64,000 nt of DNA from positions 3,456,001 through 3,520,000 of the forward strand of contig OZ241875.1 in assembly GCA_965203325.1 (NCBI GenBank), given 5' to 3'. Source of the stretch: a bacterium (lineage in GTDB: Bacteria; UBA8248). The notes beneath the pieces are model-generated. The model had not been told where the DNA came from, ran no database searches, and saw only the letters and a program-made list of their open reading frames with translations. Below, in pieces: positions 1-64,000 of this stretch. Numbering within the stretch: position 1 is the first letter of the stretch; each line of letters starts with the position of its first letter. The position numbers were made by a program, and so were the translations under genes.

Positions 1-87
1 GTTTCCTGAATGTTTCCTGGATGTCGTGAATATCCCATGATATGGCGTAATTATTCGATTATAGGCACAAAATGTTGTGGTTATCGC

Positions 88-116
88 TTGACAACTCCCC
101 CTGAATGCGGGACATT
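88..116 (+). promoter_or_regulatory. Putative sigma70 promoter of mutL
   Basis: TTGACA(88-93)-17 bp-GACATT(111-116), upstream of GAGGA RBS and ATG at 149. Confidence 0.5.
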
Positions 117-148
117 GGACGGCGACGGGCAACAACACGAGGACCCCC

Positions 149-2026
149 ATGAGAAAAGAATCCCGCATACGCATACTTCCCGAATCGCTCGCGAACCAGA
201 TCGCCGCAGGCGAGGTGGTGCAGCGCCCCGCCTCCGTCCTCAAGGAGTTGGTGGAGAACAGCATCGACGCGGGCGCCGAGCGGGTGGAAATCGACCTGGA
301 ATCGGGCGGCGCGGCGCGCGTTCAGGTGGTCGACGACGGGCACGGCATGAGCGAGGACGACGCGCTCTTGTGCTTGGAGCGCCACGCGACGAGCAAGATA
401 TCCACGGATTGGGACCTGGGCCGCATCGCCACCCTGGGCTTTAGAGGCGAGGCGCTGCCGAGCATCGCCGCGGTCTCGAAGATGACCATCACGACCAGGA
501 GGCCGGAGGACGCTCTGGGAACCGAAGTACGCATGGAGGGCGGCAAGCTCCAGCGCGTCACCGAGATGGGCGCCGCGCCCGGCGCGAGGGTCGAGGTGCG
601 CTCGTTGTTTTTCAACGTGCCGGCGAGGCGCAAGTTCCTGAAACGTAAAGAGACCGAGCTCGCCCGCTGCCTGGAAGTGGCGAATCAGGCGGCCATGGCG
701 AACCCGAACGTCTCGTTCGTCCTGCGCCACGGGAAGAGGACGCTGCTCGACTTGGGCGCCTCGGGAGGGCTCATGGCGCGCGCGGCGCAACTCGTGGGCG
801 AGGCGGCGGCCTCCCATCTGCTCAAGATTCCCCGCGCCGCGTCTGAGAACATGACGTTCAGCGGCTGGGCGGGCGCACCCGGGCTGAACCGCTCCACGCG
901 CGACGCGCAGTATCTGTTCGTGAACGGACGCCCCATCCGGGACCGTCTTTTCGTCCACGCGGCGTATGCGGCCTACCGCAGCTTCCTGCCGGTGAAGCGC
1001 CACCCCGTCTTCATCCTCTTTCTGGACATGCCGCCCGAGGACGTGGACGTGAATGTCCACCCCGCCAAGCAGGAGGTGCGCTTCCGCTTCGCGTCGAGCG
1101 TCTACGATCTCGTGCGGGACAGCGTCGCCGCCGTGCTGGGCGCGCGGCCCGAAAGAGTGCGGCGCGATTTCGCCCATCAGGGCGTGAGCCACGCGGCTCC
1201 GGGTGCTGCCGCAGAGGAAGGCGCCGCGCCGGCCCTGCTGGGCGGCGGGGGATATTTTGGCGATCGCGCCGCCGCCGGGGATTACGGCGCCTCCTCGGAT
1301 GAGTCCGCATCCGGCGCGCAACGCTCCGTATCGGACCCCGAGGCGATGGACCCCGCTCCGCCTGCGCCCATGACCCCGCCCGAATCGACGGCGCCCTCGC
1401 CGATCGAGCGCATGCTCGAGCCGCCCCACCCGGCGGACCCGGTGGTTCTTTCCCAATGCCGCTATCTCGGGCAGTGGGAGGAGTGCTTCTTGCTGTTCGC
1501 CTCCTCGCAGGGTCTGGTGCTCGTCGATCAGCACGCCGCGCACGAGCGGGTGCTCTACAACCGCTTCCGCGACCAGTTCAGGGAGGGCCGCGTGGACACT
1601 CAGGCGTGTCTCGTGCCCGAGGAGGTTCGCCTCCGGCCCGAGGAGGCGCTGAGCATCGAGGCGCATCGCGACGATCTGCTGCGCTCGGGCTTCGAACTAG
1701 AGTGCGCGGGTCCCGGCGAATACCGGATTCAGGCCGTGCCCGCGCTTATTGCGGACCGCGACCCCGCAGGCGCAGTGCGCCAGATCGTGGAGGGTCTGGC
1801 GGATATAGAGCAGCCCGTGAGCTTCGCGGATCTCATCGACGGCATCATCGCGAGGATGAGTTGCAAGGGCGCGGTGAAGGCGGCGCAGGCCATGCGGCCC
1901 GAGCAAGTGGCCGCCCTCGTCGAGGAACTCGAGAAGACGCCGGGCAGATGGACCTGCCCGCATGGGCGGCCCGTCATGCTCGTGATGGGCGCAGACCCCG
2001 TGAGAAGGCGCTTTTTGCGAAGCTGA
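149..2026 (+). CDS. mutL: DNA mismatch repair endonuclease MutL
   Basis: NQIAAGEVVQRP, KELVENSIDAG and GFRGEAL (GHKL ATPase); C-terminal DQHAAHER, SCK and CPHGRP motifs. Confidence 0.98.
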   Translation: MRKESRIRILPESLANQIAAGEVVQRPASVLKELVENSIDAGAERVEIDLESGGAARVQVVDDGHGMSEDDALLCLERHATSKISTDWDLGRIATLGFRGEALPSIAAVSKMTITTRRPEDALGTEVRMEGGKLQRVTEMGAAPGARVEVRSLFFNVPARRKFLKRKETELARCLEVANQAAMANPNVSFVLRHGKRTLLDLGASGGLMARAAQLVGEAAASHLLKIPRAASENMTFSGWAGAPGLNRSTRDAQYLFVNGRPIRDRLFVHAAYAAYRSFLPVKRHPVFILFLDMPPEDVDVNVHPAKQEVRFRFASSVYDLVRDSVAAVLGARPERVRRDFAHQGVSHAAPGAAAEEGAAPALLGGGGYFGDRAAAGDYGASSDESASGAQRSVSDPEAMDPAPPAPMTPPESTAPSPIERMLEPPHPADPVVLSQCRYLGQWEECFLLFASSQGLVLVDQHAAHERVLYNRFRDQFREGRVDTQACLVPEEVRLRPEEALSIEAHRDDLLRSGFELECAGPGEYRIQAVPALIADRDPAGAVRQIVEGLADIEQPVSFADLIDGIIARMSCKGAVKAAQAMRPEQVAALVEELEKTPGRWTCPHGRPVMLVMGADPVRRRFLRS

Positions 2027-2057
2027 GTCGATTTCTCGCGCGAAGCCAGTAACGCTC

Positions 2058-2086
2058 TTGACACCCGCGCCCGTGCGCAACACAAT
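2058..2086 (+). promoter_or_regulatory. Putative sigma70 promoter of guaB
   Basis: TTGACA(2058-2063)-17 bp-CACAAT(2081-2086). Confidence 0.55.
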
Positions 2087-2197
2087 GGCGAGGCAAGAAA
2101 AAGGAGGGCTATCGAGGGAGGCCTCTGATGCCGCATCCTTTTGAAGCAGCCTTTCGGTCCCGATTTCTTGCAAAAGCCATCGCCCGCCGGTGGCTGA

Positions 2198-3823
<1,626 letters not shown>

Positions 3824-4060
3824 CAGATAGAGCGTCATCCGGTGCGGCGCCCGTCGGCGTCGCGGCGGGTGGGGATAAGCGCCCGCTCCGCGTGAGCGCT
3901 TCGTCCGGCGCCCGCAAGGACGAACGCGCCGTCTCGCCGAGGGGGATGAGGTTCCGATTCGTCGACGCGGCGCTCGATACGTTGGCCGATGGCCCGGCTT
4001 GGGACGGGCTTGAGAGTGGAGGGGGAGAGGCGGTTCGTTTCGCCTCGGCCTGAACAGAAG

Positions 4061-5590
4061 ATGCGCGATCAGATACTCATCCTCGATTTCGGCTCGCAGT
4101 ACACGCAGCTCATCGCCCGGCGCGTGCGGGAGTTGAACGTGTATTGCGAGATTCACCCGTGCACACGCGACTGGCGCGAGATTACGGGTCCGCACACCAA
4201 GGGCGTCATCCTCTCGGGCGGGCCGAGCAGCGTCTACGATAACGGCTCCCCCTCGGTTGACCCCGCGCTGTTCGAGAGCGATTTCCCCATCCTGGGGATT
4301 TGCTACGGCATGCAGCTCATGACCCACCTTCTCGGCGGAAAAGTCGGTCCTTACGCCAAGAGGGAATTCGGACGCGCCGAAGTGGTGATTGAGGAGCCCG
4401 CCGGCATCTTTCTCGGCTCAGAAGGCGCCGAGACCGTCTGGATGAGCCACGGGGATACGATAGAAGCGCCGCCGCCCGGCTACAGGCCGCTCGCGCGCTC
4501 GGAGGGTTCCCCCGTGGCGGCGATGATGTCCGAAGACGGGCGGCGCTACGGCATCCAGTTTCACCCCGAAGTGGCGCATACCCCGCGCGGCAAGGAGATT
4601 CTCCATAACTTCGTGCGCAGGATTTGCGGATGCGCGGGCGATTGGACGATGCGCTCCTTCGTCGAGGAGGCGGTCGAGCGCATCAGAGAGCGGGTCGGGG
4701 ACAGGCGCGTGGTGTGCGGCCTCTCGGGCGGCGTGGATTCCTCCGTCACGGCGATGCTCGTCAAGGAGGCGATAGGCGAGCGGCTCACCTGCATCTTCGT
4801 GGACAACGGCCTGCTCCGGAAGGACGAGGCCGAGCAGGTGGTCGCGACCTTCGGCGAAAGGCTCAAACTCGTGCACGTGGACGCGAGCGGTGAGTTTCTG
4901 AGCGCGCTGCGCGGCGTGACGCACCCCGAAGCCAAGAGAAAGCGGATCGGCGAGATATTCATCCGCGTGTTCGAGCGCGAGGCGGGGCGGCTGGGCGACG
5001 TGAAGTTCCTCGCCCAGGGGACGCTCTACCCCGACGTCATCGAGAGCGTCTCGTTCAAGGGGCCTTCGGCGACCATCAAGAGCCACCACAACGTGGGCGG
5101 GCTGCCGAAGTGGATGCGGCTCGCGCTCATCGAGCCCCTGCGCGAGTTGTTCAAGGACGAGGTGCGCGAGGCGGGCCAGGAGTTGGGGCTGCCCCGCGAG
5201 ATGCTCTGGCGGCATCCGTTCCCGGGGCCGGGGCTGGCCGTGCGCGTCCTGGGCGAGGTGACGGAAAAACGCGTGAAGACCTTACAGGATGCGGACGCCA
5301 TTTTCATCGATACGCTCCGCAAGCACGATCACTACTACAAGGTCTGGCAGGCGTTCGCCGTGCTGCTGCCGGTCAACACCGTGGGCGTGATGGGCGATGC
5401 GAGAACGTATGAGAACGCCCTCGCGCTGCGGGCCGTCACCAGCCAGGACGGGATGACGGCGGACTGGGCCAGGCTTCCTCCCGATTTGCTCGCCGAGGCC
5501 TCCTCGCGCATCATCAACGAGGTGCGCGGCGTGAACCGCGTGGTCTACGACGTCTCCTCCAAGCCGCCGGGCACGATCGAGTGGGAGTAG
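4061..5590 (+). CDS. guaA: GMP synthase (glutamine-hydrolysing)
   Basis: [42 protein letters not shown]; start at ATG 4061. Confidence 0.98.
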
Positions 5591-5625
5591 GGTAATGAAA
5601 TAAAAATCGATAGGTTAGGTGGATT

Positions 5626-6375
5626 TCACTTTTTCTTTATCTCCATCAGATTGATTTTGTCGAAATCCACTACGGAGATTCTTTCGCCGGTCGCCTCTTC
5701 GTCGCCGGGCCGGTATATCCCGAATTTGAAATGCGGCTCTCCGCATGACTCAACAGCAAAATCTCCCTCGTCCACGAGTTTTTCCTCATTGAAATACAGG
5801 CTGTAATACGATTCCGTTAAATAAACCTCCAGCTTTACGTCTATCCATTTCCCGATGAATTCACTGATGTGTACCTTCCTCGTAAAACGCTCGTTCCAGA
5901 TTTTGCTTATCAGGCGGCCGTTCGAGAATTTGAACATCAACGGAGGGCCGACCCTGCAACCTGCGACAGATTGGTGCATCTGAAAAAAATCTTCTCTTTC
6001 GTAGGTAAATCCCTTCACGAACCGAACCCTGAAGGTGAGCGTATAGTCCGTATCTTTTTTCAAAGAGGCAGTCTGTTTTATTTCCGCCCGCTCCCAGTAT
6101 GGCGCGCCGTGCCTGGCCCCGGCATCGGTGCCGCATCCTCCCACCTGTTTGTTTTTGAGGGTGAATCGCAAGAACGTCTCTTTTCCCTCCGTTACCCATC
6201 TTGCGGAAGAGGATTCCGGGAGACCGCAGTTGTCGTAAAACTCGACGTTCCAGTCTTTGTCACGGTAGGTTGTACTGCCGGCCGTGTCGAAATACCAGGC
6301 GGATGAAATCCCGTCTGATGAAGTTTTACATCCCGCCAAAAAGACGATAATAATCAGGAGCAGGAATTTGCGCAT
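5626..6375 (-). CDS. Lipoprotein, polysaccharide lyase / heparin lyase I-like
   Basis: Lipobox LAGC; ERAE, FFQMH and HFKFGIYR resemble beta-jelly-roll polysaccharide lyase motifs; more AT-rich than its neighbours. Confidence 0.6.
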   Translation of the reverse strand: MRKFLLLIIIVFLAGCKTSSDGISSAWYFDTAGSTTYRDKDWNVEFYDNCGLPESSSARWVTEGKETFLRFTLKNKQVGGCGTDAGARHGAPYWERAEIKQTASLKKDTDYTLTFRVRFVKGFTYEREDFFQMHQSVAGCRVGPPLMFKFSNGRLISKIWNERFTRKVHISEFIGKWIDVKLEVYLTESYYSLYFNEEKLVDEGDFAVESCGEPHFKFGIYRPGDEEATGERISVVDFDKINLMEIKKK

Positions 6376-6576
6376 TTTTTCTCCGGTTTTCTTCGAGTTT
6401 TTGGAAAAGGGACGCTATCCGGAATTTTAGATGTCCGAGTTGAAAAAGCAAGCAGGAGCGATAGGATAGCTCCAAGTGTAATGTATTTAGAATCAATTAG
6501 TTACAACAAATCGCCTGTTTTCTCTATCGTATAGCCCGTCGCCGCGTCTGAAATCCTCTTTGGGAGTCAAAATAAA

Positions 6577-6855
6577 ATGTATCCCGCATTGAATACCTCG
6601 CTCGTTATGGTTTCGCTGTTTTTCCTCGCTTCGCTTCTTCCGGCAGCGAGCGCCCATGCCCATGAGGCGGATTATCCCCACCTGCACATCGCCCAAAGCG
6701 GCCACGGGGAAAAAGGCCATGGGCATCACATGGGCAGGCCCGACGGGCATGAGATGAAACGAACCGACGGGACGAAGAATGGCGGTGGCGCGATGAAGCG
6801 TTCCGAGGAGGCGCTTCCCGAGGACTACAAGAACCCGCCGGACGCGGGGAACTGA
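6577..6855 (+). CDS. Short exported His-rich protein, possibly truncated
   Basis: Signal peptide ending ASAHA followed by a His/Gly/Met-rich tract. Confidence 0.45.
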   Translation: MYPALNTSLVMVSLFFLASLLPAASAHAHEADYPHLHIAQSGHGEKGHGHHMGRPDGHEMKRTDGTKNGGGAMKRSEEALPEDYKNPPDAGN

Positions 6856-6859
6856 AGCC

Positions 6860-7225
6860 TTGCTCATTTGGACGCATTTCATTCTGGCGGTGCTGGCGAT
6901 TGGATTGGGCGCCGTCAATCTCGCGTCGGCGAAGGGAACGCCCAGGCACCGCGTCATCGGCTGGTGCTGGATGGTCGTGATGACCTACGTCACGGTCTCC
7001 TCATTCTGGATACGCGAACTCAACGACGGCGCGTTCAGCTGGATACACCTGCTGACGATCTGGACGATTTTCTCCATGGTGATGGCCGTGGTCTCGATAC
7101 GGCGGGGGAATGTGCGGCGGCATGCGGCGTTCATGACGGGCACGATGATAGGCGCCCTCATCGCGGGCGGGTTCGCCATGATGCCCGGCCGGTTCATTAG
7201 CCACCTGTTCGGGTACGGCGGGTGA
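6860..7225 (+). CDS. DUF2306-like membrane protein
   Basis: H...LG...KGTPRHRVIG, SSFWI, SWIHLL and PGR motifs; about four hydrophobic helices; start codon uncertain. Confidence 0.75.
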   Translation: MLIWTHFILAVLAIGLGAVNLASAKGTPRHRVIGWCWMVVMTYVTVSSFWIRELNDGAFSWIHLLTIWTIFSMVMAVVSIRRGNVRRHAAFMTGTMIGALIAGGFAMMPGRFISHLFGYGG

Positions 7226-7404
7226 TCCGCCGCGGACGGGAATGCGCCTTCCCTCGGCAAGCAGCAAGGGAGATGGCGGCGGCGGGTTTCAAGCGAGAGG
7301 CAGAAAGAAGTAAACTGAAAGGGCTTCACCGTAAGCAGTAAGCCGATAAGAGCAGGCCAGTATTAAAGTACGCCCCTATTAAAACCCGCCCCCGGGGAAT
7401 CGAC

Positions 7405-10828
<3,424 letters not shown>

Positions 10829-10836
<8 letters not shown>

Positions 10837-11530
10837 ACCCTCCATCGGAGCCGCCTTCCTGGGGCGGGTGGGGTTCCACGAGGCCTGGGACTTGCAGAAA
10901 CGCCTGTGGACCGAGCGCGCCGAGGGCCGCCTCGGGGAGGACGTTTTTCTCTTTCTGGAGCACGACCCGGTCATGACGCTGGGCAAGGGGGGCAGCGAGG
11001 CGAACGTGCTTCTGAGGCGCTCGCCCGTCGACGGCGCGGAGGTTCCCCTCGTGCGGATCAACCGGGGCGGCGAGGTGACCTTTCACGGTCCGGGCCAGTT
11101 GATGCTCTACGCCATATGCGACCTCCGCGAGTGGGAGCGCGACGTACACCTCCACTGCAGGAGGCTCGAGGAGGTATTTCGGCGCTATCTGGAGAGAAAG
11201 GGGTTTCATGCCGAGAGAAGACCGGGAAATCCGGGCCTTTGGGTGAATGACGAGAAAATTCTCGCTTTGGGCGTCGGCGCGAGACGCTGGGTGACGATGC
11301 ACGGGGTTTCGTTCAACGCATCGCCGGATCTCAGATATTTCGAGATGATGCACCCATGCGGCGAGGTGGGCGGACGCACGACTTCCCTCGAAAAACTCCA
11401 GGGGGGTTCACCGCCGTTGCCCGAACTCGTGGGGGATTTGCTCCCCGTTTGCGCGGAAGTGTTCGATGCGCACATCACGATGGAAACCGACCCGGCGCGG
11501 GTCGTTGGAGCTCTTCGAAGTGTTTCATGA
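10829..11530 (+). CDS. lipB: Lipoyl(octanoyl) transferase
   Basis: EHDPVMTLG, RGGEVTFHGPGQL, KILALG, TMHG, PCG; probable TTG start overlapping the dnaE end. Confidence 0.92.
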
Positions 11531-12344
11531 ATCCAGAAATCCGAGTAGCGGAAAGTGGACTTTCGCCGCGAGCCTGACGGGCGTTTTTCTGTTGCTCGCC
11601 GCAGCGCAGGCGTTCGCGGCCACGAGCTTCGTCGAATGGGGCTTTACGACCAAGGCGTGGGATCTTCTGAAGAAGGGGGGCTATACGATGATCCCCCTGG
11701 GGCTGTGCTCGGTCGTCGCGCTCATGGTGACGCTCGAGCGGCTCATTTCTCTCAGGCGAAAGAAAGTCCTGCCCGATGCCCTGGTGAGCGCTTCGGAGAG
11801 ATACTGGCGGGGTGGTGATTTCGAGGGAGCCGCCGGTGTCTGCGAGCGGTTCGACTCACCGCTCGCGCGCGTTCTCAAGGCGGGGCTGGCGAGGCGGAGG
11901 CTGGGGATCGGCGAGATGGAGCGCGCCATGGTCGGCGCGGGCCAGCACGAATCGACCGTCTTGTCGCGCAACCTCCGCGGTCTGGGCGTCATCGCGAACC
12001 TGGCGCCGATGCTGGGCCTGTTCGGCACCGTCGTCGGCATGATTCGCGCCTTCGACGTCATCAGCCGCGCCGGTACGGGGAACCCGAATCTGGTGGCGGA
12101 GGGGATATCCGAAGCGCTTTTGACGACGGCGGCGGGCCTTATGATCGGCATTCCGGCTCTAGCGGCGTATCACTTTTTCCGCTCGCGCAGCGGCCGCCTC
12201 CTGTTCGAAATGGAATCGGTCGCTCTGTCGCTTTTGCAGAACCTGGCGGCGCAATCCGGCGAACCCGGCGGGAACACGAATGATGCGCTCCAGGACGAGG
12301 CGCAGGGTCTGGAGAGCGTGAGACCGCAGGGCGAGGATATGTGA
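11520..12344 (+). CDS. exbB: MotA/TolQ/ExbB proton channel protein
   Basis: APMLGLFGTVVGMI and GISEALLTTAAGL; start approximate. Confidence 0.88.
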   Translation: MFHESRNPSSGKWTFAASLTGVFLLLAAAQAFAATSFVEWGFTTKAWDLLKKGGYTMIPLGLCSVVALMVTLERLISLRRKKVLPDALVSASERYWRGGDFEGAAGVCERFDSPLARVLKAGLARRRLGIGEMERAMVGAGQHESTVLSRNLRGLGVIANLAPMLGLFGTVVGMIRAFDVISRAGTGNPNLVAEGISEALLTTAAGLMIGIPALAAYHFFRSRSGRLLFEMESVALSLLQNLAAQSGEPGGNTNDALQDEAQGLESVRPQGEDM

Positions 12345-12744
12345 TGCGCTTTCAGGGCGACTCGGAAGAAGACTACAGCCTCCAGCTCACCTCGCTCATC
12401 GACGTCGTTTTCTTGCTCCTCATCTTTTTCATGGTTTCGACCTCTTTCGTGGATTTCACCCGCAGCTCGACATCGAACTGCCTGAAGCCAAATCGAGCGC
12501 CGAGGTGGTGGAGAAAAAATCGTTTCTCATCGAGGTCGGCGTGGAGAAGCGAATCACCTTGAACGGAAAAACGGTGCTGCTCGATGACCTCGAAAGCCGG
12601 TTGAAAACGGGCGTCGAGAGCGGGAAGTTCAAGCCCTCCCTCACGATCAAGGCGGACAAGCGCCTCGATTATGGCTATGTGATCAAGGTGATGGGCCTCA
12701 TCTCCGGGGCGGGCGTTCGGGACATCTCGCTGGCCACGAAATAG
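12341..12744 (+). pseudogene. exbD: ExbD/TolR biopolymer transport protein, frameshifted near 12460-12463
   Basis: 5' frame reads LTSLIDVVFLLLIFFMVST; the -1 frame continues QLDIELPEAKS...IKADKRLDYGYVIKVM. Could be a sequencing error. Confidence 0.8.
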
Positions 12745-12838
12745 CGCTGAAGCGGTTTCGGGCGCGGCGTGAAACATCCGGCCTGTTTTTATGTGGGAGA
12801 AAAGCGTGAACCAAAGGCGGGCCGATTCCACCGTTTCG

Positions 12839-13468
12839 ATGCCGCGTGGGGCCGAAACCACCACGCGCGTTCTACTGCTCAGACACGGTGCGGCGGAAGG
12901 CTCGAAAGAGGGGTTTTTCTACGGCAGCACCGACGCGCCGCTCCTCCCTGAGGGCGAGGCGCAGGTGCGGGAAGCGGCGGCGCGCGTCCGGGGCTGGCTC
13001 ATGGAGAGTGAAACCGCCCTTTACGCCAGCTCGCTCACCCGCTCCATGAGGACGGCGGAGATTCTTTCCGGCGCGATGGGGTTGAGCCTCAAGCCCGTGG
13101 TCGTTCCCGACATCGCCGAGCTTCACCTGGGCGATTGGGAGGGGGAGACGTACGCCAGCCTCAACGAAAAAGAACCCGAGCGGCTGGACGAGCATTACAG
13201 GAATTTCGTCCACTCCAAACCGCCGGGCGGCGGGGAGTGCGTGGCCGATCTTGCAGCGCGCGCCTTGCCCGCGTTTCGCGAAATCTGTGCCCGGGAGAAG
13301 GACAAAAACGTCATCGTCTGCGCCCATGCGGCGGTGAACCGGGTGATCCTGTGCGATGCGCTGGGCGCCCCGCTCGAGAGCTTTTTTCGGCTGGAGCAGG
13401 ACTTCGCCGCCCTGAACGTGATTGATCTGCGCGAGAATGCGCCCCTCGTCCGCGTCATGAACGTCTAA
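12839..13468 (+). CDS. Histidine phosphatase family protein (CobC/GpmB-like)
   Basis: LLRHG, GDWEG, GGE and AHAAVNR motifs; start uncertain (12791 or 12839). Confidence 0.88.
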   Translation: MPRGAETTTRVLLLRHGAAEGSKEGFFYGSTDAPLLPEGEAQVREAAARVRGWLMESETALYASSLTRSMRTAEILSGAMGLSLKPVVVPDIAELHLGDWEGETYASLNEKEPERLDEHYRNFVHSKPPGGGECVADLAARALPAFREICAREKDKNVIVCAHAAVNRVILCDALGAPLESFFRLEQDFAALNVIDLRENAPLVRVMNV

Positions 13469-13537
13469 CGCGCCGCGCGCCTCGGGTGTAGGGCCTCGAA
13501 AGAGACGTTTCTAACGACGATTACCCAGAAAACGCGC

Positions 13538-13591
13538 TCAGGTTTTTTCTTCTCTGGCCGCTTCGTCCATGGCCGATAAGTCGATGACCAT
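13538..13591 (-). pseudogene. VapC (PIN toxin) N-terminal remnant
   Basis: ATG overlaps the antitoxin stop (TGATG); encodes MVIDLSAMDEAAREEKT*, resembling the MVIDTSA start of VapC. Confidence 0.6.
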
Positions 13592-13845
13592 CAAGCGGGC
13601 AAACCGCCTTCGTTATACCCGATGAGCTCATCGGCGCTTTGCTCATTACGCCTCGGCAGCCTGGCGCAAAAGAGGGCGATGCGGTCGAGTTCATCGGCAA
13701 GCGGTGTCCCGCCTTGGATCTTCTCCACCTGCGCCAGCTTCTCCTGTATGGCGCGCTTGACGGCCTTGGCCATGGATTCTCCGGTCAGGCCCGCAAGTTT
13801 TTTCGCCAGCGCATGGGTGTCGGCATCCTTGATGTTGAGTTGCAT
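13591..13845 (-). CDS. vapB: Type II TA antitoxin, VapB / Rv0623-like
   Basis: MQLNIKD..THALAKKLA.LTGESM..AV..A and C-terminal DELIGYNE.GLP typical of this family. Confidence 0.85.
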   Translation of the reverse strand: MQLNIKDADTHALAKKLAGLTGESMAKAVKRAIQEKLAQVEKIQGGTPLADELDRIALFCARLPRRNEQSADELIGYNEGGLPA

Positions 13846-13889
13846 TACTTTATCCTCGATAAAGTTGTAAAAGACCGCGTCCTGAAGTT

Positions 13890-14858
13890 TTACTTCCCCC
13901 TGAAGGCTTTGATGATCGCCGCCCCCTCGGCGCCTGCGGCCTTGGCCCATTCGGCGGACATGGTTTCGCCGATTTTGGCCAGATCGGCGGCGAGTTGCTC
14001 ACCCGGCTTATCCACACTCATGCCGCCTGCGGCGAGTTGTTCGAGATAAAAGCCGGTCAACTCGCGCGCCCGCGCCGTTCCCGCCGCTTCGGCCAGCAGC
14101 GCCGAGGAGCGCAGGCAGTTTCGGGCGTGTGCGTCGAGCGCATCGAAGGCGCGTTTGCCCGCGAACACGTAGTTGCGCGGCAGCCAGGCGCGCAAATCGT
14201 AGAAATGGCTCATCCGTTTCCAGAGCTTGTGGTAATAACCGGTCGCGCTCGAGGTGATGAAGGCCTCCACCTTCCCGCTTGCGAGCGCCCGGTCGAGTTC
14301 GGCGAGTTCGATGTGGACCGAGGGCATTCCGGCGAGAGCAGCGAATCGCGCCGTCGCGGCGTTGTAGGCGCGGAACTTGATACCGCGCATGTCGGCGACG
14401 CCGCCGACCGCGCGCTTGAAATACATTCCCTGCGGCGGCCAGGGCACGGAGTAGAGCAGCACGAGGTTCTGCGCGGCGAGAATCTTCGTCAACCGGCCCT
14501 TTGCCGCACGCCAGAGCTTCTCGGACGCCTCGAAAGAAGTAGCCAGCAGCGGCACGGAGTCGAAGCCGAAGACGGCGTTTTCGTTCTGGTGCGCGCTCAG
14601 CAGTCGCTCGCCGATGGGCGCTTTGCCGTCCTGGACGGCGCGCTTTATCTCGCCGCCCTTGATGAGGGAACCGCCGGGATGCACGGCGATATCGAGTTTC
14701 CCTCCGGTGCATACGCCCACCGCCTCGGCGAAGAGTCTGGCGTTTTGCGTGTGGTAGTTGGCGTCTCCATACGCCGTCGGCATGTTCCATTTCTCCGCCG
14801 CGTGGGCCGCGCCCGCCCAGAGGAGCAGGCCCACGGCCAGTCCCGTCCACCATTTCAT
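13890..14858 (-). CDS. TRAP transporter substrate-binding protein (DctP family)
   Basis: Signal peptide (AAHA), WNMPTAY, HPGGSL, VPWPPQG, GIKFRAYN. Confidence 0.9.
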   Translation of the reverse strand: MKWWTGLAVGLLLWAGAAHAAEKWNMPTAYGDANYHTQNARLFAEAVGVCTGGKLDIAVHPGGSLIKGGEIKRAVQDGKAPIGERLLSAHQNENAVFGFDSVPLLATSFEASEKLWRAAKGRLTKILAAQNLVLLYSVPWPPQGMYFKRAVGGVADMRGIKFRAYNAATARFAALAGMPSVHIELAELDRALASGKVEAFITSSATGYYHKLWKRMSHFYDLRAWLPRNYVFAGKRAFDALDAHARNCLRSSALLAEAAGTARARELTGFYLEQLAAGGMSVDKPGEQLAADLAKIGETMSAEWAKAAGAEGAAIIKAFRGK

Positions 14859-14984
14859 ACTCGATTCTCCCGTTGTCTAAACGCCGTGATGGCCTTTGAT
14901 TGAAGCGAACGATGTGCTGAAATATATGTCGTTATTCTATACTGATAAGTAACCCGAGGACTGTCAATCGGCGTCTCCCCGTGT

Positions 14985-16352
14985 TTGCGCCATCGGGTTC
15001 GCCGCGAGACAGTGTTCCCAGAGGACCCTCATATCTTCCTTCCGGAGGGTCCCGTGCAACTCGTCGAGAAAATCAGGCAAAAACGGATTCGCGCATGCGT
15101 GATGGGGTTGGGGTACGTCGGTCTCCCGCTCGCACTGGAGTTCGTGCGCGCAGGCTACCGGGTCGTCGGGCTGGATTCAGACCCCCGCCGCGTTCGCGAT
15201 CTACGAGAGGCGAAGAGCCACATTCTGGACGTTCCCTCTCAAAGCCTGGCTGAGGGGCTGGGGACGGATCGGCTGGAGTTCACCTGCGATCAGCGAGTGC
15301 TTGCGGAAGTGGATACCGTCAGCATTTGCGTTCCCACGCCGTTGGGCAAGACGGGAGACCCGGATTTGTCTTTCGTGCAATCGGCGGTCGAGAGCATCAG
15401 GCGGCACAAGCGGCGGGGACAGCTCTACGTGCTCGAGAGCACCACCTATCCGGGGGCGACCGAGGAGATCGTTCTGCCCGTTTTGTCCGGAGACGGCTGG
15501 AAGGTGGGCGAAGATTTCTACCTCGTTTTCTCGCCCGAGCGCGTGGATCCCGGCAACGAGCGATATGCCGCGAGAAACATACCGAAAGTGGTGGGCGGCG
15601 TAACGCCGAAATGCGCCGAATGCGCCTGCGCCTTGTATGAGCGCGCCGTCGCGCAAATCGTGCGGGTCGCCTCGCCCCGGGTCGCGGAGATGGTGAAACT
15701 GCTCGAAAATACGTTTCGCAGCGTCAACATCGCCCTCGTGAACGAGGTGGCGAAGATGTGCCACCTCCTCGAGGTGGATGTATGGGAGGTGATTGAAGCG
15801 GCGAAAACGAAGCCTTTCGGCTTCATGCCCTTTTACCCCGGGCCGGGTCTCGGCGGGCATTGTATTCCCGTGGACCCGGTTTATTTGTCCTGGAAGGCGC
15901 GGCAGGCGGGATTCGAGGCGAGGTTCATCGAACTGGCCGATGAGGTGAATAACTCGATGCCGCGGTTCGTCGTGGAACTCACGTCCAAGGCGCTGCGCAA
16001 GACGGGCAAGGCGATCGAGGGAGCGAGGATCCTGCTCGCGGGGGTGACGTACAAGGCGGACGTGTCCGACATCAGGGAGAGTCCCGCCCTCGACGTCTGG
16101 GTCGGTCTGGAGCGCCTCGGAGCGGTCGTTTCCTACTCGGACCCTTATGTGCCGGAAATCGACGCTCCCCCGATAAGGGCGCATTCGCGGCCCGTGAGCG
16201 CCGATTCGTTGCGTGAATACGATTGCGTGGTTGTGCTCGCGAACCACAAATCACTGGATAGAGAGTGCATCCACGCCCATGCAAACTGCATTGTGGATAC
16301 GCGCAACGCCTTTGCGGATTTGGGGCAAAACGGCCGTTTGTTCAAACTTTGA
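14985..16352 (+). CDS. Nucleotide-sugar 6-dehydrogenase (UDP-GlcNAc dehydrogenase, WbpA/WecC family)
   Basis: GLGYVGLP, CVPTP, ESTTYPG, SPERVDPG, KLLENTFR, GGHCIP; start approximate. Confidence 0.92.
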   Translation: MRHRVRRETVFPEDPHIFLPEGPVQLVEKIRQKRIRACVMGLGYVGLPLALEFVRAGYRVVGLDSDPRRVRDLREAKSHILDVPSQSLAEGLGTDRLEFTCDQRVLAEVDTVSICVPTPLGKTGDPDLSFVQSAVESIRRHKRRGQLYVLESTTYPGATEEIVLPVLSGDGWKVGEDFYLVFSPERVDPGNERYAARNIPKVVGGVTPKCAECACALYERAVAQIVRVASPRVAEMVKLLENTFRSVNIALVNEVAKMCHLLEVDVWEVIEAAKTKPFGFMPFYPGPGLGGHCIPVDPVYLSWKARQAGFEARFIELADEVNNSMPRFVVELTSKALRKTGKAIEGARILLAGVTYKADVSDIRESPALDVWVGLERLGAVVSYSDPYVPEIDAPPIRAHSRPVSADSLREYDCVVVLANHKSLDRECIHAHANCIVDTRNAFADLGQNGRLFKL

Positions 16353-16553
16353 TGCGCTCTCTTTGTGGCGATGATTTCGCATCGACGGGGTCTTTAGGCT
16401 TAGGCTATTCAAAAACAATTAGATGCGCAGTTTGCCGTCCGCTTTGAAAATTCCGCCCGAGGCGGTTGACATCGCCCGGCCATCTGGGGTTTATATACTC
16501 CTTCGTCTTCTCCAGAGAAGATTATTTGTGAGCAAAACAAGAGAAGAGAACCA

Positions 16554-17003
16554 ATGAGAATGTACCAGAAGACAGCGAGCCTCACGAAAGAGCAGGCCAA
16601 CGCCCAGCGCGGCTGGGTGCTGGTGGATGCGAAGGATCAGACCCTGGGGCGTCTCTGCACGCGCGTGGCGACGCTGCTGCGCGGGAAGCACAAGCCCGAC
16701 TGGACGCCGCACGTCGACAATGGCGAGTATGTGGTCGTCATCAATGCGGAGCGCATCGTGCTCACGGGCCGCAAGCTTTCGGACAAGAAGTATTACCGCC
16801 ACTCCGGCTACCCGGGGCATCTCAAGGAAATAAGCGCGGGGCGCATGCTGGAAACGCACCCCGAGCGCGTGATAGAACGCGCCGTGCGGGGCATGTTGCC
16901 CAAAAACAAGCTGGGGCGCTCCTTGCTGCAAAAGCTCAAGGTATATGCGGGCGACAAGCACCCGCATGAGGCGCAGCAGCCCGAAGCGATTCAGTTGGAC
17001 TGA
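16554..17003 (+). CDS. rplM: 50S ribosomal protein L13
   Basis: [24 protein letters not shown]. Confidence 0.98.
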
Positions 17004-17028
17004 ATTCCAAGAGGTTTATGAAGCAGAC

Positions 17029-17424
17029 ATGGCCACGATACCGAAGCACTACGCCACGGGAAAACGCAAAACGGCCGTCGCGCGCGTCTGGATAGAGCCC
17101 GGCGACGGCAGGATCCTGGTAAACAACACGCCTGCGGACGAGTATTTCCTCCGCGACACCTCGCTCATGGTGATTAAGCAGCCCTTCGAGTTGACTGAAA
17201 CCTGGGGCAGCTACGACGTGCGGGCAACCGTGAAGGGCGGGGGACTCACCGGTCAGGCGGGCGCCGTTCGTCACGGGATTTCAAAAGCCCTGCTGAGCGT
17301 GGACCCGGCATTTCGGACGATTCTCAAGAAAGCGGGTCTCATCACGCGCGATTCCCGTGTCAAAGAGCGCAAAAAATACGGTTTGAAAGGCGCGCGCAAG
17401 AGCTTCCAGTTCTCCAAGCGCTAA
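17029..17424 (+). CDS. rpsI: 30S ribosomal protein S9
   Basis: [32 protein letters not shown]. Confidence 0.98.
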
Positions 17425-17443
17425 CCACTGCGGTGGTCGATTC

Positions 17444-17472
17444 GGGGGCTGGCTTTGCCGGCCCCTTTTTTT
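17444..17472 (+). terminator. Rho-independent terminator after rpsI
   Basis: GGGGCTGGC-TTT-GCCGGCCCC followed by T7. Confidence 0.8.
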
Positions 17473-17554
17473 GTGCGAAAAAATGAATTGTGGTGGATAC
17501 TTGCTCTGATGAGGGTTGGACGCGAAGAGCTTAAGGATTCTGGAGGATAAGGAG

Positions 17555-18592
17555 ATGCCGAAAATCGCCGTGGTGGGCGCCACGGGATATACGGGTTTTG
17601 AATTGTTGAGGCTCCTCGGATCGCACGGGGGTGTGGAGGTGGTGGCCCTCACGTCCGAAACCTATGCCGGTCAGGGGGTGGATGAGGTGTTTCCCGCGTT
17701 CTCTTCCGTTCATGGCGGTACGCTCGTGAAGTTCGAACTCGCCGTCTGCGAGGGAGCCGACGTCGTATTCTGCTGCCTGCCCCACCGGGTGGCGATGAAC
17801 ACCGTGCCTTCCCTGTTGGAGGCCGGTCATCGGGTGGTGGATTTTTCCGCCGATTACCGCCTGCGGGATTTCGGCGTTTATGAAGCCTGGTACAAGACGG
17901 AGCACACTTCGCCGGAAAGGATAGCGGATGCCGTATACGGGGTGCCCGAGCTATACCGGGAGGAGATCAAAAAGGCGCGCCTCGTCGCGAACCCGGGTTG
18001 CTACCCCACGGGAGCGATTCTGGCCCTGGCCCCGCTTTTGAGGGCGAGGCTCATCAGGCCGGACTCCATCATTGTGGATGCGAAATCAGGCGTTTCGGGT
18101 GCAGGAAGAAAAGCGGACCTGAGCCTTCAGTTTGGCGAGGTGAACGAGGGCTTCAAGGCCTATGGCGTGGGAAACCATCGCCATACGCCCGAGATCGAGC
18201 AGGAGTTGTCCGTCGCTCTCGGGGAGTCCGTGCAGGTTTCCTTCACGCCGCATCTGGCGCCCATGACACGGGGGATTCTCTCGACCATCTACGCCGAGGG
18301 CGAGGGCGGCGCGGACGCCTCGGCGGTTCGGGCGGCGCTGCGCGACGCCTATGCGGATGAGCCGTTCATCCGCCTGATGCCCGAGGGCGCGTTTCCCAAC
18401 GTGACGCAGGTGGCCGGCTCGAACTATGTGGACATCGGCCTGACGCACGATGAACGCACCTCGCGCTTCATCATTGTCGCGGCGATAGACAACTTGGTGA
18501 AAGGAGCATCAGGGGCGGCGGTGCAGAACATGAACCTGATGCTGGGGCTTCCCGAGACGCAAGGTCTCCTGCATCCGGGATTTTGGATGTAA
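17555..18592 (+). CDS. argC: N-acetyl-gamma-glutamyl-phosphate reductase
   Basis: GATGYTG, ANPGCYPT, SGVSGAGR, HRHTPE, DNLVKGASG; RBS AAGGAG. Confidence 0.97.
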   Translation: MPKIAVVGATGYTGFELLRLLGSHGGVEVVALTSETYAGQGVDEVFPAFSSVHGGTLVKFELAVCEGADVVFCCLPHRVAMNTVPSLLEAGHRVVDFSADYRLRDFGVYEAWYKTEHTSPERIADAVYGVPELYREEIKKARLVANPGCYPTGAILALAPLLRARLIRPDSIIVDAKSGVSGAGRKADLSLQFGEVNEGFKAYGVGNHRHTPEIEQELSVALGESVQVSFTPHLAPMTRGILSTIYAEGEGGADASAVRAALRDAYADEPFIRLMPEGAFPNVTQVAGSNYVDIGLTHDERTSRFIIVAAIDNLVKGASGAAVQNMNLMLGLPETQGLLHPGFWM

Positions 18593-18609
18593 GCGAAAAA
18601 TAAGGGGTC

Positions 18610-19830
18610 TTGGTTGTGAGTGAAAAAGACTACATTCAGGCGATTGAGGGCGGTGTTTGCGCGGCCGAGGGAGTCCGCGCCGCTTCGGTGACGGCGGGCA
18701 TCAAGCCGTCTGGCAATCCGGATATGGTGCTGCTCGCTTTCGACCCCCCGGCCGCCGCCGCGGGCGTCTACACCCGGAACAAGATGTGTGCCGCTCCCGT
18801 CACCCTGTGCAGGGAGCGGGTCGGAAAATCGCCTTTGCGGGCGTTTCTCGTCAACAGCGGCAACGCGAACGCCTGCACGGGCGAGCAGGGCTATCGAGAC
18901 GCCGTGAGCCTTTGCGGCGAAGTGGCGGATGCGCTCGACTGCCCGGAAGCGCAGGTCGCCATGTCCTCCACCGGACTCATCGGTGCTCCACTCCCGGTGG
19001 AACTCATGAAGTCCCAAATCGCCAACCTGGTGTCCGGTCTTTCGGTGGAGGGCGGACACGATGCGGCGGTGGGCATCATGACGACCGACACGCGGCCCAA
19101 GGAGTACGCCGTTCGGGTGAACGCGGAAGAAGGCGTTTTCCACGTCGGCGGCATCACCAAGGGGGCCGGCATGATCGCCCCCGACATGGCGACCATGCTC
19201 GCATACGTCGCCACCGACGCCGTTGTTTCGCAAGGCGACCTCCAGGCCATCCTGCGGGCCGTCGTACGCAAGACGTTCAACTGCGTCACGATCGACGGCG
19301 ACACCTCTACGAACGACACGGTGATTCTGGCCGCCACGGGCGCATCCGGCGTGGCGCTCGAATCGGAGGAAGCCCTGGCGCGGTTCGAAGCGGGGCTTCA
19401 CCGGGTATGCAAGGAATTGGCCCTGGCCATCGTTCGCGACGGCGAGGGAGTGAACAAGGTGGTGGAGGTGAAAATCACGGGCGCGGCCAGCGAGGAGCAG
19501 GCGCATCTGGCCGCCAAATCTGTTTCCGAGAGCCTGTTGGTGAAGACGGCCATTCATGGCGAGATGCCCAACTGGGGCCGGATGTTCGCGGCGGCCGGCT
19601 ACAGCGGCGCGGATGTGGCGCCCGAGAGGATGTCGCTGAAATTCGAGGATGTGGAAGTCATGCGCGACGGCGCGCCCGTCCCGGGCTGGGCCGATTCCCT
19701 GGCGCCTCTGCTCAAACAGCCCGAATACGGCCTCGAACTGGGCCTGGGAGTCGGTGATGCGGAGGCCGTTTTCTGGACGACGGATCTGAGCGCGGATTAC
19801 GTGCGCTTCAACGCGGACTACAAGACGTGA
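18610..19830 (+). CDS. argJ: Bifunctional ornithine acetyltransferase
   Basis: NSGNANACTG, IMTTDT, KGAGMIAPDMATML, DGDTSTND. Confidence 0.97.
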   Translation: MVVSEKDYIQAIEGGVCAAEGVRAASVTAGIKPSGNPDMVLLAFDPPAAAAGVYTRNKMCAAPVTLCRERVGKSPLRAFLVNSGNANACTGEQGYRDAVSLCGEVADALDCPEAQVAMSSTGLIGAPLPVELMKSQIANLVSGLSVEGGHDAAVGIMTTDTRPKEYAVRVNAEEGVFHVGGITKGAGMIAPDMATMLAYVATDAVVSQGDLQAILRAVVRKTFNCVTIDGDTSTNDTVILAATGASGVALESEEALARFEAGLHRVCKELALAIVRDGEGVNKVVEVKITGAASEEQAHLAAKSVSESLLVKTAIHGEMPNWGRMFAAAGYSGADVAPERMSLKFEDVEVMRDGAPVPGWADSLAPLLKQPEYGLELGLGVGDAEAVFWTTDLSADYVRFNADYKT

Positions 19831-19960
19831 ACGCTTTTGATTCGGCGACTTGAATCGTCCGGGTTCTTGTGAGACATTCCATCCGCCGAACGATGGCGGA
19901 CGCCGTGGCGGTGGAGCCGGTCGGCGAATTACTCGAATAAAATCAATTGCTTGAAAATTC

Positions 19961-20026
19961 GGCCTCATCCGCCAGGAGGCCGGCAGGGCCCCCCTCGATG
20001 AAAGGCGGGGCAAAAGGAGTCTTGTC
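19961..20026 (+). promoter_or_regulatory. Possible structured rpsB 5' leader
   Basis: Hairpins GGCCTC..GAGGCC and GCCCC..GGGGC just upstream of the AAGGAG RBS; rpsB leaders are often autoregulatory. Confidence 0.3.
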
Positions 20027-20821
20027 GTGAACCCGATTACATTGCGAGAGTTGCTCGAAGCCGGCGCCCACTTCGGGCACCAGACCATCCGGTGGAACCC
20101 CAAGATGCGCCCTTATATTTTCGGCGCGCGGAACGGGATTTACATCATCGACCTTCAAAAAACCCTCAAGTTGTTCAACGCGGCCCGGGAGGTGATTCGC
20201 GACATCGCGGCCAAGGGCGGCAAGGTGCTTTTCGTGGGAACGAAACAACAGGCTCAGGAAATCGTGATGGAAGAGGCCCGGAACGTGGGGATGCCCTTCG
20301 TCACCCAGCGCTGGCTCGGCGGGACGCTCACGAATTTCCAGACGATTAAAAACTCCATCGCGCGCCTTCTCGATCTGGAATCAATGAAGAACGACGGCAC
20401 CTTCGAGCTTTTGGCGAAAAAAGAGGCCGTCAGGCGCGAGAAGGACATGGCGCGGCTCGAGAAGTTTCTGGGCGGCATCAAGCATATGGACAAGCTGCCG
20501 CAGGCGATGTTCGTCATCGATACGGGTCATGAGTACAACGCCATTCGCGAAGCCAAAAAACTGGGTATTCCCGTTATCGCGGTGGTGGATACGAATTGCG
20601 ATCCCGACGGGGTGGACCACATCTTGCCGGGCAATGACGACGCTTTGCGCTCGATTCGCTTCTTCGTGTCGCGGGTGGCGGAGGCTATCGCCGAAGGAGT
20701 CACCCTGCGCAAGGAGACGGGGGCCGAGGACGTCGAAGCCGTCGTCGCCTCGGGCGACGCGGTAGCGGCCGAGATGATGGCGGCGGCTGCAAGCGAAGCG
20801 GAAACGAAAGCGGAAGGATAA
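20027..20821 (+). CDS. rpsB: 30S ribosomal protein S2
   Basis: [35 protein letters not shown]. Confidence 0.98.
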
Positions 20822-20867
20822 CCATTACTTTTTCGACAGCCGGATTTCATGAGGAGAGATTCAGGGC

Positions 20868-21737
20868 ATGGAAGTAACCGCTCAGATGGTCAAGGAATTG
20901 AGGACCCGCACCGGTGCGGGCATCATGGATTGCAAGGAAGCCCTCAAGGAGAATGAGGGAAATTTTGAGGAGGCGGTCCGCTATTTGCGGGAAAAAGGGC
21001 TTTCCAGCGCCGCCAAGAAGGCAGGGCGCGCGGCGAGCGAAGGCCAGGTATACGCTTCTCTCGGAGAAGGCGGACGCATGGGCGTCATCGTCGAGGTGAA
21101 TTGCGAGACTGATTTCGTGGCGCGGACGGAGGATTTTCGGGCGCTTCTCGACACCGTCGCGAGCCACGTGAAAGACAATGGGGAGGGCAATCTCGCCGAA
21201 GCGCTCAAAGAGGTGACGACGGAGGCAATCGCCAAGCTGGGCGAGAACATCGTCGTCGCTCGCGGAGAGCGCATCGCTTTGGGAGATAACGACTCGGGCA
21301 AGGTGGTTTCCTATATCCACCCGGGCGGGCGGATCGGCGTCTTGCTTGAGGTGGGCTGTGAAACGTCCGAGAGGGCGGACGATGCCGCATTCGGTGAAAC
21401 GGCGCGTGATCTGGCGATGCACATTGCGGCGAGCAGCCCCCAGTTCCTCTCCGAAGATCGGATACCAGAGGTGGTTCTTCAAAGCGAGCGTGAGATTCTT
21501 CTGGCCCAGCAGAAGGATTCCGGAAAGCCCGAGAACATTTTGGAGAAAATCGTCGAAGGACGCATCAACAAATACAAAAAAGAGATTTGCCTGCTCGATC
21601 AACCGTTCGTCAAGGACACCGACAAGACGGTTCAGGCGTATCTCAAGGACAAGAGCGCGGAGTTGGGCGAGGAAATCCGGGTTTCTTCCTGGTCTCGCTT
21701 CCAACTCGGCGAGCTTTCCGCGTCGGAGGAAAGGTAA
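20868..21737 (+). CDS. tsf: Elongation factor Ts
   Basis: [33 protein letters not shown]. Confidence 0.98.
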
Positions 21738-21798
21738 GCTCTCCAACGCGTCATTCGCGCCGCCCGCTGTCATTGGCTTGAATATTCTGGGGATGTCC

Positions 21799-22527
21799 AT
21801 GTGCGGCGACCTTCGATTCAAGAGAATCCTGCTTAAACTCTCGGGAGAGGCCCTGGGGGGAGAACTCAAGTACGGGATCGACCACAACGTCGTTGACGAC
21901 ATAGCGCAGGAAATCAAAGAAATCCACCGGATGGGAGTCGAAGTCACCATCGTCGTGGGTGGAGGGAACATCTTTCGGGGGGCCGCCGCCGCCGCCGCCG
22001 GAATGGAACGCACCAACGCAGACTACATGGGCATGCTCGGCACGGTCATCAACGCCCTGGCTCTTCAACACGCGCTCGAAAAGGCGGACCTCACCACACG
22101 CGTCCAAAGCGCCATTCACATGGCTGAATTGTGCGAGCCCTACATCAGAAGGCGTGCGATACGCCACATGGAAAAAGGACGGGTCGTCATCTTCGCCGGC
22201 GGCACCGGAAACCCCTATTTCACGACGGATACCACCGCCAGCCTCAGAGCCATTGAGGTGGGTGCCGAATGCATTCTCAAGGCCACGAACGTGGATGGCG
22301 TTTTCTCCGCCGACCCCCATCAGGACGATACGGCCGAGTTCATCGACCAGTTGACGTATATCGAGGTGCTCAATCGCCAGCTCGCCGTCATGGACACCAC
22401 CGCCGTGAGCTTGTGCATGGATAACAATTTGCCCATTATTGTCTTTAACCTGCTCAAGCCCGGCAACATTCGCCGTGTCGTGGAGGGAGAGCAGGTAGGG
22501 ACTTTGGTGAAGGCCGCTGAAGGTTGA
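21799..22527 (+). CDS. pyrH: UMP kinase
   Basis: [27 protein letters not shown]; start at 21793 or 21799. Confidence 0.97.
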
Positions 22528-22599
22528 TGCGGTGCGAATGAGACTTCGGCGAAGGGTGTATAATGATCATGTTGAGCTTCCAGCAGGGAGAGATGGTCG

Positions 22600-23154
22600 A
22601 TGGATGAGGTTCTAGCTGCGCTAAGGAAGAGAATGCAGTCCACGGTGGAATCATACAAGTCAGAAATCGCCCGCGTGCGAACCGGCCGCGCTTCCACGAA
22701 TCTCATCAGTGGCGTGATGGTCGACTACTATGGAGCGCCGACGCCGCTGAACCAACTCGCCACCCTGAACGTACCCGAGCCCCAACTCATCATCGTTCAG
22801 CCTTTCGACATCAACTCGTTGGGCGACATTGAAAAGGCGATTCAATCGGCGGAGTTGGGCCTGAACCCGTCGAACGACGGCAAGATCATCCGCGTGCCGG
22901 TGCCGGCGCTCACGGAGGAGCGCCGCAAGGAGATGGTGAAACTGCTCAAGAAGATGACCGAAGAGCATAAGGTCGCGCTTCGCAACATTCGTCGCGATGG
23001 CAACGATGACATGAAAAACCTCGAGAAAAACAAAGAGATTACCGAGGACGACCTCAGGAAAGGGCAGGGAGATGTCCAGAAGCTGACGGATCGGTTCGTC
23101 TCGGATTTGGATGATTTGCTTTCAGCCAAAGAGAAAGAGATTCTGGAGGTCTAG
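22600..23154 (+). CDS. frr: Ribosome recycling factor
   Basis: RTGRA, VDYYG, LTEERRKE, RNIRRD. Confidence 0.97.
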   Translation: MDEVLAALRKRMQSTVESYKSEIARVRTGRASTNLISGVMVDYYGAPTPLNQLATLNVPEPQLIIVQPFDINSLGDIEKAIQSAELGLNPSNDGKIIRVPVPALTEERRKEMVKLLKKMTEEHKVALRNIRRDGNDDMKNLEKNKEITEDDLRKGQGDVQKLTDRFVSDLDDLLSAKEKEILEV

Positions 23155-23172
23155 TTTTTCAACGGAGCGCCT

Positions 23173-23931
23173 ATGGAATCCCGCATCGACCCACACATCG
23201 ATCTTGAGCGCCTCCCCCGCCATATCGGCATTATCATGGATGGCAACGGCCGTTGGGCTCAGAAACGGTTTCTCCCCCGGGTCGCCGGCCACCGCGAGGG
23301 CGTGAAGTCGGTCGACAAGGTCGTGGCGCATGCGCGCCGCATCGGCATCAAGGCCCTTACTCTCTACAGCTTCTCTCTGGAAAACTGGAACAGACCCAAA
23401 GACGAAGTCGACGCGCTCATGGACATTCTGGCGGATTACCTCGAGCGTGAGCTTCAAAGGATGCTCCGGGAGGGGATCCGTTTCAATACGATCGGGCACG
23501 AGGAGGATTTGCCCCTGTTTGCGCAGGAGATTGTTCGTCGCGTAAGGGAGCAAACGGCTGATCAGGACGGAATGGTTCTGACGCTGGCGCTCAGCTACGG
23601 CGCGCGGCGCGAAATCACCGACGCCGCTAGAGCCTTATCCAAAGAAGTTCAAAAGGGAATTCTGCAGCCCGAAGAAATCGATGAGAGTGACATCGAGCGC
23701 CATTTGTATACGGCGGATTTGCCCACACTCGACCTCTTGATTCGAACCAGCGGCGAACTGAGGCTCTCGAACTATCTGCTCTGGCAGGCGGCGTATGCGG
23801 AGCTTTATTTCACCGATATCAAATGGCCGGAATTCGGAGAGCGCGATCTCGAAGACGCCATTCTCGCATATCAGTCCCGTGTGCGGAAATTCGGTCTCAC
23901 CGAGGAGCAGTTCACGACTCGGAGAAACTAG
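23173..23931 (+). CDS. uppS: Undecaprenyl diphosphate synthase
   Basis: HIGIIMDGNGRW, FSLENW.RP, IRTSGELRLSNYLLWQ. Confidence 0.97.
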   Translation: MESRIDPHIDLERLPRHIGIIMDGNGRWAQKRFLPRVAGHREGVKSVDKVVAHARRIGIKALTLYSFSLENWNRPKDEVDALMDILADYLERELQRMLREGIRFNTIGHEEDLPLFAQEIVRRVREQTADQDGMVLTLALSYGARREITDAARALSKEVQKGILQPEEIDESDIERHLYTADLPTLDLLIRTSGELRLSNYLLWQAAYAELYFTDIKWPEFGERDLEDAILAYQSRVRKFGLTEEQFTTRRN

Positions 23932-23934
23932 GTT

Positions 23935-24726
23935 TTGACCCGCCTCCTGAGCGCCCTGGTGCTTGCGGCGCCCATCCTCGCCGTTTTGTTTTTTGCTTCC
24001 TCTGCGGTATTTCTCTGCGTGGTGGTTCTGCTCGTTTTTCGCGCAGGCTGGGAATTCCAGACCCTTGTCAGCCTTTGTGGGTGGCGCGTGAGAGCATGGG
24101 AAGGAGCGCTGGATGCTTGTGCTTTTGTGCTCGCCGTGTGGGTGGGCGGCGTTTTGCCGGCGTTGGTCCTCGTGGTGATTCTCCTTCGTGTTTTCCTCAA
24201 GGCGTTTTCCAGAGAGACTTTTCGGGAAAGCCTCGCCATGACGAGTGTGTCGCTTCTCGGTGTGATTTGGGTGGGCGGTGCCGGTGGCTTGATCGCGCTT
24301 GTCAGAACTTTCCCGGGTGGTATAGAGGCCATCTTCTTTTTGTTCATCGTCGTCTGGGCGAATGATATCGCGGCGATGTTCACCGGCAAGACGTTGGGAA
24401 ACAGGAAATTGGCACCTAAAATCAGCCCCGGAAAGACGGTGGAAGGGGCAATTGGAGGAATCGTCGCCGGTACCCTCGTGGGTGTCCTCACGACGTTTTA
24501 TATGGATGTTCCCGGGATTGACCCATGGCTCGCGATTCCTGTTTCGGTATGTATCGGGCTGTTCGCCCTGACAGGGGATTTGGGTGAATCGATCTTGAAG
24601 CGCGCGGCCGGAGAGAAAGACGCGTCCGACATCATCCCCGGCCATGGGGGTCTGCTCGATAGGATTGATGGTTTGCTCGTGGCGGGTCCTGCGTTTTACT
24701 GTTACTTGTACTGGGTACGGTTCTAA
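23935..24726 (+). CDS. cdsA: Phosphatidate cytidylyltransferase
   Basis: ISPGKTVEG, GDLGESILKR, PGHGGLLDRID. Confidence 0.95.
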   Translation: MTRLLSALVLAAPILAVLFFASSAVFLCVVVLLVFRAGWEFQTLVSLCGWRVRAWEGALDACAFVLAVWVGGVLPALVLVVILLRVFLKAFSRETFRESLAMTSVSLLGVIWVGGAGGLIALVRTFPGGIEAIFFLFIVVWANDIAAMFTGKTLGNRKLAPKISPGKTVEGAIGGIVAGTLVGVLTTFYMDVPGIDPWLAIPVSVCIGLFALTGDLGESILKRAAGEKDASDIIPGHGGLLDRIDGLLVAGPAFYCYLYWVRF

Positions 24727-24755
24727 GTCACCGCGAATCGGGAGTGAGCCGGAAA

Positions 24756-25925
24756 ATGGCGCCGCGAAAAATTGCCATACTGGGTTCTACAGGCAGCATC
24801 GGGGCAAACGCCCTCGATGTCGTGGCGCAATTTCCCGAAAGAATCGATGTGGTGGCGCTTGCCGCCGGCAGAAACTGGAAGCGGCTCGTGGAGCAGGCGA
24901 GGCAGTTTCGGCCCGAGGTTGTATCCGTGGCAGAAGATGCGGACGCGGCGCGTATTCAGGATGCGCTCCCTCCCGAAACCAGGTTGCTTTCGGGGGAGGA
25001 GGGTTTGCGGGAGGTGGCAGCGGGCGCGGGCGCGAGTCTGGTGGTTTCCGCGTTGGTGGGCGCAGCGGGGCTCCCGCCGACGCTGGCCGCCATCGACGTG
25101 GGCGCCTCGATTGCGCTGGCGAACAAGGAAGTGCTCGTCATGGCGGGAGAGCTGGTGACGTCGCGCGTTTCGGATCGGGAAGTCGAACTGCTCCCCGTAG
25201 ACAGCGAGCATGCGGGCGTCGCGCAAGCGCTGGCCGACAGGCCGCAGTCCCAGGTGGAGCGGATCGTGCTTACGGCATCGGGCGGTCCTTTCCGGAACCA
25301 TTCGATCGAGGCGATGAAGAACGTATCCCTGGAAGAGGCGTTGAACCACCCGAACTGGAAGATGGGCCCCAAGATTACGATTGATTCCGCATCCATGATG
25401 AACAAGGGTCTTGAAATCATCGAGGCGCGCTGGCTGTTCGGTCTGAAGCCGGAACAGGTGGACGTGCTGGTTCACCCGCAGAGCATCGTGCATGCCATGG
25501 TGGAGTTCGTCGACGGGAGTTTCGTGGCGCAAATGAGCATGCCCGACATGCGGATTCCCATCGCGCAGGCCATTTTCTCTCCGGATAGGTTGGCCATCGA
25601 GGCGCCGAAGCTTGATTTGGCGCAAGTCGGCTCCCTGACGTTCGAAGCGCCGGACCCGGAGCGTTTTCCCTGCCTCACTCATGCGAAAGACGCAATGCGC
25701 GAAGGGGGCACGGCGCCCGCCGTTCTCAATGCGGCGAACGAGGTGGCCGTCGCCTCGTTTTTGTCGGGCGCATCGAAATTCATGGATATTCCCGATGTCG
25801 TGGGGGCTGCGCTGGAGGCGCACGAAAACATGGAGGCGGATGATTTGGGGGCGATCCTGGAAGCGGATCGGTGGGCGAGAGAGTACGCCTCCTCGCGTCT
25901 GAACGGAACCGCCGCAAGCCACTAG
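24756..25925 (+). CDS. dxr: 1-deoxy-D-xylulose 5-phosphate reductoisomerase
   Basis: GSTGSIG, LANKE, PVDSEH, HPNWKMGPKITIDSA. Confidence 0.97.
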   Translation: MAPRKIAILGSTGSIGANALDVVAQFPERIDVVALAAGRNWKRLVEQARQFRPEVVSVAEDADAARIQDALPPETRLLSGEEGLREVAAGAGASLVVSALVGAAGLPPTLAAIDVGASIALANKEVLVMAGELVTSRVSDREVELLPVDSEHAGVAQALADRPQSQVERIVLTASGGPFRNHSIEAMKNVSLEEALNHPNWKMGPKITIDSASMMNKGLEIIEARWLFGLKPEQVDVLVHPQSIVHAMVEFVDGSFVAQMSMPDMRIPIAQAIFSPDRLAIEAPKLDLAQVGSLTFEAPDPERFPCLTHAKDAMREGGTAPAVLNAANEVAVASFLSGASKFMDIPDVVGAALEAHENMEADDLGAILEADRWAREYASSRLNGTAASH

Positions 25926-25930
25926 AATCC

Positions 25931-26401
25931 ATGGGCCGTCAAGACGAGTGCGAGGCCTTGCCCCAGCTTGTCGCTACGTTGGGCGGTCTTGGACTGGTTC
26001 CTCTGGCCCCTGGTACGGTCGCTTCTCTCATTGCCGTTGTAGCGTATTTTCTGCTCTATCAGATCAACCCCTATGTTCCCCTCTGGGTTTTGATTTTCCT
26101 GATACCCGTCGCCATATGGGGCGCCGGCAAATATGAAGCGAGTGTGAACCGGCAAGACCCGCCGGAAATCGTCGTGGATGAATGGGTGGGCCAGTTCATC
26201 TGCTTCATCGGGGTCGAGCCGAGCCCAGGCGCTCTGGTAGCGGGCTTTTTCCTTTTTCGTATTTTTGACATTATCAAGCTGCCGCCGGTCCGGCGTCTGG
26301 AAAGGCTCCCGGGCGGCGTGGGCGTCGTGGCGGACGACGTTGCCGCGGGAATTATCGGCTGGGCCATCTTGTTCGTTCTGTCGCAATGGGAAGTGGTTTG
26401 A
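25931..26401 (+). CDS. pgpA: Phosphatidylglycerophosphatase A
   Basis: APGTVAS, DPPEIVVDE, FRIFDIIK, GVVADD. Confidence 0.92.
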   Translation: MGRQDECEALPQLVATLGGLGLVPLAPGTVASLIAVVAYFLLYQINPYVPLWVLIFLIPVAIWGAGKYEASVNRQDPPEIVVDEWVGQFICFIGVEPSPGALVAGFFLFRIFDIIKLPPVRRLERLPGGVGVVADDVAAGIIGWAILFVLSQWEVV

Positions 26402-26421
26402 TTTCTGGGGAGTACAGGAAA

Positions 26422-26913
26422 ATGGCGGAATCCGTGGAGGAATGGCTCGGGGCGTATCTGAGTGATAAAGGCTGGCGCATCGCCACGGCGGAGAGCTGCA
26501 CGGGCGGCCTCATCGCCAGCCGCATCACGGATGTTTCCGGCAGTTCCGCTTATTTCGAGCAGGGTTTCGTCACCTACAGCAACGAGGCGAAAATGGCGCT
26601 TCTGGGCGTATCGAAAGATATCGTGGCGACCGAGGGCGGGCCGGGGGCGGTGAGCGAGGCCTGCGCGCGCGCGATGGCGGAAGGCGTTCGTGCGGCGGCG
26701 GGAAGCGAAGTCGGGCTGTCCGTCACGGGCATCGCCGGTCCCACGGGGGGAATGCCCGGGAAGCCGGTGGGAACGGTGTATATGGCCGTCGCCACGCTTT
26801 CCGGCACCAGTTGCCGGCATCACCTGTTCGAAGGCTCCCGTCTGGAAGTGAAGGCCCAGACGGCGGAAGCCGCCCTCGAGATGGCGCGTGATGCCTTGAA
26901 AGGGTTGGGCTGA
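26422..26913 (+). CDS. pncC: NMN deamidase (CinA C-terminal domain only)
   Basis: ATAESCTGG, GSSAYF, GAVS, TGIAGPTGG. Confidence 0.9.
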   Translation: MAESVEEWLGAYLSDKGWRIATAESCTGGLIASRITDVSGSSAYFEQGFVTYSNEAKMALLGVSKDIVATEGGPGAVSEACARAMAEGVRAAAGSEVGLSVTGIAGPTGGMPGKPVGTVYMAVATLSGTSCRHHLFEGSRLEVKAQTAEAALEMARDALKGLG

Positions 26914-27002
26914 CGAATTGGTGCATGAGAGCGCTTAGACCTGGATGAGCGGCTGTTATTTTACCCCGGGAGATGTGACTGCCCTCGTGAAGGAGATTCT
27001 CC

Positions 27003-27578
27003 ATGCGCGCGTTTTTCGCGATTCCGTTCAACGCGGATGAGCACGAAAAGCTGGAATCGCTTCAAAAATCGCTCGCTACCATGCCGGCTCTCGATGATTT
27101 CCGCTGGGGGAGGCCGCAGAACATCCATATCACGCTGCGTTTTCTGGGCGACATTGAGGATGCGCGGGCCGAGGCTGCCGCAGAGGCGTTGCGCCGCGCG
27201 GGTGAGGGTGCCTCTGCTTTCGATATTCCGATCGATCGCTTCGGCGTCTTTCCGCATCTCAAGCGTCCGGGCGTGCTCTGGGCGGGGCCCTCGGAATTGC
27301 CGGAACCACTGGCGGAACTCGAGTCCCGTCTTTCTCGCTGTCTGGACGAAGCGGGGTTCCCCCTCGGCGAAGGACGATTCCGTCCGCATCTGACGATCGC
27401 ACGCCGCCGATCTCGCGACCGCCCACCCGCGGGGCTCGAGGGAGAGCTCGAGATCGCCGAGCAGCGGTGGCTGACGCCCCCTCTCGTCTGCCGGGCGCGC
27501 GAGGCTGTCTTGTTCAGAAGCGAACTCAATCCCTCGGGCGCCATTCACACCGTGCTGGAAAAAGTGACTTTTCACTAG
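27003..27578 (+). CDS. thpR: RNA 2',3'-cyclic phosphodiesterase (2H family)
   Basis: HITL.FLG and FRPHLT 2H motifs; located just before recA. Confidence 0.93.
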   Translation: MRAFFAIPFNADEHEKLESLQKSLATMPALDDFRWGRPQNIHITLRFLGDIEDARAEAAAEALRRAGEGASAFDIPIDRFGVFPHLKRPGVLWAGPSELPEPLAELESRLSRCLDEAGFPLGEGRFRPHLTIARRRSRDRPPAGLEGELEIAEQRWLTPPLVCRAREAVLFRSELNPSGAIHTVLEKVTFH

Positions 27579-27804
27579 GCGCGGCTGGCGGTTCACCTGC
27601 TTCGTGGCGTCTGGTACCACCCGGAACTACAAGCGCTGAAAATCCGCAGGCTTGTGTGGAAAACTCTTTCTCGATGAGGAGATGGGTTCGCCTTAACGAT
27701 GTGTGGAACCCGCTAAAGGATTGAATTTAGCTCATGAACACCCCGTTATCGCCCGTAATGAGAGGGGAAAATAGTTTTTCCGTGAGAATTTTCGCTTTTT
27801 ATAC

Positions 27805-27833
27805 TTGATCCCAAAGGCGGTTTCACGTATATT
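27805..27833 (+). promoter_or_regulatory. Putative recA promoter
   Basis: TTGATC-17 bp-TATATT. Confidence 0.5.
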
Positions 27834-28022
27834 TAGCGAAAATTAACTTCCGCCGTAGTTGGGAACCATGGACGGGCAAGGGGATGGGGCCTGCTCCTTA
27901 CGAGCCGGCATGAAAGTAAAGGCACATGCCGTATTGCAGAAAACGGGTCGATCCCCTACATTCAACCTATGTCCGCCATCGCCCGAACCGGTGCGCATTC
28001 CTCCATCCAAGGGAGTTTTCCG

Positions 28023-29123
28023 ATGAACCTCAAAAACGGGTCACCCTCCGAGAAATCCGAGAACCCGCAAGGGCGTGAGCGCCGCGAGAAGGCGCTGGAC
28101 ATGGCTTTCAACCAGATCAACCGCCAGTTCGGCAAAGGCTCCATCATGCGTCTGGGCGAAGGGCCGGGCGTGGAGGCGATTCCGGCCATTTCGACGGGTT
28201 CGGTATCGCTCGACGCCGCCCTGGGCTGCGGCGGCGTGCCGCGCGGACGCATCGTGGAGATATTCGGGCCCGAGTCCTCGGGCAAGACGACCATCGCATT
28301 GCAAATCATCGCGCAGGTGCAGCGGGGCGGCGGGATGGCCGCCTTCGTGGATGCGGAGCACGCGCTGGACCCGACCTACGCCAAGGCGCTCGGCGTGCAG
28401 ACGGACAACCTCATCGTCTCCCAACCCGATACGGGCGAGCAGGCCCTGGAGATCGCCGAGATTCTGACGAGCAGCGGTTCGCTCGACGTGGTCGTCATCG
28501 ACTCGGTGGCCGCTTTGGTGCCCAAGGCGGAACTCGAAGGAGACATGGGAGATCACCACGTCGGCCTCCAGGCGCGGCTCATGAGCCAGGCGCTTCGCAA
28601 GCTCACGGGCGTGGTGCACCGCAGCAACACGTGCTTCATCTTCATCAACCAGATCCGCATGAAAATCGGCGTGATGTTCGGCAACCCGGAAACGACTTCG
28701 GGCGGAAACGCGCTCAAGTTCTACTCCTCCGTGCGCCTGGACATCCGCCGCATCGCCGCGATCAAAGAAGGCGAGAACAACGTGGGCAACCGGACGCGGG
28801 TGCGCGTGGTGAAGAACAAGCTCGCGCCTCCGTTCCGCACGGCGGAGTTCGACATCATGTTCGGGCGCGGCGTCTCGCGGGAGGGCGACGTGCTCGATCT
28901 GGCCGTCGAAAAAGGCATCGTCGCCAAGACGGGGGCGTGGTATTCCTACGGCGAGGAGCGCATCGGCCAGGGGCGCGAGAACGTGAAGCGGTTCTTGAGC
29001 GAGAACGCGGATCTTTTCTCGGAAATCGACTCCCAGGTCCGCGCCGCCGTCGGAATCGGCGCAGGCGGGCCGAATGTGGTGGCGGAGGAGAAAGAAGCCC
29101 CGCGGGCGGCGGCGCCGAAGTAA
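28023..29123 (+). CDS. recA: Recombinase A
   Basis: [34 protein letters not shown]. Confidence 0.99.
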
Positions 29124-29165
29124 CCAGCTAAGCGCCTTTGCGTTGATCACATTCGGGAACCCCTG

Positions 29166-29675
29166 ATGGCCGTTCTGGAAATCCTCAAGTATCCGGCGCC
29201 CGCCCTTCGCCGGAAATGCTCCCCCGTCGAGCGCGTCACGGAGCAGACGGCCGAACTCGCGCGCGCGATGCTCGCCACCATGCACGACGCGCCCGGCGTC
29301 GGCCTCGCCGCCCCCCAGGTGGGGGAGAACGTCCGCCTCATCGTGGTCGACGTCTCGGTCGGCAAAGACCCCAAGCAGGTCCATTTTCTCGTCAATCCCG
29401 AGATCGAAAGCGCCTCCGGCGAGCGGATCGTGGAGGAGGCCTGCCTCTCGCTTCCGGGGGTCACCGAGAAAATCCGCCGCCGCGAGGCGGTGCGCGTGCG
29501 CGCGCTGAACCTGAGCGGCGAGGAAGTCGTTCTCGACGCGCGCGAGGTTCTCGCCTTCGTCTTACAGCATGAGATCGATCATCTCGACGGCAAACTCATC
29601 CTGGATCACCTCAACAAGACGAAGCGCGACCTCGTGAAGCGCCGCCTCAAGAAACAGGCCAGGGCCGCCTCTTAG
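29166..29675 (+). CDS. def: Peptide deformylase
   Basis: GVGLAAPQ, EACLS, QHEIDHLDG. Confidence 0.96.
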   Translation: MAVLEILKYPAPALRRKCSPVERVTEQTAELARAMLATMHDAPGVGLAAPQVGENVRLIVVDVSVGKDPKQVHFLVNPEIESASGERIVEEACLSLPGVTEKIRRREAVRVRALNLSGEEVVLDAREVLAFVLQHEIDHLDGKLILDHLNKTKRDLVKRRLKKQARAAS

Positions 29676-29757
29676 AAAACCCCGTTTCGCTCGTGCTATA
29701 TTTTTTGCGTTGATGCGCTCGGTTTGTCAGGCGCTGCGTTTTTTCCGGGAGGAATCC

Positions 29758-30705
29758 ATGCGGGCTGTCTTTTTCGGCACATCCGAGTTCGCCGTGCCCA
29801 CGCTTCGGGCGCTGACCGCCTCGGCCGTCGAGCTGGCGGCCGTCTTCACGCAGCCGGACAGGCCCGCGGGCAGGGGCCGCAGGCTGACGCCGCCGCCCGT
29901 GAAGACGATCGCATTGGAAGCGGGATTGCCCGTGCTCCAGCCCGAGAAGATCCGTTCGACCGATGTCGCGGATTTCCGGCCCGACTTAGGGATAGTGGCG
30001 GCCTACGGGCAGATTCTGAGCAGGAAACTCTTGAATGTTCCCCGGTTGGGGTTGTTGAACCTGCACCCCTCGCTTCTCCCGCGCTGGCGGGGCGCCGCGC
30101 CGATCCAGCGCGCCCTTTTAGAAGGGGATTCCGAGACCGGGGTCTGCGTGATGCGGGTCGCGCCTGAATTAGACGCCGGCGACGTGCTCTCGCGCCGCTC
30201 GCTGCCCATCGGGGCGAGGGACACCTCAGGCTCCCTGCACGACAAGCTGGCCGCCATGGGGGCTGAGCAGATGGTGGCGACCCTGCTCGCACTCGAAAAA
30301 GGCGAGGTCACTGAAGTTCCGCAGGATGAATCCCTGGTCACCTATGCGGAAAAACTCCAGAAAGAAGAAGCGAAACTCGATTGGCGTCTGCCAGCGAGCC
30401 GCATCGACAGGCTGATCCGGGGCCTCAATCCGTGGCCCGTGGCGCAGACCGCGTGGCCGGAGATAGAGAACGGCCCGGTGCGGATATGGCGGGCCTGGCC
30501 AGTTCCCGAGGGGCCCGGCGACGTTCCCGGTGAGGTTCTGGGACTGGGTGAATCGCCAGAAGGTGCGGGAATCCGCGTGACGACGGGCGAGGGGGATTTG
30601 GTGATTCTGGAAATCCAGCCGCCGGGCAAGAAGAAGATGGGCGCGGAGGCATTCGCGAGGGGATACCCGTGCCGGCCCGGTCTCGTGCTCGGAGAGGGCG
30701 CGTGA
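29758..30705 (+). CDS. fmt: Methionyl-tRNA formyltransferase
   Basis: TQPDRP.GRG, AYGQIL, HPSLLPRWRGAAP, LDAG. Confidence 0.97.
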   Translation: MRAVFFGTSEFAVPTLRALTASAVELAAVFTQPDRPAGRGRRLTPPPVKTIALEAGLPVLQPEKIRSTDVADFRPDLGIVAAYGQILSRKLLNVPRLGLLNLHPSLLPRWRGAAPIQRALLEGDSETGVCVMRVAPELDAGDVLSRRSLPIGARDTSGSLHDKLAAMGAEQMVATLLALEKGEVTEVPQDESLVTYAEKLQKEEAKLDWRLPASRIDRLIRGLNPWPVAQTAWPEIENGPVRIWRAWPVPEGPGDVPGEVLGLGESPEGAGIRVTTGEGDLVILEIQPPGKKKMGAEAFARGYPCRPGLVLGEGA

Positions 30706-32072
30706 GCCGGAACCTCGCGGTCAGCGAGAAAAGCGCGCGTTCCGCCGACCTCGTTCGCCGGGCGGCGCACGCCGCTCTGCTTTCTTTCGAAAAAACCCCC
30801 CTCGCTTCCGACCTGCTGGTCGAGCGGTTCTCCTCAGAGAATTTCGACGCGCGTGACCGCGCCTTTTTGCGCGAGTTGATCTACGGCGTCCTGCGGTGGC
30901 GGGGGCGTCTCGATTTCGTTTTCGGCCAATTTCTGGAAAAACCGAAACTTGCCCCTCCCGCCCGCGAAGCCTTGAGGCTGGGGACCTATCAGCTTTTGTT
31001 CATGGACCGCGTGCCCGCGCACGGCGCTGTGGGCGGCGCGGTTTCCCTGTTGGATCGCCCGAATCTCGGCTGGGCGAAGGGGCTGGTGAACGCGGTGTTG
31101 CGCAAGGTGGCGGCGCATGAGGTCGCACCGCCCGAGAACCCGGAAGACTACCTCACGATCTGGGAGTCCCACCCGCGCTGGCTGGTGAGACGCTGGATGC
31201 GGGGGCTGGGCGAAGAGGAGGCGCGAAAAAGATGCCAGGCGGACAACGAGGAGGCCCCGGTCGTCTTTCGCGTAAATCCGCTGGCGTCGAACGCCCGGAG
31301 TCTGATGGCCGAATTAAGAAGCGAGGGCGTCGCCACGCGGCCCGGATGCGTAGATCCGGATTGTCTGGTTTTTCTGCCGGATGAGAGCGCGGCCGGGCTG
31401 CGCTTCAGCGATACGGTTGCCTGGCGGGAGGGCAAATTCATCGTGGTGGATGAGAGTTCGAGCCTGGTGTCGCGTTTCGCAGGCGCCGGGGAGGGAGAGC
31501 GGATTCTCGACGCCTGCGCGGCCCCCGGCGGAAAAACGGCTTGCCTCGACTGGGCGGCGGGAGAGAACGGGCGCGTCGTTGCGGGGGAGAGGTCGCCTCG
31601 CCGCCTCGCTCTTCTCGAGCGCAATTGTGTTAGGATTCGGGCGGATGTGCGGCTCTTGAGGATGGATGCGATGGAGCCGCCTTTTCATGAAGCGTTCGAC
31701 CTCGTTCTCGTGGATGCGCCGTGCAGTGGACTGGGGGTTTTCAGGCGTCATCCCGATGCCAGGTGGCGGCTTGAGGAAGCGGACCTGGCCGCGCAGGCGG
31801 GGCGGCAGAAGGAGCTGTTGCAAGGTGCTGCCCGTGCGGTGCGCCCCGGCGGCAGGCTGGTGTATTCGGTTTGTACGAACGAGCCGGAGGAAACGGAAGA
31901 GGTGGCGGCTTCGTTTCGAGAGCCCGGCTTCGCCCCCATGCGCGATGGGGGCGCTCTTCCCGAAGGCGCGGAACGGTATCTGAAGCCGGACGGGAGCTTG
32001 AGGATAACGCCGGGAGACGGGCTGGACGGTTTTTTCGCCATGTGTTGGCGCAAAGAGGGCGGGAATTGCTGA
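30702..32072 (+). CDS. rsmB: 16S rRNA m5C967 methyltransferase
   Basis: NusB-like N-terminus, DACAAPGGKT, DAPCSG, YSVCT. Confidence 0.93.
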   Translation: MSRNLAVSEKSARSADLVRRAAHAALLSFEKTPLASDLLVERFSSENFDARDRAFLRELIYGVLRWRGRLDFVFGQFLEKPKLAPPAREALRLGTYQLLFMDRVPAHGAVGGAVSLLDRPNLGWAKGLVNAVLRKVAAHEVAPPENPEDYLTIWESHPRWLVRRWMRGLGEEEARKRCQADNEEAPVVFRVNPLASNARSLMAELRSEGVATRPGCVDPDCLVFLPDESAAGLRFSDTVAWREGKFIVVDESSSLVSRFAGAGEGERILDACAAPGGKTACLDWAAGENGRVVAGERSPRRLALLERNCVRIRADVRLLRMDAMEPPFHEAFDLVLVDAPCSGLGVFRRHPDARWRLEEADLAAQAGRQKELLQGAARAVRPGGRLVYSVCTNEPEETEEVAASFREPGFAPMRDGGALPEGAERYLKPDGSLRITPGDGLDGFFAMCWRKEGGNC

Positions 32073-33004
32073 AAGGGATACTGAAGGGCATTTTCTGGTT
32101 CGTGTTTCTGGTCGCCTTGGGCGGTGCCGGGGGCGCCGCGGGCCTCTACGTCTTCCGGGGGGGAGAGGGCGTCTTCCTGCCCCGGGTCACGGGCCTCGAC
32201 GTGGTTCGCGCGCTGGAACTGCTGGGCGAGAAGGGGATTCCCATGCAGGTCACCGGGCGCGCCTTCAGCGATTCGGTGTCCATGAACCACGTCGTGCGCC
32301 AGAACCCACCCGGCGGGCGACGCATACGAAAGGGAAGAATCGTATCGCTGGTTCTCAGCAAGGGCCGGCGGGACGTGACGGTGCCGGCGGTGGTGGGGGA
32401 GAACCTGGTTCGCGCGGAGACTCTCATCCGCCTGGAAGGCCTTCGCGTCCGGCTGGTGGAGCGGTTGTACGATCCCGGGAAACCCATCGATCAGGTTCTG
32501 GGCGTCTGGCCGAACGAGGGTGAAAACATCCGGCGCGGCGAGGGCGTGGTGCTCGTCGTGAGCCAGGGTCCCAGAGAGCGGGCCTACGTCATGCCTGCCC
32601 TGATCGGGGAGCCCGTCAACAACGCCCTCGACAAGGTCCGCGCGCTCGGCCTGAACGTCGGGCGCGTGCGCTACGTGGACCGCCCGGGATCGCTCAGGGG
32701 TTCCATCGTCTCGCAGATTCCGCCGCACGGGCGGCGCGTTCTGGCGGGCCACCGCGTGCACGTGGACGTGGCGCGCGGGGCGGACCAGATGGCGGGAAAT
32801 TTCATCGTCCTGCGCTACCGCGTGCCGCACGGGAAGCCCAGGCGCGCGCTTCGCGTGGAACTCGAATCGAACGGCGAGAAGCGCGAGGCGCTCTCCCGCG
32901 AGGTGAGCGCGGGCGAGGAGATTCACCTGCTGGTGCGGGTGAAGGGCGCGGCGAGAGCGCGCATATTCCTGGACGGCCTGCTGGTCGAAGAACAAACGCA
33001 TTAG
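32066..33004 (+). CDS. Membrane-anchored PASTA-domain protein (three PASTA repeats, no kinase)
   Basis: N-terminal TM helix, then repeats starting LPRVTG, VPAVVG and MPALIG, each ending in a V.L.VS.G-like strand. Confidence 0.85.
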   Translation: MLKGILKGIFWFVFLVALGGAGGAAGLYVFRGGEGVFLPRVTGLDVVRALELLGEKGIPMQVTGRAFSDSVSMNHVVRQNPPGGRRIRKGRIVSLVLSKGRRDVTVPAVVGENLVRAETLIRLEGLRVRLVERLYDPGKPIDQVLGVWPNEGENIRRGEGVVLVVSQGPRERAYVMPALIGEPVNNALDKVRALGLNVGRVRYVDRPGSLRGSIVSQIPPHGRRVLAGHRVHVDVARGADQMAGNFIVLRYRVPHGKPRRALRVELESNGEKREALSREVSAGEEIHLLVRVKGAARARIFLDGLLVEEQTH

Positions 33005-33295
33005 GGGATCGTTGAAAAAGCCTCGCTAGGGGCGGGCGGTATCGGGGGTTACGCGGCGGTTCTTCTTTCTGCCGCGCAGGTGGCCACAAAACCTCATCCT
33101 GAGTAGGCGCGAAAGCGCCGTATCGAAGGATGGGGGGTGCATCCCTCCGGCGGGCGCGAATTTCGCCCTTCGATACGCCGCCTTCGGCGGCTACTCAGGG
33201 TGAGGGGTGCCGGGGAACGGCGGAGCCTGCCCCGAGCGAAGTCGAGGGACCGCTACTCAGGATGAGAGAGATGTGAGGGTTTTTTAGGCAGCCTC
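33004..33295. mobile_element. MITE-like element carrying palindromic repeats
   Basis: Ends GGGATCGTTGAAAAAGCCTC and GAGGGTTTTTTAGGCAGCCTC; CATTAG direct repeat at 32999-33004 and 33295-33300; internal palindrome at 33092-33205. Confidence 0.6.
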
Positions 33296-33313
33296 ATTAG
33301 GGAAGGAATCGAC

Positions 33314-33991
33314 ATGGCGAAGCCCGATATGGCGCCCGGCGGAATCCGGGTCGCGCCCTCTTTGCTCTCGTGCGCTTTCGAGCGGATGGGCGAGGAGATA
33401 GCGGCGGTGCGCGAAGCCGGGGCCGACTGGCTGCATTTCGACGTGATGGACGGCCGTTTCGTGCCGAACATCTCCGTGGGGCCGCTGGGCGTCGAGGCGG
33501 CCAGAAGAGCCGCACCGGACATGGTGCTCGACGTGCACTTGATGATCGCGGATCCGGATCGCTATATCGATGCGTTCGCCGATGCGGGCGCGGACATCCT
33601 GACGGTGCACGTGGAGGCGCCGAGGCACGTCCACCGCACCCTCCAGAGCATTCGCGCGCGCGGCCTGGGCGTCGGGCTGACGCTCAACCCCGGAACGCCG
33701 CTTTCGGCGGTGGAGGGTCTGCTCCCGCAGGTGGACATGGTCCTCGTCATGAGCGTCAACCCGGGTTTCGGCGGCCAGAAATTCATACCGGCTTCGCTTG
33801 AGCGGATTCGCCGCCTGAGAGAGATGATCGAGGCGGGGGGCCTGTCGGTTCTGATAGAGGTCGACGGCGGCGTGACGCCGGAGAATACGGCGGAAATACG
33901 CGCGGCGGGCGCGGAAGTGCTGGTGGCCGGTTCCGCCGTATTCGGCGCGGAAGACTACGCCGAGGCCATACGCGGCATCCGGGGCGGGTGA
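33314..33991 (+). CDS. rpe: Ribulose-phosphate 3-epimerase
   Basis: HFDVMDG.FVPN, DVHLM, MSVNPGFGGQ, VDGG. Confidence 0.97.
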   Translation: MAKPDMAPGGIRVAPSLLSCAFERMGEEIAAVREAGADWLHFDVMDGRFVPNISVGPLGVEAARRAAPDMVLDVHLMIADPDRYIDAFADAGADILTVHVEAPRHVHRTLQSIRARGLGVGLTLNPGTPLSAVEGLLPQVDMVLVMSVNPGFGGQKFIPASLERIRRLREMIEAGGLSVLIEVDGGVTPENTAEIRAAGAEVLVAGSAVFGAEDYAEAIRGIRGG

Positions 33992-34041
33992 AAAGGCCTG
34001 ATGAATGAGGGTCTCACGCGACTAGGGAGGCGACGGTTTGT

Positions 34042-34110
34042 GTAGGGGCCGCATATATGCGGCCCTTGTGGTGGGTGAAAAAATCCGGGTCGCATATATG
34101 CGACCCCTAC
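34042..34110. repeat. GTAG-family REP doublet (REPIN-like)
   Basis: GTAGGGGCCGCATATATGCGGCCC and its inverted copy GGGTCGCATATATGCGACCCCTAC. Confidence 0.8.
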
Positions 34111-34210
34111 ACATAAACAAATTTTCCCTCTCCGGCTTTTCAACAACCCCCTCAAAGGGGAGTGAGAAAAACCCGAGCGGGAGAGAGTGGCCACCCCCAT
34201 CCACACGCGG

Positions 34211-34240
34211 TTGACACTCGCCGCATAAAATCCTTATAAG
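34211..34240 (+). promoter_or_regulatory. Putative ffh operon promoter
   Basis: TTGACA(34211)-18 bp-TATAAG. Confidence 0.45.
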
Positions 34241-34312
34241 TTGGGTTTCCGCACCCGGCCTGGCGGGTGGAAAATCGTAAACATATTGAATATCAACCAG
34301 TTGGGGTGTTCG

Positions 34313-35647
34313 ATGTTCGACGGCTTGAAAGAGCGCCTGGGCGGGATCTTCAAGGACCTGAGAAGCCGGGGCGTTTTGGGAGAAAAAGAGGTCGATTCCG
34401 CGCTCCGCGAGATTCGCCTGGCCCTGCTCGAAGCCGACGTGAACTTCCGGGTCGCCAAGGATCTGGTGGCGAAAATCCGCGAGGATCTCCTCGGCGCCGA
34501 GCGCGTCGCGCACCTGGACCCCTCCCAGCAGGTCATCAAGGCGGTCCAGGGGCGTCTCACCGAACTCATGGGGGCGAAGAGCGCGCCGCTCGAGCGCGCC
34601 GCGAGCGGCGTCACCACGGTGATGCTCGTGGGTCTCCAGGGTTCGGGAAAAACGACGACGGCCGGCAAGATCGCCCTCAGGCTTAAGAGTAAGGGAATGC
34701 GCGTATTGCTCGTCCCCGCGGACGTAGCACGCCCCGCCGCCATCACCCAGCTCAAGCGGCTGGCCGAGCAGACGGGCGCCGACGCGTTCGATTCGGAAGG
34801 TATGCCGGACCCCGTGGAGATCGTCCGCCGGGCCGGTGAAAGAGCCCGTTTGGAGCATTTCGATTACTGCATCGTGGACAGCGCGGGCCGGCTGCACGTC
34901 GATGACGCCTTGATGGACGAGTTGAAGCAGATGAAAGAAGCGGCGCGGCCCGATGAGGTGCTCCTGGTCGCGGACGCCATGACGGGCCAGGAAGCGGTGA
35001 ACCTGGGCGCGGCGTTTTCCGAGCGCATCGGCATCACGGGCGTCGTGCTGACGAAGCTCGACGGCGACGCCAGAGGGGGCGGCGCGCTTTCGCTTCGCTC
35101 GGTGACGGGCGTGCCCGTCAAGATGGCCGGTGTGGGCGAGAAGCTCGACGCGCTCGAGGATTTTCATCCCGAGAGAATGGCGTCGCGCATTCTGGGGATG
35201 GGAGACGTCATGTCCCTCATCGAGAAGGCCGAAGCCGCCATCTCTCCCGATGATGCGAGGTCCATGGTGGAATCCCTCGGCAAGGGGAATTTCACCCTCG
35301 TGAGCATGAAAGAGCAGATCCTCCAGATGCGGAAGATGGGTTCGATGGGCGATGTCCTGTCCATGATACCGGGGCTGGGAAACAGGATGCCCGACGTGGA
35401 TATCGACGAGAAAGAACTCACGCGCACGGTGGCCATCATCGATTCGATGACGCCCGCCGAGCGGGTGAAGCCCGAGATCATCAAGGGCAGCCGCAGGAAG
35501 CGCATCGCCGCCGGGAGCGGAACCCGGGTGCAGGACGTGAACCGGCTGCTCAAGCAATTCGCGCAGACACAGAAGCTGATGAAGCAATTTTCCAGGGGCG
35601 GCAAGAAAAAACAGATGCAGAGAATGCGTCAAATGCTAAATTTCTAG
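34313..35647 (+). CDS. ffh: Signal recognition particle protein
   Basis: [24 protein letters not shown], Met-rich M domain; start at ATG 34313. Confidence 0.98.
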
Positions 35648-35658
35648 GGAGAGAGACT

Positions 35659-35904
35659 TTGGCCGTAAAAATCAGACTTGCCCGCGGGGGCATGAAAAAA
35701 GCGCCGCGTTACCGCGTCGTCGTCCAGGACGAGCGCATGCCGCGCGATGGCCGTTTCATCGAAAGCATCGGCCGCTACGATCCGTCGGAAGACCCTGCAT
35801 TCGTTCATATCGATCTCGAGAAGGCGAAGGCCTGGATGGAAAAGGGCGCCATCCCCACAAGGACGGTCAGGAACCTTCTCGACAGGGCGGGCATCGACGA
35901 TTAG
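35659..35904 (+). CDS. rpsP: 30S ribosomal protein S16
   Basis: [25 protein letters not shown]. Confidence 0.97.
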
Positions 35905-35913
35905 GGAAACCCC

Positions 35914-36420
35914 GTGAGCGACAGGGTGGCCGTGGGCGTCGCGCTCAGGCCGCACGGCATCAAGGGCGCCGTTCGGGTGGAGCCCTGGCTCGACGACGCG
36001 GGCGTCTACGGGCGAATCGAAGAAGTGTTCTCCCGAGATGAGCCTGGGCGGAAGTTCGAGGTGGCGTCCTGGCACCAGGGCGGCAAGGGAGCCATCGTCT
36101 GGAAACTCACGGGAATCGACACCCCCGAAGACGCCGAGGCGCTGCGGGGGACGATTTTTTTGGCGGACAGGAAATTCCTCGACGGCCCCGATGAGGGCGT
36201 TCTCTATTTCGAGGATTTCGAGGGCTGCGAGATCATCGACGAGGAGGGAAGCCCTCTCGGGCGCGTGGTGGATATGTTCGGAGCCGGCGGCAACGATGTC
36301 ATCGTCATCCGCACGCCCGAAGGAGGAGAGTTGCTCGCGCCCGCGACGCGCGAGGTCGTGTTGCGGCGCGATGGGGATCGCTGGGTTTTCCGACTGCCGA
36401 AACTCGACCACGAGGATTGA
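35914..36420 (+). CDS. rimM: Ribosome maturation factor RimM
   Basis: PHGIKG.V and GAGGNDV; located between rpsP and trmD. Confidence 0.92.
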   Translation: MSDRVAVGVALRPHGIKGAVRVEPWLDDAGVYGRIEEVFSRDEPGRKFEVASWHQGGKGAIVWKLTGIDTPEDAEALRGTIFLADRKFLDGPDEGVLYFEDFEGCEIIDEEGSPLGRVVDMFGAGGNDVIVIRTPEGGELLAPATREVVLRRDGDRWVFRLPKLDHED

Positions 36421-36429
36421 GGAGGCGTC

Positions 36430-37158
36430 ATGCGCATCGACGTTCTTTCCGTGCTGCCCCGCATGGTGGAAGAGGCGTTCCGGGAGGGCGTCGTGGGGCG
36501 CGCGGTCGAAGGGGGCCTACTGGAGCTCAAGGTCTGGAACCTGCGTGATTTCGCCGAGGGGAAATATCAACAGGTCGACGATGCCCCCTTCGGCGGCGGG
36601 GCGGGCATGGTGATGAAGCCCGAACCCATCGTGAAGGGCGTCCGGGCGGTTCGCGAAGACGCCGGTGCCGAGCCGCTCAAGGTGCTGCTCACACCGCAGG
36701 GGCGGCTGTTCGATCAGGAAACGGCCGTGAGGTTCTCGGAAGCCCCCCGGCTGCTCCTCATCTGCGGAAGGTATGAGGGCGTGGACGAGCGGGTGAGCGA
36801 ATTGTGCGTGGATGAGGAGATATCGGTCGGCGATTACGTGCTCTCGGGAGGAGAGATTCCGGCCATGGCGGTTATCGACGCGGTCGGCAGGCTCCTCCCC
36901 GGCGTTCTGGGCAACGATGCTTCCGCCGCGCAGGACAGCTTCACCGATGGCCTTCTCGATCATCCCCACTACACGCGGCCGGCGGAGTTCGAGGGGGTTC
37001 GCGCGCCGGACGTGCTCCTCTCTGGCGACCACGAGGCGGTTCGTCTCTGGAGGAGGCGGCAGGCGCTCCAAAGAACGCGGGAGAGGCGCAGGGACCTCTT
37101 CGAGCGGGCCGAATTGAGCGATGAGGATCTGCGCCTGCTCGAATCTTCCCGGCCTTGA
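36430..37158 (+). CDS. trmD: tRNA (guanine37-N1)-methyltransferase
   Basis: VDDAPFGGGAGMV, CGRYEGVDER, GDYVLSGGE, HYTRP. Confidence 0.98.
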   Translation: MRIDVLSVLPRMVEEAFREGVVGRAVEGGLLELKVWNLRDFAEGKYQQVDDAPFGGGAGMVMKPEPIVKGVRAVREDAGAEPLKVLLTPQGRLFDQETAVRFSEAPRLLLICGRYEGVDERVSELCVDEEISVGDYVLSGGEIPAMAVIDAVGRLLPGVLGNDASAAQDSFTDGLLDHPHYTRPAEFEGVRAPDVLLSGDHEAVRLWRRRQALQRTRERRRDLFERAELSDEDLRLLESSRP

Positions 37159-37173
37159 AGGGAGCACGGGATA

Positions 37174-37746
37174 GTGGGGGAGGTCTATCTCGCGCTGATT
37201 CACCATCCGGTGCTCAACCGCGAGGGCGGCGTGGTGACTTCTTCCGTGACCAGCCTCGATTTGCACGATCTCGCCCGCGTGGGCCGCACCTATGGCGTCT
37301 CGGGCGTATTTGTGGTACATCCTTCCGCTCCGCAGCGGGCGTTCGTGGAGCGGGTGATCGGGCATTTTACGCAAGGACCGGGCCGCGCGCTGCACCCCCA
37401 AAGGGGAGAGACGCTGGAATTCCTCGAAGTTCTGCCGTCCCTGGACGCGCTCATCGAGGATGTGGAACGCAAGGAATCGAAAAGGCCGCGATTCGCCGCC
37501 ACGACCGCCAGGCGGATGCCCGGCGCCGTGGGGTATGAAGCGTTCCGTGAGGCAGTGAGGGAGACGGACGCTCCGCACGTCATCCTGTTCGGCACGAGCT
37601 GGGGCCTTGCGGATGAGGTTCTGGAGATGTCCGACGTGGTTTTGCTGCCCGTGGAGGCGGGAGCCGATACGGGATTCAACCATCTCTCGGTTCGCGGTGC
37701 GGCGGCGATAGTGATGGATCGCATTTTCGGCAAAAGAGATGTATAG
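37174..37746 (+). CDS. SPOUT RNA methyltransferase, TrmD-associated
   Basis: YLALIHHPVLN, TSLDLHDLAR..RTYG, LFGT.WGL, NHLSVR. Confidence 0.9.
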   Translation: MGEVYLALIHHPVLNREGGVVTSSVTSLDLHDLARVGRTYGVSGVFVVHPSAPQRAFVERVIGHFTQGPGRALHPQRGETLEFLEVLPSLDALIEDVERKESKRPRFAATTARRMPGAVGYEAFREAVRETDAPHVILFGTSWGLADEVLEMSDVVLLPVEAGADTGFNHLSVRGAAAIVMDRIFGKRDV

Positions 37747-37776
37747 TGCCGTTTTTTCAGGACAAGGAGCAGGCAG

Positions 37777-38124
37777 GTGAACATTATCGACAAAATCGAG
37801 CGCGAGGGCATGCGCAAGGACGTTCCCGATTTCGAGCCGGGAGACACGGTGCGCGTTCACGTGAAAATCGTCGAGGGCGACAAGGAGCGCATCCAGGTGT
37901 TCGAGGGCACCGTCATCGGCAGGCAGGGCGGCGGGCTTCGTGAGCGGTTTCGCGTCCGAAAGCTCTCCTACGGGGTCGGGGTGGAGCGCATCTTCCCGGT
38001 GCATTCCCCGCGAGTCGACAGGATAGAAGTGACACGGAAAGGCCGCGTGCGCCGCGCGAAGCTCTACTACCTGAGAGACCGCAAGGGCAAGGCCGCCCAA
38101 GTGAAAGAGCGTCGCTGGAGGTAG
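37777..38124 (+). CDS. rplS: 50S ribosomal protein L19
   Basis: [34 protein letters not shown]. Confidence 0.98.
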
Positions 38125-38281
38125 ATAGAAGCAGAACCTCCGTTTTCGCGCCTCGACGTACTCTTTTTTATTCTTCGTTGTTGATTCTGCAACATTTCCG
38201 CCCATCATATACCGCACTGGAAGGGACGTGGCTGAAGCGCGCGCTGTTTCGGCATGAACCCTTGCTGAAAGGGGATGTGAA

Positions 38282-39157
38282 ATGGGACGAATCCTTGCGA
38301 TTCTCTTAACGACAATTCTTCTTTTCGGATGCGGCGGCGATGAGAAAAGTTCAGAGCCCCCCGCCACCATGCCGGAAACCAGCCCCACCGAAGGCGTCGT
38401 GCTGAATGAGAATGCGGCGCTCTCCATCAGCGACAGTTACCTTAGCGTTCAGGCTGTTCCGGGGCTGCCGCCTGCGGAACTGACGCTCGAAACGGACTGC
38501 GACGGCCCGTCCTGCACGCTCACGGAACCAAATACGGGTATCGGTGAATCCGTATCCGTGCAGGATATCCAGGATACCGAAACGTCTGACATAGAAGAGC
38601 TAAGACAGGCGACGCAACTCATCCTGACGAGAAAAGGCGTCCCCGTCTATGGCGGCTCCGTCACCTTCGCATTGGGAGAAGACAGCACCGTCAGAGCCAC
38701 GGCTTATGGCGGCTGGATGGTCCACAACTTTTTCCTCGCGGCCTGGGGAAATTATTCCGGTCCAAACATCCGCTCGGCCGATTTCGGCACGGGGCTTTCG
38801 GTCGGCAACGCCACCGGAACGCATCCCGACGCGGACGCCACCTACAGCGGCGTCATGCTCGGCGTGATCACGGCGGGAGGAGGTACCCAGGGGAACGGCG
38901 TGGAAGGAGACGCGGCGCTTGATTTCAGGGTGGCGAACCCCGGAGGCGCTCAGATGGACGTTTCCTTCACCAACATCATGAATCAGAAAACGGATGGTTC
39001 GCTTTCCGACATGACGTGGAACGATATTGCGGTTCGCGCCGACGGAACGTTCGATACTGGCAACATCCACGGAATCTTTTACGGGCCGAATCACGAAGAA
39101 GTGGGCGGGACCTTCAATCGCGATGGCGTGGCCGGCGCTTTCGGCGCGAGCAAGTAG
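38282..39157 (+). CDS. Surface lipoprotein with TbpB-like C-terminal beta-barrel
   Basis: Lipobox LFGC plus GGD; C-terminal GIFYGPNHEEVGGTF...GAFGA. Confidence 0.75.
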   Translation: MGRILAILLTTILLFGCGGDEKSSEPPATMPETSPTEGVVLNENAALSISDSYLSVQAVPGLPPAELTLETDCDGPSCTLTEPNTGIGESVSVQDIQDTETSDIEELRQATQLILTRKGVPVYGGSVTFALGEDSTVRATAYGGWMVHNFFLAAWGNYSGPNIRSADFGTGLSVGNATGTHPDADATYSGVMLGVITAGGGTQGNGVEGDAALDFRVANPGGAQMDVSFTNIMNQKTDGSLSDMTWNDIAVRADGTFDTGNIHGIFYGPNHEEVGGTFNRDGVAGAFGASK

Positions 39158-39175
39158 ATCGTACTTCCGATTCAG

Positions 39176-39209
39176 AAGACCCGGGACTAAGTGTCCCGGG
39201 TCTTTTTTT
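39176..39209. terminator. Terminator between convergent genes
   Basis: AAGACCCGGGAC-TAAGT-GTCCCGGGTCTT followed by a T run. Confidence 0.85.
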
Positions 39210-39225
39210 GTTGGTTTCTCTCCCC

Positions 39226-40215
39226 TCAACCCTCTATAAAATTCTGCACCTCGCTGAACAGCGCCTCGCGGCACCATTCGTACTGGGCGAAATGCGTGGC
39301 GTCTCCCAGCGTGACCGAGCGCTTCCCGCGGCTGTTCACGAGCGCGCGGTAGACGGCGGCGAAGACGGGGTCGGTCGAGCTTCTGTCGTGATCTCCCCGG
39401 ATGGTGAGGACGGGGCAGGTGATTCTGCCCGCGTCATAAAGCGGCTTATTGCGCGAGCGGTCGTAGCTGTCCGCCATCGCGCCGTTGGGCACGCGGACGG
39501 CGGGGACTCTTCGCTTCGCCCCTTCGGGGTCGAATCTCTGCTGTTCGCTCCAGAATCGCTTGATGGCTTTTTCGGTCCGCCACTTCGCGTGTTGCCCCTT
39601 TGGGATGCTCCCGTCCCATCGCTCGCGCTGGTAGGCTTCCGTCACCCAGCGCCAAGCGCCCTTTCTAGAGTCCCAGCGTCCGGGGCGCGCGGGGTCTTCC
39701 CAGAGCGCCGCCGCCTGGGGGTTGTCGTATGCGTAAAAAGGCGCGTAGAGCGCGAGCCGGCGGACCCTCGCCTGCTTCCCGGCGGTGAAGGCGGCCGTGG
39801 TGGTCGTGCCCCACGACCAGCCGAGGAGGTTCAGCTTCCCGACTCCGTTTTGCCCGCATATGAACCGCACGGCGGCGTCGATGTCGCGCACCGCCGTGAT
39901 TCCCCGCACGGCGGGGGGTTGGCCTTTGGGGCTTCGCAGCATCTCCGGCGGCCGCGTGGAGGGGCCGTAGCCCCGGATGCACAGCGCGTAGACGTGAAAG
40001 CCGCGCGCGGCGGCGAAGTCCATCCAGGAGTAGCCGGGCAGCGGCAGGTCGAAGGCGACGGGGGCGGGCGTGCTCTGCCCGTGCACCATGAGCAGCGTAC
40101 CCGCCGCATCGGATTTCTTCATGCCGCGCGGTTTTTTCTCCCTTAAGTGCAGCTTGATGCCGTCGTCGTGCGCGTCGATGAGGTGGTCTTTTCGGAACAG
40201 CTTGGATTTCGCCAA
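39226..40215 (-). CDS. Alpha/beta hydrolase
   Basis: LMVHG, RGYG.S, nucleophile elbow GWSWG, ATH; probable TTG start behind GGAG. Confidence 0.88.
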   Translation of the reverse strand: MAKSKLFRKDHLIDAHDDGIKLHLREKKPRGMKKSDAAGTLLMVHGQSTPAPVAFDLPLPGYSWMDFAAARGFHVYALCIRGYGPSTRPPEMLRSPKGQPPAVRGITAVRDIDAAVRFICGQNGVGKLNLLGWSWGTTTTAAFTAGKQARVRRLALYAPFYAYDNPQAAALWEDPARPGRWDSRKGAWRWVTEAYQRERWDGSIPKGQHAKWRTEKAIKRFWSEQQRFDPEGAKRRVPAVRVPNGAMADSYDRSRNKPLYDAGRITCPVLTIRGDHDRSSTDPVFAAVYRALVNSRGKRSVTLGDATHFAQYEWCREALFSEVQNFIEG

Positions 40216-40365
40216 CGTAGGTTCTCCAGTCAGGATATTCAGGTTCAAGGATGTCCGCATATTCTCAGATTTTCAGGCTTTGCCCAAGCGCAGCGGCAAG
40301 TTTGCCTTGAGAACTCTTGGGCGCAGCGATATATTGGGGAAATCTACCGCCCTTTTTGGTATTTC

Positions 40366-40968
40366 ATGTATTCCGTAGAACGCGAACTCGCGCGGGAAGG
40401 CGCCTCGCCCGTCGCAGGCGTGGACGAGGCCGGGCGCGGCCCCCTGGCGGGCCCGGTGGTGGCCGCCGCCGTGGTGCTGGATCCGGAGAATCCGATACAA
40501 GGCCTTGCCGACAGCAAGAAACTCTCCGCGCGCCAGAGGGAGGCGCTCTTGTCCGAGATTCTGGAGAAGGCGCGCGCCGTCGCCCTGGCGGCGGCGGGGC
40601 CGCGCGAGATCGAGCGGATCAACATCCTGCAAGCCTCCCTTCGCGCCATGGCGATCGCCGCGGAAGGCCTTGGGCTCGCGCCCGCCCACGTTCTCGTCGA
40701 CGGAAACCGGAAGATTCCCACCGCACTTCCGCAGACGCCCCTCGTAAAGGGCGATTCGCGCTGCGCCTGCATCGCCGCGGCGAGCGTGGTCGCCAAGGTC
40801 TACCGCGACCGGGTGATGGCCCGGATGGACGGGCGGTTTCCGGGTTATGGTTTCGGCAGGCACAAGGGGTATCCCACGCGGGATCATCTGGCCGCTCTCG
40901 CGCGGCATGGTCCCTGCCGGATTCACCGGCGCACGTTCCGGGGCGTGCCTGTCGTAGCGGGTGCATGA
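40366..40968 (+). CDS. rnhB: Ribonuclease HII
   Basis: GVDEAGRGPLAGPV, DSKKL, VDG, IAAAS..AK, HKGYPT; start approximate. Confidence 0.97.
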   Translation: MYSVERELAREGASPVAGVDEAGRGPLAGPVVAAAVVLDPENPIQGLADSKKLSARQREALLSEILEKARAVALAAAGPREIERINILQASLRAMAIAAEGLGLAPAHVLVDGNRKIPTALPQTPLVKGDSRCACIAAASVVAKVYRDRVMARMDGRFPGYGFGRHKGYPTRDHLAALARHGPCRIHRRTFRGVPVVAGA

Positions 40969-40975
40969 GGGCCAC

Positions 40976-41335
40976 ATGAGCCGCGAGAGCGGGAAAATCG
41001 GAGAGGACGCCGCCGTGAGATTCCTGCGCCGCCAAGGCTATGAGATCATCGAGCGAAACTACCGGGGCACCCGCTACGAGGTGGACATCATCGCGCGCGA
41101 GGGCGGTGTGTTGTCGTTCATCGAGGTGAAGACCCGCGCGCCGGGCAAGTCCTTGAGCGGGGCGGAGTCCGTGGGCCGCGAGAAACAGCGCAGAATCGCG
41201 CAGGCCGCGCAGCACTACCTGATGACGCACCCCGAGGAGCGCTCATCCGTCTGCCGATTCGACGTGGTGCTGCTCGAAACGGATGCGGGGAGAAAACCCA
41301 GGGCGAAGGAATTGATTCGGAACGCGTTTCAGTAG
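40976..41335 (+). CDS. yraN: YraN family endonuclease-like protein
   Basis: GEDAA..FL...GY.I..RN, EVDII, FIEVKTR, RFDVV. Confidence 0.92.
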   Translation: MSRESGKIGEDAAVRFLRRQGYEIIERNYRGTRYEVDIIAREGGVLSFIEVKTRAPGKSLSGAESVGREKQRRIAQAAQHYLMTHPEERSSVCRFDVVLLETDAGRKPRAKELIRNAFQ

Positions 41336-41409
41336 CGCCTCTTTGCGGCCTACTCCTTCGGGGCCGTTGGGAAGGCCTCCGCCGGGGGTAAAGGAGATGC
41401 CCTCCCGTA

Positions 41410-41649
41410 GGGGCTGTTGAAAAAGGCCACATTTCAGGGGTAGAGGAGAAGCTCCTCTCGGATAGAAAGCCACCCCCCCCTACCCCCCCCTTGTCAGGGG
41501 GGTATAAAAAGGCGATGCGCTCCCGCCGGGTTGAGGGGGTTTTGCTTTTTCTTGCCTCCCTGACAAGGGGGGGTAGGGGGGGGTGGTTTATGGGGTTTCC
41601 CTTTCAAGGGGGTTGCTATTACCCTCTCAGGGGCTTTTTCAACAATCTC
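41410..41649. mobile_element. MITE-like element carrying a C/G-run palindrome
   Basis: Ends GGGCTGTTGAAAAAG and CTTTTTCAACAATCT; CCGTAG direct repeat at 41405-41410 and 41649-41654; internal inverted pair CCCCCCTACCCCCCCCTTGTCAGGG / CCCTGACAAGGGGGGGTAGGGGGG. Confidence 0.65.
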
Positions 41650-41650
41650 C

Positions 41651-41864
41651 GTAGAGCCGGTTCGCGAACCGCCCCTACAGTTGGAGCGCCTCTTGAAGCG
41701 TAGGCGCGAATACCCACTCGGTTTTGTTCGTCATTTCTGAGTGAGGAAGGTTTTTTCAACATCTCCCCCTTCAACGAACTGTTGAACAAGTCTCTCGGTC
41801 GGTGTTGTGGTTGTCCTTTTTCAGGATGGTTCGAGTCAGGACAGGCACGGAGGCCTGTCCCTAC
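41651..41864. repeat. Further GTAG/CTAC REP-like units and a lone MITE end
   Basis: GTAGAGCCGGTTCGCGAACCGCCCCTAC; GGTTTTTTCAACATCTCC; GGACAGGCACGGAGGCCTGTCCCTAC. Confidence 0.6.
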
Positions 41865-41898
41865 GGGGCGTCCCTCGATACGGCCCCCTTCGGTAGGC

Positions 41899-42678
41899 TC
41901 AGGGGTTTCGCTCGGCGATAAGGCGCAGGCCCAGGAGGGTCAAATCGGGGTTGATCAGGTCGAAAATTCCGTCTTCTTCGTTTAATGCCAGGCTGTGGCC
42001 GCCCGTTGCGACGACTTTCGCGCCGCTCCCGAGTTCCGCTTTCATGCGCTCCACGATTTCCCGCACCAAGCCCCGGTAGCCGTACGCGATGCCTGCCTGA
42101 ATGCTGTGCACCGTGTTCTTCCCGATGATGGTGGGGGGTACTACGGTCTCGACCCGGGGGAGGCGGGCCGTTTTGTCGATGAGCGCCTCCAGCGCGATTC
42201 CCAGGCCGGGCGATATGGCGCCGCCCAGGTATTCGCCCCCGGCGGATATCGCGTCGAAGGTGATGGCCGTTCCGAAATCGACGATGATCAAGGGCCCGCC
42301 GTAGAGGTGGTGTCCGGCGACGGCGTTGACGATTCTGTCCGCCCCCACCTCGCGGGGGTTGTCGTACTTGATGGAGATGCCCGTCCGTATGCCCGGACCG
42401 ACGACCAGCGGTTTGACGCCGAAATAGCGCTTCGCCATCTCCTCCAGGTTCGGCCCCAGGGGGGGAACGACGCTCGCGATCACCACGCGGCCCACGTCCG
42501 ACATCTCGTGACGCCCGAGCCGGAACAAGCCTTCCATGAGGATGGCCAGCTCATCCGTCGTGCGGCGGGCCACGGAGCCGAGCCGCCAGCTCGAAGCGAG
42601 TTCTTCGCCGTCGAAAAGCCCCACGACGGTCTGCGTATTGCCCACGTCGATGGCCAGCAAATAGGAGCCCTGGTTCAT
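41899..42678 (-). CDS. coaX: Type III pantothenate kinase
   Basis: IDVGNT, GADR, VDFGTA.TFD, ATGG. Confidence 0.96.
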   Translation of the reverse strand: MNQGSYLLAIDVGNTQTVVGLFDGEELASSWRLGSVARRTTDELAILMEGLFRLGRHEMSDVGRVVIASVVPPLGPNLEEMAKRYFGVKPLVVGPGIRTGISIKYDNPREVGADRIVNAVAGHHLYGGPLIIVDFGTAITFDAISAGGEYLGGAISPGLGIALEALIDKTARLPRVETVVPPTIIGKNTVHSIQAGIAYGYRGLVREIVERMKAELGSGAKVVATGGHSLALNEEDGIFDLINPDLTLLGLRLIAERNP

Positions 42679-43442
42679 GGGAGTTCCACCTCGCCGGAGG
42701 TTATCCGCTCGATGGAGCCGCCCGGTTTTCCGAGGAGCAGGCGGCCCGCCTCGTCAATCCCGTTGTTTTTTCCAACCAAAATCTCATCCGCGGCGCGGAC
42801 GGATATCGTCTCGCCCAGATTGTCGCATAACCCGAGCCAGCGGTCTCGGACGGCGCCGAAACCGCTCGTTTCATATTCCTTGTACCAGAAAGCGACTCGC
42901 GCCAGAAGGAGATCGAGGAGACACTCCGCGTCGGGAACCCGTCCTCCCGAGAGAAGGATTGAAGAGGCCGACTCGCCCAGTTCGGGGGGGAAGTCGGCTT
43001 CGCGCGTCGTGAGGTTCACGCCCAATCCTGCGACGACGGCGGGAGGCTGGTTCGGGGGTTCGAAGTATTCGCACAGGATTCCGCCGATTTTTTTACCCTT
43101 GACCCGCAGGTCGTTCGGCCATTTGAGCCCGACCCGGAGGCCGGTCGCCTCCGCGATTCCTTCTGCGGAGGCGACGCCGAGCAGGAGCGTCAGGAGGGGT
43201 GAATTTTCAGCTTCGCCATCTGGGCGAAACAGGATGGAGAAATAGAGTCCGCTCCCGTGTGGTGAGAACCAGGAGCGCCCCCTTCTGCCGCGTCCTTTTG
43301 TTTGGGAAATCGCGCGTATCACGAGGCCGCCCGCTTCGCCCGCGCGTGCGCGGGCGGAGACCAGATCGTTGGTGGAGCTTGTCTCGTCAATCGTTTCTAC
43401 GCGCCAGGAGAGCGTCTTTTCGCTGGCGCGGGTGGGGTCCAT
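42675..43442 (-). CDS. birA: Biotin-[acetyl-CoA carboxylase] ligase, lacking the HTH domain
   Basis: STN, QTKGRGRRGRSW, KWPND, KIGGIL.E. Confidence 0.95.
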   Translation of the reverse strand: MDPTRASEKTLSWRVETIDETSSTNDLVSARARAGEAGGLVIRAISQTKGRGRRGRSWFSPHGSGLYFSILFRPDGEAENSPLLTLLLGVASAEGIAEATGLRVGLKWPNDLRVKGKKIGGILCEYFEPPNQPPAVVAGLGVNLTTREADFPPELGESASSILLSGGRVPDAECLLDLLLARVAFWYKEYETSGFGAVRDRWLGLCDNLGETISVRAADEILVGKNNGIDEAGRLLLGKPGGSIERITSGEVELP

Positions 43443-46064
43443 CTAGTCCTGAAACTCTGCGATGCGCTCTGCGCTCTCGCGAAGTTTTTCCGCGCGCTCC
43501 TGCGTTTCGTGAAGACGGTTTTTGTCCTTCTCCACGATCTCGGCGGGCGCGCGTTCGATGAAAGCGGGGTTGGCGAGTTTTTTCTCGAGGCCCGATATCG
43601 CATCGTCCGCGTCGGCGATTTGCTTGTGGAGGCGCTTCAACTCCTCTTCGACGTCGATGAGTCCGCCGATGGGGACGAACGCCTGCCCGTAGCCGAAAAC
43701 GGTGTGGGCCGACGCCTTGGGACGCTCCACGTCGGGGCCGACCTTCCAGTCAGGCGCGATTTTGGCCAGTCGCCGAATCCACTCGGATTCGCGCATGATG
43801 ACGTCGATTTTCTCGGGGTCTTGCACCTGAATTTGCGCGGGCATCTCCTTGTTGGGGGAAATGTTGAGCTCCCCCCGTATGTTTCTGATGCCGCCGATCA
43901 TCTCCGTCAGGGCCTCGAACTCCGCTTCCGCTTGGGGGTCGTCCCACCCCTCCTGTGGCTTCGGCCATTCGGCCACCATGATGCTCTCGCCCGTGCGGTT
44001 CGGAAGTCTTTGCCATATCTCCTCGGTGATGAAGGGGATGATCGGGTGCAGCAGCCTCAGCGTGCGTTCGAGCGCTTCGGCGAGCACGGCGCGGCTGGCG
44101 TCGCCCCGCTCCCCGGAGGTGAGGGCGGGTTTGATGACTTCCAGATACCAGTCGCAGAGCTCATGCCAGGTGAAGTGGTAGAGCGCGAGGGCGGCGTCGT
44201 TGAATCGGTATTCCTCGAGCGCTTCGTCCATCTGGCGCGTCACGCCGTTCAGGCGGCTCAGTATCCACCTGTCCCCGAGGGAGAGTTCTTCTCTGGGCGG
44301 CATGGGCGGAACGCTCTCGCCCAGGTTCATCAGGGTGAAGCGGGCGGCGTTCCAGATTTTGTTGCAGAAGTTCCGGTACCCGGCGATTCGCTCGGTGGAC
44401 AGGCGTATGTCGCGCCCCTGGGCGGCCATCGCGGTGAGGGTGAAGCGCAGTGAATCCGTTCCGAATTCCTCGATGATCTCGAGCGGGTCGATGATGTTCC
44501 CGCGCGTCTTGCTCATCTTGTGTCCCTGCTCGTCCCGCACCAGCGCGTGAATGTAGACGTCGCGGAAGGGGACGTCGTCCATGAACTTGAGCCCCGTCAT
44601 GATCATCCTCGCCACCCAGAAGAAGATGATGTCGAAGCCTGTGACGAGCACGGACGTGGGGTAGAAGTATTTCAGGTCTTCATTGTCGTCCGGCCATCCG
44701 AACGTCGAGAAGGGCCACAGAGCCGAGCTGAACCAGGTGTCGAGCACGTCGGTTTCGCGTCTCAGGTTCGGGTCGCCCGGATCTTCGCGCGAGACGACCA
44801 CCTCCCCGGTGTCGTCGTTGTACCAGGCGGGTATCTGGTGGCCCCACCAGATCTGGCGGCTGATGCACCAGTCCCGGATGTTGTGCATCCACTCGAAATA
44901 GGTGGACTCCCACTGTTTGGGGATGATCTTGATTCGCCCGTCTTCGACGGCGCGTATCGATTCCTCCGCCAGCGGCTTCGCGCGCACGAACCATTGTTTC
45001 GAGAGGTAAGGCTCCACCACCGTGCCGCAGCGGTAGCATCCGCCGATGGCGTGACGATGGGCCTCCACCCCGCGCATCAACCCCTGCGCTTCCATGTCGG
45101 CGACGATGCGCTCGCGCGCCACGAAGCGGTCCAGCCCCTCGTAGGGGCCTCCGTTTTCGTTGATCTTCGCGTCCGGCGTGAGGATGTTGACTTGCGGCAG
45201 GTCGTTTCTGAGGCCCGCCTCGAAATCGTTCGGGTCGTGCGCGGGCGTGACCTTCACGGCGCCGGAGCCGAACTCGGCGTCCACGAAAGAATCCGCGATG
45301 ACGGGGATTTTCCTGTCCAGAAGCGGCAGGCGCAGATGCTCGCCCACGAGGTTCTTGTATCTCTCGTCGTCGGGGTGGACGGCTACGGCCGTATCGCCGA
45401 GCATGGTCTCGGGGCGCGTCGTCGCGATGGTGACGCCGTCCCCGCCGTTCCAGAGCGGGTAGTGAAAATTCCACAGGTGGCCGTCGTGTTCTTCGTGTTC
45501 GACTTCCAGGTCGGAAACGGCCGTCCCGCACCTCGGACACCAGTTCACCAGATAGTTGTCGCGGTAGATCAGCCCCTCTTCATAGAGCCTCACGAAGGCC
45601 TCGCGCACGGCGCGGGAGAGCCCCTCGTCCATCGTGAACCGCTCGCGCTCCCAGTCGCACGAAGCGCCCAGGCGGTGAAGCTGGTGGATGATGGTTCCGC
45701 CGCTCTCGGCCTTCCACTTCCAGACGCGCTCGATGAATTTCTCACGCCCCAGGGATTCGCGCGATTGATTCTCCTCGGCGAGTTGGCGCTCCACCACGTT
45801 CTGGGTGGCGATGCCCGCGTGGTCGGTGCCGGGCATCCAGCAGACGCGCAGGCCGCTCATGCGTTTCCAGCGGACGAGGATGTCCTGCAGGGTATTGTTC
45901 AGGGCGTGTCCCATGTGGAGCGAGCCCGTCACGTTCGGAGGCGGGATGACGATGGAGTAAGGCTCGTGGCTCTCGCTGGGCGCGCCGTGAAAATATCCGC
46001 CCTTCAGCCACTCGGCATACCAGCGATCTTCGGCCCCTTTCGGGTCGTAGCGGGGTTCCAGCAA
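43443..46064 (-). CDS. valS: Valine-tRNA ligase
   Basis: PPPNVTGSLHMGHA, DWCISRQ, DVLDTWFSS, KMSKT, C-terminal coiled coil. Confidence 0.99.
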   Translation of the reverse strand: MLEPRYDPKGAEDRWYAEWLKGGYFHGAPSESHEPYSIVIPPPNVTGSLHMGHALNNTLQDILVRWKRMSGLRVCWMPGTDHAGIATQNVVERQLAEENQSRESLGREKFIERVWKWKAESGGTIIHQLHRLGASCDWERERFTMDEGLSRAVREAFVRLYEEGLIYRDNYLVNWCPRCGTAVSDLEVEHEEHDGHLWNFHYPLWNGGDGVTIATTRPETMLGDTAVAVHPDDERYKNLVGEHLRLPLLDRKIPVIADSFVDAEFGSGAVKVTPAHDPNDFEAGLRNDLPQVNILTPDAKINENGGPYEGLDRFVARERIVADMEAQGLMRGVEAHRHAIGGCYRCGTVVEPYLSKQWFVRAKPLAEESIRAVEDGRIKIIPKQWESTYFEWMHNIRDWCISRQIWWGHQIPAWYNDDTGEVVVSREDPGDPNLRRETDVLDTWFSSALWPFSTFGWPDDNEDLKYFYPTSVLVTGFDIIFFWVARMIMTGLKFMDDVPFRDVYIHALVRDEQGHKMSKTRGNIIDPLEIIEEFGTDSLRFTLTAMAAQGRDIRLSTERIAGYRNFCNKIWNAARFTLMNLGESVPPMPPREELSLGDRWILSRLNGVTRQMDEALEEYRFNDAALALYHFTWHELCDWYLEVIKPALTSGERGDASRAVLAEALERTLRLLHPIIPFITEEIWQRLPNRTGESIMVAEWPKPQEGWDDPQAEAEFEALTEMIGGIRNIRGELNISPNKEMPAQIQVQDPEKIDVIMRESEWIRRLAKIAPDWKVGPDVERPKASAHTVFGYGQAFVPIGGLIDVEEELKRLHKQIADADDAISGLEKKLANPAFIERAPAEIVEKDKNRLHETQERAEKLRESAERIAEFQD

Positions 46065-46067
46065 AAC

Positions 46068-46778
46068 TTATTCTCCGCGTTTGATTTTATCGATTTCTCG
46101 AATGACGATTTTCTCTACGATATAGGGGAGCTGTTTTACCACGGCGTCTTCGATGTGGCTGAGCAACGTGGGGGCGATCTTTTCTGCCGCTTCTTCCAGA
46201 TGTTTGCCGATTATGGGAGCGAGTGTTTCGCTGTCGAGGGCGAGCGGGGCGTCGGAGGGGGCGACTTGCTGCTCATCGCTGGCAGATTCCGCGCCTTCCG
46301 CTTCGGCGGAAAGCGTTCCAACGGATTCCCCTATGGCGTCTCCTGAAGAGGAGGGCGATTCCTCTATCCCGATTTCCGGGGAATCGGGCTCCGGTGTCGA
46401 TGTGCTATGTCCATGACCGATGATGCGCTCCACTTCGTCCGTGAATACCACCGGTTTGAACGGTTTTTCGATGTTCGCCACCGCGCCCACTTCCTGGATT
46501 TCCTCATCGCTGACGCTGTTGCGCGTGCTCGTTAAAACGAGGAGAGGGACTTGGGAGAGTTCCGGTTTTTCGCGCAGGCGACGGCAAAAGGCCAAGCCGT
46601 CGGAACCCTCCATGTCCAGGCTCGCGACGACGACGTCCGGCGCCGCATTCTCCGCCATTTCAAGCGCTTCGTCTGCATTCTCGGCTATCTGGACGTCGAT
46701 TCCCTTATCCCTGTAGGCCAATTCCACGACGCGTTGCACCAGGAGGCTTTCATCGAGGAGAAGTAATTTGGTTGTCAT
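46068..46778 (-). CDS. Atypical response regulator with RomR/PopZ-like C-terminus
   Basis: Receiver fold with KPF but Ser at the phosphoacceptor position; acidic Ser/Pro linker; tail LPYIVEKIVIREIDKI; ATG 46778 behind GAGGA. Confidence 0.75.
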   Translation of the reverse strand: MTTKLLLLDESLLVQRVVELAYRDKGIDVQIAENADEALEMAENAAPDVVVASLDMEGSDGLAFCRRLREKPELSQVPLLVLTSTRNSVSDEEIQEVGAVANIEKPFKPVVFTDEVERIIGHGHSTSTPEPDSPEIGIEESPSSSGDAIGESVGTLSAEAEGAESASDEQQVAPSDAPLALDSETLAPIIGKHLEEAAEKIAPTLLSHIEDAVVKQLPYIVEKIVIREIDKIKRGE

Positions 46779-46934
46779 ATGATCGGTCCTCGTCCGGTCG
46801 TTCGCTGGATGAGCCGAAAGGACGATAAAAGCCAGCAGTCCACGCTCAAATATCTTTGCAACTCTTGAGCCTTCTTGCGCCGGGCAACTGGTTGACAATC
46901 ATGCCACCACCGCAATTCCGGGGTCAACCAGTTT

Positions 46935-48002
46935 CTATTTGCGCTGGTACCGGTTCACGGCGCGGCGGTGTTCGCGGTACGTGCGGGAAAATCGATGGCC
47001 GCCTTCCTTGGTGGCCACGAAATACAGGTATTTCACCTTGGCGGGATTCAAGGCCGATTTGATGGATTCCAGCCCCGGGCTGGCGATGGGGCCCGGGGGA
47101 AGTCCCCGGTGGAGGTAGGTGTTGTAGGGTGAATCGTATCGCAAATCTTTTTTGGTGATGTTTCCGTCGAAACGGGGAAGCCCGTATATGACGGTGGGGT
47201 CGCTCTGGAGGCGCATTCTTCGTTTGAGCCGGTTGATGAACACGGCGGCGATGAGTGGCCGTTCGCTGCGGAGAGATGTCTCTTTTTCGATAATCGAGGC
47301 GAGGGTGAGCGCCTGGTGCATGGTGAATCCCATCGTTTTCGCCTGCTCTCTGAGAGCGGGCGAGAATTTCCTCCGCATCGTGCGAACCATGAAATCCAGG
47401 ATTTTCTTCGACGAGGCGCCCACCGGGAATTGATACGTGTCGGGGAATAGATATCCCTCGATGGAGGCCGCGGAAATCTTGAGTTCCCGAAGGAAAGAAG
47501 GATCGCGGGAGAGTCTGAGAATTTCCTCTTCGTCTGCGAGTTTCGCACGGTGAATCGTTCGAGCGATTTCCCGGACGTTGTAACCCTCGGGAATGGTGAA
47601 CGTGCGCCGGGCGACTCTGCCCTCCGACAGATGCCGGTATATCTCTCGAGGCGACATGGATGCTTTGAGCGCATAGACGCCGGCCTGAATGCTTGTTGCG
47701 CCGCCTCTGAGTCTGGCCTGTAAATGGAACAACCCGGGGTTTTGAATCAGGCGGTTTTTCTCCAGCAATTCGAGTATTTGGGCGAAGGACATGCCCGGGC
47801 GGATGTGGACGTGTTTCGTTTCATTCGCCTTGGGGTTCGCGGGCCGACGGAATTCATCGTCGAGATATTGATAGCCGATGAAAGCGGCCAGGACGATGGA
47901 GGAGAAAAGGGCGACGAGGATTTTCCCGAGCCGCCTCTTCTTGGCGGGAGGCGATGTTTCCGGCGCATCGGATTCTTCGGGGGGATTTTCTTGTTCACTC
48001 AT
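46935..48002 (-). CDS. mltG: Endolytic transglycosylase MltG
   Basis: TIPEG, EGYLFPDTY, LASIIEKET, LQSDPT, SPYNTY, GLPPGPI. Confidence 0.96.
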   Translation of the reverse strand: MSEQENPPEESDAPETSPPAKKRRLGKILVALFSSIVLAAFIGYQYLDDEFRRPANPKANETKHVHIRPGMSFAQILELLEKNRLIQNPGLFHLQARLRGGATSIQAGVYALKASMSPREIYRHLSEGRVARRTFTIPEGYNVREIARTIHRAKLADEEEILRLSRDPSFLRELKISAASIEGYLFPDTYQFPVGASSKKILDFMVRTMRRKFSPALREQAKTMGFTMHQALTLASIIEKETSLRSERPLIAAVFINRLKRRMRLQSDPTVIYGLPRFDGNITKKDLRYDSPYNTYLHRGLPPGPIASPGLESIKSALNPAKVKYLYFVATKEGGHRFSRTYREHRRAVNRYQRK

Positions 48003-48438
48003 GGGAAATCGCGCGTTCCATCCTCTGATGATCCAGGTACGCCTGTAGTATGAGTTGCGCCGCGATGACGTCGCGCTTTTTTATCTTTTTGCTCGGCCTG
48101 GTTTCCGTTTCATTCAAAACCCGGTCCGCCTGCGTCGTGCTGAGCCGCTCGTCCCATTTCTCGACGGGGATCGCTAAATTGTTCCGCAGAAATTTCACGA
48201 GCCTTCTGGTGCGCTTCGCCCTGGACGTATCCCGGTTCGAGAGTCCGACGGGGTGCCCCACAACCAGCAGATGAACATCATGCTCACGGATGATGCCGCT
48301 TACCTCGTCGAGCAGTTGCGCATCACTTCGCCTTTCGATGAGGCCGAGTGGCTGGGACGTCAGACCGAGTGAGTCGCTGATGGCGAGGCCCACGCGTTTT
48401 TCGCCGAAGTCCATTCCCAGGATTCGGGGATGACTCAT
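47995..48438 (-). CDS. ruvX: YqgF/RuvX family nuclease
   Basis: LGMDFGEKRVGLAISD, WDERLST, AAQLILQ.YL. Confidence 0.94.
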   Translation of the reverse strand: MSHPRILGMDFGEKRVGLAISDSLGLTSQPLGLIERRSDAQLLDEVSGIIREHDVHLLVVGHPVGLSNRDTSRAKRTRRLVKFLRNNLAIPVEKWDERLSTTQADRVLNETETRPSKKIKKRDVIAAQLILQAYLDHQRMERAISHE

Positions 48439-50054
48439 TTTTTTCCGGTTTTCGTCTTCGTCTCGCCGGGATAGAACATTTCGATCTGGAATCGTTCAAG
48501 CGTGGAATGGGTCGCCCTATCCAATGAGGCGAGAGATTTGTGGTAGTCGATGAGCGCCCGGGTTTCTTCCGTCAGCGCGTTGGCCAGCCTTTCCTGGTCT
48601 TCGAGAATGTTTCTGCTCGTCGAGAGGCCGACCTTGAATTTCTTCTCCTGGGCGTCGAGGCGCTCCTCCGCCAGCCTTCTGGCGACGCGCGTCGCCTCGA
48701 TTCTTTTTACGTTTACGCGAACCCGGCGCGCGTTGCGACGGACTTCCTCCATGATGGCCTGTTGCGTTTGATGGTAGGAGGCCACCGTTTGGGCGTGCCG
48801 GAGTTGCGCCTGGCGGTAGTCCGCGTTCGCTCTCCTGTTCCCGAGGGGGATGCGGAACGAAACGCCGCCGGAGAAGGTGTAATTTTCGTTCTTGAATTGC
48901 TCTTCAAAAGCTCTTCCTTCGGTTTCCGCAAGAGAGTTGTTGGATGCCGATGCGTTCAAGTTGACTTCGGGAAGCAGGTTTTGCTCCGCCACTTTCATGT
49001 CGATTTTTCTTTTGTCGATTTCGATGCGGGCGTTCTCCAGCGCCGCATGCTTGCGCAAGGCGTCGAGCGTGAGTTTCATCTCGTCCACCTGAACCACCTG
49101 AAATTCGGGCTTGTCCTTCGGCAGAATGCTGATGCTCCAGGCAGAGGGCTCCTCCGCTACGTTGAGCAGCATTTTCAGGGTGTCTTCCCTGTCCTTGACT
49201 TCGCGCTCCGCTACGAGAAGGGCTTCTTCCCGGGAGGCGACGGTGGCTTCCGCCTCCGTTATCTCTATCGGAGCGAGCGTGCCGACCTCGACCTGAATCT
49301 TGTTCCGGCGCAAGAGATCCTTCGCGAGGTCGAGAGACTTTCGCCTGAACTGGAGATTTTCGATGGAGAAGACGAGGTTCCAGTAAGCCTGTTGAACGGC
49401 GTCCACCGTCTGGATAACCCTGCTTCGATACGCATGAAGCGTTTGTTCTTTCGTGGCCATGGCCACCTTGATCCTGGCCCGGTTGATATTGATGCCGAAA
49501 TTCTTGAGCAAGGGTTGTTCGATGGTGAAAGTGAGACTGGTCTGGTAGCTCGGGTCGAAACGGTTCTGTGGAGAGTTTGTCGATTCCCTGATGTTTCGCA
49601 GGATGAGCGAATACTCGGCGCCCGTGATGATTCTCTGGCGGATGCCGGCCGCGATACCCAGGCTGTCGCTTTCCCGTATGCCCCCGGTCGCGTTGAATGC
49701 GCTGTTCGCAGAGCCTAGCTTGGATTTGCTGGCGCTCGCGTCCACAAAGGCCTGGGGGTCGAAGGCGGAGCGTTCCCTGGTGACGTTGCTTTCCGCGATG
49801 TCGGGGTCGAACCCGGCGATGGTGATGTCGAAATTGCGCGCGAGGGCGATGCTCACGGCTTCTCGTATGGACAGCGCGATGCGAGGGCCACTTATGCTCG
49901 GCGGTGCCACGTTGCTGCGTGGACGTTCGAAAGAAGTTTCCGCAGACATGCCGGACGTTGCGGCGGGGGCTGCGTCCGCGAGAAGGAGTGAGGGAAAAGA
50001 GATGAGAACCGAAAGCGCAATACACCGGAAAGACAATAATTTGGGCGGTCTCAT
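48435..50054 (-). CDS. TolC family outer membrane protein
   Basis: Signal peptide, two OEP-like repeats, QPLLKNFG, AYWNL, F.IPLGNR.A. Confidence 0.88.
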   Translation of the reverse strand: MRPPKLLSFRCIALSVLISFPSLLLADAAPAATSGMSAETSFERPRSNVAPPSISGPRIALSIREAVSIALARNFDITIAGFDPDIAESNVTRERSAFDPQAFVDASASKSKLGSANSAFNATGGIRESDSLGIAAGIRQRIITGAEYSLILRNIRESTNSPQNRFDPSYQTSLTFTIEQPLLKNFGININRARIKVAMATKEQTLHAYRSRVIQTVDAVQQAYWNLVFSIENLQFRRKSLDLAKDLLRRNKIQVEVGTLAPIEITEAEATVASREEALLVAEREVKDREDTLKMLLNVAEEPSAWSISILPKDKPEFQVVQVDEMKLTLDALRKHAALENARIEIDKRKIDMKVAEQNLLPEVNLNASASNNSLAETEGRAFEEQFKNENYTFSGGVSFRIPLGNRRANADYRQAQLRHAQTVASYHQTQQAIMEEVRRNARRVRVNVKRIEATRVARRLAEERLDAQEKKFKVGLSTSRNILEDQERLANALTEETRALIDYHKSLASLDRATHSTLERFQIEMFYPGETKTKTGKK

Positions 50055-50352
50055 ATAAGATATCGCTCCACGTTACCGGCGGCGTAGACCATGAATCGCT
50101 TTTGCCGTGAATCTACCCATCATTCCCGCGATCAAGTTCTCCGGCTTCTTGTGGACATATTACTCATATCGGGACGAAAAGGGAAATGAGTTTTTGTTTT
50201 TCCATCGGTTACTCTTTGTAAATGCGGGGGATAGAGCGTTGCCCCTTCTTTTCTTGCGCAAGTGCGCTACGCTCTGCTAGAAAGATTTTCGGGAGAGACC
50301 TATGGTTCGCAGTTGTATTTCGTGAGCAGCGATTTTTTGAGGTGAGCGAGCG

Positions 50353-51285
50353 GTGGAAGTTTTTGAGGGAGTAGACGCCTATGATTCTGAGGGTTCTCCT
50401 TCGGTATTGAGCATCGGGAATTTTGACGGTGTTCATCTCGCTCATAGAGAGATTTGCCGGTTCATCAAGGAAGAGGCCGCCCGGCGCGGCGGCCGGAGCG
50501 TCATACTGACGTTCGAGCCGCACCCGCTCTCCGTGGTCGCCCCCGAAAGACGCCCCCCTCTGATGACGACCTTGGAAGAAAAGCTGGCCCGCCTGGAAGC
50601 CCGGAACGTCGACGCCGTGGTGGTCGAGAAATTCACGCCTTTCCTGGCGCAAACCGAAGCGGGGGATTTCGTGCGGCGCATTATCGGCGAGGGCCTCAAA
50701 GCCGCGTTGGTGGTGATCGGCTTCAATTTCCGGTTCGGGAAAGGACGCGCGGGAAATGTCGAACTGCTGCAGGAAGCGGGGGCCGACGCCGGGTTCGAAA
50801 CGCACGTGCTGGAGCCTTATATGTTCGAGGGGCGGCGGGTCAGCAGCACGGAGATACGAAAGCTGTTGCTGAGCGGAGCGGTCGAGGAGGCCGCACGCCG
50901 GTTGGGGCAGCACCATATGATAGAAGGGCGGGTGGTCCGGGGCGACGGGCGGGGCCGCCAAATCGGCATACCGACCGCCAACGTGGACTATCCGCCCATC
51001 CTGATTCCCGAAAACGGGGTGTACGCCTGCCGCGTGCAGATAGACGGCAGGGAGGGCCCCCGGTATCCCGCCGTGACGAACATCGGCAATCGCCCCACGT
51101 TCGATAAAAAGGAAGTGACTCTCGAAACCCATCTGCTCGATTGGGAAGGGGACCTTTACGAAAAATCCATTCGGGTGGAGTTCGTCTCCCGCCTGCGCGA
51201 GGAGAAGAAGTTTTCAGGCCCCGAAGAACTCGTCCGGCAAATTCACGTCGATATCGAAAACGGGCGGAAAAAATTGAGCGCCTAG
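50353..51285 (+). CDS. ribF: Bifunctional riboflavin kinase / FAD synthetase
   Basis: IGNFDGVH, TFEPHP, SSTEIR, G.PTAN, ETHLLD. Confidence 0.96.
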   Translation: MEVFEGVDAYDSEGSPSVLSIGNFDGVHLAHREICRFIKEEAARRGGRSVILTFEPHPLSVVAPERRPPLMTTLEEKLARLEARNVDAVVVEKFTPFLAQTEAGDFVRRIIGEGLKAALVVIGFNFRFGKGRAGNVELLQEAGADAGFETHVLEPYMFEGRRVSSTEIRKLLLSGAVEEAARRLGQHHMIEGRVVRGDGRGRQIGIPTANVDYPPILIPENGVYACRVQIDGREGPRYPAVTNIGNRPTFDKKEVTLETHLLDWEGDLYEKSIRVEFVSRLREEKKFSGPEELVRQIHVDIENGRKKLSA

Positions 51286-51908
51286 GCCAGAAGGGCCGCC
51301 ACGCCGTCATAGATGAAGAAAACCCCGAATCCGAGCATCACCCACGCGCAGCCCTGCTCGATTCTCATCCACCCGGCTTCACTGATCATGCGGCTCCCCT
51401 GGTTCGACGACCATGTGACGAAGACGGCCCATACCGCATCCGCCAGCAGGTGAACGACGGTCATGCCCGCCAGACCGGCCAGCCACCCGAATTCGCTCGT
51501 CCGGGCGATGAGGCTCGCGCCGATCGTGAGCCACCACAAAATCCAGTAGGGATTCAAAAGCGTGAGCAGGACGCCGCCGGTGAGTGAGTTGCACTCCAGA
51601 ACGCTTCTTTGCTCTGGCGCGGCGGGATGGAAACTCCGGAACACGCCGCTTCCCAGGTAGATGAGGACGCCGCCGCCCAGCAGGGAAACGCCTTCGCGTA
51701 TCCCCTGGATTTCAAAGAATGGCTGAAGCCCGGCGTAAAGGGCGATGATGAGCGGGACTTCGGCCAGAGCGTGGCCGAGAGTGACCCGGATTCCCGCCCA
51801 CGGGCTTTCCCTGCCGCGCGCGATGAGGAATGCGGTGAGAGGACCCGGCGACATGACGCCGCTCAGCGAGATGACGGTGATGAATCCGTAAAATGCGAGC
51901 AGGTTCAT
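51282..51908 (-). CDS. LysE family transporter
   Basis: SGVMSPGP, GH...E, LLNPYWILWW.TIG; hydrophobic throughout. Confidence 0.85.
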   Translation of the reverse strand: MNLLAFYGFITVISLSGVMSPGPLTAFLIARGRESPWAGIRVTLGHALAEVPLIIALYAGLQPFFEIQGIREGVSLLGGGVLIYLGSGVFRSFHPAAPEQRSVLECNSLTGGVLLTLLNPYWILWWLTIGASLIARTSEFGWLAGLAGMTVVHLLADAVWAVFVTWSSNQGSRMISEAGWMRIEQGCAWVMLGFGVFFIYDGVAALLA

Positions 51909-52150
51909 GCCTTCGGGTCTGTCTCATCGAGTAGGCGGCGCAATCGCTCGGCGTCCAGGTGATATTTGAAAACCTTCGTCTCGCCCAGATAGCCGACGGG
52001 CACCTCCTCGCCGTACAGGCGGATTAGCTTCGGATCCGTATCCACGTCGACCTCTTCGATGGCAAGGTCCGGGAAGTGGTGCATCATCGCCGCTTTCGCC
52101 TCGTCGCATAGATGACACTCGTTTCGCGTATAGAGCGTAATTTTGCGCAT
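51905..52150 (-). CDS. Glutaredoxin-like protein (DUF836 type)
   Basis: ITLYTR..CHLC, EEVDVD, YGEEVPV. Confidence 0.88.
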   Translation of the reverse strand: MRKITLYTRNECHLCDEAKAAMMHHFPDLAIEEVDVDTDPKLIRLYGEEVPVGYLGETKVFKYHLDAERLRRLLDETDPKA

Positions 52151-52241
52151 ATCTTCCCACACCTTGGCTGGATTCGAAGTTGTCCTGCCTTCGTTGAACT
52201 ATACCAAATGATGAGATGGTTTGATTCATCGACTCGAATCC

Positions 52242-52270
52242 TTGACAACGCATTCGCCCCCCGATATAGG
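52242..52270 (+). promoter_or_regulatory. Putative tRNA promoter
   Basis: TTGACA-17 bp-TATAGG. Confidence 0.5.
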
Positions 52271-52290
52271 GAATGACTACCAATCTTCTC

Positions 52291-52377
52291 GCCGGAGTGG
52301 CGGAACTGGTAGACGCGCTAGATTCAGGTTCTAGTGGGCTTCGGCCCGTGGAGGTTCAAGTCCTCTCTCCGGCACCA
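52291..52377 (+). tRNA. tRNA-Leu (anticodon CAG)
   Basis: Acceptor stem GCCGGAG/CTCCGGC, anticodon arm CTAGA-TTCAGGT-TCTAG, long variable arm GGGCTTCGGCCC, GTTCAAGT T-loop, encoded CCA. Confidence 0.97.
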
Positions 52378-52431
52378 ATAAAATCATAACGGTTCTTGCA
52401 CAGGTTCGCGTTTTTCGATTCGGGAGACTGC

Positions 52432-53685
52432 ATGAAGATCGTCGAGGACAAGCTTTCCAACGGGGTTCGCGTGGTGACGGCGGAACGCGCGGAATCGGCG
52501 GCCGTGGCGTTCCATATCTATTTCGGCTGCGGCGGCCGGCACGAGCGCGACGAGGTGGTGGGCGTTTCACATGCGCTGGAACACATGGTCTTCAAGGGTA
52601 CTCCCTCGAGAACGACGCTCGACATCGCGCGCGAGATGGAAGGCAACGGCGCGTCCATCAACGCGAACACGGCGCCCGAGCGCACTTGTTATCACTTCAC
52701 GGCGCCGGCCGATGCGTTCGCCACCGTGCTGGAAGTCTATGCGGACGCGGTGAACAACTGCCTGCTGGACAAGGACGAGTGGGACCGGGAGCGGATGGTC
52801 ATCCTGGAAGAGTTGAAGATGTATGAGGACATGCCGCGTATCTGGGTGTCAGATATGCTCGAGACCACCGTCTACAACCTGCAGATGGGCGTCATCGGGG
52901 ACCGCGATACCATCAACGCGATAGAACCCGAACACATGCGCGAGTTGATAGAGAAATGGTACACCCCCGGCAATACGGTGATCTCCGTGGCGGGCGGCGT
53001 GAAGCATGAAGAAGTGATGGCGCTCTCCGAGCAGCACTTCGGGGGCCGGGCCGGCAGCGATGAGAAGCCTCTCTCCCCCGGCTTGCCCGGGGAGAGCAAG
53101 GCCAAAATCGTGGATCAGGCCCGCCAGACGGATCAGGTGAACCTCGCGATCGGGTTTCGCGCCTTTGGCCTCAATCACGAGGACGCCGCCCCGCTTCGCG
53201 TCATGTGCAACATCCTGGGCGGAAAGATGAGCAGCCGGTTATTCACCGAAGTGCGCGAGAAGCGGGGGCTCGCCTACAGCGTGGGCGCAGCACCACACCG
53301 TTATACCGATACGGGCATGGTGGAACTGAAGGCGGGCGTCGCGCTTGAAAAGGCGGTGGAGGCGACCGAGGTGATGCTCTCCGAAACGGGCAGGTTCAAG
53401 AGCGAACCCGTAACGGGTGATGAACTGGACGAAGCGAAGCGCTACATCAAGGGAAATCTCCAGATACACGAGAGTTCGCAATACCATGCGGGCCGAAACG
53501 GCTCGAACCTCATGCTCAAGGGCAAGGTGTATCCCGTGGAAGAGGAGTTGGCGGATATCGACTCCGTGAATGAGGAAGATATCCAGCGGGTGGCGGGCGC
53601 GGTCTTTCAGGAAGACGGGCTCACCGCCGCCGTGATCGCGGAGCGAGAACTCGGCTCCGAACTCGAAGCAGCCCTCAAAATTTAG
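52432..53685 (+). CDS. M16 family (pitrilysin-like) zinc peptidase
   Basis: HALEH inverted zinc motif, SSRLF.EVREKRGLAY. Confidence 0.93.
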   Translation: MKIVEDKLSNGVRVVTAERAESAAVAFHIYFGCGGRHERDEVVGVSHALEHMVFKGTPSRTTLDIAREMEGNGASINANTAPERTCYHFTAPADAFATVLEVYADAVNNCLLDKDEWDRERMVILEELKMYEDMPRIWVSDMLETTVYNLQMGVIGDRDTINAIEPEHMRELIEKWYTPGNTVISVAGGVKHEEVMALSEQHFGGRAGSDEKPLSPGLPGESKAKIVDQARQTDQVNLAIGFRAFGLNHEDAAPLRVMCNILGGKMSSRLFTEVREKRGLAYSVGAAPHRYTDTGMVELKAGVALEKAVEATEVMLSETGRFKSEPVTGDELDEAKRYIKGNLQIHESSQYHAGRNGSNLMLKGKVYPVEEELADIDSVNEEDIQRVAGAVFQEDGLTAAVIAERELGSELEAALKI

Positions 53686-53710
53686 CCTTATAAAATAAAC
53701 CTGCGATAAG

Positions 53711-56491
53711 CTAGCGAGCCGCTCCTTCCACCGTTACCCGAGGGCTGCTGAGAAGTATTTCCGTTCGACGATTTTTGGCGCGGCCCTCTTCGGTGTCGTT
53801 TTTCGCCACCGGGCGGTAAAATGAGTAGCCGGTCGCCGACATGCGCTCCGGCGATATGTTTTTCGATTCCAGGAACTTGACGATGGCGATAGCCCGCGCG
53901 GACGATAGTTCCCAATTCGAAGGATAACGTCTGAGCAGATTGCCTCTGATGGGCCGATTATCCGTATGTCCTTCTACCTGTATGATTTTGTCTTTTTGTT
54001 TTCCGAGAAATTCCGCAATCTTGGAGAGCGCCTCGCTTCCCTTTTCCCTGATCCTGGCGCTTCCCAGATCAAACAACAGATTGTTCACGAAGGTCACGCG
54101 GAGCAAGTCTTCGGTTCGTCGTAGCGTGATGGATTGTTCCTGTAGCTTGCTGTCCATCTCTTTCAGGTCTGATTCCAGCCTTTTGGCCCGTTCGGCTTCT
54201 TCACGTGCTCTTTTCTCCAGGACTTTAGAGCGTGCGATAGCCAGGGTGTGTTTCTTGATCGTTTCCGCCAGGCTCAGGTTTGTCTGATTCAGCTTGTTCC
54301 TGATGAGATCGGCCACGGAGGTTTTCTCCGCGATGAGTTGGCTCATCTCTTGAACCTGCGCCCGGAGGAGTTCCCTGGCTTTTCCGAGACGGTTTGCCTC
54401 TTCGGCCCGCTTTCTTGCGAGTTCGGCGTTTCGGGTCTTTGCTTTTTCCGCCTCCGTGCGCGTCTTGCGTTCAGTATCGAGAATTTTCCGGGTTTGTTCG
54501 AGCGCGAGTTCGAGGTTCTGGGTTTTGGTTCTTCCCTTTTCGATGGTGGCGTTTTTCTCCGAGATGAGTCGGCTCATCGCCTGAACCTGGGTATTGAGGA
54601 TTTCCCTGGTTTTCTCGAGGCGCTTCATCTCCGCGGCCCGGTTTTGCGCGAGTTCGGTTTTTTGCGCGGTTGATTTCTCGGCCTTGGCCGGCGCCTTGCG
54701 CTGACTGGCGACGCTGCGTTTTTTCGCCCTTGCCTGCTCGTCCTTGATGAGTTGCCCCATCTTTCGGGCCTGGGTCTCGAGAATCTTTCTGACTTGTTCG
54801 AGGCGCTTTATCTCTGCGGCCCGTTTTTGGGCGAGTTCGATGGTTTCTTTATTTGATTTTTCAACCTTCACCCTTATCTTGCGCTCGGTTTCGAGGGCCG
54901 CCTGGATTTGCTTGAGCGCGCGCTCGAGACTTTGGGTTTTTGATTTTTCCTGTTCGATGTCGGCGCTCTTCTTCGCGATGAGTTGACGCATGATTCCAAC
55001 TTGGGTCTCGAGGCGCTCTCTGGCTTTTTCGAGACGCTTTATCTCCGAGGCCCGTTCGCTGGCGAGTTTGATGTTCTGCTGACTTGCTTTTTCGGCCTTG
55101 GCGCGCATCTTGCGCTCGGCATCGAGGGCCGCCTGGATTTGCTTGAGCTCGAGTTCGAGTTTTTGAGTTTTTGCTTTTTCCTGCTCGATGTCCGCGCTTT
55201 TCATAGTGATGAGTTGGCGCATCCTGCGGACTTGCGTCTGGAGAAGCTCCCTGACTTTTTCGAGACGCTTCGTCTCCCGGGCGCGGGTGCTGGCGAGTTG
55301 GACGTTTTGCCGATTCGATTTTTCCATCTCGACCCGCATCTTGCGCTCGTTCTCGAGCGTGGTCTGGATTTGCCTGAGCGTGCGCTCGAGTTTTTGGGCC
55401 TTCGCTTTTTCCTGTTCGATGTCGGCGCTTTTCTCCGCGACGAGCTTGCTCATCTTTTGGGCTTGGGCCTCGAGTCCTTTTATCTCCTCGGTCCGCGCCT
55501 TACGCTCGTTTTCGAGAGTTGTCTCGATTTGCTTGAGCGTACGCTCGATATTTTGATTCTTCACCGCCCCTTTCTCGATGTCGGCGCTTTTCTCGGCGAT
55601 GAGTCGGCTCATCTTTTCAGCCTGGGTCACCAGGCGCTTTATTTCTTCGGCCCGGTTCCCGGCGAGTTGTCTGTTTTGTTGGTTTGCTTTTTCAACTTCG
55701 GCGCGCGTCTTGCGCTCGTTTTCGAGGGAGCCATGGATGATGTCGAGTGTGGCTTTGAGGTTTCGGATTTTGGCTTTTTCCTGCTTGATGCCGGTGTTTT
55801 TCTCCGCGATGAGCCGACTCATCTTTTCAGCCTGGGTCACCAGGCGCTTTACCTCTTCGGCCCGGTTCCCGGCGAGTTGTCTGTTTTGTTGGTTTGCTTT
55901 TTCAACTTCGGCGCGCGTCTTGCGCTCGTTTTCGAGGGAGCCATGGATGATGTCGAGTGTGGCTTTGAGGTTTCGGATTTTGGCTTTTTCCTGCTTGATG
56001 CCGGTGTTTTTCTCCGCGATGAGTCGGCTCATCTTTTCAGCCTGGGTCACCAGGCGCTTTATCTCTTCGGCCCGGTCCCCGGCGAGTTGTCTGTTTTGTT
56101 GATTCGCTTTTTCAACTTCGGCGCGCGTCTTGCGCTCGTTGTCGAGAGCGGTCTGGTTTTCTTGGAGAGCGTTTTCGAGGCTTTGAATTTTCGCTTGCCC
56201 TTGCTCGATAGCGGCGTTTTTCTCGGTGACGCGCCTGTCCAGCTCTTCCATTTGTGTCTTGGCGGAGGCGACCTCTTTTGCGAGCCGGGACTCCAGACTC
56301 TTCATCTTCTGGTCGATGTCTTTGAAGCCCTGGATGTCGCTTTTGAGCTTGGCGGAATTCTCTTTTTCTTTTGAGAGCTCAGCTTCTCTTTGCTGCAGCA
56401 GCTCTTTTGTCGATTGGGATTGCTGGGCGAAATATCCTGTCCCGCCGAGCAGAACGGCGATAATCGCCCCTATGGAGATGCGGAGCCCCAC
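53711..56491 (-). CDS. Membrane-anchored long coiled-coil protein with C-terminal OmpA/MotB-like peptidoglycan-binding domain
   Basis: N-terminal TM helix, repetitive K/E/Q/R-rich helices, then LFDLGSA, VEGHTDN, NWELSSARA, NRRTEI. Confidence 0.88.
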   Translation of the reverse strand: MGLRISIGAIIAVLLGGTGYFAQQSQSTKELLQQREAELSKEKENSAKLKSDIQGFKDIDQKMKSLESRLAKEVASAKTQMEELDRRVTEKNAAIEQGQAKIQSLENALQENQTALDNERKTRAEVEKANQQNRQLAGDRAEEIKRLVTQAEKMSRLIAEKNTGIKQEKAKIRNLKATLDIIHGSLENERKTRAEVEKANQQNRQLAGNRAEEVKRLVTQAEKMSRLIAEKNTGIKQEKAKIRNLKATLDIIHGSLENERKTRAEVEKANQQNRQLAGNRAEEIKRLVTQAEKMSRLIAEKSADIEKGAVKNQNIERTLKQIETTLENERKARTEEIKGLEAQAQKMSKLVAEKSADIEQEKAKAQKLERTLRQIQTTLENERKMRVEMEKSNRQNVQLASTRARETKRLEKVRELLQTQVRRMRQLITMKSADIEQEKAKTQKLELELKQIQAALDAERKMRAKAEKASQQNIKLASERASEIKRLEKARERLETQVGIMRQLIAKKSADIEQEKSKTQSLERALKQIQAALETERKIRVKVEKSNKETIELAQKRAAEIKRLEQVRKILETQARKMGQLIKDEQARAKKRSVASQRKAPAKAEKSTAQKTELAQNRAAEMKRLEKTREILNTQVQAMSRLISEKNATIEKGRTKTQNLELALEQTRKILDTERKTRTEAEKAKTRNAELARKRAEEANRLGKARELLRAQVQEMSQLIAEKTSVADLIRNKLNQTNLSLAETIKKHTLAIARSKVLEKRAREEAERAKRLESDLKEMDSKLQEQSITLRRTEDLLRVTFVNNLLFDLGSARIREKGSEALSKIAEFLGKQKDKIIQVEGHTDNRPIRGNLLRRYPSNWELSSARAIAIVKFLESKNISPERMSATGYSFYRPVAKNDTEEGRAKNRRTEILLSSPRVTVEGAAR
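55580..56150. repeat. Intragenic 210-bp near-identical tandem repeats
   Basis: CCTGGGTCACCAGGCGCTTT recurs at 55621, 55831 and 56041. Confidence 0.95.
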
Positions 56492-56602
56492 GGTTATTCT
56501 CCTGCAAGGGCGATGGTAGGTGTTACGTTTTTCATGATTCTAATTATATCACTCATTGTCGGGAAATTGGAAGAGACAAACCATAGTTGCGGTGTTATGA
56601 AA

Positions 56603-56632
56603 GCGAAGCCGGGGCTGAAGCCCCGGCTTCGC
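56603..56632 (-). terminator. Hairpin after the YccA-family gene
   Basis: GCGAAGCCGGGGC-TGAA-GCCCCGGCTTCGC; short T run on the minus strand. Confidence 0.65.
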
Positions 56633-56653
56633 GGATGGATAAGGTTGCCTTGC

Positions 56654-57364
56654 TCATTCGCGTGAAGCGCCCAGAAGCTGCGTGAGATAAATGAACATCA
56701 TGATGAAATCGAGGTAGAGTTCGAGCGCCGCCATGATGGAGGCGCGCCTGCCCGTTTCGTTGTCCGTGTCCTGGGTGTAGGCGTATTCCTTCATCTTCTG
56801 GGTGTCATAGGCCGTCAGTCCCGCAAAGATGAGAACGCCCAGAACGCTGATGGCGAAATGAACGGCGGAACTGCCCACGAAGATGTTGACGACGCTGGCG
56901 AGGATGATGCCGATGAGCCCCACCATGCAGAAGTTGCCCACACCGGATAAGTCTTTTTTCGTCACGAAGGCGAAGAGGGTCAATCCGCCGAACGCGCCGC
57001 CGGTGACGAAAAACGCCTGGGCCACGGAAGTGAGCGTGTAGCGCAGGAGCAGGGTGGAGACGGTGACGCCCAGTGTCGCGCTGTAGAGAATGAACAAAAG
57101 CGCGCCCGCTTGCCAGCCTTTGCTGCGCATCACCGGCCGGATGGAGAAAACCAGGGCGAGTTGAACGCCGATGACCAGAAATACCGAGATGGAGCTTCCA
57201 AAGATGAATTGGATGGCGGCGGGGCTGGATGCGACGTAGAACGCGCTGAAGCCCGTGACGAAGAGCCCCAGCGTCATCCAACCGTAGACGCGCTGCATGA
57301 ACGCGGCGGCGTCTTGTGCGATGACGCGTTGCCCGGTCGAGCGAGTGAAGTCTTGAGAGCGCAT
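56654..57364 (-). CDS. Bax inhibitor-1/YccA family membrane protein
   Basis: FMQRVYGWM, TKKDLS, AGLTAYDTQK, ALELYLDFI. Confidence 0.93.
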   Translation of the reverse strand: MRSQDFTRSTGQRVIAQDAAAFMQRVYGWMTLGLFVTGFSAFYVASSPAAIQFIFGSSISVFLVIGVQLALVFSIRPVMRSKGWQAGALLFILYSATLGVTVSTLLLRYTLTSVAQAFFVTGGAFGGLTLFAFVTKKDLSGVGNFCMVGLIGIILASVVNIFVGSSAVHFAISVLGVLIFAGLTAYDTQKMKEYAYTQDTDNETGRRASIMAALELYLDFIMMFIYLTQLLGASRE

Positions 57365-57581
57365 TGAAGTGTTCCTCCTGGATTGTCCAATCTTTTGGTA
57401 TCTTAGGCGAAGCGGCCAGAGTTTATTCGCGTATCAGTGAATTCATATCCCCTGAATTCAGGAATATCACCGTACACCCGCTAATATATCCCATTTGATG
57501 AATGTTTCAAGGCTTGAAATTGTGCTTTCTTGCTAAGGTGCCGCATTCAGCCCTGAAGAAACGTCCGTGCGGAAGCAGTGT

Positions 57582-57621
57582 TTGACTTGGATTGTAAGGC
57601 CCCATACAATTAGGCCCCATA
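57582..57621 (+). promoter_or_regulatory. MarR-unit promoter with overlapping operator candidate
   Basis: TTGACT-17 bp-TACAAT; inverted repeat ATTGTA-N8-TACAAT; AGGCCCCATA present twice. Confidence 0.65.
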
Positions 57622-57645
57622 GCATTTAATTTTCGGAGCAATTCC

Positions 57646-58188
57646 ATGTTCTACATGAAAGAACTGCCGAACGAGGAAGATTTCAGGCCACTCGTGCCGG
57701 AGTATTCCTCTCTGGATACTTCTTCCGTCATGCTGTTTTATCTTTTCCTGCAGGTCGGCAGTGATATGCTCACCGCCTTTGAAACGTATCTGGCCAATCA
57801 CGGCGTATCGCAGGGTAGATTCATCGTTCTGTTGCTGCTGCTGCGCTCGCAAATGAGAAACAACGGTTCGGGCTTAAGCCCCTCGGAGTTGGCCGGGCAA
57901 GCCGGCGTGACGCGCGCGACGATGACCGGCTTGATGAAGGGGCTTCAGCGCGACGGGCTCATCGAGCGTTTCAGCCACGATGGCGACAGGAGGAAAGTCA
58001 TCGTGCGCCTGACGCCCAAGGGAAAAGAGAGCCTGCACGCTATTTTCCCGGACTATTACTCCCGCATAGCGGACCTCATGAATGATCTGGAGGACGATGA
58101 ACGAGAGAAATTTTTCATGCTCCTCCATAAGGTGAAGAACAAAATGTATTCATCGAAACAGGCGCCGGCCGCCGGCGCTCGAGGATGA
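57646..58188 (+). CDS. MarR family transcriptional regulator
   Basis: SPSELA...GVTRATMTGL, DRR...V.LT..G. Confidence 0.93.
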   Translation: MFYMKELPNEEDFRPLVPEYSSLDTSSVMLFYLFLQVGSDMLTAFETYLANHGVSQGRFIVLLLLLRSQMRNNGSGLSPSELAGQAGVTRATMTGLMKGLQRDGLIERFSHDGDRRKVIVRLTPKGKESLHAIFPDYYSRIADLMNDLEDDEREKFFMLLHKVKNKMYSSKQAPAAGARG

Positions 58189-58221
58189 AGAAAACCTCTG
58201 TCGAGGAAGGAGAATAAGGCG

Positions 58222-59466
58222 ATGCCGAAACCCAAAGTGATCATTCAGCTATACCCCATGCTGCCGACGGAAAACCGGGAGGAGCGCGAGCAGAAGAGGC
58301 CCCTTGCCAGGGACAAGGATCTATACCATCACGTGCTTCACGAATGGATGGACATCGTGAAGGCCGCCGATGAGATGGGTGTCTGGGGCATCAGCACCAT
58401 TGAGCACCACCTGCATTCGGAGGGTTATGAAGTAGGGCCCAACCCGGGCGTTTTGAACGCTTGGTGGGCGAATCATGTCAAGAATGCGCGGGTGGGCGCG
58501 CTCGGTTACGTCATGGCGACCCAGGATCCGATTCGCGTGGCCGAGGAGACGGCCATCCTCGATCACATCACCAAGGGGAAGTTCTTCTGCGGCCTGGCGC
58601 GCGGATATCAGTCCAGATGGTCGAACGTCCTGGGGCAGTTCAGCGACACCCGGGCCACCGTCTCCGACGCCCTCGGCGGGGCCGACGACGTGAAGAACCG
58701 CGACATCTTCGAAGAGCGCGTCGAGATGCTCCTGAAATTCTGGCAGGAAGATTCGGTGGAAGTGAAGGGGAATTACTACGAGATTCCCTACCCGTATGAA
58801 GAGGGTATCGATTACCCGGCCTGGAAGAGCGCCCGCGACGCCGGCGCAATCGGCGAGATCGGCGACGACAATCGGGTGCGAAGGGTGAGCGTCGTTCCCA
58901 AACCCTATCAGGAGCCTTATCCGCCCGTGTTCCAGGCCGTGAGCGCGAGCCCCGATTCCATCAAATTCGCCGCAAGAAACGGTTTCCGGCCCGTGTATTT
59001 CACCAAACTGGAAAAGATGGAGGAATTCTCCCACCTCTACGTGGAAGAAGCGGCCAAGGCGGGCCACAACTTCGCGCATGGCGAGCGGCAATGCGTTTGC
59101 CGTTGGATCCACGTGACGGACACCGAAGAAGAGTACGACGAGAAGCTCAAGAACTACGATCAGGACATCTACCAGAACTTCTACGTTCCCTTCTTCCCGC
59201 AGTTCCCCGACGACACGGAGAGCATCGACTGGATTCAGAACATCAAGGAAAGCGGCATCTTCCTGGGTGGTCCGGTGGACAAGCTCAAGCAAGAATGGGA
59301 GGAAACGTACGAGAAAGTGCCTTCCGAGTTCATCACTCTCATCTGGCACTATGCGCAGTGCCCCAAGGAAGAGGTTATTTATGAGCTTGAGACGTTCATG
59401 ACGAAAGTCTGGCCCGACCTCGAGTGTCCGGTGTCGAACGGCGTCACGGTCGGCGGCGTCGCCTGA
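58222..59466 (+). CDS. LLM class (luciferase-like) flavin-dependent oxidoreductase
   Basis: EHH, DPIRVAEETAILDH.T.G, GLARGYQ, PKPYQ.P.PP. Confidence 0.9.
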   Translation: MPKPKVIIQLYPMLPTENREEREQKRPLARDKDLYHHVLHEWMDIVKAADEMGVWGISTIEHHLHSEGYEVGPNPGVLNAWWANHVKNARVGALGYVMATQDPIRVAEETAILDHITKGKFFCGLARGYQSRWSNVLGQFSDTRATVSDALGGADDVKNRDIFEERVEMLLKFWQEDSVEVKGNYYEIPYPYEEGIDYPAWKSARDAGAIGEIGDDNRVRRVSVVPKPYQEPYPPVFQAVSASPDSIKFAARNGFRPVYFTKLEKMEEFSHLYVEEAAKAGHNFAHGERQCVCRWIHVTDTEEEYDEKLKNYDQDIYQNFYVPFFPQFPDDTESIDWIQNIKESGIFLGGPVDKLKQEWEETYEKVPSEFITLIWHYAQCPKEEVIYELETFMTKVWPDLECPVSNGVTVGGVA

Positions 59467-59481
59467 TACTTGGTAGCGATG

Positions 59482-59510
59482 AAGCCCCCGCATTCACGTG
59501 CGGGGGTTTT
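59482..59510 (+). terminator. Hairpin between the LLM and cyclase genes
   Basis: AAGCCCCCGCA-TTCACG-TGCGGGGGTTTT. Confidence 0.6.
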
Positions 59511-59535
59511 GCATAACGTTTTTGAGGAGACGAGC

Positions 59536-60249
59536 ATGTACGAAATCATCGATCTGAGCCAGGAGATCTACACCGGCGCCCCCAGGTTTCCCGGGCACCC
59601 GGCGACGGAAATCGAATACGTCGCCCGGCACGAAGACGCGGCCAATGCGCCGATCAAGCCGAAAGACATCACGTATGCGGCCATGATGCTTCACATGTGC
59701 GATCACGGCCCGACGCATACCGATTCGGTCAGCCACATCGATGAGCGCGAAACGGCGCCCAATATCGATCAGGCGCCGCTCGAATGGTTCATCACACGGG
59801 CGGTTGCGCTCGATTTCACGGGCAAGGTGGGGCCGATGGAAGAAATTTCCCTGCAATTGTTACAGGACGAGCTTTCCGCGGCGAACCTCACACCCCCCAA
59901 AGACGGCACGCTCCTCTTCACGGGCGGGCATTTCAAGCGCACCTATCCGACGGATGATTACCTCACCACGTACCCGGGTCTGGGTTACGACGCCGCGAAT
60001 TTTCTTTATCGCGAATGCGGCGTGGTGAACATCGGCCAGGATGCGCCGAGCATCGACGCCGGCGTGAACACCACGGAGATGACGTTCCCCTGCCATGTGC
60101 TTTGCCGGGAACTTCAGCGCCACAACACGGAAAATCTCGCGAATGTGGAAGCGGTGGGGGGGAAGGAATTTCTCTATGTGGGGCTTCCGCTCAAGATTCG
60201 CGCAGGCACCGGCTCTCCCATACGGGCCGTCGCCGTCATGAACCTTTAA
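59536..60249 (+). CDS. Cyclase family (kynurenine formamidase-like) metal-dependent hydrolase
   Basis: IIDLS, variant HGPTHTDSVSH motif, G.DAPSID, ENL, PLKI..GTGSPIRAVA; RBS GAGGAG. Confidence 0.88.
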   Translation: MYEIIDLSQEIYTGAPRFPGHPATEIEYVARHEDAANAPIKPKDITYAAMMLHMCDHGPTHTDSVSHIDERETAPNIDQAPLEWFITRAVALDFTGKVGPMEEISLQLLQDELSAANLTPPKDGTLLFTGGHFKRTYPTDDYLTTYPGLGYDAANFLYRECGVVNIGQDAPSIDAGVNTTEMTFPCHVLCRELQRHNTENLANVEAVGGKEFLYVGLPLKIRAGTGSPIRAVAVMNL

Positions 60250-60372
60250 TAAAGCGGGGAAATCTTCGTCTTTCCCATGCGTTAGTCGGAGGCGGGCATT
60301 CCCCGAATCGCTTTGCCGCCGTCATGGTTTTCGGACTAGAGGGTTTCTCGTTTTGTGAGGAGATTTCAAGAC

Positions 60373-60723
60373 ATGCCCAGGACAGTGGATTGGTACTACC
60401 ATCGCTCCGGCTGAAAGACCTGCGCCAAAACGCAAGCGTTTCTTGCGGAAAATGGAATCGAGGTATCCGAGCAGGCCAGTTCCAGAAAAGACGTGGTGGA
60501 TGAGAACAACGTCGATTCGGTTCTGGACGGCGTGACGGACGTCTATTCGACCAGGAGCAGGAAGGTGATTCACCTGGATATCAAAAAAGCGAACCCTGCG
60601 CGCGAAGACGTGCTAGCCCTTTTGATGGGGCGCTCGGGCACGCTCAGGGCGCCGGTCATCAAACATCGCAGCGCCCTCATCGTCGGCTTCGACGCGGAAA
60701 CATATACAAAGGTTTTGACGTAA
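60373..60723 (+). CDS. ArsC-related thioredoxin-fold selenoprotein (UxxC), in-frame TGA at 60412-60414
   Basis: RBS GAGGAG; reads MPRTVDWYYHRSG-U-KTC, in frame with ORF 60493-60723 (GTLRAPV, IVGFD); SECIS-like hairpin at 60431-60447. Confidence 0.88.
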
Positions 60724-60739
60724 ATTTTCTCTGGGTGTT

Positions 60740-62194
60740 TCAGAGGGCCAACTGGCCCTCGGTGGGCTCCGCTCAGCAGAACCACGATTCGGTCAAACGG
60801 GGCGGGCGGATTCGGTCGGGCGCGAAGGCGGCCTTTGGCCGCGACTGATCGGGGCGTTCGAGAACCTCGGCCGCCAATTCGCGAATCCTCGCAAAAGTCA
60901 CGGCGGCGTCCTCCTGGCGAGTGGCAGCATCCTCCACGAGGGTGAGCGCCTCCTGGTGCAGCTTGTCCATCCTCTCATCCGGATGCTCCCAGCGGTAGAT
61001 GAAATTCTCGGCGTCGAGTTCGGTGATGTATCTCTTCATGTGGGGAGAGTCGAGTAAATGGGAACCCGGCGGCACCAGTACCCGGATGGCCATCTGTATG
61101 GGGTCGACCTCGTCGATCAAGGCGTATTCTTCAATGAAATCAAGCAAGTCGAAATAATCCTGCGCGCTCGTCCACGGCGTGAATGCGACCAGCGACGGCC
61201 GGATGGAAACGCGCGCCTTCCGGGCGGCTTTCACGACGCGGAAGACGTCCTCCCGGTTGTGCCCTTTCACCAGATGGCCAAGGACGAGGTCGCTTAAAGA
61301 TTCCACCGCGGTAATGATAAACGCGCATCCGTTATCTCTAAACTCAGGCAGAAGCTCCTCGTGCTTGATGAGGTGCTCCACCTTGGCCGTGAAGTCGAAG
61401 GTGAGAGCCGGAAACCGCTCGTGCAGGGCTCGGACGACCCGAAGCGCATGAGCGGGGCCGTTCAGGAAATCCGGGTCCGCAAAGGTGATGTGGCGCGCGC
61501 CTTGCGCCGCCAGGTCTTCGATGTCTTCCAGAACTTTGTCCTGCGGCACGACGAAGAAACGGCCCTCATAAACCGGCGGAATGGGGCAATGGAGGCACAA
61601 GTGCTTGCAGCCGCGGCTCGCCTCGACGGCGCCCGCAGGGTAGTGTTGCCCCTCCTTCACGAGATGGGCGTATGCCTGAAGCGCGGGCAATCCTTCCCGG
61701 TCGGGCTTGAGCAGGGGGATTTTTTTGAGATACGGGCCGGATGTTCGTTCTCTCGTGGCCGCCCCGGCTACTTCGATGTTCCCGGAGGCTTGGGACAGTT
61801 CTTGAACGAGCCTCACGAGCGGCAGCTCGAACTCACCACCGATCGCCGAATCCCCGCCGTTTTCAAGAAGATAGCCCTTGTTGAGCAGGCCGTAGAGGCC
61901 ATAGAAACAGATGTGGCACCCCGGGTTCGCCTCGCGTACTTTCGCCGCGACTTCCACGCCGAGTCTGAGCGCGGTGTGCATCGGTACACTGATGCCGACG
62001 AATTTCGCGTTTTCGATTTTTTGTGGGGAGAAATCTTCCGCCGCGATGTCCATCGCCCAGGGACGGAAGCCCGCTTCGCGCAAAAAAGCCAGAGGCGAGG
62101 CGACGGCCAGGGGCTGGTGACCCAACTCGTAGCAGGAGACGAGGACGACGGCGCCGGGCGCTCGCCAATCCGAAGCCTTGTCGTTAGAGTTCAC
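60740..62194 (-). CDS. CUAEP-tail radical SAM selenoprotein, in-frame TGA at 60773-60775
   Basis: CxxxCxxC (GCKHLCLHC), B12-binding-like N-terminal domain; readthrough gives ESWFC-U-AEPTEGQLAL*; hairpin at 60743-60760; start approximate (GTG 62194). Confidence 0.9.
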
Positions 62195-62216
62195 GGCGAA
62201 ATCTCTCGTCCGGCAC

Positions 62217-62248
62217 AAAAAAAGCCCCGGGCGCGTGATGCCCGGGGC
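62217..62248 (-). terminator. Rho-independent terminator after the IscA/ErpA gene
   Basis: Minus strand GCCCCGGGC...GCCCGGGGC followed by T7. Confidence 0.8.
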
Positions 62249-62266
62249 ACGTAAAGCATTGTTTTA

Positions 62267-62650
62267 TCACGTAGTGAACGATTTTCCGCAGCCGCACATG
62301 CCCATGGCGTTGGGGTTGTTGATCTTGAAGCCCGAGCCCTGGAGGCTGTCGATGAAGTCGATTTCCGTGCCCGCGATGACGGGATAACTCTGGGGGTCCA
62401 CGAACACGTCGAAGCTTTCGGCGGAGAACACTTTATCCTCGGGGTTGGCGGATTCCTCAAAATATAGGCCGTAGTTGTAACCCGAGCAGCCGCCGGCGGT
62501 GACGGCCAGCCTGAGGCCGTGGCCACTCTTGCCTTCCGCCTCGAGAATCTCGCTCACCTTCTTGTTGGCGAGCGGCGTAACTGTAATGCCTTCAAGGGCT
62601 TGGGGTTTCTTTTGGGATTGATCGAACAGCGTGACCGTTCCATCCGACAT
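62267..62650 (-). CDS. A-type Fe-S carrier (IscA/ErpA/HesB family)
   Basis: GGCSG, GFKINNPNA, CGCGKSF. Confidence 0.95.
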   Translation of the reverse strand: MSDGTVTLFDQSQKKPQALEGITVTPLANKKVSEILEAEGKSGHGLRLAVTAGGCSGYNYGLYFEESANPEDKVFSAESFDVFVDPQSYPVIAGTEIDFIDSLQGSGFKINNPNAMGMCGCGKSFTT

Positions 62651-62875
62651 CGGTTGTTTCTCCTTGACCTTGATAAGGGCTGTTGAGATTTATCAACTTA
62701 TCGTTATGACCACATACCAAATATACCTCATTTCGCCTTTTTTGCAAAGGCTTGTTCCCGATATATCCTTGAAATACAGGCTTGTTCAAGGATGAAGGCG
62801 CTTGGTCTTTCCAGAGTGGGCAGGGAAACCCCCTGGCGCATATCGAAAAATTATACATAACATGCCTTATAAAAC

Positions 62876-62904
62876 TTGACAATAAAAGACTAAGATATTA
62901 TATT
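62876..62904 (+). promoter_or_regulatory. Putative clpB promoter
   Basis: TTGACA-17 bp-TATATT in AT-rich intergenic DNA. Confidence 0.6.
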
Positions 62905-63048
62905 TTTCTTGCGTCAAGAGCCTCGGCCGCCGATATAACGGAATTGACGGGGTTTCAGGCGCCGGGAAATTTATCGAAATACGGTGGAATTTTATCGATA
63001 TTTATCGAAATTTTCATCAATTCCACCGGGAAATTCGGAGCAACTTTC

Positions 63049-64000
63049 ATGAATTTTGAGCAATTCACCCACAAGACGCAAGAGGCCCTCCAGCATGCCC
63101 AGGAGTCGGCCCAGACGAGAGGCCACCAGGGCGTCATGCCCGCGCACGTCATCCTCGCGCTTCTGAGTCAGCCCGAAGGCGTGCTGGCGCCCCTGATCGA
63201 AAAGGCGGGGCTGCGAGTCCACGTCTTAAGCCGCGAACTCGAAGCCTCGCTCGAGAAGCTCCCGAAAGTCGCCGCAAACGGCGGGCCCATTTATGTCACG
63301 CAGGAGTTGGCGACGCTCTTCCAGGCGGCCCAGCGCGAGGCGAAGGCCATGACGGATGAATACGTGAGCGGCGAGCACCTCCTTCTCGCCGCGCTTGAGA
63401 ACGGCGGCGCGGATGTCGTGAACATCCTGCGCGCCGCGGGTCTCGACCGGGAGACCGCCCTCACGGCGCTCAAGGAGGTCCGCGGAAGCCAGCGCATCAC
63501 CGATCAGAACGCGGAGAGCCGCTACCAGGCGCTCGAGCGTTTCGCCGTCGACCTTACCGCGCAGGCCCGCTCCGGCAAGCTCGACCCCGTCGTGGGCCGT
63601 GAGGAGGAGATCAGACGCGTCATGCAGGTGCTCTCCCGGCGCACGAAGAACAACCCGGTGCTCATCGGAGAGCCCGGCGTGGGCAAGACCGCCATCGTCG
63701 AAGGGCTCGCCCAGCGCATCGTGGACGGCGACGTGCCCGAGGGCCTGAAACGCAAGCGCCTGCTCAGTCTCGACATGGGCTCGCTCGTCGCGGGGTCCAA
63801 GTTCCGGGGCGAGTTCGAGGACAGGCTCAAGGCCGTGCTGAAAGAAGTGAGCGAATCCGCGGGCGAGATCGTCTTGTTCATCGACGAGCTCCACACCGTC
63901 GTGGGCGCGGGCGCCGCGGAGGGGGCGGTGGACGCCTCCAATCTCCTGAAGCCCGCCCTCGCCCGTGGAGAGCTTCACTGCGTGGGCGCCACCACGCTCG
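63049..64000 (+). CDS. clpB: ATP-dependent chaperone ClpB, 5' part (runs off the window; absent from the ORF track)
   Basis: Reads [14 protein letters not shown]..., [46 protein letters not shown]. Confidence 0.95.

Follow-up and report, generated by a model that had tools for sequence, protein, structure and literature searches.

A recoded UGA and a Cys-Sec tail in a CUAEP-tail radical SAM enzyme related to ArsL

The window, by which we mean the whole 64,000-nucleotide stretch of bacterial DNA that was analysed, carries on its minus strand at 60740..62194 what we take, with a probability of roughly 95%, to be an intact gene for a 484-residue selenoprotein of family NF040546, in which SelB and tRNA-Sec decode the first UGA under the guidance of a hairpin 12 nt downstream. 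With TGA translated as U, the frame runs from a GTG start at 62194 through 484 residues to a second TGA at 60742-60740, the true stop, and the choice of the GTG agrees with the 473-aa calls of close homologues, which are themselves ended by TGA. The 3' end of the gene reads TGG TTC TGC TGA (60775-60773) GCG GAG CCC ACC GAG GGC CAG TTG GCC CTC TGA (60742-60740), so that the protein would finish ...PPRLTESWF-C-U-AEPTEGQLAL; the read-through WFC-U-AEPTEGQLAL that the initial annotation had proposed is borne out by this translation. Selenocysteine is assigned to residue 474 (60773..60775, minus strand), adjoining Cys473, from the alternation of TGA and Cys codons among relatives and from the Sec genes of the genome.

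The family itself is already catalogued, and the identification is hence not new. The protein matches NF040546, "CUAEP/CCAEP-tail radical SAM (seleno)protein", with 663.9 bits against a cut-off of 500, residues 16-483 aligning to profile positions 1-467 of 468 with the tail inside the match, and a six-frame search of the genome gave 657.3 bits; the earlier assignment to this family was therefore correct. With the other members the protein shares the CxxxCxxC core, the C-[U/C]-A-E-P tail and the alternation of Sec and Cys, and we see no material difference from them. The context does vary: here the neighbours are an Fe-S carrier of the A-type and a selenoprotein with the ArsC fold, in other phyla Nfu, an ATP-grasp ligase and DUF169. 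The radical SAM [4Fe-4S] motif (C196, C200 and C203; 61586..61609, minus strand) lies within a PF04055 Radical_SAM match (residues 191-330, 51.1 bits), is invariant in a 77-sequence alignment and is common to ArsL. In the N-terminal domain, C21 and C96 are at least 90% conserved among the same 77 sequences, and a weak, B12-binding-like Pfam match is present, PF02310 staying below its cut-off (20 vs 32.1 bits). The one paper found to name the motif, a preprint, calls the family uncharacterised (bioRxiv 10.1101/2022.07.06.499078, Haft and Gwadz), in agreement with the initial annotation, which knew of no established reaction. Searches of the literature for CUAEP/CCAEP, or for radical SAM with selenocysteine, ATP-grasp and ArsL, returned no paper on function among the texts covered.

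Recoding is supported foremost by the homologue tails. Among 110 related loci, 105 reach the tail and in 5 the contig ends earlier; position 474 is TGA in 85 of the 105 and a Cys codon in the other 20, with an AEP[TSL]xxQ motif following in frame, a pattern that places read-through of the TGA beyond chance. All 105 have a tail of the C-[U/C]-A-E-P type, the third place varying between A, S, T and V, and in one locus (L077) both positions of the pair are TGA. An alignment of homologue C-termini had been suggested earlier as a check for CCAEP or CUAEP endings, and a conserved AEP is indeed present in homologues; the Sec machinery, which was likewise to be looked for, is present in full, with selA (571.4 bits), selB (392.8), selD (333.2, with one TGA of its own) and tRNA-Sec (75.9) all exceeding curated cut-offs. 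In the phylum of the window, 48 of 51 genomes exceed the NF040546 cut-off, and 47 of these have a single TGA inside the match, the contig of the 48th (G040) stopping short of the tail. The gene is near-universal and single-copy in this phylum, as one would expect of a housekeeping function more than of specialised natural-product synthesis, a point against the ArsL-like mechanism considered below. Two further searches concern the Sec machinery. A 95-nt "tRNA-Cys (aca)" called by ARAGORN at 41434-41528 was considered as a Sec-like tRNA and rejected, since Rfam calls no tRNA there; the segment belongs to a palindromic repeat, of which it forms one arm pair and which has dozens of copies in the genome. 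For Thermomicrobium roseum, selB was not found on the megaplasmid, the one record searched.

The hairpin (GAGGGCC-AGUU-GGCCCUC; 60743..60760, minus strand) agrees with the description in the initial annotation: a perfect 7-bp stem with an AGUU loop, read from 60760 to 60743 and beginning exactly 12 nt downstream of the UGA. The E-G-Q-L-A-L codons lie in this stretch, which runs up to the stop. Bacterial SECIS elements are marked by a short spacing between UGA and hairpin and by a G early in the loop. A 76-nt fold reached -27 kcal/mol, compared with -19.1 +/- 3.0 for 200 shuffled sequences (z -2.65), one of which was as good. At the equivalent place, a stem of at least 5 bp occurs in 73 of 74 distinct Sec-form tails but in only 2 of 19 Cys-form tails, the shuffled mean being 2.5 bp. 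Compensatory stem variants are present among relatives, in which the hairpin occurs in two registers of loop length. In the 5-nt-loop register, 37 cells were altered on both sides of the stem, compared with 16.1 +/- 2.7 after shuffling (0 of 500 shuffles reaching this value), whereas covariation in the 4-nt-loop register was no better than in shuffles; a count confined to the latter was dropped, as two registers exist and the 5-nt one is significant. The same observations bear on whether translation in fact terminates at the TGA, the product finishing at WFC and the downstream conservation reflecting a terminator or regulatory hairpin: ordinary gene calls do finish there, 92 among the 120 listed database homologues end in W[FY]C (26 continue CC[AS]EP and 2 are fragments) and the hairpin lies at the 3' end of the gene, but this reading is extremely improbable, given that conservation at the protein level (AEPTxxQ) extends over the 11 codons following the TGA, identically so in the 20 Cys loci and the 26 database proteins, that the curated profile match runs through the tail, that the hairpin is missing from Cys forms and is followed by no T run, and that the genome encodes the full Sec machinery.

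Fe-S carriers are the most widely shared neighbours of the CUAEP-tail gene. Directly upstream on the same strand lies an A-type carrier gene of the IscA/ErpA-like kind (62267..62650, minus strand; PF01521 67 bits, TIGR00049 119 bits), whose product ends ...CGCGKSF, and in all 37 loci with an enzyme at least 60% identical such a gene is found upstream on the same strand at a distance of 49-161 nt. A terminator-like hairpin of 9 G-C pairs with a T run, located by consensus scan and from the sequence (62224..62248, minus strand), stands between the two genes and ends about 29 nt ahead of the GTG start. An Fe-S carrier gene also accompanies 22 of the 41 distant loci whose flanks are complete, and the carriers belong to two unrelated types, A-type here and Nfu-type in other phyla. 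On the other side, convergent with the radical SAM gene and with stops 16 nt apart, is a 116-aa ArsC/Spx-fold selenoprotein gene (60373..60723, plus strand), which matches NF041106 "ArsC family (seleno)protein" over its full length and across its TGA (118.6 bits vs a cut-off of 85); the UGA is codon 14 (60412-60414), in a U-K-T-C motif, and despite the family name the product is an Spx/YffB-like thioredoxin-fold protein. It is adjacent in 29 of the 110 loci, and none of five distant genomes having the CUAEP-tail gene exceeds the NF041106 cut-off. These counts rule it out as an obligatory partner; it is a lineage-specific neighbour.

A second association is with an ATP-grasp gene of the L-amino-acid-ligase type, found within 3 kb in 22 of the same 41 distant loci. 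The co-occurrence is nearly perfect: across the 151 genomes of one sampled class, 40 have both genes, 1 the enzyme only, 1 the ligase only and 109 neither, and in the phylum of the window (51 genomes) the corresponding counts are 46, 3, 0 and 2, figures that come from related genomes and therefore overstate independence. The single ligase-only case of the first set sits at a contig edge, the two genes are on different contigs in 10 of its 40 double carriers, and the three enzyme-only genomes of the second set are 67-95% complete. Among solved structures, the ligase comes closest to the L-amino acid ligase BL00235 (E 3e-45). In the present genome its gene, at C1:2997906-2999156, lies about 520 kb from the radical SAM gene and adjoins an NfuA-type gene. 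Loci with the RCCLKC tail on Bacillus and Priestia plasmids likewise have an L-amino-acid-ligase-like ATP-grasp gene. Three proteins of 860-877 aa, labelled "radical SAM + ATP-grasp", were considered as Rosetta-stone fusions, but by eye their linker matches a +1-frame reading of the conserved tail DNA, which suggests a frame change; they are not counted as clean fusions.

By sequence, ArsL is the closest studied relative, and its family is sister to the CUAEP-tail enzymes. The ArsL profile NF040542 is the second-best family match (314.5 bits, profile positions 2-415 of 423), and tblastn against a plasmid gene of Pseudomonas amygdali annotated as arsL gave 34% identity (E 2e-66). Identity is 35% over the N-terminal domain and radical SAM core, the vicinal CC of ArsL aligns on C473-U474, and neither enzyme has a cobalamin domain signature over cut-off. 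Against the likeness, the score is below the NF040542 cut-off (314.5 vs 450), the third tail cysteine is missing and the arsenic context is absent. ArsL ends in R-C-C-L-K-C, with three ligands, whereas the present tail, C-U-A-E-P-T-x-G-Q..., offers two, is longer and more ordered, and is preceded by about 50 residues without an ArsL counterpart; C21 is not kept in the single ArsL sequence aligned. The plasmid arsL is surrounded by arsM, arsQ, arsN and other ars genes, whereas no arsM, arsQ, arsN, arsR or efflux genes are found among the neighbours in the window or the recurring neighbours of the 110 loci. According to the accessible portions of the published work, ArsL acts in arsinothricin biosynthesis, cleaving SAM to methylthioadenosine and a 3-amino-3-carboxypropyl (ACP) radical or organometallic species, and forms the C-As bond through this radical or an Fe-C species; its substrate As(III) is held by the tail cysteines, on which product formation depends but SAM cleavage does not, and removal of the tail leaves iron and sulfide content unchanged.

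Other comparisons are more distant. The predicted model is best matched by AprD4 (6fd2; E 2e-18, TM 0.64), which we take to be a cobalamin-free member, followed by OxsB, TsrM, MgmA and MiaB, with RimO also among the matches; all share the two-domain layout with a Rossmann-like N-terminal domain, but at 12-19% identity, and none has a Cys-Sec tail. A sequence search of solved structures reached E 1e-5 at best. The rare Cys-Sec dipeptide is found in the otherwise unrelated folds of HgcA variants, the MerB-like SaoL and MerT variants, where the accessible part of the preprint reads CU as a heavy-atom ligand (bioRxiv 10.1101/2022.07.06.499078); no mercury or organometal genes occur near the CUAEP-tail gene.

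The mechanism we place first, tentatively and at somewhat below even odds, is an ArsL-like one, in which the Cys-Sec tail would present a substrate held through a soft atom. By analogy with ArsL, the CxxxCxxC-bound [4Fe-4S] cluster would cleave SAM reductively, possibly at the C-gamma-S bond in the manner of ArsL to give a 3-amino-3-carboxypropyl species; the mode of cleavage is not readable from sequence, and ArsL-type cleavage is offered here as a proposal. The vicinal Cys-Sec pair on the conserved tail would bring a second substrate or intermediate into the active site, in parallel with the carriage of As(III) by the CCxxC tail of ArsL. Since the tail offers just two chalcogen ligands and arsenic genes are missing from the neighbourhood, As(III) is improbable as the bound atom, and another soft centre would take its place, the candidates being Se, S as persulfide, an organo-metalloid or a metal. 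The reaction would probably yield an amino acid, to be coupled to another amino acid by the co-occurring ATP-grasp ligase, and the adjacent Fe-S carrier may supply or rebuild the cluster. The initial annotation had proposed the pair as a redox or metal-binding arm by analogy with other selenoenzymes; this is reasonable, with ArsL rather than those enzymes as its best support. Its description of the tail as flexible is not supported by the predicted model, in which the PPRLTE segment ahead of the pair has a pLDDT of about 92 and the pair itself about 69.

Alternatively, the pair could be a redox shuttle, a selenenylsulfide passing electrons or a hydrogen atom to the active site and re-reduced by an external thiol or selenol oxidoreductase. 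A vicinal Cys-Sec close to the C-terminus is the classic layout of a redox arm, as in the C-terminal GCUG of thioredoxin reductase and the cysteines at the C-terminus of class I ribonucleotide reductase, and the exchange of Sec for Cys at the site (85 vs 20) is likewise seen at many redox sites. The lineage moreover has the thioredoxin-fold UxxC selenoprotein gene tail to tail with the enzyme gene in 29 of 110 loci, but its absence over cut-off from the five distant carrier genomes indicates that no dedicated reductant is conserved. In ArsL, as far as the accessible report goes, the homologous tail binds substrate and can be dispensed with in SAM cleavage, and from the TGA-TGA of L077 we infer a diselenide, which would make a poor shuttle. 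We regard a shuttle as unlikely, if still a serious contender.

A third reading, and an improbable one, has C473-U474 together with C21 and C96 as ligands of an auxiliary Fe-S cluster or metal site, the cluster being consumed or remodelled in turnover. Such a fate of the cluster would account for the association with Fe-S carrier genes, for which NfuA and LipA provide the parallel of a carrier and a consumed cluster; the strong conservation of C21 and C96, the two unrelated carrier types among the commonest neighbours and the presence of MiaB and RimO, both with an auxiliary cluster in the N-terminal domain, among the structural matches all point the same way. To our knowledge, selenocysteine is a rare Fe-S ligand. 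The candidate ligands number only four and are spread across two domains, C21 is absent from the aligned ArsL sequence, and the unchanged iron and sulfide of tail-less ArsL, in what is accessible of that report, also argue against such a site.

Whichever reaction is catalysed, ordinary gene calls, as in 92 among the 120 listed homologues, cut the protein at Cys473 and thereby lose the residue most likely to matter, in a family that comprises more than 8000 clusters at 90% identity and belongs to the core gene set of some phyla. The sole studied relative, ArsL, performs the unusual chemistry of C-As bond formation, and the co-inheritance of the ligase together with the link to Fe-S carriers makes the question of the reaction directly testable. 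Cys forms occur in nature, and at least one carrier, Thermomicrobium roseum, is in culture. More speculatively, and we consider this doubtful, the CUAEP-tail enzyme, the co-inherited ATP-grasp ligase and dedicated Fe-S carriers could constitute a widespread two-step pathway, with ArsL-type transfer of a 3-amino-3-carboxypropyl group to a soft atom other than arsenic, bound by the Cys-Sec pair. If true, the pathway would belong to the core of several phyla whose members are mostly aerobic and environmental, among them lineages labelled Nitrospinota/Tectomicrobia, Nitrospirota, Acidobacteriota, Planctomycetota, Methylomirabilota and Gemmatimonadota. It would first yield an amino acid not yet described, resembling methionine or homocysteine, and from this a dipeptide; a new thiol or selenol of low molecular weight, or an organo-chalcogen metabolite, would be examples.

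The minus-strand radical SAM gene (62194-60740) starts with GTG and, with the in-frame TGA at 60775-60773 read as Sec, encodes 484 residues. The initial annotation had the frame continuing past this TGA into a WFC-U-AEP tail, and the minus-strand reading confirms this: ...TGG TTC TGC and the TGA are followed by the sense codons GCG GAG CCC ACC GAG GGC CAG TTG GCC CTC and a terminal TGA (60742-60740), which is a genuine stop, since TAA or TAG takes its place in close relatives. The Sec-containing product matches NF040546, the 'CUAEP/CCAEP-tail radical SAM (seleno)protein' family that had been proposed from the sequence alone, at 663.9 bits (cut-off 500), in a match that spans profile positions 1-467 of 468 and includes the tail. 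In Pfam, Radical_SAM scores 51.1 bits, and the N-domain resembles B12-binding domains below the threshold (20 bits vs 32.1). A confident AlphaFold2 model (77 sequences; pLDDT 93.1, pTM 0.91) had AprD4, OxsB, TsrM, MgmA and MiaB as its top structural matches, and a sequence search of solved structures found no close relative. In that model the PPRLTE stretch ahead of the Cys-Sec pair has pLDDT ~92, the pair ~69 and the last five residues 49. Sequence comparison makes it highly probable (about 95%) that the gene is an intact NF040546 member decoded through UGA.

Decoding was assessed across 110 related loci: the window's phylum contributed 30, counting the locus itself, and named public genomes the other 80. 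A first regular-expression pass gave 80 TGA, 19 Cys and 11 misses; inspection of the latter added four TGA, one TGA-TGA and one Cys, the other five being contigs that end ahead of the tail, so the totals are 85 Sec, 20 Cys and 5 uninformative. Every informative locus continues in frame after the Sec/Cys position with AEP (or SEP, TEP, VEP) and then [TSLNR]xxQ, while the best 120 database proteins comprise 92 that end at W[FY]C, 26 that run on through CC[AS]EP and two fragments. In the window, the hairpin GAGGGCC-AGUU-GGCCCUC (60760-60743, minus strand) does start 12 nt past the first TGA, in line with the original description, and the surrounding 76-nt stretch folds at -27 kcal/mol vs -19.1 +/- 3.0 for 200 shuffles (z -2.65). 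Of 74 distinct Sec-form tails, 73 have an unbroken stem of 5 bp or more with a CAGUU loop, 11-14 nt past the UGA (mean 6.2 bp); just 2 of the 19 Cys forms have its equivalent (mean 2.7 bp), against an average of 2.5 bp in shuffles. Compensatory stems are many (GGGCC/GGCCC, GGGUC/GACCC, GGGACC/GGUCCC, GAGCC/GGCUC, GAAGG/CCUUC). The fixed-register covariation count is muddied by two hairpin loop lengths: the 4-nt-loop register did no better than shuffles, and the 5-nt-loop register had 37 cells changed on both sides vs 16.1 +/- 2.7 (0 of 500 shuffles). The genome also carries selB (392.8 bits), selA (571.4 bits), selD (333.2 bits) and tRNA-Sec (75.9 bits), all four above their cut-offs, with selA and selB adjacent; selD, beyond the window on the same genome (C1:1726679-1727641, minus strand), contains a single in-frame TGA, which makes the selenophosphate synthetase itself a selenoprotein. 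That the first TGA is a true stop, where the plain ORF list ends the gene, is extremely improbable beside the conserved in-frame tail and the stem of the Sec forms.

The locus with two TGA codons (L077, a Planctomycetota-labelled contig, ~5970-6010) reads ...TETWF-TGA-TGA-AEPTEGQ, with TGA at both the Cys and Sec positions, and is possibly either a Sec-Sec variant or a base error.

Within the window's phylum, 49 of 51 genomes have a match, 48 above the cut-off and each in single copy, and all full-length matches have one TGA, the exception (G040) being cut by a contig end. The family exceeds 8000 clusters at 90% identity, with named carriers among MAGs labelled Nitrospinae, Tectomicrobia, Planctomycetota, Acidobacteriota, Methylomirabilota/Rokubacteria, Nitrospirota, Poribacteria and Gemmatimonadota. 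The cultured Thermomicrobium roseum DSM 5159 has a member on its megaplasmid (L131:7980-9500; 50.7% identity, WFC-TGA-AEP) that is annotated to end at WFC; the DNA runs on as TGA-AEPLED..., and 17 nt past the TGA comes a 6-bp hairpin. An aminotransferase and an MFS transporter are encoded next to this member, the ligase and carrier discussed below being absent there. A sister subgroup (L049, from genome G005, and proteins P0124 and P0126; ~43-46% identical) ends ...IPYL[ENT]EPWYC, and L049 reads on past WYC as TGA-AEPTEEQFALS, so the CUAEP tail reaches beyond the PPRLTExWFC group.

Upstream on the same strand lies a gene matching profiles of IscA/ErpA-type iron-sulfur carriers (62267-62650). 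The 73-nt gap, kept in most same-genus loci, holds a strong terminator-like hairpin (62224-62248, minus strand; nine G-C pairs and a T run) ~29 nt before the GTG, and no sigma-70-like site was found between the two; judging from this arrangement, the radical SAM gene may be expressed by read-through. Convergent and tail-to-tail with it is an ArsC/Spx-fold selenoprotein gene (60373-60723, plus strand; 116 aa, UGA at codon 14 in U-K-T-C; NF041106, 118.6 bits, cut-off 85), with a 6-bp hairpin ~16 nt past its UGA and just a 76-aa piece in the ORF list. It adjoins the radical SAM gene in 29 of 110 loci and scored above cut-off in none of five distant genomes carrying that gene; the other window neighbours (MarR, luciferase-like, cyclase, ClpB-like) showed no link. 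A 'tRNA-Cys (aca)' call by ARAGORN was rejected as false: it falls at 41434-41589 (both strands), on a palindrome of ~120 bp whose arms are rich in runs of C or G. Genome-wide (4.39 Mb; at most 4 errors), a 33-nt arm sequence from it has 79 copies in one direction and 93 in the opposite one, usually paired ~90-120 nt apart, and the element resembles a repeat family of the REP or MITE kind.

Where the enzyme is at least 60% identical (37 loci), every locus has an A-type carrier upstream. Among 73 more distant loci, 27 have an iron-sulfur carrier within 3 kb (26 Nfu-type, one A-type), 31 an L-amino-acid-ligase-type ATP-grasp gene (hereafter the ligase) and 16 DUF169; the 41 of these whose flanks reach 3 kb or more on each side give 22, 22 and 11, and 15 have neither carrier nor ligase. 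The window's own genome has its ligase orthologue (47% identity to one labelled Nitrospira) ~520 kb off, beside an NfuA-type gene and a short-chain dehydrogenase, and DUF169 is at yet another site. Among solved structures, the ligase is nearest to BL00235 (E 3e-45), an L-amino acid ligase that prefers methionine-like N-terminal substrates, and then to BacD. Across the phylum's 51 genomes, 46 have both genes, three the enzyme only (G011, G020 and G040; 67%, 79% and 95% complete), two neither (G008 and G009; 99% and 92%) and none the ligase only; in one family the enzyme gene has a second paralogue of the ligase ~40 nt away. In a sampled class (151 genomes, each at least 90% complete), 40 have both, one the enzyme only (G066), one the ligase only (G168, at a contig start) and 109 neither. 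Co-occurrence persists where the genes are unlinked: 27 of the 40 pairs lie within ~1.2 kb, three 4-73 kb apart on the same contig and ten on different contigs. In a 10-genome order, the close ligase match is confined to the single genome with the enzyme. The genomes in all these counts are kin, so independence is overstated.

Three proteins (P0125, P0127, P0128) appear as 860-877-aa radical SAM and ATP-grasp ligase fusions. By eye, their linkers match a +1-frame reading of the conserved tail DNA, hence a frame change ahead of the tail; an assembly error may lie behind them, or a true fusion with the tail lost, or something else.

A search on 'CUAEP' gave one relevant source, which names NF040546 uncharacterised and calls the CU motif rare (Haft and Gwadz, bioRxiv 10.1101/2022.07.06.499078). 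The second-best family is ArsL of arsinothricin biosynthesis (NF040542; 314.5 bits, under the cut-off of 450). Identity to the product of an annotated arsL on a Pseudomonas amygdali plasmid is 34-35%; the vicinal CC of that protein lines up with the Cys-Sec pair, C473-U474. Two reports describe ArsL as splitting SAM into methylthioadenosine and either an ACP radical or an Fe-C species; As(III) is bound by the three cysteines of its tail, which is required for product and dispensable for SAM cleavage and iron-sulfur content (10.1101/2024.02.01.577332; 10.64898/2026.04.29.721666). RCCLKC-tail loci of this family on Priestia and Bacillus cereus plasmids parallel the CUAEP cassette in having an L-amino-acid-ligase-like ATP-grasp gene near (L133:2629-3852 and L140:1438-2661; 23% identical over 373 residues, E 2e-21), amid ArsR, aquaporin, GNAT and ars genes.

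By analogy, we tentatively propose, at somewhat less than even odds, an ArsL-like enzyme whose Cys-Sec tail would hold a substrate or intermediate with a soft atom and present it to a carbon species derived from SAM, yielding an amino acid that the ligase would extend, while the carrier would serve the enzyme's cluster. Against this, no arsenic genes lie nearby, the radical SAM gene is distributed as a core gene, and the tail has just two ligands and is longer and more ordered than that of ArsL. The same tail might instead be a redox shuttle arm, which we consider unlikely. The functional analogy in the initial annotation, a Cys-Sec pair as a redox or metal-binding arm, is plausible and is better grounded in ArsL than in other selenoenzymes. 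An auxiliary metal or Fe-S site formed by the pair with C21 and C96 is improbable: both cysteines are at least 90% conserved in the 77-sequence alignment, but C21 is missing from the single ArsL sequence aligned.

The gene adds one more member to a family already known and catalogued, a finding of modest interest in itself; the part that deserves experiment is the reaction of the enzyme-ligase pair.
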